Under the pieces are notes generated by a model. That model did no database searches and had not been told where the DNA came from. It was given only the letters and a program-made list of their open reading frames with translations. A DNA stretch of 64,000 bases from Escherichia coli (GTDB lineage: Bacteria > Pseudomonadota > Gammaproteobacteria > Enterobacterales > Enterobacteriaceae): the NCBI RefSeq assembly GCF_050920415.1, contig NZ_CP169309.1; one strand, 5' to 3'. Position 1 is the stretch's first letter, and every line of letters begins with the position of its first letter. The translations under genes were made by a program, and so were the position numbers. Shown here piece by piece: positions 1 through 64,000 of the stretch.

Positions 1-212
1 TAACCTTCGTTGACCAGCCAGTTCAGGCGCTGCTGCTGGCTACTGAAGGTCACACTGTTCGGACGCACATGTGTCGCCATAAAGGCGTCAACGGCCTGGC
101 GATCTTTATCGAACTGAATGCGACCCGCGTTATCGTAAATATTAAGCATCGCATTCAGAGCGTGGTAATCCGTCGTTTCCTGCGTCAGGCGTTCTGCGGT
201 TGTCGTTGCCAA
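1..212 (-). CDS. nrdE: Class Ib ribonucleotide reductase alpha subunit NrdE, N-terminal part (continues beyond window start)
   Basis: Minus-strand translation from TTG at 212-210 reads (M)[38 protein letters not shown]..., matching NrdE; lies downstream of nrdH-nrdI in the same orientation. Start codon choice (TTG, overlapping the nrdI 3' end) is inferred. Confidence 0.8.
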
Positions 213-595
213 AATTCGGTTACTCCTTTACGAACGTTTTCGATATCGCTTTGCGTACCCATGAGTTCAAAGCGGTACAGCCACGGCACGCCGCATTTCC
301 GGGCAATCACATCTCCGGCGCGGCCATACGCCTCACCAAAGTTGCGATTACCCGAAGCAATAACGCCGCGAAGCAACGCCCGGTTGTGCGCGTCGTTTAA
401 AAAGCGAATTACCTGTCGTGGCACCGCGCCAGCTGTACCGCCGCCGCCGTAAGAGGGCACGATCAGGATGTAAGGCTCGTCTACCTGAATCCGTTCCCGC
501 TCATTGAGCGGGATGCGCACCGCGGGCAGTCCTAAACGTTCGATAAAACGCTGCGTATTTTCGGAGCTGCTGGAAAAGTAGACGAGTTGGCTCAT
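185..595 (-). CDS. nrdI: Flavodoxin-like NrdI (class Ib RNR maturation factor)
   Basis: 136-aa [32 protein letters not shown]... recognised as NrdI; operon context nrdH-nrdI-nrdE. Confidence 0.95.
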
Positions 596-837
596 GCACT
601 GGCCGCGTGTGGCGCTGGATGCAGACGATTGATCATGTCCGGGCGGAAACCAGACCAGCTAAGATCGCCTGCAATCACTACCGGCAACTGACGAAAGCCC
701 TGAGCACGTAACGCTTCCGCCGCTTCAGGAACGCGATCGACATTAATCATTTCAAAATCAAAGCCCCGGTTTTCCATCGCCCGTTTGGTGGCGTGGCACT
801 GAACGCAATCGTTACGAGTGTAAATAGTAATGCGCAT
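592..837 (-). CDS. nrdH: Glutaredoxin-like protein NrdH
   Basis: 81-aa [29 protein letters not shown]... with CVQC redox motif; 4-nt overlap with nrdI. Confidence 0.95.
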
Positions 838-1023
838 GATTCGTATTTCCGTTTAAAATGAAGATACGGCGCGATGATACGCGTCGGGTTGTCTCTCTGT
901 TGATACAGAGATACTAGATGTAGTTGAAAAAAGATTCAACCACACAATATATAGCAAATGGTGGTCGAAATTACCCTGGGTATGAGCGTGACGGGGTAGG
1001 GGGATTTTTGTGATTCACCAGGC

Positions 1024-1054
1024 AAAAAGAAACCCCGAAGCCAGGCTTCGGGGT
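1024..1054 (-). terminator. Rho-independent terminator downstream of ygaM
   Basis: Hairpin ccccgaagcc-aggc-ttcggggt followed on the minus strand by a T-rich run (tttcttttt). Confidence 0.5.
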
Positions 1055-1084
1055 CAAAGACGCGTATTTATTATCATTGTTGCA

Positions 1085-1414
1085 CTACGATTTGCGCATG
1101 CTTAACAGTGCGCCGATAAAAATACCAACCGCAGCTGCTGTACCCACGCTACACCAGGGTCTTTCACGAACAAAAGAATCCGCGCAGCCAACGGCATCGT
1201 GCGCGGCTTGCTGAACGCGAGTACGACCATGCATTCGCGCTCTGGTTTCTTTCAGTAGAGCCTGCGCTTTACTACGAGCGGCTTCGGCTTCCCCTTTGGC
1301 GTCGCTGCCCCAGGACTTCAATACAGATTCGAGGCTGTCAGCTAATTGATTGACATCATTCTGGATATCCTGCACGCCATCATCGACGTCGTTGCGGTTC
1401 GGTCGGTTAAACAT
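1085..1414 (-). CDS. ygaM: ElaB/YqjD family (DUF883) membrane-anchored protein YgaM
   Basis: ORF ...MFNRPNRNDVDDGVQDIQNDVNQLADSLESVLK... with C-terminal hydrophobic anchor; start placed at the second Met (109 aa) rather than the ORF-track Met at 1426. Confidence 0.85.
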   Translation of the reverse strand: MFNRPNRNDVDDGVQDIQNDVNQLADSLESVLKSWGSDAKGEAEAARSKAQALLKETRARMHGRTRVQQAAHDAVGCADSFVRERPWCSVGTAAAVGIFIGALLSMRKS

Positions 1415-1565
1415 ATGATCCCCCATTAGAATTCGATGTAATTTTCAGTGTAGACCATAATTTTCTTAACTGAGGTTCATCGCGGCTTTATGGACTTTTC
1501 TGAAAGCGTTGTGAATGCGCAATCAGGTAAGGTAGGCCCGCGGTTGATAATAACGAGGATCAAAT

Positions 1566-1910
1566 ATGTATTTACGACCAGACGAGGTGGCGCGCGTACT
1601 TGAAAAAGTCGGTTTTACTGTCGATGTGGTAACTCAGAAAGCGTATGGTTACCGCCGTGGGGAAAATTATGTCTATGTTAATCGCGAAGCACGCATGGGA
1701 CGTACCGCTCTGGTAATTCATCCAACATTAAAAGAACGCAGTTCAACACTGGCTGAACCCGCTTCCGATATTAAAACGTGCGATCATTACCAGCAATTTC
1801 CGCTCTATTTAGCGGGTGAATGTCATGAGCATTACGGTATCCCGCATGGCTTTAGTTCGCGTGTTGCGCTTGAACGTTATTTGAATGGTTTATTTGGCGA
1901 AGCCAGTTAA
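1566..1910 (+). CDS. ygaC: Uncharacterized protein YgaC
   Basis: 114-aa [41 protein letters not shown]... in conserved position between ygaM and alaE. Confidence 0.9.
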
Positions 1911-1913
1911 AGA

Positions 1914-1936
1914 CGCGACTGGCGATGCCAGTCGCG
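1914..1936. terminator. Hairpin between convergent ygaC and alaE (probable terminator)
   Basis: Inverted repeat cgcgactggc / gccagtcgcg between the two stop codons. Confidence 0.4.
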
Positions 1937-1946
1937 AAAAGAAGGG

Positions 1947-2396
1947 TCAGGCTTTTACCTGCTGGTAACGGCTGACTTTAAACAGTCGGCGGCAATAATC
2001 GAGGAAGTAGCCATAAACCGCCCCCATCAACATCGAAACAACGATGTTTGAACTGACCGCCGCCATAATCTGATGCCAGTCTGCGCCCACCACTAACAAG
2101 ATCGCCACATACACCGGTGACTGGAACGTCACATACGCCAGGATATCCGCCAGATTTTTTACCCAGCCCGACGGACTAACTTTGCGTGCCGCACGCATAA
2201 ACAGATCGCGGTACATACCGTATGGCCATGCAATTAAGATGTTCACCGGAATCGCTACCAATCTGGAATAAAGAGACTGTTCGAAGCTCATTCCGGAGAG
2301 GAAAACTTCAATACACATGTTCACGACAGAACAGTAAACAACCATCGCGAACGTATCTGCAACTGCATGACGCAAGCGTGACTGCGGTGAGAACAT
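1947..2396 (-). CDS. alaE: L-alanine exporter AlaE
   Basis: 149-aa hydrophobic [43 protein letters not shown]... recognised as AlaE (YgaW). Confidence 0.9.
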
Positions 2397-3062
2397 GCTA
2401 ATGCTCCTTAATAAAAGCGTAATGGGACGTTAATAGAGATGAAAGCAGTGGATCTCATTGCCATCTGCATTTTCGCATAGCGTATATCGCTGGCTATGAC
2501 TAATCAATTAGTGAAAAATTTTTATTTAATCTGTTTTTGTAGATAAAATATTCCGTAGCGGCGCGTTTTTTGTACATTGTGGATTTTTACATGCTGATAT
2601 GATTTATTTTTAATTAAATCAATTAGATATGCACGTATCTTTATTTTCACTAATGAAAGTTTGGGGGTGAGGTAACGCTATAAGCGTAGAGAGTTCGGTG
2701 TATGCAGTGACTGGGTCATTTTCAGCATTTTTTATGCCAGACAATGTACATTAACAGCAGAAAGCACCAGTGAGTGATGTTTATTTTTATTCGTATATAT
2801 TGCATTTTTATTCGATTTGGTTTTATCAGGCTTGCGGAATTAGCGAGCAGAGAGCGCCGCTCTGTTCACCAATAACCGAAATTACTCATCAAATTGGCTA
2901 ATATATAATCTTGAAATTATTCTGAGAGTTTCAGAAAATAACAGCTGAAATAATCTCGTGCAGGACTGTAAATAGATTAAATTTTGTGGAAATATAATAA
3001 GTGATCGCTTACACTACGCGACGAAATACTTTTTGTTTTGGCGTTAAAAGGTTTCCTTTATT

Positions 3063-3467
3063 ATGTCCGTAATGTTACAAAGTCTAAATAACATTCGCAC
3101 TCTCCGTGCGATGGCTCGCGAATTCTCCATTGACGTTCTTGAAGAAATGCTCGAAAAATTCAGGGTTGTCACTAAAGAAAGACGTGAAGAAGAAGAACAG
3201 CAGCAGCGTGAACTGGCAGAGCGCCAGGAAAAAATTAGTACCTGGCTGGAGCTGATGAAAGCTGACGGAATTAACCCGGAAGAGTTATTGGGTAATAGCT
3301 CTGCTGCTGCACCACGCGCTGGTAAAAAACGCCAGCCGCGTCCGGCAAAATATAAATTCACCGATGTTAACGGTGAAACTAAAACCTGGACCGGTCAGGG
3401 CCGTACACCGAAGCCAATCGCTCAGGCGCTGGCAGAAGGTAAATCTCTCGACGATTTCCTGATCTAA
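3063..3467 (+). CDS. stpA: H-NS paralogue, nucleoid-associated protein StpA
   Basis: 134-aa [39 protein letters not shown]... with C-terminal [12 protein letters not shown]-binding motif; preceded by a ~660-bp AT-rich regulatory region (2400-3060). Confidence 0.95.
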
Positions 3468-3513
3468 TTACTGAGGCCGGATGTCGCTGCTATGGCGCGT
3501 CCGGCGTCGCTTC

Positions 3514-4038
3514 TCAAGCTTGTTGGTTCCACGGCATCTTATCTAACAACCTTGCCATCCCACAAAAACCGCTAATTCCTGCAAACAGTAACCCGGCACC
3601 AACAAAGCCACTTAATAAGAAGAAACCACTATTTACGGTATAACCCAGTACAACGCCGATTAATATTAAACCACCCGCGGCGATCTGCACCTGGCGCATT
3701 AACGGCAAGGGTTGAGACTTATTTACCGCAACTGGCAATCCTGCTTTTTTCCAGCCATCAATCCCATCTTCGAGTAAAAAGATTTCTGCGGGTGCGGCAA
3801 TCGCTGCTAATTTATCGGCGTTATTACTGGTGCGTTTACCTGCCTGGCAGTGGAAGATAATTTGCTCACGACGTAATTTAGCCGGAAGACCTGACTGTTC
3901 GAGCACAGATAATGGAGCCAAATCTGCTTCAGGAATATGTTCACGAAGATATTCATCAGCATCACGAATATCGATTAACTTTGCGCCGCGTGCGATTAAT
4001 TCTTGTGCATCATGCGGCGAAATGGTTGTCAAAGCCAT
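3514..4038 (-). CDS. ygaP: Membrane-anchored rhodanese-domain thiosulfate sulfurtransferase YgaP
   Basis: 174-aa ORF with rhodanese active-site region ([12 protein letters not shown]) and C-terminal two-helix membrane anchor. Confidence 0.9.
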
Positions 4039-4047
4039 AGTGACTCC

Positions 4048-4347
4048 TTACGGACAATAGACATTTTTCAGGGTGGCGATAATGGCATTTACCGCCTCAT
4101 TTTTAATGGAATATAGAATGCGTTGGGCATCCCGTTGGCTGTCGATAAGCCCTTCGTCCCGCATACGAGCGAGATGCTGTGATGTTGCAGAGGCACTTAG
4201 TCCGGTAATGCGCGTCAGCTCTCCCGCACTGGTACCGGGGGAACCGCTAAGCATGCACAGAATCAGCAACCGTTTAGGGTGGCTCATTGCTTTCAATAAG
4301 GCCGCTGCCTGTTCGGCACTGGCCTGTAATTGCGCGAGTTCAGTCAT
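4048..4347 (-). CDS. ygaV: ArsR/SmtB-family transcriptional regulator YgaV
   Basis: 99-aa ORF with winged-HTH ArsR-like signature; forms an operon with ygaP (9-bp gap). Confidence 0.9.
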   Translation of the reverse strand: MTELAQLQASAEQAAALLKAMSHPKRLLILCMLSGSPGTSAGELTRITGLSASATSQHLARMRDEGLIDSQRDAQRILYSIKNEAVNAIIATLKNVYCP

Positions 4348-4529
4348 AGTTATTTAAGTGTTTTCTAAATTAAGTAAACTCTAAACTAAAAATACAATAT
4401 ATGCCAGCATCAGCAGCGTAAATGAGAGTAAAAGCGTAAGCTGAAACTGGCAGGCTCCGCTAAAATTACTACGCTTAAGAGATAAAATCTCTTTTTAAAC
4501 AATGAGTAATTTTCTTATAGGGAGTACAT

Positions 4530-4688
4530 ATGGGTTTCTGGAGAATCGTCATCACCATCATTCTGCCGCCGCTCGGCGTGCTGCTCGGTAAAGGGTTCGG
4601 TTGGGCGTTCATTATTAATATTCTGCTGACACTGCTTGGGTATATCCCCGGTTTGATTCACGCGTTCTGGGTGCAAACCCGCGATTAA
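4530..4688 (+). CDS. yqaE: Pmp3/UPF0057 family small membrane protein YqaE
   Basis: Plus-strand 52-aa ORF MGFWRIVITIILPPLGVLLGKGFGWAFIINILLTLLGYIPGLIHAFWVQTRD, absent from the ORF track because it is under 60 aa; the track instead lists an antisense ORF 4515..4700. Confidence 0.85.
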   Translation: MGFWRIVITIILPPLGVLLGKGFGWAFIINILLTLLGYIPGLIHAFWVQTRD

Positions 4689-4771
4689 ACCTGTCCTCAC
4701 CCCCGCGGCGTTAACGCGCCGCGTTCCTCTGCTACACTTTCTGAGTGTTTCCGTTAACGAATGAGGTAGCT

Positions 4772-5221
4772 ATGGGTCTGTTCAATTTTGTGAAAGATGC
4801 CGGAGAAAAACTCTGGGACGCGGTTACAGGTCAGCACGATAAAGACGATCAGGCGAAGAAGGTGCAGGAGCATTTGAACAAAACCGGTATACCTGATGCC
4901 GATAAAGTGAATATTCAAATTGCCGACGGCAAAGCGACGGTCACTGGTGACGGCTTAAGTCAGGAGGCGAAGGAGAAAATCCTTGTTGCGGTGGGGAATA
5001 TTTCCGGTATTGCCAGTGTCGATGATCAGGTGAAAACGGCGACACCAGCCACTGCCAGCCAGTTTTATACCGTTAAGTCTGGCGACACTCTGAGTGCCAT
5101 TTCCAAACAGGTCTACGGTAATGCCAATCTGTACAATAAAATCTTCGAAGCGAATAAACCGATGCTAAAAAGCCCGGATAAAATTTACCCGGGGCAGGTG
5201 TTGCGTATTCCTGAAGAGTAG
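4772..5221 (+). CDS. kbp: K+-binding protein Kbp (BON + LysM domains)
   Basis: ORF with internal start [21 protein letters not shown]... preceded by GAGG RBS; C-terminal LysM ([18 protein letters not shown]...); 149 aa. Confidence 0.9.
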
Positions 5222-5884
5222 TTAATTGCCAGCCATTGCCTGCTGGATAATGGGAATTGGCGTCAGTAAATGCTGGCGCATTAACTCACTGGCGCGCGCG
5301 GTATCTCGCGCCAGTACCGCCGCAGTCAGGGTCTGGTGCTGATCGCGTTTATCCTCCAGCATTTCCACCGAAAGCACTGTTCGCCGCAGCCAGATAAATC
5401 GATAGCGCGCCGCCAGATCAAACAACCGTTCACGCATTTGCAGCAAATAGTGAGAACCACAGCCCGCCACAATTGCAGTATGAAACGCCTGATGACGCAG
5501 ATCCCACTCATCAAGCATTTTCTCACTGGCGTCACAGGCCTCCAGCTTACTCAGCAGATGCGCTTTTGCGAGAACGTCTGCCTCCCATTCATCGCCACCG
5601 CGGGCAATCGCCAGACTGACCAGCATCGCTTCCATATTGGCGCGGGCGTCGAAAATATCGAGCAGCTCCTGCTCTGACATAGACGCCACCCGATACCCTT
5701 TTTGATTCACCACCGTGACCAGTCGTTCTGCTACCAGTTGCGAAAGCGCTTCCCGCAACGGCCCAACGCCAAGTGCATAACGCGATGTCAGCAAACTCAT
5801 CCGTAATTTTTCATCCGGTTGAAAATTACCGCGAATAATATCGTTCTTCAGCCAGCGATAGCCATCCAGAGACGTAATGGTCAT
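5222..5884 (-). CDS. csiR: GntR-family transcriptional repressor CsiR
   Basis: ORF MTITSLDGYRWLKNDIIRGNFQPDEKLRMSLL... (220 aa from the second Met); downstream of gabP. Confidence 0.9.
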   Translation of the reverse strand: MTITSLDGYRWLKNDIIRGNFQPDEKLRMSLLTSRYALGVGPLREALSQLVAERLVTVVNQKGYRVASMSEQELLDIFDARANMEAMLVSLAIARGGDEWEADVLAKAHLLSKLEACDASEKMLDEWDLRHQAFHTAIVAGCGSHYLLQMRERLFDLAARYRFIWLRRTVLSVEMLEDKRDQHQTLTAAVLARDTARASELMRQHLLTPIPIIQQAMAGN

Positions 5885-5904
5885 GGTGTGACTCCTGATC
5901 ATTA

Positions 5905-7305
5905 TTAGCGCGTATTATGAACGGGTGTTTTTTGCCACAATACCAGTTTTTTCCAGCGCGCCATAATCGGCACGGTACAGATTATCCCTATCGCTAATAA
6001 GCCGGTGGAGATGACCTCGAGTTGCTGTGCCGGGCGGAATAGCATCACTACCAACACAAAGGTAATAAAGCCGATTACCAGCCAGGTGAGCCACGGATAA
6101 AGCCACATTCGCAGGCGAATTTCGCTTCCTTCTGCTCGCAGGATTTTGCGCATCCGTAACTGTGAAACGGCGATGACTAAATAAACCAGCAGGGCGATAG
6201 CGCCGGAGCTGTCGATCAAAAATTTAAACACTTTCGCCGGTGCGTAATAGTTAACCACCACCGTTAAAAACGCCGCACCGGTCGAGAGTAATACCGCCAC
6301 ATACGGGGTTTTACTGCGGTTAATTTTGCCCATTACCGCGGGTGCATCACCGCGACGGCTTAAGGAGTAGAGCATCCTTGACGCGGTATACAGCGCCGAG
6401 TTCAGGCAACTGGTTACGGAAAGTAATATCACGCAGTCCATGATTAATTTCGCATGAGGAATATTGAGCAATTCCAGAACCGAGCGATAAGAACCCACGG
6501 CTTTCAGCCCCGGCATATTCCACGGAATTAATGCCACGACGACAAAAATAGAACACAAATAGAAAATAGAGATACGCCAGATAACCGAGTTGGTGGCGCG
6601 GACAATGTGTTTTTCCGGGGTGTCGGATTCCGCTGCGGCGATGGTGACAATTTCTGCGCCCATAAATGAGAACATGGTGATCAGCATCGCGCTTAATACT
6701 GCGCCGAAGCCGTTGGGCATAAAGCCGCCGCTATCCCATAATCTTGAAATACCGCTTACGTCGGCATACGGGTAAAAACCGCTAATCGCTACAGCGCCAA
6801 GGAATATAAACGCCAGAATGGCAATGACTTTGCACAGCGCCAGCCAGAATTCAAATTCGCCGTAGTTTTTAACGCTTAATAAATTACTGCCGGTTAAGGC
6901 GAGGGTAATGACGAGGGAAAATAACCAGATGGGAATGCCTGGAACCCACGAGTGCAGGATCATGGCGGCGATATTGGCTTCCAGCGGGATAACCAGTACC
7001 CAAAACCACCAGTACAGCCAGCCGATGGTATAGCCCGCCCAGCGACCAATGGCTTTGTCGGCATAGGTGGAAAAGGAGCCGGTATCGGGCGTGGCAACCG
7101 CCATTTCTGCCAGCATCCGCATAATCATAACTACCAGTAATCCGGCGAACAGATAGGCCAGTAATACCGCCGGGCCCGCTTCGGCGATGGCGACGCTGGA
7201 ACCGACAAACAAACTTGCGCCGATAACACCGGCAATAGACAACATGGTGACGTGGCGTGATTTCAGCCCGCCGCCTAACTCATGTGGTTGCGATGATTGC
7301 CCCAT
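5905..7305 (-). CDS. gabP: GABA permease (APC family)
   Basis: ORF with internal start MGQSSQPHELGGGLKSRHVTMLSIAGVIGASLF..., 12-TM amino-acid permease signature; 466 aa. Confidence 0.9.
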   Translation of the reverse strand: MGQSSQPHELGGGLKSRHVTMLSIAGVIGASLFVGSSVAIAEAGPAVLLAYLFAGLLVVMIMRMLAEMAVATPDTGSFSTYADKAIGRWAGYTIGWLYWWFWVLVIPLEANIAAMILHSWVPGIPIWLFSLVITLALTGSNLLSVKNYGEFEFWLALCKVIAILAFIFLGAVAISGFYPYADVSGISRLWDSGGFMPNGFGAVLSAMLITMFSFMGAEIVTIAAAESDTPEKHIVRATNSVIWRISIFYLCSIFVVVALIPWNMPGLKAVGSYRSVLELLNIPHAKLIMDCVILLSVTSCLNSALYTASRMLYSLSRRGDAPAVMGKINRSKTPYVAVLLSTGAAFLTVVVNYYAPAKVFKFLIDSSGAIALLVYLVIAVSQLRMRKILRAEGSEIRLRMWLYPWLTWLVIGFITFVLVVMLFRPAQQLEVISTGLLAIGIICTVPIMARWKKLVLWQKTPVHNTR

Positions 7306-7399
7306 CCTGAATCCTCTCGAAAGTGTGACACTTGGGAGAGCGGCCCGACATTTCCCGCGTCGGGTCACGCGTTTAATTGTTATTGGTTCTTTTTACCGG

Positions 7400-7530
7400 A
7401 GAGCGGCTCCGCCTTATCCGGCCGACATAGATTTATTCCTGTTCACGTACAGATTGTCGGATGCGGCGTAAACGCCTTATCCGACCTGGATTCTCGCAGG
7501 CCGGACAAGACGCAAAGCGTCGCCTCCGGC
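7400..7530. repeat. REP/BIME palindromic elements in gabT-gabP intergenic region
   Basis: Motifs gccttatccggcc, gtcggatgcggcgtaaacgccttatccgacc and aggccggacaagacgcaaagcgtcgcc resemble enterobacterial REP units. Confidence 0.6.
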
Positions 7531-7542
7531 ATGGGAGCGGTG

Positions 7543-8823
7543 CTACTGCTTCGCCTCATCAAAACACTGGCTGATAATTTCCAGACCCTGACGGATCTGA
7601 GCATCTTCAATAGTGAGCGGGACAAGGATGCGCAGCACGTTGTAATACGGGCCGCAGGAGAGAAGAATCAGGCCTTTATCGCGGGCGCGCGCCACGATGT
7701 CGGCGGTGAGTTTGGCGTCCGGTTTACTGTGTTCGCCTCCTTCAAACAGCTCGATAGCAATCATCGCCCCCAGCCCGCGAACGTCGCCGATCTCGGTATG
7801 TTTTTCGGCGATCGCCAATAATCCGTCTTTCAGCTTTTGCCCCAGGTCGTTGGCTTTTTGCAGCAGATTTTCCTGTTCAAACACCTTCAACACTTCCAGC
7901 GCCGCGACGCAGGCAATCGGGTTACCCGCATAGGTACCGCCCAGACCGCCTGGAGCGACGGCATCCATCACTTCGGCGCGCCCGGTGACGCCCGCCAGCG
8001 GGAAGCCGCCTGCGATCGATTTCGCAAAGGTGGTGAGATCCGGCGCGACGCCCATTTGCTCCATCGCAAACAGCGTGCCGGTACGTCCCGCGCCGCTTTG
8101 CACTTCATCGGCAATCAACATGATCCCGTGCTCGTCACACAGCGCGCGTAAACGCTGCATAAACGCAGGTGTCGCGGCGTAGAAACCGCCTTCACCCTGA
8201 ACCGGCTCAATCACGATGGCGGCAATATCTTCCGGCGCCGCGTCATTTTTAAAAATTCGGTGAATACTTGCGATAGCGTCATCTTCACTGATCCCGTGGA
8301 GCGGGCAAGGATAAAGCGCGCGATAAACATGCCCTGGCATCAGGCCCATACCCGCAGAGTACGGATTCACCTTGCCGGTCAGCGCCAGCGTGTAGTGCGT
8401 ACGCCCGTGATACGCGCCGCTAAAGGCGATGGTGCCGCTACGTTTGGTGGCGGCGCGGGCGATTTTCACCGCGTTTTCCACCGCTTCGGAACCAGTCGTC
8501 ACCAGCAGCGTTTTTTTGGCGAAATCGCCCGGTACCTTCTGATTCATTATTTCGCACAGCGCCAGATATGGCTCATAAGCCAGCACCTGGAAGCAAGTGT
8601 GCGACAGTTTTTTCAACTGCGCTTCCACTGCCGCCACCACTTTCGGATGCAGGTGCCCGGTATTGAGCACCGCAATCCCGCCCGCGAAATCAAGATACTC
8701 ACGGCCTTCAACGTCCCACACCCGGCAGTTTTCTGCGCGATCAGCGAAAATGGGGTGAATTTGCCCAACGCCACGGGGAATCGCCTGACTGCGGCGCTGC
8801 ATTAACTCTTTATTGCTGCTCAT
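7543..8823 (-). CDS. gabT: 4-aminobutyrate aminotransferase (PLP-dependent)
   Basis: 426-aa ORF MSSNKELMQRRSQAIPRGVGQIHPIFADRAENCRVWDVEGREYLDFAGGIAVLNTGH... recognised as GabT. Confidence 0.95.
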   Translation of the reverse strand: MSSNKELMQRRSQAIPRGVGQIHPIFADRAENCRVWDVEGREYLDFAGGIAVLNTGHLHPKVVAAVEAQLKKLSHTCFQVLAYEPYLALCEIMNQKVPGDFAKKTLLVTTGSEAVENAVKIARAATKRSGTIAFSGAYHGRTHYTLALTGKVNPYSAGMGLMPGHVYRALYPCPLHGISEDDAIASIHRIFKNDAAPEDIAAIVIEPVQGEGGFYAATPAFMQRLRALCDEHGIMLIADEVQSGAGRTGTLFAMEQMGVAPDLTTFAKSIAGGFPLAGVTGRAEVMDAVAPGGLGGTYAGNPIACVAALEVLKVFEQENLLQKANDLGQKLKDGLLAIAEKHTEIGDVRGLGAMIAIELFEGGEHSKPDAKLTADIVARARDKGLILLSCGPYYNVLRILVPLTIEDAQIRQGLEIISQCFDEAKQ

Positions 8824-8836
8824 TCGCGTTCTCCAG

Positions 8837-10285
8837 TTAAAGACCGATGCACATGTATTTGATTTCTAAATAATCTTCGATGCCATACTTCGAACCTTCA
8901 CGACCCAGACCCGAGGCTTTTATGCCGCCGAACGGGGCCACTTCATTGGAAATAATGCCGGTATTGATACCGACGATGCCGTATTCCAGCGCCTCGCCCA
9001 CGCGGAAGACGCGGCTTAAATCACGGGCGTAGAAATAGGCGGCAAGGCCAAACTCGGTGTCATTGGCCTGCGCAATCACATCGGCTTCATCTTTAAAACG
9101 GAACAGCGGGGCGAGGGGGCCGAACGTCTCTTCTTTCGACACTTTGGCGTTGGCCGGAACATCCACCAGAATGGTTGGCTGGAAGAAGTTGCCGCCGCGT
9201 TCATGCGCTTTACCGCCGCAAACCACGCGCGCGCCTTTCTCCAGCGCATCGGCGATATGCTCTTCCACTTTTGCTACCGCTTTTTCATCGATCAGTGGCC
9301 CAATGGTTACGCCTTTTTCCAGCCCATCACCGATGTGCAGTTTGCTCACCGCCTGCTGCAATTTTTCAGCAAAGCGGTCATACACGCCGTCCTGTACATA
9401 CAGGCGGTTGGCGCAGACGCAGGTTTGCCCGGCGTTACGGAATTTCGAGGCCAGCGCACCTTCCACGGCTTTATCGAGATCGGCATCGTCAAAGACGATA
9501 AACGGTGCGTTGCCGCCCAGCTCCAGCGACACTTTTTTGATGTCTTTCGCGCACTGTTCCATTAACTGACGGCCAATTTCGGTCGAGCCGGTAAACGACA
9601 GCTTGCGCACCAGCGGGTTGCTGGTCAGTTCGTTACCGACCGCGCCCGCCGAACCGGTCACCACGTTAAATACGCCAGCCGGAATGCCCGCGCGAATCGC
9701 CAGCTCTGCCAGCGCCAGCGCAGAGAACGGCGTCTGACTGGCGGGCTTCAGCACCATCGTGCAGCCTGCCGCCAACGCCGGACCGGCTTTGCGGGTAATC
9801 ATCGCCGCCGGGAAGTTCCACGGCGTGATAGCGGCGGTAACGCCAATCGGCTGCTTGATAACAATCAGGCGTTTATCGGCCTGATGACCGGGAATGGTGT
9901 CGCCATAAATACGCTTGCCTTCTTCGGCAAACCACTCAATAAATGAGGCGGCGTAGCTGATTTCGCCTTTCGCCTCCGCCAGCGGTTTTCCCTGTTCGAG
10001 GGTCATCAGGCGCGCTAAATCGTCCTGATGCTCCATCATCAAATTGAACCAGTTACGCAGAATGTTGGCGCGTTCTTTGGCGGTAAGGGCACGCCAGGCG
10101 GGCAGGGCGCGGTTGGCGGCGTCGATAGCGGCGCGGGTTTCATCTGCGCCCATTTTGGGTACGCTACCCAGCTTGTCGCCGTTTGCCGGATTAGTGACCT
10201 CGATGACTTCGCCATTGTTGGCGTCCAGCCATTCCCCGTTAATTAACGCCTGCTGGCGGAATAAGTTACTGTCGTTCAGTTTCAT
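8837..10285 (-). CDS. gabD: Succinate-semialdehyde dehydrogenase (NADP+)
   Basis: 482-aa aldehyde dehydrogenase ORF (ELGGNAP, catalytic Cys region GQTCVCANR). Confidence 0.95.
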   Translation of the reverse strand: MKLNDSNLFRQQALINGEWLDANNGEVIEVTNPANGDKLGSVPKMGADETRAAIDAANRALPAWRALTAKERANILRNWFNLMMEHQDDLARLMTLEQGKPLAEAKGEISYAASFIEWFAEEGKRIYGDTIPGHQADKRLIVIKQPIGVTAAITPWNFPAAMITRKAGPALAAGCTMVLKPASQTPFSALALAELAIRAGIPAGVFNVVTGSAGAVGNELTSNPLVRKLSFTGSTEIGRQLMEQCAKDIKKVSLELGGNAPFIVFDDADLDKAVEGALASKFRNAGQTCVCANRLYVQDGVYDRFAEKLQQAVSKLHIGDGLEKGVTIGPLIDEKAVAKVEEHIADALEKGARVVCGGKAHERGGNFFQPTILVDVPANAKVSKEETFGPLAPLFRFKDEADVIAQANDTEFGLAAYFYARDLSRVFRVGEALEYGIVGINTGIISNEVAPFGGIKASGLGREGSKYGIEDYLEIKYMCIGL

Positions 10286-10308
10286 CGCTACATCCTGTTT
10301 TTCAAAGG

Positions 10309-30414: not shown

Positions 30415-31268
30415 GCACCATCCTGAAATGGGCGGGAAATAAAACCGCCATTATGTCCGAACTGAAAAAACACCTTCCTGCTGGCCCGCGACTGGTTGAA
30501 CCTTTCGCGGGTTCCTGTGCTGTGATGATGGAGACGGATTACCCCAGCTATCTGGTTGCGGATATTAATCCTGATTTAATCAACCTCTATAAAAAGGTTG
30601 CCGCTGATTGTGAATCGTTTATATCTCGCGCCAGAGTTTTATTTGAGATCGCAAACAGGGAGGTGGCTTATTACAACATAAGGCAGGAGTTTAATTACTC
30701 CACTGAAATTACTGATTTCATGAAAGCGGTATATTTCCTGTATCTCAATCGTCACGGTTACCGTGGTTTATGTCGCTATAACAAGAGCGGGCATTTCAAC
30801 ATTCCCTACGGTAATTATAAAAATCCGTATTTCCCTGAAAAAGAAATTCGCGCATTTGCAGAAAAAGCCCAGCGGGCAACGTTTATCTGCGCCAGCTTTG
30901 ATGAAACGCTGGCGATGTTGAAGGCGGGGGATGTGGTGTATTGCGATCCGCCGTATGACGGCACGTTTTCCGGTTATCACACTGACGGCTTCACTGAAGA
31001 TGACCAGTATCACCTGGCATCCGTTCTTGAACATCGGTCATCAGAAGGACATCCGGTCATTGTTTCTAACAGTGACACATCCCTGATCCGTTCGCTGTAT
31101 CGCAATTTTACTCACCACTACATCAAGGCAAAACGCAACATCGGTGTGGCAGCTGGCGAGGGTAAATCAGCAACAGAAATCATTGCTGTTTCCGGGCCGC
31201 GCTGCTGGGTGGGATTTGATTATTCGCGTGGCGTGGACAGTTCTGCCGTGTACGGAGTACGTGCATGA
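30411..31268 (+). CDS. dam: DNA adenine methyltransferase (Dam-type, N6-adenine)
   Basis: ORF from [38 protein letters not shown]... with catalytic DPPY motif (VYCDPPYDG); ATGA overlap with the preceding gene. Confidence 0.85.
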
Positions 31269-33679
31269 GTCATGCCGATATGAACAACTGCTGCGGCTTT
31301 AACGAGGCTACCGCAGCATTCTCATGGAACAGCCCGAAAAAGGCCATTAACCCTTATCTGGACCCGGCGGAAGTTGCGCCGGTTTCTGCGCTTTCAAACC
31401 TGATCACTCTGTACGCTGCCGATAACGAGCAGGAACAACTGCGCCGTGAGGCACTGAGTGATCAGGTCTGGGAGCGTTATTTCTTTAATGAATCCCGTGA
31501 TCCTGTCCAGCGCGAAATGGAGCAGGATAAGCTAATTAGCCGGGCAAAGCTGGCGCATGAGCAGCAGCGTTTTAATCCAGACATGGTCATTCTGGCGGAT
31601 GTCAACGCCCAGCCTTCCCATATCAGCAAGCCGCTGATGCAACGTATTAAATACTTCAGCAACCTGGGCAGGCCAAAGGCTTATTCCCGCTATTTGCGTG
31701 AGACGATTAAGCCATGCTTGGAACGACTGGAGCATGTACGCGACAGCCAGCTATCTGCATCTTTTCGTTTTATGGCAAGCCATGAAGGGCTGGACGGTCT
31801 GCTGATCCTGCCTGAAATGAGTCAGGATCAGGTGAAACGCCTGTCCACCCTTGTCGCTGCGCATATGAGCATGTGTCTTGATGCCGCTTGTGGTGATTTG
31901 TACGCCTCCGATGATGTTAAGCCGGAAGAAATCCGCAAGACATGGGAAAAGGTGGCAGCAGAAACCCTGCGACTGGATGTCATACCGCCTGCGTTTGAGC
32001 AACTCCGCCGGAAAAGAAACCGCCGCAAACCTGTGCCCTATGAACTCATTCCGGGTTCGCTGGCGCGTATGCTGTGCGCCGACTGGTGGTATCGGAAATT
32101 ATGGAAGATGCGTTGCGAATGGCGGGAAGAGCAGTTGCGTGCTGTCTGTCTGGTCAGCAAAAAAGCATCTCCCTATGTCAGCTATGAAGCCGTGATGCAT
32201 AAACGTGAGCAGCGCCGTAAGTCGCTGGAGTTTTTCCGTTCTCATGAACTGGTGAACGAAGACGGCGACACGCTGGACATGGAGGATGTGGTAAACGCCA
32301 GCAGCAGCAACCCTGCGCATCGCCGCAATGAGATGATGGCCTGTGTTAAAGGCCTGGAGCTTATCGCGGAAATACGCGGTGACTGCGCCGTTTTCTACAC
32401 CATCACCTGTCCGTCACGTTTCCATTCCACGCTAAATAACGGCAGGCCCAACCCGACCTGGACAAATGCGACGGTAAGACAAAGCAGTGATTATCTGGTT
32501 GGCATGTTTGCTGCATTTCGTAAGGCGATGCACAAAGCCGGATTGCGCTGGTATGGCGTGCGGGTGGCTGAGCCGCATCATGACGGTACAGTTCACTGGC
32601 ACCTGTTGTGTTTTATGCGCAAAAAAGATCGCCGCGCCATTACTGCTTTGTTGCGTAAGTTTGCCATTCGTGAAGACCGCGAGGAGCTGGGGAATAACAC
32701 GGGACCACGCTTTAAGTCTGAGTTGATTAACCCGCGCAAAGGAACGCCGACAAGCTACATCGCGAAATATATCAGTAAGAACATTGACGGGCGTGGTCTG
32801 GCTGGCGAGATCAGCAAGGAAACGGGTAAATCCCTGCGTGATAACGCTGAATACGTGAATGCCTGGGCGTCTCTGCATCGTGTTCAGCAATTCCGCTTCT
32901 TTGGCATTCCGGGGCGTCAGGCTTACCGTGAACTGCGATTGCTGGCTGGTCAGGCGGCAAGGCAACAGGGTGACAAAAAAGCAGGTGCGCCGGTACTGGA
33001 TAACCCGCGCCTTGATGCAATCCTGGCTGCTGCTGATGCTGGTTGTTTTGCCACCTACATCATGAAGCAGGGCGGCGTACTGGTTCCCCGTAAATATCAC
33101 CTCATCAGAACCGCTTATGAAATCAACGAAGAGCCAACCGCCTATGGCGATCACGGTATTCGTATTTATGGCATCTGGTCACCCATTGCAGAGGGCAAGA
33201 TCTGCACTCATGCAGTGAAGTGGAAAATGGTTCGTAAGGCCGTTGACATTCAGGAGGCGGCAGCCGACCAGGGCGCTTGCGCCCCTTGGACTCGTGGCAA
33301 TAACTGTCCCCTTGCTGAAAATTTGAACCAACAGGAGAAAGATAAATCAGCTGATGGGGGCCCCAGAACGGACTTTACCCGCATGGATGACAAGGAGTTG
33401 CACGATTACCTGCACAGTATGAACAAAAAGGGGCGCCGGGAACTGGCTGCAAGGTTACGTCTGGTGAAACCGAAACGGCGTAGAGACTACAAACAGCGAA
33501 TTACAGACCATCAACGACAGCAGCTCGTCTATGAACTGAAATCCAGAGGATTTGATGGCAGCGAGAAAGAGGTCGATTTACTCCTTCGCGGCGGCAGTAT
33601 TCCGTCAGGAGCAGGCCTGCGTATCTTCTATCGGAACCAGCGTTTGCAGGAAGATGATAAGTGGCGGAACCTGTATTAA
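31265..33679 (+). CDS. A: Replication initiation protein (P2 gpA-like rolling-circle endonuclease)
   Basis: 804-aa ORF in the gpA position of the early operon; size and context match P2 A / 186 A. Confidence 0.8.
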
Positions 33680-33774
33680 TTACGCTGGTTAACAATTCGT
33701 GCTCTTAATAATACCAGGCATATCAGGCTGATAAGCGTAAAAAAAACGTTTTACATCAGTAAGATTATTATATA

Positions 33775-33790
33775 CTGTAAATATAAACAG
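33775..33790. promoter_or_regulatory. LexA (SOS) box CTGTAAATATAAACAG
   Basis: Perfect CTGT-N8-ACAG palindrome 44 bp upstream of the 33834 ORF. Confidence 0.65.
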
Positions 33791-33833
33791 TGGTTATACA
33801 TACAGCATTGCGTGTGGTGTCATAGGAGGAAAG

Positions 33834-34022
33834 ATGCAGGACTATTTTTTGGAGTCTTTGAAGCTCCAGCGCATTGATTTTTTTCTTAAGCTTGTAGCGG
33901 CTAGTGAGTGTAGTGATGAAGAGAAGGGGCTGGCTCTGCAGTGGGTTTCTGAATTGACTGATGAACTCATGGCAAAAATCAGAAGCCACGAATACAACCG
34001 CTCAATGGATGTCATCAGCTGA
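33834..34022 (+). CDS. Small protein in Tum-like antirepressor position (62 aa)
   Basis: First ORF downstream of the LexA box; stop overlaps the RBS of the DinI-like gene. Confidence 0.45.
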   Translation: MQDYFLESLKLQRIDFFLKLVAASECSDEEKGLALQWVSELTDELMAKIRSHEYNRSMDVIS

Positions 34023-34032
34023 GGTGACTTTT

Positions 34033-34266
34033 ATGCGCATTGAAATAATGATCGATAAAGAGCAGAAGATTAGCCAGTCTACCCTGGACGCCCTTGAATC
34101 CGAGCTTTACCGCAATCTGCGCCCCCTGTATCCCAAAACGGTAATCCGTATCCGTAAAGGTAGCTCTAACGGTGTGGAACTGACCGGACTGCAACTGGAC
34201 GAAGAAAGAAAACAAGTGATGAAAATTATGCAGAAGGTGTGGGAAGACGACAGCTGGCTGTATTGA
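34033..34266 (+). CDS. DinI-like protein (Tum C-terminal-domain-like)
   Basis: 77-aa ORF MRIEIMIDKEQKISQSTLDALESELYRNLRPLYPKTVIRIRKGSSNGVELTGL...VWEDDSWLY resembles DinI (MRIEV...WESADDWF); GAGGTG RBS. Confidence 0.7.
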   Translation: MRIEIMIDKEQKISQSTLDALESELYRNLRPLYPKTVIRIRKGSSNGVELTGLQLDEERKQVMKIMQKVWEDDSWLY

Positions 34267-34379
34267 TTTTGTCAATAGACGCTTGTTTTTACTAATCAAA
34301 AAGGGTTACATATGAGTGAGAGGCGATGTCAATCAGATATCGCCTTGTTTTTTGTCAAGAAAAGAATAATAGGCTAAAA

Positions 34380-35057
34380 ATGAAAATTAATAATGTAGCG
34401 TTACCAATATCTCTTGCTGTAATCCTAACTGGTTGCGTGCCACATGCTTCTAACCGAAATATCACTGCTATTGAAGTGGTGAAGCCTGCTATTGGGCAAA
34501 GTGCTACCGCCTACATGGGCGATCCCATTATCACATCTGCTACTGGATTTAAAACGGACGTACTAGAACTTGGTGCGGCTAATGGTGCATTGTCTTCTAT
34601 CGCTGCTGGTACATATTGCAGTGAGGGGAATGGAATTTACCGCAATTATCATAACCCTCAAGCTGTTGCGTTAAAAAATCTCTATGGGCAAATCGGTAAC
34701 TATGTTGATTATGTTAGTTACGATGCTGCAAAAAATGAGATATCACCGCCAAATGGTACTTCTTATACTGCATCAGAAATTTCTATCAAACGTGTTCCTG
34801 ATGGGCTGTGTCGAGTTAGTAACTCATTGGTTAAGACTATCGAATACAATGGAAATGCAGGCGGTGTAATGAAGTTCACCTATCGTGAATTTGCAAACGA
34901 TATGGCTCGTGCAGCATTTACAACAGATTTTTCTGTAGATTCTAAGGGAAGTGACGTTATCGCTTACAAAGGTGCCAAGTTCAAAGTGAACAAGGCTGAT
35001 AACTCGTCTATTTCTTATACAATTATTTCTGGCTTTGACAAGGCTGTCACGTTCTAG
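34380..35057 (+). CDS. Predicted lipoprotein (cargo gene between replication module and cos)
   Basis: Start at MKINNVALPISLAVILTGC... with lipobox LTGC; 225 aa; followed by a terminator. Confidence 0.65.
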   Translation: MKINNVALPISLAVILTGCVPHASNRNITAIEVVKPAIGQSATAYMGDPIITSATGFKTDVLELGAANGALSSIAAGTYCSEGNGIYRNYHNPQAVALKNLYGQIGNYVDYVSYDAAKNEISPPNGTSYTASEISIKRVPDGLCRVSNSLVKTIEYNGNAGGVMKFTYREFANDMARAAFTTDFSVDSKGSDVIAYKGAKFKVNKADNSSISYTIISGFDKAVTF

Positions 35058-35160
35058 GTTTCACGCTTACTGAGTATGTTACGATTTTGCACATTCTGCA
35101 TAAGCGCGCATGTCTATGCTGCATGAGATCGCATGATCGTTTGAGGATCTTTTGTGTTAA

Positions 35161-35186
35161 GGCCCGCCAGTTCTGGCGGGCTTTTG
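35161..35186 (+). terminator. Rho-independent terminator after lipoprotein gene
   Basis: ggcccgccagttctggcgggcttttg: stem gcccgccag/ctggcgggc plus T-run. Confidence 0.55.
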
Positions 35187-35230
35187 CGTAGATCATGCAG
35201 GTGCATGAAAACCACTACATAAAGCGGGCA

Positions 35231-35249
35231 GGCGTGGCGGGGATACGAG
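35231..35249. other. Candidate phage cos site
   Basis: GGCGTGGCGGGGATACGAG resembles my recollection of the P2/186 19-nt cohesive end (GGCG[A/T]GGCGGGGAAAGCA-); memory-based, not verified. Confidence 0.3.
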
Positions 35250-35374
35250 CGCGCGCTCATGGTTGAATTAATGAAATTATGGTGTTAAATAGGCTAGCTT
35301 TTTAAGTCGTGAATATTTGTCAACGCCAAGATTATTGGCCGTTTTTCGCCATTTTTAATGTCCGCTATTGGTCA

Positions 35375-36171
<797 letters not shown>

Positions 36172-36174
36172 AAC

Positions 36175-37338
36175 AGCTCCTCATAGGCACTCAACGGCCT
36201 GTGTTCCACCTGACTGACCTGCTGCCAGAGTGGGGCGTGATGCTCCGGCACGGTCTGCCAGCCGTATACAGCCGAACAGAGACGGTGCGATGCTACCTGT
36301 TGCTCATTACTGTAGATCCGCAGTTCATCATCCAGCGAGATCCGTATTGATACCGGCTGGCCACACAGGCTTTCCGGCACGCTGTAACGGTTCCCGCCAA
36401 CCTCGATATAGCCATCCCAGGAGACATGACGGATATCGAAGTAGCTGGTATCGAAGTCCGTACCTGGCAGCGCCTGCAGATGCACCTGTTCCTGCGTGAA
36501 GCGCTGTTCCGGTGTCTGCCTGAACTGGCGAAGTCCCGCCTGTCGGCAACGTCAGCCATCCACTGCTCCAGTAGCTGATTAACATGGGCGAAGCTGTCGA
36601 ACCGGCGGTACCGGACGAAGAAGTTTTCCTTGAGGTATTTCACCATCCGTTCCACCTTACCTTTGGTTCTGGCCCTTCGTGGACGGCAGGCCCGTGGCAG
36701 GAAGCCATAGTGATGGCCAGCAGCAGGAACCCGGAGTTGAACACCACCTTCCCGTTGTTATTTTTCAGCACTGCGGCTTTCTGGTTATCGACCAGCACGG
36801 TTTTCACGCTGCCGCCGAAGTAGCGAAAGGCGCGGACCAGTGACTCATAGGTATGTTCAGCATCCTGCTTTGGTGCCGCGAAGACATGGAAGCGACGTGA
36901 GAACCCCAGCGTATTAACCGCGAAGTTAACCCTGCATCGTTGCCCGGCAACCTCAGCCTCAACTTCTCCCCAGTCATGCTGTAGCTGGTAACCGGGCTGA
37001 GTTTCGAAGCGAACCGTTTTCTTCGATGGCCGCATCTTACGTTTGGGCTGGATGTAGTAACGCAACATGGAACGGCCACCGGTATAACCCATCGCTTTGA
37101 TTTCCGCCAGGATGACCTCGCCGTTCCAGACATTCTCAGCCAGACGCATGTCGATATAGTCCATGAACGGCTTGAGTTTGGCCATTTTGTGGCGTGTTTT
37201 TCTGGCCGGAGGTTCCGGGTATTTCAGGTACCGTCTGACAGTCCGCTCAGAGCAACCAACCTGAGTGGCAATATCAACAATATACGCACCTTGCTGGCGC
37301 ATTTGCTTTATCATGTAAAAGTCCTCTCTGCTCAGCAT
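36175..37338 (-). pseudogene. istA: IS21-family transposase IstA, frameshifted
   Basis: N-terminal 232-aa fragment (36640..37338, HTH region MIKQMRQQGAYIVDIATQVGCSERTVRRYL) followed by C-terminal pieces in other frames (36168..36655). Confidence 0.7.
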
Positions 37339-37485
37339 GAGTGTTCCCTTTGTGGTGTAGGAACCTTAAGGAAACAACATGTTGGGTGGAGCGGACAATC
37401 CAAATGGTGAATTACTGTCTTATATCATTGGCGCTGACATATTCAATTTTTCAACTCATTTTTTTCATAGGGAGGAGTAATTGAC

Positions 37486-38184
37486 ATGGTTATGTTAGTG
37501 GATGACTGTCCACGATGTGGATCACAAAAAATAGCGTTTGATGTTAATGGGCTGAATTGCACTAGGGTTTACAATGCATTGGGCGGGGGTAAAACATACG
37601 AGTACGAGGTCTATTGTGTTTGCCGAGAGTGTCATAAAACGACAATGTTTCTTTGCAGACCTTTAACGAAAAATAAAACTTTAGATGGCTATAATTGGGA
37701 AAGTGGAATATTCGGCTTAAAGGAAGTTGCAGAGGTTGTTAGGCCTATATCACCGGCAGACTTAGCAGTAGAGGAGCCACCAGAGTTCTTACCTGAGCAT
37801 ATCAATAGTGCATATGAGGAAGGGGCGAAATGTTTGGCTATAGGTTGTTATAATGCAGCAGCAACCATGTTTAGGCTTTGCCTTGATTATGCCACAAAAG
37901 GACTTCTTCCTGATGGGGAGCAAGGGCCTGCGCAAAAAATAAGGAGAAGCCTAGGGTTAAGAATGGAGTGGTTATTTGATAATCATCTACTGCCTGAAGC
38001 TTTAAGGGAACTAGCTGAATGCGTTAAAGATGACGGAAATGATGGAGCGCATGAAGGTATTTTGGATAAAGCTGCTGCTGAGGATCTTGAAGATTTTACC
38101 TATCTTTTTTTAGAACGGCTTTACACTGAACCTCAACGCCTTATCGAAGCCAAGACAAGGCGTGAACAAAGAAGAAACAAATAA
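37486..38184 (+). CDS. Hypothetical protein with N-terminal zinc-ribbon (CPRCG...CRECH) and C-terminal DUF4145-like helical domain
   Basis: 232-aa ORF with GGGAGGAG RBS; Cys4 cluster in first 50 aa; C-terminal region resembles DUF4145 (domain assignment from memory, unverified). Confidence 0.6.
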   Translation: MVMLVDDCPRCGSQKIAFDVNGLNCTRVYNALGGGKTYEYEVYCVCRECHKTTMFLCRPLTKNKTLDGYNWESGIFGLKEVAEVVRPISPADLAVEEPPEFLPEHINSAYEEGAKCLAIGCYNAAATMFRLCLDYATKGLLPDGEQGPAQKIRRSLGLRMEWLFDNHLLPEALRELAECVKDDGNDGAHEGILDKAAAEDLEDFTYLFLERLYTEPQRLIEAKTRREQRRNK

Positions 38185-38192
38185 GTTCGGAA

Positions 38193-39230
38193 TTATTCTT
38201 CTGAAAGAATATAGGGCGTAAATTTAATCACTTCTTCGCCCAGCCAGTCGTTCAGCTCTTGTAGCCTTTTTTGCAAGGGAGTTAATTCATTACGTACAAA
38301 TACGCGACTGGCCTTCTCCACATCCCCAAACCCTCCAACATTATTAGGCATAATCCCCATCATTTGCGGCGGCACGCGGTGCGCAGCCATCATGTCGTCG
38401 CGGCTGACATTTTTGATATTCAAAAACTCATCCTTCGCCGCGACTTCTGACAATGGGATGATCTGAAGCCCGTCTTTTTTGCCGTTAGGCGAGTACATAA
38501 ACAGGTTGCGGAAGTTGCCTGGACCTTTGGCGCTTTTCATCGCATTGCGGAGGTTGTTCACATCCTCCTGGTTTTGCGCGGCATCGGTCATGTACATGAT
38601 AAAGCCCGCATGACTGCCGTTAATGTAATACTTGCGACGGAACAGCGTGGCGGACTCGTTGAGCAGGGCTGACGGAATGGCAGAAAGATAACCGGGCAGG
38701 CCGTAGATCTCCTGATTAATATCCGGTTCCATCAGATGAAAAATGCTGCCTTTCGTGAACTGATACGGCTGGGTTGTCATACCGTATTGCACAAACCAGT
38801 AGGTATCCAGGTCTAACCCGCGTCGGGTGTATTTTGCCAGTGCAGGCTCAAGGGCGATAACTTCACCGAAGCGGTTCGTGCGTTTCTCCAGGTAGGCGTT
38901 ACCAAAAACCAGATAGTCCTGCACAAAACGCGAAAAAGCCTGCTGGCTGAGCAGCGGGTGAGGGATGTAGGTGCTGGTCAGAATGTTGCACTTTACTGCA
39001 ATCGGGGAACTATGATGCACGGCAGCGCGGAAGGTGCGCGCCAGTCCGTCAAAGCTGACGGGCGGCTCATACCAGCGGTCCATCTGTACGCATTCCACAT
39101 AATCCAGCAGTTCTCGGCGGTCCAGAACAGGAACGGGATCGCCGAAGCTGAATGCTTCGGCTGTAGTTTGACTTTTAAGCTGGATCTGTTTCGTCGCCGC
39201 AGCGCGGTTCTTCTTACTCTTTCCCATCAA
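38193..39230 (-). CDS. Q: Portal protein (P2 gpQ-like)
   Basis: 345-aa ORF; size and position (leftward, upstream of terminase P, divergent from scaffold O) match P2 Q. Confidence 0.85.
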   Translation of the reverse strand: MMGKSKKNRAAATKQIQLKSQTTAEAFSFGDPVPVLDRRELLDYVECVQMDRWYEPPVSFDGLARTFRAAVHHSSPIAVKCNILTSTYIPHPLLSQQAFSRFVQDYLVFGNAYLEKRTNRFGEVIALEPALAKYTRRGLDLDTYWFVQYGMTTQPYQFTKGSIFHLMEPDINQEIYGLPGYLSAIPSALLNESATLFRRKYYINGSHAGFIMYMTDAAQNQEDVNNLRNAMKSAKGPGNFRNLFMYSPNGKKDGLQIIPLSEVAAKDEFLNIKNVSRDDMMAAHRVPPQMMGIMPNNVGGFGDVEKASRVFVRNELTPLQKRLQELNDWLGEEVIKFTPYILSEE

Positions 39231-40993
39231 AAAATCTCCACAATATTGCTGGTATTGGCGGATTCGCCCTGCAGCGGTTCGTTAAACAGTGCGTGCATCG
39301 TTGCCCAGGCCAGATCGGCGTGGCTGGCTTCTTCGCTGCGGCTGGCTTCATAGGTCGGGCGGTTGCCACTGGCGGTGGTGGCGCGACGGATTGCCATAAA
39401 GGACTGCGCTATGTCGGTGTGTCCGGCGTCAAACTCCAGACGGCGGTGGCTGATAATGTCGTAGGCCTTGAGTACCAGGGCGTTTTTAACGTTGGGGTTG
39501 TAGACAAACTCCCGGACGGCAGGAAAAAACGCTTTCACGTTCTCGTAAACCCCGTGACCAACGCCGGTTGAGTCGATACCGATATAGGTCACGTTGTACT
39601 GTTCGGTCAGTTTTTTGATGGCGTCAGCCTGGGCGCGGAAGTCCATTCCGCGCCACTGGTGACGCTCAAGAATGCGGAACTTACCGCCCGGCACGGCTGG
39701 CGGCGCCACCACCACGCATCCGGCGCTGTCGCCGTTCTGCGTACCTTTCGCCGGGTCATATCCGATCCACACTTCGCGCCAGCCAAACGGGCGCAGGGCC
39801 AGTGCATGAAAGTCGGTCCAGACTTCCCAACTGTCCACCATGCACGCCTGCAGCTCGCTGAGCGGGAACACGGACGCGAGATCGTCCACGAACTCGCACA
39901 TCAGCAGGTTCTGGTATTCGTCCGGGCTGTACTCCATGCGCAACTGGTCAAGGTCGAACAGGTTACAGCCGCCGCGCACCGCATCTTCCACGGTGACTAT
40001 CTGGCGGTACTGCCCGTCTGCGCACAGCAGGCCGGGGGCCAGATTGCTGTGGGACAGGTCGATGTCCACCTTATCGGCTTTGTTGCGCCCTCGGTTGAAC
40101 AGCGCACCGGACCAGAACGGATAAGCACTGTGTGTCAGGCTGGATGGCGTGGAAAAATAGGTTTGTCGCCATTTTTTGTGAATAGCCATACCGGAAGCCA
40201 CTTTGCGCAGCTCCTGGAATTTCGGTATCCAGAAATATTCATCCAGATACAGGTTGCCGTGGTAACTCTGGGCCGTGCGGGCATTGGTGCCGAGGAAGTA
40301 AAGCGTGGCCCCGTTAGGAAGCACCATCGGATCGCCTTTCAGCTCCACCTCGACTTCTTTGGCGAAGTCGATGATGTACTGCTTAAAGACGTGGGCCTGT
40401 GCCTTACTGGCGGAAAGGAAAATCTGGTTACGTCCGGTCAGCAGGGCGTCAATCAGGGCTTCACGGGCAAAGTAAAAGGTCGCGCCGATCTGGCGAGACT
40501 TCAGCAGGTTGCGGATGCGATTGGTTTTTCCGGCTTCCCACCAGTGGCGCTGGTAGTTGAACATGGAGGAATGGAAGATTTCTTCCAGCTTCTCAATCTG
40601 TTCATCGGTGAAAACATTCTTTTCCGGCTGACGGCGCGGCCCTTTGTTGCGGTTGGCGACGTTAGGGTTTAAGTCGGCTTCGTTGCCGCCATTGTTAAAC
40701 TTGCCGATCCGCGCGTGGCGCTCCGACTGGCGCGCCAGCAGGTCAATTTCTTTGAAATCTTTCCCTTCTTTGTGCTCCTTCATAATGAGCTGGCAGTAGC
40801 GGGCGGCGGTGGTGAGCTGCATCTGATCCAGCGGCCCATAGTCACCCCACTTGTCGCGTTTTTTCCAGCTGTGAACGGTTGCAACTTTCTCGCCCAGCAT
40901 TTCAGCAATGCGGGCTACGCGGTATCCCTGAAAGTACAGCAGCATGGCCTGCCGACGGGGATCGAGATCTGCGGGTGTCAGTGTGGTGTTCAT
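39227..40993 (-). CDS. P: Terminase large (ATPase) subunit (P2 gpP-like)
   Basis: 588-aa ORF overlapping Q by 4 nt; terminase-like architecture. Confidence 0.85.
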   Translation of the reverse strand: MNTTLTPADLDPRRQAMLLYFQGYRVARIAEMLGEKVATVHSWKKRDKWGDYGPLDQMQLTTAARYCQLIMKEHKEGKDFKEIDLLARQSERHARIGKFNNGGNEADLNPNVANRNKGPRRQPEKNVFTDEQIEKLEEIFHSSMFNYQRHWWEAGKTNRIRNLLKSRQIGATFYFAREALIDALLTGRNQIFLSASKAQAHVFKQYIIDFAKEVEVELKGDPMVLPNGATLYFLGTNARTAQSYHGNLYLDEYFWIPKFQELRKVASGMAIHKKWRQTYFSTPSSLTHSAYPFWSGALFNRGRNKADKVDIDLSHSNLAPGLLCADGQYRQIVTVEDAVRGGCNLFDLDQLRMEYSPDEYQNLLMCEFVDDLASVFPLSELQACMVDSWEVWTDFHALALRPFGWREVWIGYDPAKGTQNGDSAGCVVVAPPAVPGGKFRILERHQWRGMDFRAQADAIKKLTEQYNVTYIGIDSTGVGHGVYENVKAFFPAVREFVYNPNVKNALVLKAYDIISHRRLEFDAGHTDIAQSFMAIRRATTASGNRPTYEASRSEEASHADLAWATMHALFNEPLQGESANTSNIVEIF

Positions 40994-41135
40994 GGCACAA
41001 ACCTACAGCCTTGAATGAAGGCTTTCCCCGCCTGCGGTTTGTGTGGTTGTCGGTACAAATACCGCGCATTGTTTCACTGCCCCCATCACCGCAACCATAA
41101 GGCTCCAGTAAGTTTTTTCTAACGGAGCACGGCTC

Positions 41136-41969
41136 ATGACAGTGAAAGCAAAGCGTTTTCGCATCGGGGTGGAAGGTGCCACTACCGACGGACGCGAAAT
41201 CCAGCGTGAATGGCTGGAACAGATGGCAGCCAGCTACAACCCGGCGGTGTATACCGCGCTGATTAACCTTGAGCACATTAAGTCTTATCTGCCGGACAGC
41301 ACGTTTAACCGCTACGGCAAGGTGACGGCGCTGTTTGCTGAAGAAATCGCGGAAGGTCCGCTGGCAGGCAAGATGGCACTGTATGCCGACGTTGAGCCAA
41401 CGGAGTCCCTGGTGGAACTGGTGAAAAAAGGCCAGAAATTATTCACCTCTATGGAAGTCAGCCCGAAGTTTGCTGATACGGGCAAAGCCTACCTGGTCGG
41501 CCTGGCTGCCACTGATGATCCCGCCAGTCTGGGTACGGAAATGCTGACATTCAGCGCCAGTGCAGCCCATAACCCGCTGGCAAACCGCAAGCAGAATCCT
41601 GCCAATCTTTTTACCGCTGCAGAGGAAACGGTGATCGAACTGGAAGAAATCCAGGAGGACAAGCCGTCCCTGTTTGCCCGCGTCACGGCGCTGTTTACCA
41701 AAAAAGAGCAGTCCGATGACGTCCGGTTCTCTGATGTGCATAAGGCCGTGGAACTGGTCGCCACTGAGCAGCAGAACCTGAGCACGCGCACCGAAAAATC
41801 CCTGTCTGAGCAGGAAGAACGCCTGTCTGAGCTGGAGACTGCTCTGCAGGAGCAGCAAACCGCCTTTAACGAACTGGTGGATAAGCTGAGTCATGAAGAC
41901 AGCCGCCAGGACTACCGCCAGCGTGCAACAGGCGGCAACGCCCCCGCTGACACTCTGACCAATTGCTGA
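41136..41969 (+). CDS. O: Capsid scaffolding protein (P2 gpO-like)
   Basis: 277-aa ORF MTVKAKRFRIGVEGATTDGREIQREWLEQMAASYNP... with acidic coiled-coil C-terminus; first gene of the O-N-M-L operon. Confidence 0.85.
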   Translation: MTVKAKRFRIGVEGATTDGREIQREWLEQMAASYNPAVYTALINLEHIKSYLPDSTFNRYGKVTALFAEEIAEGPLAGKMALYADVEPTESLVELVKKGQKLFTSMEVSPKFADTGKAYLVGLAATDDPASLGTEMLTFSASAAHNPLANRKQNPANLFTAAEETVIELEEIQEDKPSLFARVTALFTKKEQSDDVRFSDVHKAVELVATEQQNLSTRTEKSLSEQEERLSELETALQEQQTAFNELVDKLSHEDSRQDYRQRATGGNAPADTLTNC

Positions 41970-41985
41970 TGGAGCATAAAACCCA

Positions 41986-43044
41986 ATGAAGAAGAATACC
42001 CGTTTTGCTTTTAACGCTTACCTGCAGCAACTGGCGCGTCTGAACGGTGTGGCAGTTGAGGAACTGTCCAGCAAGTTCACCGTAGAGCCGTCTGTGCAGC
42101 AGACGCTGGAAGACCAGATCCAGCAGTCCGCCGCTTTCCTGACGCTGATTAACGTCACGCCAGTGACTGAGCAGTCCGGTCAGCTGCTTGGATTGGGTGT
42201 TGGCAGCACCATTGCCGGAACCACTGACACCACCGCGAAAGAGCGTGAACCTGTCGATCCGACGCTGATGATCGATGTGGAATACAAATGCGAACAGACC
42301 AACTTTGACACGGTGCTGACCTACGCGAAGCTGGACCTGTGGGCGAAGTTTCAGGATTTCCAGGTGCGTATCCGTGACGCCATCGTGAAACGCCAGGCAC
42401 TGGACCGCATCATGATCGGCTTTAACGGCGTGAAGCGTGCGAAAACCTCCAACCGTAGCGAAAACCCGCTGCTGCAGGATGTGAACAAAGGCTGGCTGCA
42501 GAAAATCCGTGAGGATGCACCGGATCACGTCATGGGCAGCACCACCACGGGCGGTGAAACCACACCGGGTGCGGTGAAAGTCGGGAAAGGTGGCGAATAT
42601 GCCAACCTGGACGCCGTGGTGATGGATGCGGTCAATGAGCTTATCGACGTGGTCTACCAGGACGATGACGATCTGGTGGTGATTTGCGGTCGTGAGCTGC
42701 TGTCTGACAAGTATTTCCCGCTGGTCAACAAAGAGCAGGAAAACAGTGAAAAACTGGCTGCCGATATGATCATCAGTCAGAAACGCATGGGTGGCCTGCA
42801 GGCCGTGCGTGCGCCGTTCTTCCCGCCGAATGCGCTGCTGATCACCCGTCTGGATAACCTGTCCATTTACTGGCAGGAAGACACCCGCCGCCGTTCGGTT
42901 ATCGACAACCCGAAACGTGACCGGATTGAAAATTTTGAATCCGTTAACGAAGCCTATGTGGTTGAGGACTACCGCTGCGCCGCACTGGTGGAAAACATCC
43001 AGATTGGCGACTTCAGCGCCGCCGCAGCAGAAACCGGAGCGTAA
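41986..43044 (+). CDS. N: Major capsid protein (P2 gpN-like)
   Basis: 352-aa ORF following scaffold gene. Confidence 0.9.
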   Translation: MKKNTRFAFNAYLQQLARLNGVAVEELSSKFTVEPSVQQTLEDQIQQSAAFLTLINVTPVTEQSGQLLGLGVGSTIAGTTDTTAKEREPVDPTLMIDVEYKCEQTNFDTVLTYAKLDLWAKFQDFQVRIRDAIVKRQALDRIMIGFNGVKRAKTSNRSENPLLQDVNKGWLQKIREDAPDHVMGSTTTGGETTPGAVKVGKGGEYANLDAVVMDAVNELIDVVYQDDDDLVVICGRELLSDKYFPLVNKEQENSEKLAADMIISQKRMGGLQAVRAPFFPPNALLITRLDNLSIYWQEDTRRRSVIDNPKRDRIENFESVNEAYVVEDYRCAALVENIQIGDFSAAAAETGA

Positions 43045-43047
43045 ACC

Positions 43048-43698
43048 ATGAGCCTGAGTCCCGCACGGCAGCATCGCCTGCGCGTTCAGGCTGAACAGGC
43101 CGCCCGCGAGGGCGGCAGCGTTCGCCACGCGTCGGGCTATGACCTGATGCTGCTGCAACTGGCAGAAGACCGCCGCCGTCTCAAGGGCGTTCAGTCCACG
43201 GTCAAAAAAGCGGAAATCAAGGTGGAGCTGCTGCCGAAATACGCCGCCTGGGCGGAGGGTGTCCTGGCTGCCGGAGGCGCTCAACAGGATGACGTGCTGA
43301 TGTACGTGATGCTGTGGCGCATTGATGCCGAAGATTATGTCGGAGCGCTGGAGATCGGGCGTCATGCCCTGCGTCATGGCTGGGTGATGCCGCTGGGTAA
43401 CCGCAACGTGCAGACCGTGCTGGCAGAGGAAATGGCAGACGCAGCGCAGAGCGCAATGCTTGCCACTACCGGCTTTGATGTCGATCTGCTGCTGCAGACG
43501 CTGGAGCTGACAGACGGTCTGGATATGCCGGACCAGTCACGGGCGCGTCTGCATAAAGCGATTGGCGCTGTCCTGAGTGAAAGTAATCCGGCTTCCGCCC
43601 TTAATCATCTCAACCATGCGTTACAGCTCGATCCCCGCTGTGGCGTGAAAAAAGACAAACAGCAGCTGGAGCGCAGACTGCGCAATGACAGCCGCTGA
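43048..43698 (+). CDS. M: Terminase small/endonuclease subunit (P2 gpM-like)
   Basis: 216-aa ORF after major capsid gene. Confidence 0.8.
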   Translation: MSLSPARQHRLRVQAEQAAREGGSVRHASGYDLMLLQLAEDRRRLKGVQSTVKKAEIKVELLPKYAAWAEGVLAAGGAQQDDVLMYVMLWRIDAEDYVGALEIGRHALRHGWVMPLGNRNVQTVLAEEMADAAQSAMLATTGFDVDLLLQTLELTDGLDMPDQSRARLHKAIGAVLSESNPASALNHLNHALQLDPRCGVKKDKQQLERRLRNDSR

Positions 43699-43793
43699 CA
43701 GAACGTGCCCCCGCGCACGGGCGGCACGGGGTGGCGAAAGGCACTGCCACATCAAAACCCCGTCCACCGCCCTTTATTTCAGGAGAAAGCAGC

Positions 43794-44258
43794 ATGAAGT
43801 TTGTTGCGCCAGAACAGGCACCGGAACAGGCGGAAATCATCAGAAATACGCCGTTCTGGCCTGATGTGGACCTGTCGGAGTTTCGCAGTGTCATGCGCAC
43901 TGACGGCACGGTGACGCAGCCGCGTTTAAAGCAGGTTGCGCTGTCGGCAATTTCGGAGGTCAACGCAGAGCTGTATGAGTTTCGCAGACGCCAGCAGATG
44001 CTGGGGTATGCCTCGCTGGCAGAAGTCCCGGCGGAACAACTGGACGGCAAAAGCGAGCGCATTCAGCACTATTTCAACGCGGTTTACTGCTGGGCACGCG
44101 CCATGCTCAACGAACGTTACCAGGACTATGACGCCACGGCATCCGGTGCGAAGCGAGGCGAGGAACTGGCGGAAGCAAGCGGTGATTTATGGCGTGACGC
44201 CCGCTGGGCCATCAGCCGGGTGCAGGATGCGCCGCACTGCACAGTGGAGCTTATCTGA
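43794..44258 (+). CDS. L: Head completion/stabilisation protein (P2 gpL-like)
   Basis: Start at MKFVAPEQAPEQAEIIRNTPFWPDVDL... with AGGAGA RBS (ORF-track Met at 43731 rejected). Confidence 0.8.
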   Translation: MKFVAPEQAPEQAEIIRNTPFWPDVDLSEFRSVMRTDGTVTQPRLKQVALSAISEVNAELYEFRRRQQMLGYASLAEVPAEQLDGKSERIQHYFNAVYCWARAMLNERYQDYDATASGAKRGEELAEASGDLWRDARWAISRVQDAPHCTVELI

Positions 44259-44461
44259 TGAAAGTGCGTGCGCATCAGTATGACACGGTGGACGCACTTT
44301 GCTGGCGTCATTACGGGCGCACGCAGGGTGTCACGGAGCAGGTACTGAAGGCAAATCCGGGGCTTGCCGAATACGGCCCCTTTTTACCTCACGGGCTGCA
44401 GGTGGAGCTGCCGGACATTCCGACAACCACCACCGTGCAGACCGTCCAGCTATGGGACTGA
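44258..44461 (+). CDS. X: Tail protein X (P2 gpX-like, LysM-like)
   Basis: 67-aa ORF MKVRAHQYDTVDALCWRHYGRTQGVTEQVLKANPGLAEYGPFLPHGLQVELPDI... Confidence 0.8.
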   Translation: MKVRAHQYDTVDALCWRHYGRTQGVTEQVLKANPGLAEYGPFLPHGLQVELPDIPTTTTVQTVQLWD

Positions 44462-44464
44462 ATT

Positions 44465-44680
44465 ATGACGCTTGAGCGAATCAGCGCCTTTATCACGTAT
44501 TGCATCGCCGTCGTGCTGGCCTGGCTGGGCGATTTGTCCATCAAGGATGCCTCAACGCTGGGCGGCCTGATGATTGGTGTGCTGATGCTGGCTATCAACT
44601 GGTACTACAAACACAAAGCCTACCAGCTTCTGCGCGACGGGCAGATTTCGCGGGAGGACTATGAATCCATCAATCGTTAA
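44465..44680 (+). CDS. Class II holin / pinholin-like protein (2 TMD)
   Basis: 71-aa ORF with two hydrophobic segments and charged C-terminus, immediately upstream of lysozyme. Confidence 0.6.
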   Translation: MTLERISAFITYCIAVVLAWLGDLSIKDASTLGGLMIGVLMLAINWYYKHKAYQLLRDGQISREDYESINR

Positions 44681-45176
44681 ACGCTGCCTTGTCGGAGCCG
44701 TGCTGGCTATTGCTGCCACGCTGCCGGGGTTTCAGCAGCTTCACACCTCCGTGGAGGGGCTGAAACTGATTGCCGATTACGAAGGTTGTCGTCTGCAGCC
44801 GTATCAGTGCAGCGCGGGTGTCTGGACCGACGGCATTGGAAATACGTCGGGCGTCATTCCCGGCAAAACAATCACGGAACGACAGGCAGCAGAAGGGCTT
44901 ATTTCCAACGTGCTGCGTGTGGAGCGGGCGCTGGAAAGGTGTGTGAAGCAACAGCCGCCGCAGAAGGTATATGACGCTACGGTGTCGTTTGCCTTCAACG
45001 TGGGAACGGGCAATGCCTGCAGTTCTACGCTGGTGAAATTGCTCAATCAGCGGCGCTGGGCAGAAGCGTGCCGACAGTTGCCGCGCTGGGTTTATGTGAA
45101 AGGTGTGTTTAATCAGGGGCTGGATAACCGCCGTGCGCGGGAGATGGCCTGGTGCCTTAAAGGAGCTGGATTATGA
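44661..45176 (+). CDS. Endolysin (lysozyme) with N-terminal SAR/signal-anchor-like segment
   Basis: 171-aa ORF MNPSIVKRCLVGAVLAIAATLP... followed by catalytic EGxxLxxYxD-like motif (VEGLKLIADYEGCRLQPYQ), T4 lysozyme-type. Confidence 0.8.
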   Translation: MNPSIVKRCLVGAVLAIAATLPGFQQLHTSVEGLKLIADYEGCRLQPYQCSAGVWTDGIGNTSGVIPGKTITERQAAEGLISNVLRVERALERCVKQQPPQKVYDATVSFAFNVGTGNACSSTLVKLLNQRRWAEACRQLPRWVYVKGVFNQGLDNRRAREMAWCLKGAGL

Positions 45177-45601
45177 CGCGTGCGCTGGCGGTAGTGGCGG
45201 CGCTGGCACTCGTTGCGCTGGGCTGGCAGTCGTGGCGGCTTAACAGCGCCAGCCACACCATCGAAACGCAGCGCGCGGCGCTGAAAAGTAAAGCGCACGA
45301 ACTAACGAAGAAAAATAGCCAGCTGATCAGTCTGTCCATTCTGGCTGAAACCAATAACAGGGAGCAGGCGCGGCTCTATGCCGAAGCAGAACAGACCAGC
45401 GCGCTGCTGAGACAACGACAACACCGGATCGAGGAACTGAAACGTGAGAACGAGGATTTACGCCGCTGGGCTGATACTCCTTTGCCTGCTGACATTATCC
45501 GGCTGCGGGAACGTCCGGCACTCACCGGAGGTGCAGCTTACCGTCAGTGGTTGTCCGCGAGTGACGCCGTGTCGGCTGGAGCAGGCAGCGCCGCGCACTA
45601 A
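45173..45601 (+). CDS. lysB: Spanin inner-membrane subunit (LysB/Rz-like)
   Basis: 142-aa ORF with N-terminal TMD and coiled-coil. Confidence 0.7.
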   Translation: MTRALAVVAALALVALGWQSWRLNSASHTIETQRAALKSKAHELTKKNSQLISLSILAETNNREQARLYAEAEQTSALLRQRQHRIEELKRENEDLRRWADTPLPADIIRLRERPALTGGAAYRQWLSASDAVSAGAGSAAH

Positions 45602-45734
45602 CGGTGATCTGAACGCATTGCTGGATGAAACGGAGGCCGCCTGGGCGGTCTGTGCAGACAAAGTGGACATGATTATTGCGTGTCAGGAGCGAAACAGTGA
45701 ACAAACCACAATCCCTGCGCCACGCCCTCAATAA
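45444..45734 (+). CDS. lysC: Spanin outer-membrane lipoprotein subunit (LysC/Rz1-like), overlapping lysB in another frame
   Basis: 96-aa ORF MRTRIYAAGLILLCLLTLSGCG... with lipobox LSGC and Pro-rich body. Confidence 0.6.
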   Translation: MRTRIYAAGLILLCLLTLSGCGNVRHSPEVQLTVSGCPRVTPCRLEQAAPRTNGDLNALLDETEAAWAVCADKVDMIIACQERNSEQTTIPAPRPQ

Positions 45735-46128
45735 AGCAGTGCCTTATGTCCGCAATAACCCGGATAAGCTGCATCTGTTTGTGGATAACGGTTCGCTGGT
45801 TGCCACGGGGGCCAGCTCCATGTCATGGGAGTACCGTTATACCCTCAACGTGGTGATTGAGGATTTCAGCGGCGACCAGAATCTGCTGATGGCCCCGGTT
45901 TTGCTGTGGCTGCGTGATAACCAGCCCGATGCCATCAATAATCCGGCGTTACGGGAAAAGTTATTCACCTTTGAGGTGGATATTCTGCGCAACGATGTCT
46001 GTGATATCAGCCTCAACCTGCAACTGACGGAACGTGTGCTGGTCAGCACTGACGGAAGTGTGTCGAGCGTTGAAGCAGTAGCGGAACCCGATGAACCTGA
46101 AGAAATGTGGACGGTGAAACGTGGCTGA
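45697..46128 (+). CDS. R: Tail completion protein (P2 gpR-like)
   Basis: GTG start at 45697 preceded by AGGAG; (M)NKPQSLRHALNKAVPYVRNNPDKLHLFVDNG... fits gpR. Confidence 0.7.
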   Translation: MNKPQSLRHALNKAVPYVRNNPDKLHLFVDNGSLVATGASSMSWEYRYTLNVVIEDFSGDQNLLMAPVLLWLRDNQPDAINNPALREKLFTFEVDILRNDVCDISLNLQLTERVLVSTDGSVSSVEAVAEPDEPEEMWTVKRG

Positions 46129-46573
46129 ACTGCAGAAGGTGGACGACTGGCTGAGTGCTTTGCTGGCGAATCTGGAACCAGCCGCAAGAAGCCGAATGAT
46201 GCGCCAGCTGGCGCAGGAACTGCGCCGGACACAGCAGCAGAATATCAGGATGCAGCGCAATCCAGATGGCAGCAGTTATGAGCCGCGCAGGGTAACAGCA
46301 CGCAGCAAGAAGGGGCGCATCAAACGTCAGATGTTTGCAAAGCTGCGCACCACAAAATACCTGAGAACTGCCGCCAGCGCGGATTCTGCCAGCGTACAGT
46401 TTGAAGGTAAGGTACAGCGTATTGCCCGTGTTCATCACTACGGTCTGCGCGATCGCGTCAGTCCAAAGGGGGGAGTCATTAAGTATCCATCCCGAAAATT
46501 GCTGGGTTTAAATGAACATACTGAAAATGAAGTAAGAGATTTACTTTTAAAGTATTTATTGATGAAAAATTAG
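46121..46573 (+). CDS. S: Tail completion protein (P2 gpS-like)
   Basis: 150-aa ORF overlapping R by 8 nt. Confidence 0.8.
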   Translation: MAELQKVDDWLSALLANLEPAARSRMMRQLAQELRRTQQQNIRMQRNPDGSSYEPRRVTARSKKGRIKRQMFAKLRTTKYLRTAASADSASVQFEGKVQRIARVHHYGLRDRVSPKGGVIKYPSRKLLGLNEHTENEVRDLLLKYLLMKN

Positions 46574-46578
46574 AATGT

Positions 46579-47109
46579 TTACGCTCTTAATAAACTTAAA
46601 TAACTTTTTATGCTTTGGCAAAAAGGGAAAAGGTCTATTTTAATTTTCCAGTTTTTTTTGTTTTGAACCCCAGAAGCAATAATAGAACCGTCCCAATATT
46701 TTATTCCATTTTTGCCGGTCTTTTTTGTTAACTCAAAACTTAATGCGTGAATAATTTTATTGCAGCATTCGCGTATAGAATCTTTAACATGACCATCTAT
46801 AACAAAAAGTATATTTTCATGTTCTTCAAATGCTTCTTTCTCAGGTGAGTAATCTGGGTTCCACTCATGTTCACTAGTGTCTTGGAGAATTCGTAGTTTT
46901 GTACAAAGGCTAATAAGATTGTTGCTAATGGTATATTCCAACCATCCGTTGTACGATAACTCCTCCATTTCAAATTCAGTTACTATAGAACCATCATATA
47001 CTTTCTGTGTGGAATATATACGCTGTAAATAAAATTCAGATGAACAGCATAATTGCTCAATTATTCTTGCGTGTTCTTCTATAGCGTAATAATCAATTGG
47101 ATGGCTCAT
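46579..47109 (-). CDS. Hypothetical protein, AT-rich cargo gene in the P2 orf30 position (between S and V, opposite strand)
   Basis: 176 aa from Met preceded by AAAGGT RBS (ORF-track start at 47148 would overlap gene V); strongly AT-biased. Confidence 0.55.
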   Translation of the reverse strand: MSHPIDYYAIEEHARIIEQLCCSSEFYLQRIYSTQKVYDGSIVTEFEMEELSYNGWLEYTISNNLISLCTKLRILQDTSEHEWNPDYSPEKEAFEEHENILFVIDGHVKDSIRECCNKIIHALSFELTKKTGKNGIKYWDGSIIASGVQNKKNWKIKIDLFPFCQSIKSYLSLLRA

Positions 47110-47204
47110 TCTTTTACCTTTCTTTGATTGGAATTGTATTTGTGTCATTTACCACACAAGGACGTATTGATGCCATAGATTCAAGGTCCGTGCAACCTAA
47201 CCCT

Positions 47205-47783
47205 ATGAACGCACAACTAACCGAAATCATGCGCCTTATCACCAACCTGATCCGCACTGGTGTAGTCACCGAAGTGGACCGGGAAAACTGGCTTTGCCGG
47301 GTTAAAACGGGCGAGCTTGAAACCAACTGGATCAGCTGGCTGACGCTGCGTGCCGGGAATGCCCGCACATGGTGGCGACCATCGGAAGGTGAGCAGGTGG
47401 TGCTGCTGAGTCTGGGCGGCAATCTGGAAACTGCCTTTGCGCTGCCCGCTGTCTATTCGAATCAGTTCGCACCACCGTCGACGTCGGCAGACGCCTGCGT
47501 GACAGAACATCCTGACGGCGGCTGGTTTGAATACGAACCCACTACCGGGCGCTGGTATGTCAGGGGCATCAAATCAATGGTCATTGAGGCCGCTGACAAC
47601 ATCACCATGAAAACCAGTGAGTTTGTACTGGAGGCTGACCGCACGCGCATTAACAGCGAAGTGGTGATCAATGGTGGCGTTACCCAGGGCGGCGGAGCGA
47701 TGAGTTCTAACGGGATCGTGGTTGATGCGCATCAGCATACTGACGTCCTGAAAGGCGGCGACACAACCGGAGGCCCGGTATGA
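47205..47783 (+). CDS. V: Baseplate spike protein (P2 gpV-like)
   Basis: Start at MNAQLTEIMRLITNLIRTGVVTEVDRENWLCRVKTGELETNWISWLTLRAGNARTWW... matches the gpV N-terminal pattern. Confidence 0.85.
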   Translation: MNAQLTEIMRLITNLIRTGVVTEVDRENWLCRVKTGELETNWISWLTLRAGNARTWWRPSEGEQVVLLSLGGNLETAFALPAVYSNQFAPPSTSADACVTEHPDGGWFEYEPTTGRWYVRGIKSMVIEAADNITMKTSEFVLEADRTRINSEVVINGGVTQGGGAMSSNGIVVDAHQHTDVLKGGDTTGGPV

Positions 47784-48139
47784 CGCTTTATAGCGGGATG
47801 AACAATACCAGCGGTAAAGCCATTACTGATATTGATCATCTGCGCCAGTCGGTGCGGGACATTTTGCTGACGCCGCAGGGTAGCCGCATTGCCCGTCGGG
47901 AATATGGTTCCCTGCTGTCGGCACTGATAGACCAGCCACAAAATCCGGCATTACGCCTGCAGGTCATGTCGGCAGTGTATGTGGCGCTGAGTCGCTGGGA
48001 GCCACGGCTGACGCTGGATTCCATCACCATTAACAGCAATTTTGACGGTTCAATGGTGGTGGAGCTGACCGGGCGGCGTAATAACGGTGTGCCTGTTTCC
48101 CTTTCCGTATCAACAGGAGCAGAGAATGGCAGTGATTGA
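47780..48139 (+). CDS. W: Baseplate protein (P2 gpW-like)
   Basis: 119-aa ORF overlapping V by 4 nt. Confidence 0.85.
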   Translation: MTLYSGMNNTSGKAITDIDHLRQSVRDILLTPQGSRIARREYGSLLSALIDQPQNPALRLQVMSAVYVALSRWEPRLTLDSITINSNFDGSMVVELTGRRNNGVPVSLSVSTGAENGSD

Positions 48140-49034
48140 CCTTTCGCAGTTGCCTGCGCCGCAGATTGTGGATGTGCCGGACTTTGAGACGCTGCTTGCC
48201 GAACGCAAGGCAGAATTTGTGGCGCTTCATCCGAAAGATGAGCAGGAAGCAGTGATCCGCACGCTGGAACTGGAATCTGAACCCGTCACCAAATTGTTGC
48301 AGGAGAATGCTTACCGTGAGTTGCTTCTGCGCCAGCGCATTAACGAAGCCGCGCAGGCGGTGATGGTGGCTTATGCCATAGGGGGCGATCTGGACCAGCT
48401 CGCCGCCAACTACAACGTGAAACGCCTGACGGTGACGCCTGCTGATAATGACGCTGTGCCGCCCGTTGCAGCTGTGATGGAAAGCGATGAAGCGTTACGC
48501 CTGCGTGTGCCTGCAGCCTTTGAAGGGCTTTCAGTTGCGGGGCCAACTGCAGCTTATGAATTTCATGCCCGAAGCGCCGACGGTCGGGTGGCGGATGCCA
48601 GTGCAACCAGCCCAGCACCTGCAGAGGTGGTGCTGACTGTCCTTAGCCGCGAAGGCGATGGAACTGCAGAAAAAGACCTGCTGGACGTGGTGAAAAAAGC
48701 TCTGAACAGTGAGAACGTCCGCCCGGTGGCTGACCGTCTTACGGTTCGCAGCGCAGAAATCATCCCGTATCGCGTGGAAGCCACCATTTTTCTCTATCCG
48801 GGACCGGAAGCAGAGCCGGTAATGGCAGCGGCAAAAGCCAGTCTGCAGAAGTACATTGCCAGCCAGACGAGGCTTGGTCGGGATATTCGCCGTAGCGCCA
48901 TCTTTGCTGCTCTGCATGTTGAGGGTGTTCAACGTGTGGAACTGGCTTCTCCGCTGGCGGATGTGGTCCTGAACAAAACACAGGCGGCATCATGTACGCA
49001 GTGGAGCGTAACCAACGGAGGAACGGATGAATAG
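48126..49034 (+). CDS. J: Baseplate protein (P2 gpJ-like)
   Basis: Start at MAVIDLSQLPAPQIVDVPDFETLLAERKAEFVALHPKDEQ... (302 aa). Confidence 0.9.
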   Translation: MAVIDLSQLPAPQIVDVPDFETLLAERKAEFVALHPKDEQEAVIRTLELESEPVTKLLQENAYRELLLRQRINEAAQAVMVAYAIGGDLDQLAANYNVKRLTVTPADNDAVPPVAAVMESDEALRLRVPAAFEGLSVAGPTAAYEFHARSADGRVADASATSPAPAEVVLTVLSREGDGTAEKDLLDVVKKALNSENVRPVADRLTVRSAEIIPYRVEATIFLYPGPEAEPVMAAAKASLQKYIASQTRLGRDIRRSAIFAALHVEGVQRVELASPLADVVLNKTQAASCTQWSVTNGGTDE

Positions 49035-49632
49035 TCTGCTGCCACCGGGTTCAACTTCACTGGAGCGCCGACTGGCGCAAACCTGTAGCGGGATTTCTGA
49101 TCTGCAGGTGCCGCTGCGTGACTTGTGGAATCCGGCTACCTGTCCGGTCAGCTTCCTGCCTTATCTCGCCTGGGCGTTCTCTGTGGATCGCTGGGACGAG
49201 GGCTGGACAGAAAGCGTCAAACGCCAGGTAGTGAAGGATGCTTTTTATATTCATCAGCATAAAGGAACTACCAGTGCCGTGCGGCGGGTGGTGGAACCGT
49301 TCGGATTCCTGATCCGCATTATTGAGTGGTGGCAGACCGGAGAAACACCGGGCACGTTTCGCCTGGATATCGGCGTGCAGGACCAGGGCATCACTGAAGA
49401 TACCTATCTGGAACTTGAGCGGCTGATAAGCGATGCCAAACCATGTAGCCGTCACATGATCGGCATGTCCATCAATCTGCAGACCAGCGGTCCGCATTGG
49501 GTGGGGGCCGCCAGCTATCTTGGCGAAGAAATCACGATCTATCCGTATATCAACGAAACAATTATTTCCGGCGGCACCGCGCATGAAGGCGGGGCGGTCC
49601 ATGTTATTGACACAATGAGAGTGAATCCATGA
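49027..49632 (+). CDS. I: Tail/baseplate protein (P2 gpI-like)
   Basis: 201-aa ORF ...LWNPATCPVSFLPYLAWAFSVDRWDEGW... matches the gpI signature. Confidence 0.85.
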   Translation: MNSLLPPGSTSLERRLAQTCSGISDLQVPLRDLWNPATCPVSFLPYLAWAFSVDRWDEGWTESVKRQVVKDAFYIHQHKGTTSAVRRVVEPFGFLIRIIEWWQTGETPGTFRLDIGVQDQGITEDTYLELERLISDAKPCSRHMIGMSINLQTSGPHWVGAASYLGEEITIYPYINETIISGGTAHEGGAVHVIDTMRVNP

Positions 49633-51026
49633 GCACAAAATTTTATACCCTGCTGACGGATATTGGCGCGGCGAAACTTGCCAGCGCCGCCGCGCTCGGT
49701 GTGCCGCTAAAAATTACCCATATGGCGGTGGGCGATGGCGGCGGAACATTGCCAACGCCGGACGCCAAGCAGACAGCATTGGTAAATGAGAAACGCCGGG
49801 CTGCGCTGAATATGCTCTATATCGACCCGCAGAACAGCAGCCAGATTATTGCTGAACAGGTGATCCCTGAAAACGAGGGCGGTTGGTGGATACGTGAAGT
49901 GGGCCTGTTTGATGAGTCCGGGGCATTGATTGCCGTGGGCAACTGCCCGGAAAGCTATAAGCCGCAACTGGCTGAAGGCAGCGGGCGTACCCAGACCGTG
50001 CGCATGGTGCTGATTACCAGCAGCACGGACAATATCACCCTGAAAATCGACCCTGCCGTAGTGCTGGCAACCCGCAAGTATGTGGATGACAAGGTACTGG
50101 AGCTGAAGGTGTACGTGGATGATCAGATGGCAAAACATCTTGCCGCACCGGACCCGCATTCACAGTATGCACCCAAAGAAAGTCCGACGTTTACCGGGAC
50201 ACCAAAAGCGCCAACTCCAGCGGCAGGGAATAACACCACGCAGGTTGCGACCACCGCGTTTGTTCAGGCGGCACTGACGGCTCTTATTAATGGTGCGCCA
50301 GCCACGCTGGACACGCTGAAAGAAATAGCCGCAGCCATTAACAATGATCCGAATTTCAGTACCACCATTAACAATGCGCTGGCACTGAAAGCGCCGTTGT
50401 CGAGTCCGGCACTCACCGGAACGCCAACAGCCCCCACTGCTGCACAGTCGGTCAACAATACACAGATTGCCACCACGGCTTTTGTGAAATCGGCGATTGC
50501 AGCAATGGTAGGTTCTGCACCTGCGGCACTGGATACACTGAACGAACTGGCGTCGGCGTTGGGGAATGATCCGAACTTTGCCACGACAATGCTTAATGCG
50601 CTGGCAGGTAAACAACCGCTGGACAATACGCTGACTAATTTGAGTGGAAAGGATGTCGCTGGTCTTCTCGCATACCTTGGTTTGGGGGAATTGGCTCTGG
50701 CTGGCGCAACAACCGGCGCTATGTTGGTGAATGGGTATGTAGCAATTCCATTAATTATTTCTGGCGTTCGGAGACCACTTATTATCCAGTGGGGAGTGGG
50801 GCAGTTTGGGGGAAGTCTGGGGGATGATGCGGGATATTTAAACAATTTCCCTTTCGCTTTTCCGTCGGCGTGCTACGTGATGGTTGCCAGCCACGTGGGG
50901 CATACACCTTCGGGTGCCGGAATACTATCTGCTTCCGCAATCACAAAAAGCGGCTTTCGTGGTTTTTCCAGCGTAGTGACTGCCGCAAATCCTGTATCGG
51001 GCTGTTATGTTGCTATAGGAGGGTGA
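49629..51026 (+). CDS. H: Tail fibre protein (gpH-like), C-terminal part encoded within invertible segment
   Basis: 465-aa ORF; conserved N-terminal tail-fibre region, crossover site at 50665-50690 inside the gene. Confidence 0.85.
   Translation: MSTKFYTLLTDIGAAKLASAAALGVPLKITHMAVGDGGGTLPTPDAKQTALVNEKRRAALNMLYIDPQNSSQIIAEQVIPENEGGWWIREVGLFDESGALIAVGNCPESYKPQLAEGSGRTQTVRMVLITSSTDNITLKIDPAVVLATRKYVDDKVLELKVYVDDQMAKHLAAPDPHSQYAPKESPTFTGTPKAPTPAAGNNTTQVATTAFVQAALTALINGAPATLDTLKEIAAAINNDPNFSTTINNALALKAPLSSPALTGTPTAPTAAQSVNNTQIATTAFVKSAIAAMVGSAPAALDTLNELASALGNDPNFATTMLNALAGKQPLDNTLTNLSGKDVAGLLAYLGLGELALAGATTGAMLVNGYVAIPLIISGVRRPLIIQWGVGQFGGSLGDDAGYLNNFPFAFPSACYVMVASHVGHTPSGAGILSASAITKSGFRGFSSVVTAANPVSGCYVAIGG
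50665..50690. promoter_or_regulatory. Left recombination site of invertible segment (gix/pix-like)
   Basis: TTCTCGCATACCTTGGTTTGGGGGAA matches the reverse complement of the right site in about 20 of 26 positions. Confidence 0.55.
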
Positions 51027-51027
51027 T

Positions 51028-51462
51028 GTGTTTTTTAGTCCATCTTTAAATATTTTTGTGAATCCTGCGCTTAAGGATGACTACATCAATGTAAATTCAT
51101 GGCCAGATGATGCTGTTGAAGTTGATGAGCAGGTGTATATTGAGTTTTCCGGATTACCGCCGAAAGGAAAAATCCGTATCGCTGGGGAAAATGGTTTTCC
51201 TGCATGGTCTGAAATTCCACCACCAACGCATGAGGAACAGATTGCCGCAGCCGAATTGAAAAAACAGCAATTGATTAATCAGTCCAACGAATATATGAAT
51301 ACCAAGCAATGGCCTGGTAAAGCGGCTATTGGTCGTCTGAAAGGTGAGGAACTGGCGCAATATAATTTGTGGCTGGATTATCTGGACGCACTGGAACTGG
51401 TTGATACCTCCAGTGCTCCAGATATTGAATGGCCTACGCCTCCGGCAGTTCAGGCCAGATGA
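51028..51462 (+). CDS. G: Tail fibre assembly chaperone (gpG/U-like), current orientation
   Basis: 144-aa ORF directly after H. Confidence 0.7.
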   Translation: MFFSPSLNIFVNPALKDDYINVNSWPDDAVEVDEQVYIEFSGLPPKGKIRIAGENGFPAWSEIPPPTHEEQIAAAELKKQQLINQSNEYMNTKQWPGKAAIGRLKGEELAQYNLWLDYLDALELVDTSSAPDIEWPTPPAVQAR

Positions 51463-52027
51463 CATCCGGCGCGGTGCTCGTATCTGTTGCCGTCACCGCG
51501 TCAATGTAATCAAGCACGGCGTTAAGCCGGGTGGTTTCTGCCTGCGTCAGCTTCCGCCCGGCCTGTAATTTCAGCTGAATCAGACTGATGGAAGCCATTG
51601 CAGCATCAATCAGTGACTGGCGCTGTGCTTCTGCCGCTTCTACTGCGGCACCGTGTTGTGCCTCAGTATCTGTCACCCATTTCTCACCATCCCATTTATC
51701 GTATGGCGTTAACGGTGAAAGCGTGACATAACCGTCTTTGATGGCACCGATATAATCCACTGTAACAGCAGCACCATTTTCGATTGAGTAAACAGTCTCA
51801 TTGCGATGGTCTTCTTCATGGCTCCATCCCTTACCTGTAAATACTGCCACTCTTCCCGGAATGTTTTCGCCAGGGTCAATACCAGTTGAACAGGCGGGCA
51901 TACTTACGCCAGTATTAATATATTCATCAGACCAGCCCGTATACTCAGATGTTTCAGCATCATAATAAAAACAACGCATATCACCCGGCACTGTAGCCAG
52001 CCCATTTTCATCAAAAACAGGTTTCAT
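51434..52027 (-). CDS. Alternative tail fibre assembly chaperone (inverted-orientation copy)
   Basis: 197-aa minus-strand ORF inside the invertible segment, downstream of the alternative fibre tip. Confidence 0.65.
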   Translation of the reverse strand: MKPVFDENGLATVPGDMRCFYYDAETSEYTGWSDEYINTGVSMPACSTGIDPGENIPGRVAVFTGKGWSHEEDHRNETVYSIENGAAVTVDYIGAIKDGYVTLSPLTPYDKWDGEKWVTDTEAQHGAAVEAAEAQRQSLIDAAMASISLIQLKLQAGRKLTQAETTRLNAVLDYIDAVTATDTSTAPDVIWPELPEA

Positions 52028-52533
52028 TATGCAGCCCTCACAATATAATTAAAGGCGATGTTACGTGGACGGTTTTCATTAGCTGTTGGCACGACACGAG
52101 AGGCGTCGAATCCAAGGTCATCGGTTTTGTCTATAGTAGTTGTGTTATTCGGCATTCTCGCTGATCGTGTTCCTGCATCGTAAAAAGCCCCTCTGATTGC
52201 ATCAAAAGACATACCGATCCCGCCATCTGCGAATCCCTCAATATTTCTTATTGCATCCCCCTGTGAAGATAATAATTGTCGCCCGGCATCCACTCCACGT
52301 CCGTCATCCCAGCCACGAATAAATTCACCGCGTAAATCAGGCAATTTATTTTTCGGATAAACCTTTGCCAGTTCCGGGTATTCTTCAGCAGAAAAAGCCG
52401 CACCGTTGCATTTCAGCCAGCCAGTAGGCGGTGTGGCTGAAGGCCACGGAACAGGCACACCAACGGGTAATGCTGAACCTTCTCCCAAACCAACGTTTAT
52501 GAAAATGCAGAGATAACGGCTAACTGGCATCAT
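52027..52533 (-). CDS. Alternative tail fibre C-terminal segment (expressed only after inversion)
   Basis: 168-aa minus-strand ORF that reads through the right crossover site; would fuse to the constant part of H after inversion. Confidence 0.6.
   Translation of the reverse strand: MMPVSRYLCIFINVGLGEGSALPVGVPVPWPSATPPTGWLKCNGAAFSAEEYPELAKVYPKNKLPDLRGEFIRGWDDGRGVDAGRQLLSSQGDAIRNIEGFADGGIGMSFDAIRGAFYDAGTRSARMPNNTTTIDKTDDLGFDASRVVPTANENRPRNIAFNYIVRAA
52480..52505. promoter_or_regulatory. Right recombination site of invertible segment (gix/pix-like)
   Basis: TTCTCCCAAACCAACGTTTATGAAAA, inverted relative to the left site. Confidence 0.55.
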
Positions 52534-52560
52534 CTCCGGTTTTTATTCAGGGGGATGATC

Positions 52561-53127
52561 ATGCTTATTGGCTATGTACGCGTGTCAACAAATGACCAGA
52601 ACACCGATTTGCAACGTAATGCACTGAACTGCGCGGGATGTGAGCGGATTTTTGAGGATAAAATCAGTGGCACTAAGTCCGACAGACCGGGGCTGAAAAA
52701 GCTGCTCAGGACACTATCGGCAGGAGACACGCTGGTTGTCTGGAAGCTGGACAGGTTGGGGCGCAGTATGCGGCATCTTGTTACGCTGATAGAGGAGTTG
52801 CGCCAGCGTGGTGTGAATTTCCGAAGCCTGACTGACAGTATTGATACCAGTACCCCAATGGGCCGTTTCTTTTTTCATGTCATGGGTGCCCTGGCTGAAA
52901 TGGAACGCGAACTGATAGTTGAACGTACCAGGGCAGGGCTGGCTGCAGCTCGTGCCAAAGGCAGAGTAGGTGGACGCCGTCCTAAGTTGACCACCGAACA
53001 GTGGGCACAGATTGGGCGTTTACTCGAGGCCGGAGAATCAAGACAGCGTATTGCACTGATTTTTGATGTGGGTGTTTCCACAATTTATAGAAAATTTCCG
53101 GCAAATAAGAGTAATGAATCCCCCTGA
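52561..53127 (+). CDS. pin: Site-specific DNA invertase (serine recombinase, Pin/Gin/Hin family)
   Basis: MLIGYVRVSTNDQNTDLQRNAL... with catalytic Ser (VRVSTNDQ) and C-terminal HTH; adjacent to invertible segment. Confidence 0.9.
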   Translation: MLIGYVRVSTNDQNTDLQRNALNCAGCERIFEDKISGTKSDRPGLKKLLRTLSAGDTLVVWKLDRLGRSMRHLVTLIEELRQRGVNFRSLTDSIDTSTPMGRFFFHVMGALAEMERELIVERTRAGLAAARAKGRVGGRRPKLTTEQWAQIGRLLEAGESRQRIALIFDVGVSTIYRKFPANKSNESP

Positions 53128-53269
53128 ATCAGCATTATTTTGATTATCCCTGCAAGTAGACAAATACCGTCATTTTGTGTGAATAACGGTACAACTGCGC
53201 TTAGCTGTTTGTCAGGCACAATCACTTCAACATAGGGCGAAGCCTAATCCAATCAGGAGGTTCGCCACT

Positions 53270-54442
53270 ATGGCTCAGGATTACCACCACGGGGTGCGCG
53301 TTGTTGAAGTCAACGAAGGCACCCGATCCATTACCACGGTGAGCACCGCCATCGTGGGCATGGTCTGCACGGGCGATGATGCCGATGCAAAAATGTTTCC
53401 TCTTAACAAACCTGTGCTGATCACTGATGTGCTGACTGCCAGCGGTAAAGCGGGTGAGTCCGGCACGCTGGCCCGTTCGCTGGATGCCATCGCTGACCAG
53501 GCAAAACCCGTGACCGTTGTTGTGCGTGTGCCGCAGGGTGAAACGGAAGAAGAAACCACGACCAATATCATCGGCGCAGTGACTGCTGAAGGTAAAAAAA
53601 CAGGCATGAAAGCTCTGTTATCTGCCCAGTCACAGCTCGGCGTTAAACCGCGCATTCTCGGCGTGCCAGGTCACGATAACAAAGCCGTTGCGACTGAGTT
53701 GCTGAGCGTGGCGCAAAGCCTGCGTGGGTTTGCTTACCTGTCAGCGTATGGCTGCAAGACGGTACAGGAGGCGATCACTTACCGTGAAAACTTCAGCCAG
53801 CGCGAAGGAATGCTGATCTGGCCCGACTTTACTGGCTGGGACACGGTGCTGAATGCCGAAGCAACGGCATATGCCACCGCCCGTGCACTTGGTCTGCGTG
53901 CCAAAATTGATGAGCAGACCGGGTGGCACAAAAGCCTGTCCAACGTGGGCGTGAACGGTGTCACCGGAATTTCTGCAGATGTGTTCTGGGATCTGCAGGA
54001 CCCGGCAACCGATGCAGGTCTGCTGAACCAGAACGACGTCACCACGCTTGTGCGTAAAGACGGTTTCCGCTTCTGGGGTTCCCGCTGTCTGAGCGATGAT
54101 CCGCTTTTTGCCTTCGAAAACTACACCCGCACGGCGCAGGTGCTGACGGACACAATGGCAGAAGCACACATGTGGGCGGTGGATAAACCGCTTAACCCGT
54201 CGCTGGCCCGCGACATTATCGAAGGTATCCGCGCCAAAATACGCAGCCTGGTCAGTCAGGGCTATCTCATTGGTGGTGATTGCTGGCTGGATGAGTCGGT
54301 GAACGACAAAGACACGCTGAAAGCCGGAAAACTCACCATCGACTATGACTACACGCCAGTGCCGCCACTTGAAAATCTGATGCTGCGCCAGCGCATCACC
54401 GATCAGTACCTGGTGAATTTCGCCAGCCAGGTCAGCGCGTAA
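53270..54442 (+). CDS. FI: Contractile tail sheath protein (P2 gpFI-like)
   Basis: 390-aa [38 protein letters not shown]... Confidence 0.9.
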
Positions 54443-54451
54443 GGGGACAAC

Positions 54452-54967
54452 ATGGCTTTACCACGCAAATTAAAACATCTGAACCTGTTTAACGACGGGA
54501 ACAACTGGCAGGGGATCGTTGAGTCGCTGACGCTGCCGAAATTCACCCGCAAATATGAGAAGTATCGCGGCGGCGGAATGCCGGGTGCAGTGGATGTGGA
54601 TCTGGGGCTTGATGACAGTGCGCTGGACACAGAATTTTCCATTGGTGGTACTGAACTGCTGCTGTTTAAGCAGATGGGCAAAGCCACGGTAGATGGCATT
54701 CAGCTGCGCTTTACCGGCTCTATCCAGCGTGACGATACCGGGGAAGTGCAGGCCGTGGAGCTTGTGGTGCGTGGACGTCACAAAGAAGTGGATTCCGGCG
54801 AGTGGAAGACGGGCGAAAGCAACACCACCAAAGTGACCAGTACCAACAGCTACGCGAAGCTGACCATCAATGGTGAGGTGCTCTATGAAGTGGACCTTAT
54901 CAACATGGTGGAAATTGTGGACGGTGTGGACCTGATGGAAGCGCACCGCAACGCCCTCGGCCTCTGA
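54452..54967 (+). CDS. FII: Tail tube protein (P2 gpFII-like)
   Basis: 171-aa ORF after sheath gene. Confidence 0.9.
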   Translation: MALPRKLKHLNLFNDGNNWQGIVESLTLPKFTRKYEKYRGGGMPGAVDVDLGLDDSALDTEFSIGGTELLLFKQMGKATVDGIQLRFTGSIQRDDTGEVQAVELVVRGRHKEVDSGEWKTGESNTTKVTSTNSYAKLTINGEVLYEVDLINMVEIVDGVDLMEAHRNALGL

Positions 54968-55021
54968 TGTATCTGAACGGCGCGGGATACCGCGCCAGAA
55001 CCCAATTTACAGGACAGCAAA

Positions 55022-55324
55022 ATGAGCGATAAGCAGACTGAAAAGACTATTCAACTGGATACCCCCATCAAGCGCGGTAAAACAGAAATCACCGAAATTG
55101 TGCTGCGTAAACCGCAGTCCGGTGCGCTGCGCGGTACACGCCTGCAGGCCATTATGGATATGGATGTGAACGCGATGATGACCGTGATCCCCCGTATCTC
55201 CAGTCCGGCACTGACTGCACAGGAAATTGCAGAGATGGACCCGGCAGATCTCACTGCCATGTCGGTTGAGGTTGTCACTTTTTTGTTGAAGAAGTCGGTG
55301 CTTGCCGGTTTACCGACAGCCTGA
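55022..55324 (+). CDS. E: Tail assembly chaperone gpE (zero-frame product)
   Basis: 100-aa ORF upstream of tape measure; contains slippery site near 3' end. Confidence 0.8.
   Translation: MSDKQTEKTIQLDTPIKRGKTEITEIVLRKPQSGALRGTRLQAIMDMDVNAMMTVIPRISSPALTAQEIAEMDPADLTAMSVEVVTFLLKKSVLAGLPTA
55279..55285 (+). promoter_or_regulatory. Programmed -1 ribosomal frameshift slippery heptamer T_TTT_TTG (gpE to gpE+E')
   Basis: TTTTTTG in phase with the E frame; the -1 frame stays open to a TGA at 55456-55458, giving an E+E' product spanning 55022..55458. Confidence 0.6.
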
Positions 55325-55450
55325 CGGTTGACGATCTGGTGGCTGATATCGCCACCATCTTTCACTGGCCGCCATCCGTTACTGACGTTATGCCGCTGAC
55401 CGAAGTGCTGGAATGGCGGTATAAAGCGATTCAGAGAAGCGGGGCCAACG

Positions 55451-58400
55451 ATGAGTGATAACAACCTGCGGCTGCAGGTCATTCTTAATGCGGTTGACAA
55501 ACTCACCCGCCCATTCCGTGTTGCACAGGCCAGTTCGAAAGAGCTGGCTGGCGCAATTCAGAATACCCGAAACAGCCTCAAAGAACTGAATAAGCAGGCT
55601 GGCAGAATTGATGAATTTCGCAAGACGCGCTCGCAACTAGCCATAACAGCCAACAACCTGAACGCAGCCCGCGAAGAGGCGGCAAAACTCGCCACACAAT
55701 TTGCTGCCACTAACAGGCCAACCGCCGCGCAGGCAAAGTTATTCAGTCAGGCCAAAACACGAGTACAGGAACTTCAGCAGACCTATAACGGCTTGTTGGG
55801 GGCGGTCCAGAGACAACGTCAGGCACTTAAAGAATCAGGGATTGATACCAGACAACTCAGTAGTGCCCAGCGAGAACTTAAGAAAAATGCTGAAGAAACA
55901 AGGCAGGCACTGGAGGGCCAGCAAAAAGCACTTAAACGTCTGGGTGAACAACAGTCACGGATGAACGCTGCCAGAGAACAATACTCAAGACGGCTTGAAG
56001 TGCGCGATCGCATCGCAGGAGCCGGAGCCACTACCACGGCTGCAGGGCTGGCAATGGGTGCGCCAGTGATGGCAGCAGTAAAAAGCTATACCAGCATGGA
56101 AGATGCCATGAAAGGTGTGGCAAAGCAGGTCAATGGTCTGCGTGATGATAATGGCAACCGCACTGCGCGTTTTTACGAAATGCAGGATGCCATCAAGGCT
56201 GCCAGCGAACAGTTGCCGATGGAAAACGGTGCTGTGGACTTTGCCGCACTGGTTGAAGGTGGTGCGCGCATGAACGTCGCAAATCCTGACGACAGCTGGG
56301 AAGACCAGAAACGTGACCTGCTGGCCTTCGCCAGCACGGCAGCAAAGGCGGCAACAGCCTTTGAGCTGCCAGCGGATGAACTGTCAGAAAGTCTGGGGAA
56401 AATCGCCCAGCTCTACAAAATCCCTACCCGCAATATTGAACAGCTCGGTGATGCGCTGAACTATCTGGATGATAACGCCATGTCGAAAGGGTCAGACATC
56501 ATTGATGTCATGCAACGCCTGGGCGGTGTGGCAGATCGTCTGGATTATCGTAAAGCGGCGGCGCTGGGTTCCACCTTCCTGACACTGGGCGCTGCGCCGG
56601 AGGTTGCTGCCAGTGCAGCAAACGCGATGGTGCGTGAATTGTCCATTGCCACCATGCAAAGTAAGAGTTTCTTTGAAGGGATGAATCTGCTGAAACTCAA
56701 TCCTGAAGTGATTGAAAAGCAGATGACGAAGGATGCGATGGGAACTATCCAGCGTGTGCTGGAGAAGGTGAACGCACTGCCGCAGGACAAGCGTCTGTCT
56801 GCCATGACCATGTTGTTTGGTAAAGAGTTTGGTGATGATGCAGCGAAACTGGCAAACAACCTTCCGGAACTGCAGCGCCAGCTAAAACTGACAGCGGGCA
56901 ATGATGCGCTCGGTTCCATGCAGAAAGAATCCGACATCAACAAAGACTCACTTTCCGCTCAGTGGTTGCTGGTCAAAACCGGAGCGCAGAACACCTTCAG
57001 CAGCCTGGGCGAAACGCTGCGCCAGCCGCTGATGGATATTCTGTACACGGTGAAAAGCATCACGGGGGCGTTGCGCCGCTGGGTGGAAGCTAACCCGGAA
57101 CTGACAGGCACACTGATGAAAGTAGCGGCTGTTGTGGCTGCGGTTACCGTAGGCCTCGGCACCTTAGCGGTGGCGCTGGCTGCAGTGCTGGGGCCGCTGG
57201 CAGTCATCCGTCTGGGATTCTCTGTGCTGGGTATCAAAACGTTACCTTCCGTTACGGCAGCAGTAACACGAACCAGCAGCGCGTTGTCCTGGTTAGCTGG
57301 CGCTCCACTGGCACTGCTGCGACGCGGGCTTGCTTCATCGGGCAACGCAGCGGGTTTACTTACTGCGCCGTTGTCGTCTTTGCGCCGCACCGCATCACTG
57401 ACGGGGAATGTCCTGAAAACTGTAGCAGGTGTGCCGGTTGCACTGTTGCGGTCTGGATTATCCGGTTTACGTGCGGTTGCTGTGATGTTTATGAATCCAC
57501 TGGCAGCACTACGCGGTGGACTGGCTGCCGCAGGCGCGGTGCTGCGTGTGCTGGCATCCGATCCGCTGGCGATGCTGCGCGTTGCCCTGTATGCCGTATC
57601 TGGTCTGTTAGGTGCTCTGCTCAGTCCGATAGGTCTTGTGGTTACTGCACTGGCGGGCGTGGCGCTGGTTGTCTGGAAATACTGGCAACCCATCACCGCA
57701 TTTCTCGGTGGCGTGGTGGAAGGATTCAAAGCGGCGGCAGGTCCCATCAGTGCTGCATTCGAACCGCTTAAGCCCGTGTTCCAGTGGATTGGCGACAAAG
57801 TACAGGCGTTGTGGGGCTGGTTTACTGATCTGCTGACGCCTGTTAAGTCGACCTCTGCCGAACTGCAGAGCGCAGCGGCAATGGGGCGACGATTCGGGGA
57901 GGCACTGGCGGAAGGGCTGAATATGGTCATGCATCCGTTGGACTCCCTGAAATCCGGCGTTTCCTGGTTGCTGGAGAAACTCGGTATTGTCAGTAAAGAG
58001 GCTGCAAAGGCGAAACTGCCGGAAAGCGTGACGCGTCAGCAACCTGCGACGGTGAATGCAGACGGTAAAGTGATGATGCCATCGGGTGGTTTTCCGTCAT
58101 GGGGATATGGCTTTGCGGGGATGTATGACAGCGGCGGCTATATCCCGCGCGGGCAGTTCGGCATTGTCGGTGAAAACGGGCCTGAAATTGTCAACGGTCC
58201 GGCAAACGTGACCAGTCGGAGAAATACAGCTGCACTGGCTGCCGTTGTTGCCGGAATGATGGGCGTTGCTGCCGCGCCTGCAGAGCTTCCGCCGTTACAT
58301 CCTTTGGCACTTCCCGCGAAAGGCGGCGAAGCGATGGTGAGTCGTGCAGCCACTGTGCCGCCCGCTCAACGGATTGAGGCACCGACGCAGATCATCATCC

Positions 58401-58528
58401 AGACGCAGCCAGGACAAAGTGCGCAGGATATTGCGCGGGAGGTGGCACGCCAGCTTGATGAACGTGAACGCAGGCTGAAGGCAAAAGCCAGGAGTAACTA
58501 CAGCGATCAGGGGGGATACGACGCATGA
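55451..58528 (+). CDS. T: Tail tape measure protein (P2 gpT-like)
   Basis: 1025-aa ORF with long coiled-coil N-terminal region and hydrophobic central segment. Confidence 0.9.
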   Translation: MSDNNLRLQVILNAVDKLTRPFRVAQASSKELAGAIQNTRNSLKELNKQAGRIDEFRKTRSQLAITANNLNAAREEAAKLATQFAATNRPTAAQAKLFSQAKTRVQELQQTYNGLLGAVQRQRQALKESGIDTRQLSSAQRELKKNAEETRQALEGQQKALKRLGEQQSRMNAAREQYSRRLEVRDRIAGAGATTTAAGLAMGAPVMAAVKSYTSMEDAMKGVAKQVNGLRDDNGNRTARFYEMQDAIKAASEQLPMENGAVDFAALVEGGARMNVANPDDSWEDQKRDLLAFASTAAKAATAFELPADELSESLGKIAQLYKIPTRNIEQLGDALNYLDDNAMSKGSDIIDVMQRLGGVADRLDYRKAAALGSTFLTLGAAPEVAASAANAMVRELSIATMQSKSFFEGMNLLKLNPEVIEKQMTKDAMGTIQRVLEKVNALPQDKRLSAMTMLFGKEFGDDAAKLANNLPELQRQLKLTAGNDALGSMQKESDINKDSLSAQWLLVKTGAQNTFSSLGETLRQPLMDILYTVKSITGALRRWVEANPELTGTLMKVAAVVAAVTVGLGTLAVALAAVLGPLAVIRLGFSVLGIKTLPSVTAAVTRTSSALSWLAGAPLALLRRGLASSGNAAGLLTAPLSSLRRTASLTGNVLKTVAGVPVALLRSGLSGLRAVAVMFMNPLAALRGGLAAAGAVLRVLASDPLAMLRVALYAVSGLLGALLSPIGLVVTALAGVALVVWKYWQPITAFLGGVVEGFKAAAGPISAAFEPLKPVFQWIGDKVQALWGWFTDLLTPVKSTSAELQSAAAMGRRFGEALAEGLNMVMHPLDSLKSGVSWLLEKLGIVSKEAAKAKLPESVTRQQPATVNADGKVMMPSGGFPSWGYGFAGMYDSGGYIPRGQFGIVGENGPEIVNGPANVTSRRNTAALAAVVAGMMGVAAAPAELPPLHPLALPAKGGEAMVSRAATVPPAQRIEAPTQIIIQTQPGQSAQDIAREVARQLDERERRLKAKARSNYSDQGGYDA

Positions 58529-59010
58529 TGATGGTGCTGGGATTGTACGTGTTTATGCTGCGCACTGTGCCGTATCAGGAACTGCAGTATCAACGCAGCT
58601 GGCGACATGCGGCAAACAGCCGGGTCAACCGACGTCCGTCCACGCAGTTTCTGGGACCGGACAACGACATGCTGACGCTTTCTGGTGTTCTTATGCCGGA
58701 GATAACAGGCGGCAGGCTGTCGTTGCTGGTACTGGAGCAGATGGCAGAACAGGGGAAAGCATGGCCCCTGATTGAAGGCAGCGGCACGATTTACGGCATG
58801 TATGTGATTGAGGGACTGAATCAGACTAAAACGGAGTTTTTCCGCGACGGTATGCCGCGCCGGATTGAGTTCACCCTGTCGCTCAAACGGGTGGATGAAT
58901 CCCTGTCCGATATGTTCGGTGATCTCAGTGCGCAACTGAATAATCTGCAGGACACGGCAACGTCTGCCTTAAGCGATATCAGTAAAACGGTGGGAGGGCT
59001 GCTGTCGTGA
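58525..59010 (+). CDS. U: Tail protein (P2 gpU-like)
   Basis: 161-aa ORF overlapping T by 4 nt. Confidence 0.85.
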   Translation: MMMVLGLYVFMLRTVPYQELQYQRSWRHAANSRVNRRPSTQFLGPDNDMLTLSGVLMPEITGGRLSLLVLEQMAEQGKAWPLIEGSGTIYGMYVIEGLNQTKTEFFRDGMPRRIEFTLSLKRVDESLSDMFGDLSAQLNNLQDTATSALSDISKTVGGLLS

Positions 59011-60107
59011 ATTTCAGCTCTGAACTGCTTAACAAAGGCAACAAAACTCCCGCATTCAGCATCAGTATTGAGGGCAGGGATATCACCACTGTGCTGGATA
59101 ACCGCCTGATGAGTTTGACGCTGACGGACAATCGGGGCTTTGAAGCAGACCAGCTTGATCTGGAGCTGGACGACGCCGACGGAAAAATCGTGCTGCCGCG
59201 CCGTGGTGCGGTTATTACGCTGGCGCTGGGCTGGAAGGGGCAGCCGCTTTTCCCGAAAGGGGCATTCACGGTGGACGAGATTGAACACACTGGCGCACCG
59301 GACCGCCTGACTATCCGGGCGCGAAGTGCTGATTTTCGTGAAACGCTGAATACCCGCCGTGAAAAGTCGTGGCACAAGACCACCGTTGGGGAAGTGGTGA
59401 AGGAAATAGCTGCACGGCACAAACTGAAGATGGCATTGGGTAAAGACCTGTCAGATAAACCCGTGGAACATATAGACCAGACCAATGAGAGTGACGGCAG
59501 TTTTCTGATGCGACTGGCGCGCCAGTACGGTGCTATTGCGTCGGTGAAAAATGGCAATCTGTTATTCATCCGGCAGGGACAGGGCAAAAGCGCCAGCGGT
59601 AAACCACTGCCGGTGATCACTATCACGCGTAAGGACGGCGACAGTCACCGCTTTACCCTGGCAGATCGCGGAGCCTATACGGGCGTCATTGCCAGCTGGT
59701 TGCATACCCGCGAACCCGCGAAGAAAGAAAGCACCACGGTGAAGCGTAAGCGCAGAACTAAGAAGCAGAAGAAAGAGCCGGAAGCGAAGCAGGGCGATTA
59801 TCTGGTGGGGACGGATGAAAACGTGCTGGTACTTAATCGCACTTATGCCAACCGGAGCAACGCCGAACGAGCGGCGAAAATGCAGTGGGAACGCCTGCAA
59901 CGCGGTGTTGCGTCATTCTCGCTACAACTGGCGGAAGGTCGGGCAGATCTCTACACGGAAATGCCTGTGAAGGTCAGTGGCTTTAAACAGCCAATAGATG
60001 ATGCGGAATGGACCATTACGACTCTGACACATACCGTCAGCCCGGATAACGGTTTTACGACCAGTATTGAACTTGAAGTGAAAATTGGTGATCTTGAAAT
60101 GGAATAA
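59007..60107 (+). CDS. D: Tail protein / late control protein (P2 gpD-like)
   Basis: 366-aa ORF overlapping U by 4 nt. Confidence 0.9.
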   Translation: MNFSSELLNKGNKTPAFSISIEGRDITTVLDNRLMSLTLTDNRGFEADQLDLELDDADGKIVLPRRGAVITLALGWKGQPLFPKGAFTVDEIEHTGAPDRLTIRARSADFRETLNTRREKSWHKTTVGEVVKEIAARHKLKMALGKDLSDKPVEHIDQTNESDGSFLMRLARQYGAIASVKNGNLLFIRQGQGKSASGKPLPVITITRKDGDSHRFTLADRGAYTGVIASWLHTREPAKKESTTVKRKRRTKKQKKEPEAKQGDYLVGTDENVLVLNRTYANRSNAERAAKMQWERLQRGVASFSLQLAEGRADLYTEMPVKVSGFKQPIDDAEWTITTLTHTVSPDNGFTTSIELEVKIGDLEME

Positions 60108-60175
60108 ATGGTTCTCAATATTGGTATTTTGTGTATCATTGCAATGATTCTGATAGCAAAGGTAGGGATCTGGAT

Positions 60176-64000: not shown

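What the first reader, a model, noticed from the sequence alone, without database searches (positions are those of the whole stretch)
50665..53127. Invertible tail-fibre (host-range) segment with cognate Pin-type invertase in the P2 Z/fun slot
Two ~26-bp sites in inverted orientation (50665-50690 and 52480-52505; about 20 of 26 positions match) flank a 1.8-kb segment. The segment carries the C-terminal part of tail fibre gene H plus a chaperone on the plus strand, and an alternative fibre tip plus chaperone on the minus strand. A Gin/Pin-family invertase gene lies immediately outside. This is a Mu G-segment-like switch, so the phage can alternate receptor specificity; canonical P2 has no such segment.
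Basis: partly seen in the sequence, partly recalled or inferred. Interest (0 to 1): 0.6.

Follow-up and report, generated by a model that had tools for sequence, protein, structure and literature searches.

The report
Invertible tail-fibre switch in P2-like prophage
This is a real, apparently working DNA-flipping switch that lets an E. coli P2-like prophage swap the tip of its tail fibre, but it is a common module already described in the literature.

Summary
Two 26-bp sites in inverted orientation (50665-50690, 52480-52505; 20/26 complementary, the same central TT dinucleotide) flank a 1.8-kb segment. The segment holds two convergent cassettes, each a fibre tip plus its chaperone. An intact 188-aa serine invertase (52561-53127; 85% identical to e14 PinE, 77% to Cin, 74% to Gin) lies just outside, in the slot where P2 carries fun(Z). 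The invertase-proximal site is identical to the e14 pix site. Flipping the segment in silico at the central dinucleotide gives an in-frame 504-aa H' protein. That exact protein is a called gene in public assemblies whose DNA is at least 99.88% identical to the window and has the segment inverted exactly at the two sites. Both isomers of this very prophage therefore exist in nature. The module is ordinary. The identical invertase is indexed in 9,692 blocks of public assemblies. Inversion in E. coli P2-like prophages was shown experimentally in 2014 (PMC4272514). Invertases in the P2 Z/fun hotspot have been described (bioRxiv 10.1101/2024.10.15.618418). Alternation of receptor specificity is inferred by analogy, not shown here. 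Verdict: already known, low interest.

The parts
49629..50676 (+). Constant part of tail-fibre gene H (Hc; N-terminal ~349 codons). It lies outside the invertible segment and is transcribed with the P2-type late tail operon.
   Evidence: Pfam Phage_tail_fib PF12571 over residues 1-150. PHROG tail fibre families. Collinear in both inversion isomers.
50665..50690 (+). Left (invertase-distal) crossover site, inside H: TTCTCGCATACC-TT-GGTTTGGGGGAA, i.e. two 12-bp half-sites around a 2-bp core at 50677-50678.
   Evidence: It matches the distal e14 site at 22/26. Alignment breakpoints of the natural isomers fall within it.
50677..52493 (.). Invertible segment, 1817 bp counted from core to core.
   Evidence: In L006-L011 the inverted alignment spans window 50677-52496 (50698-52496 in L011, whose contig ends there) at 99.89-99.95% identity. 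Where the right flank is present (L006-L009) both flanks are collinear. The same boundaries hold for L001 vs L002.
50691..51026 (+). Variable tip 1 (Hv), fused in frame to Hc in the orientation seen in the window. It has a gp53-like C-terminal domain.
   Evidence: Pfam Gp53-like_C PF21882 over H residues 384-464, E 4e-11. 36% identical to the e14 StfP C-terminus.
51028..51462 (+). Tail-fibre assembly chaperone 1 (TfaP-like), paired with tip 1.
   Evidence: phrog_188 tail fiber assembly, E 1.5e-61. 58% identical to e14 TfaP. Pfam Caudo_TAP on the matching gene in relatives.
51434..52027 (-). Tail-fibre assembly chaperone 2 (TfaE-like), paired with tip 2. It is convergent with chaperone 1 and overlaps it by 29 bp.
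   Evidence: phrog_105, E 1.6e-84. 64% identical to e14 TfaE.
52027..52491 (-). Variable tip 2 (Hv'), silent in this orientation. It has a phage tail collar domain and becomes the C-terminus of a 504-aa H' after inversion.
   Evidence: Pfam Collar PF07484, E 2.7e-14. 60% identical to e14 StfE. The in-silico flip is in frame, and the exact 504-aa product exists in public assemblies.
52480..52505 (+). Right (invertase-proximal) crossover site: TTCTCCCAAACC-AA-CGTTTATGAAAA, with the core at 52492-52493.
   Evidence: Identical (26/26) to the site next to pinE in E. coli K-12 e14, L003 4606-4631.
52561..53127 (+). Pin-type DNA invertase, a small serine recombinase of 188 aa. The likely start is ATG 52561, preceded by GGGGGA.
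   Evidence: 85/77/74% identical to PinE/Cin/Gin, with R7, S9, D64, R65 and R68 invariant. phrog_125 DNA invertase, E 1e-101. Best solved-structure matches are Gin, 3UJ3 and 4M6F, E 8e-93. Pfam Resolvase + HTH_7 are recorded for the identical protein.
52579..52650 (+). Putative Fis-dependent recombinational enhancer inside the 5' end of the invertase gene. It is inferred by homology only.
   Evidence: It is positionally homologous to the annotated P1 cin enhancer, cin nt 19-90. Nucleotide identity to pinE/cin/gin is 88/78/72% here versus 75/68/67% in the rest of the gene. Two G-N13-C 15-mers are centred at 52589 and 52638.

Best explanation
This is a Pin/Gin/Cin-type site-specific inversion switch for the tail fibre of a P2-like prophage integrated at ssrA in E. 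coli. The serine invertase (52561-53127) binds the two 26-bp sites and cuts at their central TT/AA dinucleotides. By analogy with Gin, Hin and Cin it would do this in a synapse that also needs the Fis-bound enhancer inside its own gene. It then flips the 1.8-kb segment. The promoter and the N-terminal ~349 codons of H stay fixed outside the segment. Whichever tip+chaperone cassette faces them is expressed with the late tail operon. In the orientation seen here, that gives a 465-aa H with a gp53-like tip plus a TfaP-like chaperone. In the other orientation it gives a 504-aa H' with a collar-domain tip plus a TfaE-like chaperone. A lysogen population would therefore release two kinds of virion, presumably with different receptor specificities. 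What is shown: the sites, the frame-preserving fusion, the intact invertase, and the natural occurrence of both isomers of this same prophage. What is inferred: Fis/enhancer dependence, late-operon expression of only the facing cassette, and different host ranges.
For: The sites are specific: 2 hits in 64 kb against 0 in shuffles. The right site is identical to the e14 site next to pinE and the left matches the distal e14 site at 22/26. The core dinucleotide is the same when the two sites are read in inverted orientation, as inversion requires. The in-silico flip at the core yields an uninterrupted 504-aa H'. That exact 504-aa protein is a called gene in 24 contigs read (26 index blocks), and the window's own 465-aa H is in 39 blocks. 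Loci L006-L011 are 99.88-99.98% identical to the window. Their segment is inverted with breakpoints inside the 26-bp sites, and L013-L017 share the window's orientation. L011 and L017 come from adjacent assembly accessions, have zero mismatches over 5040 nt, and have opposite orientations. The G/A difference in the inner half-site travels with the segment, as expected for exchange at the central dinucleotide. Among complete E. coli genomes, 15 hold at least 80% of the region in the window's orientation and 21 in the flipped one. The invertase has intact catalytic residues and is 74-85% identical to Pin/Cin/Gin. Published work used sequencing and PCR to show inversions of about 1.8 and 2.2 kb within one P2-like prophage of E. 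coli E2348/69, phase variation in a second P2-like prophage of that strain, and inversion in e14 (PMC4272514).
Against: Nothing in the sequence speaks against it. The limits are as follows. No read-level data from this strain are available, so flipping in this particular lysogen is not observed directly. The enhancer is supported only by homology, and the excess of synonymous-codon conservation there is not significant (5/19 vs 10/92, one-sided Fisher p = 0.083). The two G-N13-C 15-mers picked out as candidate Fis cores are centred 49 bp apart, against the 48 bp I recall for the Hin enhancer; that figure is from memory and was not checked here. No sigma-70-like promoter for the invertase stands out above shuffles. 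The receptors of the two tips are unknown. The isomers seen in other strains could in principle have been produced by a related invertase acting in trans.
Confidence: 0.92

Rival explanations
1. The switch is cis-dead or dependent on another element. The sites are substrates, but this prophage's own invertase or enhancer is not what flips them. The natural isomers would then come from related invertases (PinE, PinQ, PinR or those of other prophages) acting in trans.
For: Cross-action between invertases of different prophages is documented: PinQ of Qin inverts the e14 P segment (PMC12529663). E. coli genomes commonly hold several such loci, with a median of 2 and up to 10 matching places per genome. 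The right site is identical to the e14 site.
Against: The invertase ORF is intact, with all catalytic residues conserved. The identical 188-aa protein is kept next to many different cassettes in thousands of assemblies, which argues for selection on its function. The enhancer-homologous stretch is conserved.
Confidence: 0.04
2. The main pay-off is to the lysogen rather than the phage. One orientation would produce a fibre-derived protein that blocks adsorption of other phages, as reported for the StfE2 chimera made by inversion of the e14 P segment.
For: Tip 2 is 60% identical to e14 StfE, and the cassettes are e14-like overall. The published PinQ/StfE2 result (PMC12529663).
Against: Here the fibre gene sits in what looks like a complete P2-like prophage. 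The prophage is bounded by att repeats at 25105-25150 and 61026-61071 and has the full run of tail genes. From established knowledge of P2, the V-to-G operon is transcribed only late after induction, so H is expected to be silent in the lysogen. No promoter-like site upstream of the cassettes stands out.
Confidence: 0.03
3. The inverted repeat is a chance match, and the opposed fibre genes are just a mosaic left by past recombination, not a switch.
For: At 20/26, the repeat taken alone is modest. Another 26-nt pair at 73% complementarity exists in the same region (I2).
Against: The consensus search finds only these two sites in 64 kb and none in shuffles. One site is identical to the e14 site. 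The frame is preserved across the flip. Both isomers occur in near-identical prophages, with breakpoints inside the sites.
Confidence: 0.01

Closest known systems
e14 P segment with PinE (E. coli K-12 cryptic prophage e14: stfP-tfaP / tfaE-stfE / pinE)
   Same: The gene order and orientations are the same. The invertase-proximal crossover site is identical and the distal site matches at 22/26. The invertase is 85% identical. The chaperones are 58% and 64% identical and the tips 36% and 60%. The segment sizes are similar: 1817 bp core to core here, against 1797 bp reported for e14 (PMC12529663).
   Different: The host element here is a seemingly complete P2-like myovirus prophage at ssrA, not the defective lambdoid e14 at icd. 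The constant part is a P2-type H N-terminus (PF12571), much longer than that of StfP. The tips have diverged.
Invertible tail-fibre segments of P2-like prophages and phages
   Same: These have the same position (after H, before FI) and the same layout of two tips, two chaperones and an invertase. Examples are the E. coli E2348/69 P2-like prophages, Escherichia phage Cartapus, pro483, 500465-1 and Klebsiella phage KP12; Fels-2 with its Fin invertase is added from memory. The flanks are 96-99.9% identical in Cartapus, KP12 and 500465-1. Inversion in E2348/69 was shown by sequencing and PCR (PMC4272514). An invertase in the Z/fun hotspot was noted in bioRxiv 10.1101/2024.10.15.618418.
   Different: Only the cassette content differs between members. 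Cartapus has 99.9% identical flanks but a different segment, covering 51% of the query. One E2348/69 prophage has three sites and four isomers, whereas the window has two sites. That Fin is encoded by Fels-2 rests on my own knowledge plus the title cited in PMC4272514; the paper itself was not available.
Mu G segment/Gin and P1 C segment/Cin
   Same: The logic is the same: constant Sc outside, Sv+U and Sv'+U' inside, and the invertase next to the segment. The site architecture is the same, 26 bp with 12-bp half-sites and a 2-bp core. The invertases are 74% (Gin) and 77% (Cin) identical. The enhancer lies in the 5' end of the invertase gene, as annotated for P1.
   Different: Those segments are larger: 3.0 kb in Mu (boundaries annotated 31966-35025) and 4.2 kb in P1. 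BLASTP at E <= 1e-3 finds no similarity between the window's tips or chaperones and the Mu/P1 S and U proteins. The core dinucleotide is TC/GA in Mu against TT/AA here. In P1 the invertase gene lies on the side away from Sc.

Membership tests
Gin/Hin/Cin/Pin DNA-inversion systems (small serine invertases) | Small serine recombinase with an N-terminal catalytic domain (Ser nucleophile near residue 9-10 plus conserved Arg/Asp) and a C-terminal helix-turn-helix. | tested here: met
   188 aa. S9, R7, D64, R65 and R68 are invariant with PinE, Cin and Gin at 74-85% identity. Best solved-structure hits are Gin 3UJ3 and 4M6F, E 8e-93 over residues 1-184. PF00239 and PF02796 are recorded for the identical protein.
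Gin/Hin/Cin/Pin DNA-inversion systems (small serine invertases) | Two 26-bp crossover sites in inverted orientation, each made of two imperfect 12-bp half-sites around a 2-bp core, with the same core sequence in both. | tested here: met
   Sites at 50665-50690 and 52480-52505, with core TT and its complement AA. The half-sites are TTCTCGCATACC, TTCCCCCAAACC, TTCTCCCAAACC and TTTTCATAAACG. The right site is identical to the e14 site, and the layout matches the annotated cix and gix sites.
Gin/Hin/Cin/Pin DNA-inversion systems (small serine invertases) | Fis-dependent recombinational enhancer in cis, located in the 5' end of the invertase gene in Gin, Cin and Hin. | tested here: inconclusive
   Window 52579-52650 is homologous to the annotated P1 enhancer. 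It is more conserved at the nucleotide level than the rest of the gene: 88/78/72% vs 75/68/67%. The synonymous-codon excess is not significant, p = 0.083. Fis binding and dependence cannot be tested with these tools.
Gin/Hin/Cin/Pin DNA-inversion systems (small serine invertases) | The segment actually inverts, so both isomers exist. | tested here: met
   Prophage copies at least 99.88% identical to the window occur in both orientations, with breakpoints inside the sites. This also holds for 98.8%-identical prophages in complete genomes. It was not observed within a single culture of this strain.
Phage tail-fibre host-range switches (Mu G, P1 C, e14 P, p15B Min type) | The constant 5' part of the fibre gene and its promoter lie outside the segment. 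Alternative 3' parts, each with its own chaperone gene, lie inside in opposite orientation and are in frame after inversion. | tested here: met
   ORF map. Domain and family hits. In-frame 504-aa H' after the in-silico flip, found exactly in public assemblies.
Phage tail-fibre host-range switches (Mu G, P1 C, e14 P, p15B Min type) | The two isomers confer different adsorption specificities. | not testable with these tools
   The two tips belong to unrelated domain families, Gp53-like_C and Collar, which makes different receptors plausible. No receptor assignment could be made.
P2-like phages (Peduoviridae) | P2 gene order around the fibre genes (R S V W J I H G ... FI FII E T) and prophage organisation with int-C at one end. 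| tested here: met
   Pfam families of neighbouring genes in near-identical loci: P2_Phage_GpR, Phage_tail_S, Phage_base_V, GPW_gp25, Baseplate_J, Tail_P2_I, sheath, tube, P2_GpE. Integrase and repressor at 26816-28463. att repeats at 25105-25150 and 61026-61071. Reference P2 map.

The most novel reading that the evidence does not exclude
The crossover sites of this module may also recombine with the heterologous Pin-type site of a second prophage elsewhere in the chromosome, producing megabase-scale rearrangements. In draft assembly GCA_015711375.1 (L010), a copy of this prophage that is 99.9% identical is joined exactly at the central dinucleotide of its right site to the outer half-site and 182-aa invertase of a Mu/e14-like prophage. 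That second prophage normally sits next to yciI-tonB. The hybrid site reads TTCCCCCAAACC-AA-CCTTTTTTATAA. If real, tail-fibre switches of different prophages would act as portable sites for invertase-driven chromosome inversion. The evidence does not exclude an assembly chimera. No complete genome in the collection shows the same junction. The window itself shows no such event.
Probability: 0.3. Interest if true: 0.35.

Novelty: already known. Interest (0 to 1): 0.12.

Why it matters
For annotation, it matters in a practical way. The 'pseudogene' or 'partial tail protein' calls next to such invertases are the silent cassette of a working switch. The orientation in an assembly is a snapshot, not a fixed trait. 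For phage biology it adds one more documented case, with natural isomers, of a bet-hedging host-range switch. It also shows the same invertase and constant fibre part carrying many different tip cassettes. It opens no new question.

Tried and rejected
1. NCBIfam gave no family for the fibre and chaperone proteins. PHROGs and Pfam were used instead.
2. The sigma-70 promoter and terminator scan of 50600-53300 found no more sites than shuffles (3 vs 3.6). No promoter is claimed for the invertase or the silent cassette.
3. A test for extra synonymous-site conservation over the putative enhancer went in the expected direction but was not significant (5/19 vs 10/92, p = 0.083).
4. A third crossover site, which would make a shufflon-like four-isomer system as in E2348/69, was looked for at up to 4 mismatches and not found.
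5. The window sequence itself is not in the complete-genome E. coli collection. The best matches were 97% over 89% of the query. Exact-protein look-ups were therefore used to find near-identical copies.
6. The hybrid junction of L010 was searched in complete genomes and not found. The one 95%-coverage hit is only 87.9% identical and is a different native arrangement.
7. The paper on the Fels-2 Fin invertase (PMC1347348) is not held. That comparison rests on memory and on its citation in PMC4272514.
8. PADLOC gave nothing above weak hits for the cargo genes that were tried.
Full report
**1. What is in the sequence**

The window carries a P2-like prophage of about 35.9 kb in an E. coli chromosome. 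The flank at 61000-64000 (ssrA, smpB, ratA, bamE, recN) is 99.7-100% identical to E. coli genomes. A tmRNA gene lies at 61027-61389 on the minus strand. Its 3'-terminal 46 bp (61026-71) is repeated at 25105-25150, which marks the two att ends. An integrase and a repressor lie at 26816-28463. The tail region follows the P2 order R, S, V, W, J, I, H, then sheath, tube, E and tape measure. This is shown by the Pfam families recorded for the same genes in near-identical loci.

**2. The observation**

The repeat finder returns the inverted pair at exactly the coordinates given:
- 50665-50690: TTCTCGCATACCTTGGTTTGGGGGAA
- 52480-52505: TTCTCCCAAACCAACGTTTATGAAAA

The arms are 26 nt and 20/26 complementary, with 1789 nt between them.

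The pair is specific, not a chance match:
- A consensus for Gin/Cin/Pin-type sites with up to 3 mismatches finds only these two places in 64 kb, and none in 100 shuffles.
- Relaxing to 4 mismatches adds no third site.

Each site reads as two 12-bp half-sites around a central dinucleotide. The dinucleotide is TT at 50677-78 and its complement AA at 52492-93, so the cores are the same when the sites are read in inverted orientation.

The right site is identical over all 26 bp to the site next to pinE in the K-12 e14 element. The left site matches the distal e14 site at 22/26. The annotated cix sites of P1 and the G-segment boundaries of Mu have the same layout.

**3. The genes**

| Feature | Coordinates | Evidence |
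|---|---|---|
| H (465 aa) | 49629-51026 (+) | P2-type N-terminal domain PF12571; crosses the left site at codons 346-354; ends in a Gp53-like_C domain |
| Chaperone 1 | 51028-51462 (+) | tail-fibre assembly gene, phrog_188 |
| Chaperone 2 | 51434-52027 (-) | phrog_105 |
| Tip 2 | 52027-52533 (-) | Collar domain PF07484; crosses the right site |
| Invertase | 52561-53127 (+) | see below |

The four cassette proteins are most like those of the e14 P segment. Tip 1 is 36% identical to StfP, chaperone 1 is 58% to TfaP, chaperone 2 is 64% to TfaE and tip 2 is 60% to StfE. BLASTP at E <= 1e-3 finds no similarity to the Mu or P1 S and U proteins.

The ORF at 52555-53127 most likely starts at ATG 52561, five bases after GGGGGA. 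It encodes a 188-aa serine recombinase.
- It is 85% identical to PinE, 77% to Cin and 74% to Gin. R7, S9, D64, R65 and R68 are invariant.
- Its best solved-structure relatives are the Gin structures 3UJ3 and 4M6F, at E 8e-93.

FI starts at 53270, so the module fills the G-FI gap. In reference P2 that gap holds fun(Z) on the minus strand and no invertase.

**4. Does it flip?**

Reversing 50677-52493 in silico leaves the reading frame intact. It produces a 504-aa H' in which the constant part continues ...LLAYLGLGE-GSALPVGVPVPWP... into the collar tip. The stop codon of H' overlaps the ATG of chaperone 2.

An exact-sequence look-up finds this predicted 504-aa protein as a called gene in 24 contigs read (26 index blocks). 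The window's own 465-aa H is in 39 blocks.

At the DNA level:
- L006-L011 are 99.88-99.98% identical to the window. The middle piece aligns in reverse over window 50677-52496 (50698-52496 in L011, whose contig ends there).
- The left flank is collinear up to 50690 in all six. The right flank is collinear from 52480 in L006-L009. L010 continues into a different locus, and the L011 contig ends inside the segment.
- L013-L017 have the window's orientation at 99.94-99.99% identity.
- L011 and L017, from adjacent assembly accessions, have no mismatch in 5040 nt but opposite orientations.

The inner half-site carries a G/A difference: GGTTTGGGGGAA on the left and TTCTCCCAAACC on the right in the window. 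This difference swaps sides in the flipped copies, as expected if exchange occurs at the central dinucleotide.

Two complete genomes give the same picture. MFDS1006657 and DE17 are 98.8% identical over the locus and differ by this inversion alone. Overall, 15 complete genomes hold at least 80% of the region in the window's orientation and 21 in the flipped one.

I take this as strong evidence that the switch is active in this prophage lineage. It is not a direct observation in this strain.

**5. Mechanism**

By homology with Gin, Cin, Hin and Pin, the invertase should cut both sites at the central dinucleotide and rotate the strands within a synapse that also needs a Fis-bound enhancer.

P1 annotates that enhancer at cin nt 19-90. 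The homologous stretch here is 52579-52650. It is 88/78/72% identical to pinE/cin/gin, against 75/68/67% for the rest of the gene. It contains two G-N13-C 15-mers centred at 52589 and 52638. Those centres are 49 bp apart, against the 48 bp I recall for the Hin enhancer; that figure is from memory and was not checked. The excess of identical synonymous codons there is not significant, at p = 0.083. The enhancer therefore remains an inference.

The promoter scan gave nothing above background. That only the cassette facing Hc is expressed, from the P2 late operon, follows from the gene layout and from established P2 biology; it was not tested. That the two tips bind different receptors is plausible, because their domains are unrelated, but it is also untested.

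**6. Comparison with what is known**

The module is a member of the Pin/Gin/Cin inversion family and is closest to the e14 P segment. It is not new in P2-like phages.
- In the phage collection, many P2-like phages of Escherichia and Klebsiella show two tail-fibre genes, two assembly genes and a DNA invertase before the sheath gene. Examples are Cartapus, KP12, 500465-1 and pro483.
- Several of these have 96-99.9% identical flanks and a different segment.
- The identical 188-aa invertase is indexed in 9,692 blocks of public assemblies, next to varied cassettes.
- Goldberg et al. 2014 detected and PCR-confirmed inversions of about 1.8 and 2.2 kb within one P2-like prophage of E. coli E2348/69. 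They also found phase variation in a second P2-like prophage of that strain and inversion in e14 (PMC4272514).
- A 2024 preprint notes that a DNA invertase is often encoded in the Z/fun hotspot of P2-like phages, with inversion of the adjacent genes (bioRxiv 10.1101/2024.10.15.618418).
- A 2025 paper reports that inversion of the e14 P segment creates a chimeric fibre protein that blocks T2 adsorption (PMC12529663). I consider that lysogen-level role unlikely here, because H belongs to a late operon of an apparently intact prophage.

**7. Verdict**

The element is already known, so interest is low.

The one unexpected thing lies outside the window. In L010, this prophage's right site is a hybrid with the site of a different prophage near yciI-tonB. 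That could be inter-prophage site-specific recombination or an assembly chimera. No complete genome shows the junction.

Noticed in passing
L010 6852-6877 (GCA_015711375.1, JACEFL010000001.1); partner site L019 6008-6033: A 99.9%-identical copy of this prophage is joined, exactly at the core of its right crossover site, to the outer half-site and a different 182-aa invertase of a Mu/e14-like prophage. That prophage normally sits next to yciI-tonB. The hybrid site is TTCCCCCAAACC-AA-CCTTTTTTATAA. This could be inter-prophage Pin-site recombination (a roughly Mb-scale inversion) or a chimeric contig. The junction was not found in complete genomes.
   Followed up: partly
window 25283-26803 (-): A 506-aa protein matches the NCBIfam GapS1 antiphage family above its cut-off (428.5 bits vs 320). 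It lies inside the prophage between the left att repeat (25105-25150) and the integrase, so it is probably prophage defence cargo in low-GC DNA of about 35%.
   Followed up: partly
window 46579-47148 (-): A minus-strand ORF of 189 aa (GC about 43%) is inserted between tail genes S and V. It matches only phrog_18838 (unknown function), has no Pfam, NCBIfam or PADLOC hit, and is absent from the related locus L012. It is a moron of unknown function.
   Followed up: partly
window 35375-37338 (-) and 37486-38184 (+): Broken IS21-family element in the P2 tin/old hotspot between the replication gene and the portal gene: istA-like fragments at 36293-37338 and DnaC/IstB-like fragments at 35375-36171. 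Next to it lies a 232-aa protein that gives a weak PD-T7-4 hit (E 1e-6) and matches phrog_1305, a 'DNA binding protein' family.
   Followed up: partly
window 16548-24945: Chromosomal island to the left of the prophage. It holds a YpjCB family protein (16548-18002) and an IS2 transposase (19440-20345). An Ag43/AIDA-like autotransporter is split into a 1299-aa passenger ORF (20330-24229) and a separate 236-aa beta-barrel ORF (24235-24945), so it is probably a pseudogene.
   Followed up: no
window 18157-18184 and 61001-61028: A 28-bp exact direct repeat of the sequence at the prophage end abutting ssrA. It may be the scar of an earlier ssrA-integrated element to the left of the present prophage, pointing to tandem or successive integration at ssrA.
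   Followed up: no
L011 and L017 (GCA_053834505.1 and GCA_053834425.1): These two assemblies have adjacent accessions, identical flanks (0 mismatches in 5040 nt) and opposite segment orientations. Both contigs end at or inside the invertible segment. That would fit mixed orientations within the sequenced cultures.
   Followed up: partly
window 60421-60903 (-): A 160-aa ORF between the tail gene D region and the right att/ssrA matches phrog_2561, which is annotated 'DNA ligase'. That is an unexpected annotation for this position at the prophage end.
   Followed up: no

What the first reader, a model, noticed from the sequence alone, without database searches (positions are those of the whole stretch)
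55279..55458. Conserved programmed -1 frameshift (gpE to gpE+E') upstream of tape measure gene
Slippery heptamer T_TTT_TTG in phase with gpE, with the -1 frame open to 55458 and overlapping the tape-measure start, as in the P2 E/E' tail chaperone pair. Confirms an intact tail assembly module.
Basis: partly seen in the sequence, partly recalled or inferred. Interest (0 to 1): 0.3.

Follow-up and report, generated by a model that had tools for sequence, protein, structure and literature searches.

The report
P2-type tail chaperone frameshift signal

Summary
A 100-aa gpE-like gene (55022-55324, Pfam Phage_TAC_7) carries TTTTTTG at 55279-55285 in the phase T_TTT_TTG. The -1 frame is closed until 55269. 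It then runs open from the heptamer for 57 codons to TGA at 55456-58, overlapping the tape-measure ATG at 55451 (ATGAGTGA).

A heptamer plus an open frame is not rare in this window: 19 of 96 in-phase heptamers have an equally long open -1 frame. Homology decides the case:
- The -1 product matches Pfam Phage_P2_GpE (E = 2.6e-18).
- The heptamer has the same sequence, phase and aligned position as the annotated P2 E/E+E' frameshift site.
- An in-phase slippery heptamer followed by a conserved 51-71-codon -1 extension occurs in all 19 relatives examined.

The DNA is 100% identical to Escherichia phage Cartapus, a Fels-2/P2-like prophage, and about 1000 E. coli genomes hold it. No 3' stimulatory structure is conserved.

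The public annotation of a separate 39-aa "GpE family" gene starting at GTG 55339 is most likely an artefact.

"Confirms an intact tail module" is overstated but consistent with the data. Verdict: already known, low interest.

The parts
55022..55324 (+). gpE-like tail assembly chaperone gene (frame 0, 100 aa)
   Evidence: ORF. PF10109 Phage_TAC_7, E = 1e-18, 67.5 bits. phrog_103 'tail protein', E = 2e-42. Annotated 'tail assembly protein' in Cartapus and LF82.
55279..55285 (+). Slippery heptamer T_TTT_TTG, in phase with gpE (P-site codon UUU 55280-82, A-site codon UUG 55283-85)
   Evidence: Sequence. Identical heptamer and phase in P2 at L004 679-685, next to the annotated 'site of -1 translational frameshift'. 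TTTTTTG is present in 13 of 19 relatives, and the other 6 have another in-phase slippery heptamer.
55285..55458 (+). E' extension in the -1 frame: 57 sense codons (55285-55455) plus TGA 55456-58. E+E' = join(55022..55285, 55285..55458), 145 aa
   Evidence: Translation. PF06528 Phage_P2_GpE, E = 2.6e-18. phrog_1756 covers fusion residues 84-145 across the junction. Polymorphisms in 55325-55450 are 7 synonymous to 5 nonsynonymous in this frame, against 2 to 10 in each other frame, and none makes a stop in this frame.
55267..55269 (+). TGA that closes the -1 frame just upstream; the -1 frame opens only 3 codons before the heptamer
   Evidence: The -1 frame is likewise open for only 5 codons upstream of the slip point in P2, FSL SP-004 and Midge.
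55339..55458 (+). 39-aa 'GpE family phage tail protein' ORF from GTG, as annotated in public records; most likely an annotation artefact and simply the C-terminal part of E+E'
   Evidence: Separate CDS in Cartapus, RE-2010, SEN8 and SopEPhi and LF82 RefSeq WP_000763311.1. Weak anti-SD pairing upstream (-2.5 kcal/mol, against -7.0 for T). 5 of 17 relatives have no start codon there.
55451..58528 (+). Tape measure gene (gpT-like, 1025 aa); its ATG overlaps the E' stop (ATGAGTGA)
   Evidence: PF10145 PhageMin_Tail. P2 has the same overlap as ATGAGTAA.
54452..54967 (+). Tail tube gene (gpFII-like), immediately upstream of E
   Evidence: PF04985 Phage_tube, E = 9e-60.
53270..54442 (+). Tail sheath gene (gpFI-like), first gene of the FI-FII-E-T-U-D block
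   Evidence: PF04984, PF17482 and PF22671.
58525..60107 (+). gpU-like (58525-59010) and gpD-like (59007-60107) tail genes completing the block
   Evidence: PF06995 Phage_P2_GpU and PF05954 Phage_GPD.

Best explanation
This is the programmed -1 ribosomal frameshift site of the gpE / gpE+E' tail assembly chaperone pair of a P2-like (Fels-2/Cartapus-type, Peduoviridae) prophage.

Most ribosomes translate gpE in frame 0 and stop at 55322-24, giving 100 aa. A minority slip back one base while tRNA-Phe (UUU, P site) and tRNA-Leu (UUG, A site) sit on U_UUU_UUG. They re-pair with UUU_UUU and continue at GUU (55285) in the -1 frame to TGA 55456-58. The product is a 145-aa E+E' protein with the same N-terminal 87-88 residues and a different 57-residue C-terminal domain.

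The junction residue is Leu if both tRNAs slip together. It is Phe if the A-site tRNA enters directly in the -1 frame.

By analogy with lambda G/GT, the shared E domain binds the tape-measure protein made from the next gene. The rarer E' domain recruits the tube protein, so a fixed E to E+E' ratio is set by the slip frequency. Neither protein ends up in the virion.

Shown here: the sequence anatomy, the homology and the conservation. Inferred from P2 and lambda: that the shift really occurs, its efficiency (roughly 2-3 times lambda's low level, according to PMC5009743), and the chaperone roles.
For: - Anatomy at the stated coordinates.
- Frame 0 matches PF10109 and the -1 frame matches PF06528, both far above the gathering scores.
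- P2 itself (NC_001895) has TTTTTTG in the same phase. E+E' is annotated there as a joined CDS with a '-1 translational frameshift' site, and the E' stop overlaps the T start. Lynch et al. 2010 (PMC3091744) state that P2 shifts at TTTTTTG to give E (91 aa) and E+E' (142 aa).
- The fusion aligns with P2 E+E' at 49% identity, with the junction 'FF' columns aligned.
- tblastn of the fusion finds 424 phage records. Every row listed with 77% or more query coverage is split into two pieces, as expected for two reading frames.
- All 19 loci examined, from about 15 genera, have an in-phase slippery heptamer 5-23 codons before the E stop and a 51-71-codon -1 extension with the conserved ADIAxIFHW...WRE.A..RSG motif.
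- In-phase heptamers outnumber the other phases 19 to 2 to 1.
- Some relatives use G_GGA_AAG, A_AAT_TTT or C_CCT_TTC. These can slip at the tRNA level but are not homopolymer runs.
- 5 of 17 relatives have no ATG/GTG/TTG in the -1 frame before the conserved motif. Most of the others have no Shine-Dalgarno pairing.
- The -1 frame is conserved at the protein level upstream of the internal GTG (VAE.G...L[ST]VDDL).
- An AlphaFold model of the fusion is confident (pLDDT 89.4, pTM 0.79), with one helix (residues 74-92) running through the junction.
- Polymorphism among 40 sequence versions fits purifying selection on the -1 frame downstream of the E stop.
Against: - No experiment exists for this exact sequence. 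Cartapus, LF82 RefSeq and the Fels-2-group records annotate E' as a separate small gene.
- No 3' stimulatory structure was found: z = -0.36 for the first 60 nt, and no consensus pairs in 13 relatives.
- The only 5' Shine-Dalgarno-like element lies 6-7 nt from the heptamer, outside the 9-14 nt range given for -1 stimulators. The efficiency may therefore be modest and cannot be predicted.
- The polymorphism test in the E'-only region is weak on its own (7 of 12 at third positions, binomial P about 0.07).
- The primary P2 paper (Christie et al. 2002, PMC135442) could not be read here.
Confidence: 0.93

Rival explanations
1. E' is an independent small gene: ribosomes initiate at GTG 55339 and make a free 39-aa 'GpE family' protein, as public annotation implies, with no recoding.
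For: This is how Cartapus, RE-2010, SEN8, SopEPhi, Dobby and RefSeq/PGAP annotate it. The Pfam model PF06528 (37 positions) begins exactly at this codon. Many relatives have ATG or GTG at the homologous position.
Against: - Anti-SD pairing upstream of GTG 55339 is only -2.5 kcal/mol, against -7.0 for the T start. It is -3.2 or weaker in all relatives but one.
- RSA1, Mannheimia 587AP1, Vibrio MAR, 2F_1 and ST16-OXA48phi5.4 have no start codon in the -1 frame between the heptamer and the conserved motif.
- The 18 codons between the slip site and the GTG are open in every relative and conserved as protein.
- phrog_1756 and the AlphaFold helix span the junction.
- P2's E+E' is annotated as a frameshift fusion.
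Confidence: 0.03
2. The fusion arises mainly by transcriptional slippage: RNA polymerase adds an extra U in the T6 run, and standard translation of that mRNA gives E+E' (with an F-F junction).
For: An extra U gives exactly the same frame change. The T run is length-unstable at the DNA or sequencing level: about 10 public assemblies carry T7, so the fused ORF is called directly. Transcriptional slippage is used elsewhere for length-ruler systems (PMC5009743).
Against: - The conserved feature in relatives is the X_XXY_YYZ phase, not a homopolymer. G_GGA_AAG, A_AAT_TTT and C_CCT_TTC relatives have runs of only 3-4 bases.
- In-phase heptamers dominate 19 to 2 to 1, and phase is irrelevant for polymerase slippage.
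- From general knowledge, a run of six T is shorter than the runs that give efficient slippage by E. coli RNA polymerase.
- A minor contribution is not excluded.
Confidence: 0.03
3. Chance co-occurrence: a T-rich heptamer and an open alternative frame with no function.
For: About 20% of in-phase heptamers in mechanical ORFs of this window have an equally long open -1 frame.
Against: - Pfam E = 2.6e-18 for the -1 product.
- Conservation of the arrangement in all 19 relatives examined, down to 33-52% protein identity for the more distant ones.
- None of the substitutions seen among the 40 sequence versions of the 80 IMG/VR loci creates a stop in the -1 frame.
Confidence: 0.01

Closest known systems
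Bacteriophage P2 gpE / gpE+E' (FETUD tail operon; Christie et al. 2002, as cited in PMC3091744 and PMC5009743; NC_001895 features P2p25/P2p26)
   Same: - Same heptamer TTTTTTG, same phase and same aligned position.
- 57-codon -1 extension in both.
- Same Pfam families.
- Same gene order FII-E-E'-T, and the E' stop overlaps the T start.
- No 3' hairpin.
   Different: - 49% protein identity only.
- E is 100 aa against 91 aa: the frame-0 tail after the slip is 13 codons against 7.
- The internal codon is GTG, not ATG.
- T is 1025 aa against 815 aa (2448-nt CDS).
- The frameshift is demonstrated for P2 and only inferred here.
Fels-2 group / Elveevirus prophages (Escherichia phage Cartapus OV696611, Salmonella phages RE-2010, SEN8, SopEPhi)
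   Same: 100% nucleotide identity to Cartapus over 54900-55600, and 84% to the Salmonella phages, with identical heptamer and frames. Integrated at ssrA like this group.
   Different: Nothing in the E/E' region. Elsewhere, the window's prophage has a 94%-identical early region, a different tail-fibre tip and an IS21-like insertion. These records annotate E' as a separate CDS.
Lambda gpG / gpGT and the conserved tail-assembly-chaperone frameshift of long-tailed phages (Levin 1993; Xu, Hendrix and Duda 2004, 2013, 2014, as summarised in PMC5009743)
   Same: Two overlapping ORFs between the major tail (tube) gene and the tape-measure gene. [quoted passage not shown] The fixed ratio of short to long product is needed for tail assembly, and neither protein is in the virion.
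   Different: The heptamer is G_GGA_AAG in lambda. There is no detectable sequence similarity: only TAC_7 and P2_GpE were hit. P2-type efficiency is reported as 2-3 times higher. This is a myovirus with a sheath.
E. coli dnaX and IS3-family -1 frameshift cassettes
   Same: Tandem-slippage X_XXY_YYZ heptamer ending in G. An IS2 copy with A_AAA_AAG is present in the same window at 19434.
   Different: Those cassettes use a 5' Shine-Dalgarno at 9-14 nt and/or a 3' stem-loop. Here no 3' structure is conserved, and the SD-like GAGGT is only 6 nt upstream.

Membership tests
P2-type gpE / gpE+E' tail assembly chaperone pair | Frame-0 product belongs to the gpE chaperone family (Pfam PF10109 Phage_TAC_7) | tested here: met
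   67.5 bits against a gathering score of 25, residues 9-88.
P2-type gpE / gpE+E' tail assembly chaperone pair | -1 frame extension belongs to the E' family (Pfam PF06528 Phage_P2_GpE) | tested here: met
   65.6 bits against 23, fusion residues 107-143.
P2-type gpE / gpE+E' tail assembly chaperone pair | In-phase slippery heptamer near the 3' end of E at the position homologous to P2's annotated shift site | tested here: met
   T_TTT_TTG at 55279-85. P2 has the same at L004 679-685. The junction columns align.
P2-type gpE / gpE+E' tail assembly chaperone pair | Located between the tail tube gene (FII) and the tape-measure gene (T), with E' ending at or overlapping the T start | tested here: met
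   FII 54452-54967, T 55451-58528, overlap ATGAGTGA. P2 has ATGAGTAA.
P2-type gpE / gpE+E' tail assembly chaperone pair | Both E and the frameshift fusion E+E' are actually synthesised, and both are essential for tail assembly | not testable with these tools
   This needs protein detection or genetics. It is known only for P2, through the NC_001895 annotation 'essential tail protein' and the literature cited.
Lambda G/GT-type conserved tail chaperone frameshift (functional class) | Overlapping ORF pair between the major tail and tape-measure genes, joined by a -1 slip near the end of the first ORF | tested here: met
Lambda G/GT-type conserved tail chaperone frameshift (functional class) | Sequence or fold homology to lambda gpG/gpT themselves | tested here: not met
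   No Pfam family other than TAC_7 and P2_GpE at E <= 0.01. No PDB sequence hit or fold hit. BFVD gives only weak matches to proteins named 'tape measure/tail assembly chaperone' (E = 5e-3 and weaker). It works like G/GT but is not shown to be a homologue.
dnaX/IS-type stimulated -1 frameshift cassette | 3' stem-loop or pseudoknot 5-9 nt downstream of the heptamer | tested here: not met
   Folding z = -0.36 (window) and -0.01 (P2) for the first 60 nt. RNAalifold gave 0 pairs in 13 relatives. The 5-pair mini-hairpin of the enteric relatives is broken in the window sequence.
dnaX/IS-type stimulated -1 frameshift cassette | 5' Shine-Dalgarno-like element 9-14 nt upstream of the shift site | tested here: not met
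   The best anti-SD match is GAGGT at 55268-72, only 6 nt from the heptamer (4 nt in P2). The range is taken from PMC5009743.

The most novel reading that the evidence does not exclude
The Shine-Dalgarno-like element just upstream of the heptamer may be a conserved modulator of slip efficiency at an unusually short spacing. The element is GAGGT at 55268-72, with AAGGTGG in P2 and GAGGTG(G) in RE-2010, ST11-VIM1phi8.4 and RSA1. It is the strongest anti-SD match in the E gene (no stronger background window) in 7 of 17 loci. The spacing is 4-7 nt, shorter than the 9-14 nt described for -1 stimulators. If real, it would tune the E to E+E' ratio in P2-like phages. The alternative, and more likely, reading is that it is a by-product of the conserved (E/K)-V codons.
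Probability: 0.1. Interest if true: 0.3.

Novelty: already known. Interest (0 to 1): 0.08.

Why it matters
The scientific value is small. This is a textbook recoding signal in a prophage whose sequence is already public: Cartapus and about 1000 E. coli genomes.

The practical value lies in annotation. RefSeq/PGAP and most phage records call a free-standing 39-aa 'GpE family phage tail protein' from GTG 55339 and miss the 145-aa E+E' fusion. The evidence here says the real product is join(55022..55285, 55285..55458).

An intact heptamer and an open E' frame are also a useful, though not sufficient, marker that a P2-like prophage can still build tails.

Tried and rejected
- NCBIfam scan of E and of the fusion: no family hit.
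- Search for a 3' stimulatory RNA structure, nothing conserved:
  - Single-sequence folds of 60-142 nt.
  - RNAalifold on 13 relatives.
  - RNAalifold on 6 enteric relatives.
  - RNAalifold on the region 40-120 nt downstream.
  - The low z-scores of the longer folds (-2.6 for the window, -3.3 for P2) did not correspond to any conserved structure in RNAalifold (-0.5 kcal/mol, 4 weak pairs). My reading is that the local pairing reflects the near-palindromic Ala-Asp-Ile-Ala codons (GCN GAT ATC GCN).
  - A 6-bp hairpin at 55294-55317, 8 nt after the heptamer, shows one compensatory U-A to C-G change in ST11-VIM1phi8.4. It is absent in P2, ENT90 and FSL SP-004, so it is not taken as a stimulator.
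- 5' SD-like element as a canonical stimulator: the spacing is too short.
- PDB sequence search and Foldseek search against the PDB: no solved relative.
- The search for related loci with gpE returned only loci with 100% identical E protein. The synonymous-only pattern inside E is therefore circular, and only the E'-only region was used for the selection test.
- The primary P2 paper (PMC135442) is not held.
- Other long -1 frames behind in-phase heptamers in the window were checked. They are an IS2 frameshift (19434), a spurious ORF inside the gpA gene (32159), and ordinary gene overlaps or antisense frames.
Full report
**Observation**

The region was read directly and the ORFs listed.
- A 100-aa ORF runs from ATG 55022 to TGA 55322-24.
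- TTTTTTG lies at 55279-55285. Since (55279-55022) mod 3 = 2, the first T is a third codon position and the phase is ACT_TTT_TTG, that is T_TTT_TTG.
- The three frame translations show that the -1 frame is closed by TGA at 55267-69. It opens at 55270, only three codons before the heptamer, and stays open to TGA 55456-58: 57 sense codons after the slip.
- The 1025-aa tape-measure ORF starts at ATG 55451, so the E' stop and the T start overlap as ATGAGTGA.

**Is it more than chance?**

The bare pattern is not. In this window 96 in-phase X_XXY_YYZ heptamers occur in mechanical ORFs of 100 aa or more on both strands, and 19 of them are followed by at least 57 open -1 codons. Most of those are overlaps with a real gene in another frame or on the other strand.

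The support comes from homology.
- Frame 0 matches Pfam PF10109 (Phage_TAC_7, 'tail assembly chaperone proteins E, or 41 or 14') at 67.5 bits.
- The conceptual fusion additionally matches PF06528 (Phage_P2_GpE) at 65.6 bits, E = 2.6e-18, in its -1-frame part.
- PHROGs gives phrog_103 for the E part and phrog_1756 for residues 84-145, across the junction.

**What it is**

The 701 bases around the site are 100% identical to Escherichia phage Cartapus (Peduoviridae, Elveevirus), the P2/Fels-2-like prophage 4 of E. coli LF82. They are 84% identical to Salmonella phages SopEPhi, SEN8 and RE-2010. 998 of 5426 complete E. coli genomes hold the segment.

The neighbours are the sheath (FI), the tube (FII), then E, T, U and D, all with full-length Pfam matches. 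This is the P2 FETUD arrangement.

In P2 itself (NC_001895):
- E is 91 aa.
- E+E' is annotated as a two-piece joined CDS with a 'site of -1 translational frameshift'.
- The sequence shows GGT_TTT_TTG, the same heptamer in the same phase.
- A 57-codon -1 extension ends in ATGAGTAA over the T start.

Lynch et al. 2010 (PMC3091744) state that P2 shifts -1 at TTTTTTG to give E (91 aa) and E+E' (142 aa), and that no hairpin follows the site. Atkins et al. 2016 (PMC5009743) summarise the lambda G/GT paradigm and say that P2-type efficiency is 2-3 times higher than lambda's. The primary paper (Christie et al. 2002) is not in the library.

**Comparative test**

I fetched 18 further loci from about 15 genera and scanned them.
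- Every one has an in-phase slippery heptamer 5-23 codons before the E stop.
- Every one has a -1 extension of 51-71 codons carrying the motif ADIAxIFHW...WRE.A..RSG.
- TTTTTTG occurs in 13 of the 19 loci, window included. The others have T_TTT_TTT, T_TTT_TTC (two loci), G_GGA_AAG, A_AAT_TTT and C_CCT_TTC.
- In the last 25 codons of E in 17 non-redundant loci, heptamers are in phase 19 times, against 2 and 1 in the other phases.
- tblastn of the fusion finds 424 phage records. The near-full-length matches are always split into two pieces.
- The 16-sequence alignment of conceptual fusions (A1) aligns the junction and shows conservation on both sides of it. The conservation includes the 18 residues between the slip site and the internal GTG/ATG (VAE.G....L[ST]VDDL in enteric phages, P[DE]RVED in the beta-proteobacterial and pseudomonad phages).
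- An AlphaFold2 model built on A1 is confident (pLDDT 89.4, pTM 0.79) and places one helix, residues 74-92, straight through the junction.
- No solved structure resembles it by sequence or fold. In BFVD the best matches are E-sized proteins (E = 1e-6), with weaker matches to proteins named 'tape measure chaperone'.

**Rival 1: independent initiation**

Public records (Cartapus, RE-2010, SEN8, SopEPhi, Dobby, LF82 RefSeq) annotate a separate 39-aa CDS from GTG 55339, named 'GpE family phage tail protein'. The Pfam model starts exactly there, presumably because it was built from such calls.

Against this:
- The 20 nt upstream pair with the anti-SD at only -2.5 kcal/mol, against -7.0 for T.
- In relatives the homologous start has -3.2 kcal/mol or weaker, with one exception.
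- Five relatives (RSA1, Mannheimia 587AP1, Vibrio MAR, 2F_1, ST16-OXA48phi5.4) have no start codon at all between the heptamer and the motif.

I regard the 39-aa gene as an annotation artefact.

**Rival 2: transcriptional slippage on the T6 run**

An extra U would give the same frame. But what is conserved in relatives is the codon phase and the X_XXY_YYZ form, including non-homopolymeric heptamers. That fits tRNA re-pairing, not polymerase slippage. A minor contribution cannot be excluded.

The run is length-unstable in public data. The exact 145-aa fusion (F-F junction) is on record in about 10 assemblies, all of which carry T7. These are probably homopolymer errors.

**Stimulators**

- The first 60 nt after the heptamer fold no better than shuffles (z = -0.36; P2 -0.01).
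- RNAalifold finds no pairs in 13 relatives.
- It finds only a 5-pair mini-hairpin in the enteric relatives, and that hairpin is broken in the window sequence.
- Nothing is conserved further downstream.
- Upstream, GAGGT (55268-72) is the best anti-SD match in the whole E gene, and similar elements recur in P2 and others. The spacing, however, is 4-7 nt, and the review gives 9-14 nt for -1 stimulation. The element also coincides with conserved (E/K)-V codons.

I keep this as a low-probability lead.

**Population data**

Eighty IMG/VR loci with identical E protein comprise 40 nucleotide versions.
- Inside E the synonymous-only pattern is circular, because the loci were selected on E.
- In the E'-only stretch 55325-55450 the 12 substitutions are 7 synonymous to 5 nonsynonymous in the -1 frame, against 2 to 10 in each other frame.
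- Stops appear only in the other frames.
- One locus has TTTTTTA, which is still slippery.

**Mechanism**

Part of this is shown and part is inferred.

Shown: the anatomy, the family membership and the phase-specific conservation.

Inferred from P2 and lambda:
- A minority of ribosomes slip -1 on U_UUU_UUG, with tRNA-Phe in the P site and tRNA-Leu in the A site.
- They yield a 145-aa E+E', join(55022..55285, 55285..55458).
- The junction is F-L-V for tandem slippage, or F-F-V if the A-site tRNA pairs directly in the -1 frame.
- The majority terminate as 100-aa E.
- The E domain coats the tape-measure protein and E' recruits the tube protein.
- The ratio is fixed by the slip frequency.

**'Intact tail module'**

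Window 52479-61071 matches Cartapus 14871-23463 at 99.88% with no gaps, so FI through ogr keep the Cartapus frames. Cartapus yields nuclease-protected genomes at about 3e5 per mL from LF82, but no virions were seen (PMC9928086). Intactness is plausible, not confirmed.

The window's prophage is not LF82's. Its early region is 94% identical, its integrase 87%, its tail-fibre tip differs, and an IS21-like element sits next to cos.

**Verdict**

The feature is the known P2-type E/E+E' frameshift in a known prophage. Interest is low. The only practical point is that standard annotation misses the fusion product.

Noticed in passing
window 19180-20345: IS2-like (IS3-family) insertion sequence. An orfA-like ORF (19180-19482) carries an in-phase A_AAA_AAG at 19434, and the -1 frame continues as a 301-aa transposase ORF (19440-20345). 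This is the classic IS3-family -1 frameshift.
   Followed up: partly
window 20330-24945: AIDA/pertactin-type autotransporter split into two frames. The passenger ORF is 20330-24229 (six PF16168 repeats plus PF03212). The beta-barrel ORF is 24235-24945 (PF03797). The frame break lies near a G run around 24160-24170. The 5' end abuts the IS2 and lacks a signal peptide, so this is probably a disrupted pseudogene or an assembly indel.
   Followed up: partly
window ~25100-61071; tmRNA 61027-61389 (-): The whole P2/Fels-2-like prophage (about 36 kb) is integrated at the 3' end of ssrA, with an smpB-sized ORF beyond it (61604-62086). Compared with Cartapus it is mosaic. The late genes are 99.9% identical, the early region (28569-34260) 94% and the integrase 87%. 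A 506-aa ORF with no Pfam hit (25283-26803, - strand) sits next to int where Cartapus has a RES-domain gene.
   Followed up: partly
window 35317-37435: IS21-like element (IstA with an rve domain at 36640-37338, IstB-like pieces at 35375-36171, both broken into several ORFs). It is inserted about 55 bp from the putative cos site, between cos and the DUF4145/portal genes, and is absent from Cartapus. Cartapus positions 112-119 are duplicated at the two junctions, suggesting an 8-bp target duplication.
   Followed up: partly
window 50690-53127: Host-range module. The tail-fibre C-terminus and assembly genes differ from Cartapus over 50690-52479. Inverted collar-domain (52027-52533, -) and tail-fibre-assembly (51434-52027, -) ORFs lie next to a Gin/Hin-type DNA invertase (52555-53127). 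This looks like an invertible tail-fibre segment.
   Followed up: no
window 55268-55272: Shine-Dalgarno-like GAGGT 6 nt upstream of the slippery heptamer. Equivalents are AAGGTGG in P2 and GAGGTG(G) in RE-2010, ST11-VIM1phi8.4 and RSA1. It is the strongest anti-SD match within the E gene in 7 of 17 loci. The spacing is shorter than the 9-14 nt known for -1 stimulators, and it may only reflect conserved (E/K)-V codons.
   Followed up: partly
L102-L108 positions ~858-866 (homologous to window 55279-55285): About 10 public assemblies (six Logan runs shown and GCA_050483605.1) carry T7 instead of T6 at the slip site. The 145-aa fusion is therefore called as a single ORF there, with no separate E. 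This is likely a homopolymer sequencing error, but real length variation is not excluded.
   Followed up: partly
window 55285 (one of 80 IMG/VR loci): One close relative has G>A at 55285, turning T_TTT_TTG into T_TTT_TTA. The change is synonymous in E and V>I in E', and the heptamer remains slippery.
   Followed up: no
window 55339-55458: RefSeq/PGAP (WP_000763311.1, 'GpE family phage tail protein') and many phage records annotate the C-terminal 39 codons of E' as an independent gene. The joined E+E' CDS is annotated only in a minority of records (P2, KS14, Smp131, Milagro, Midge).
   Followed up: yes
window 55294-55317: A 6-bp hairpin (GUCGGU...ACCGAC) 8 nt downstream of the heptamer, with one compensatory U-A to C-G change in Klebsiella phage ST11-VIM1phi8.4. 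It is not conserved in P2, ENT90 or FSL SP-004, and it is not significant against shuffles.
   Followed up: partly
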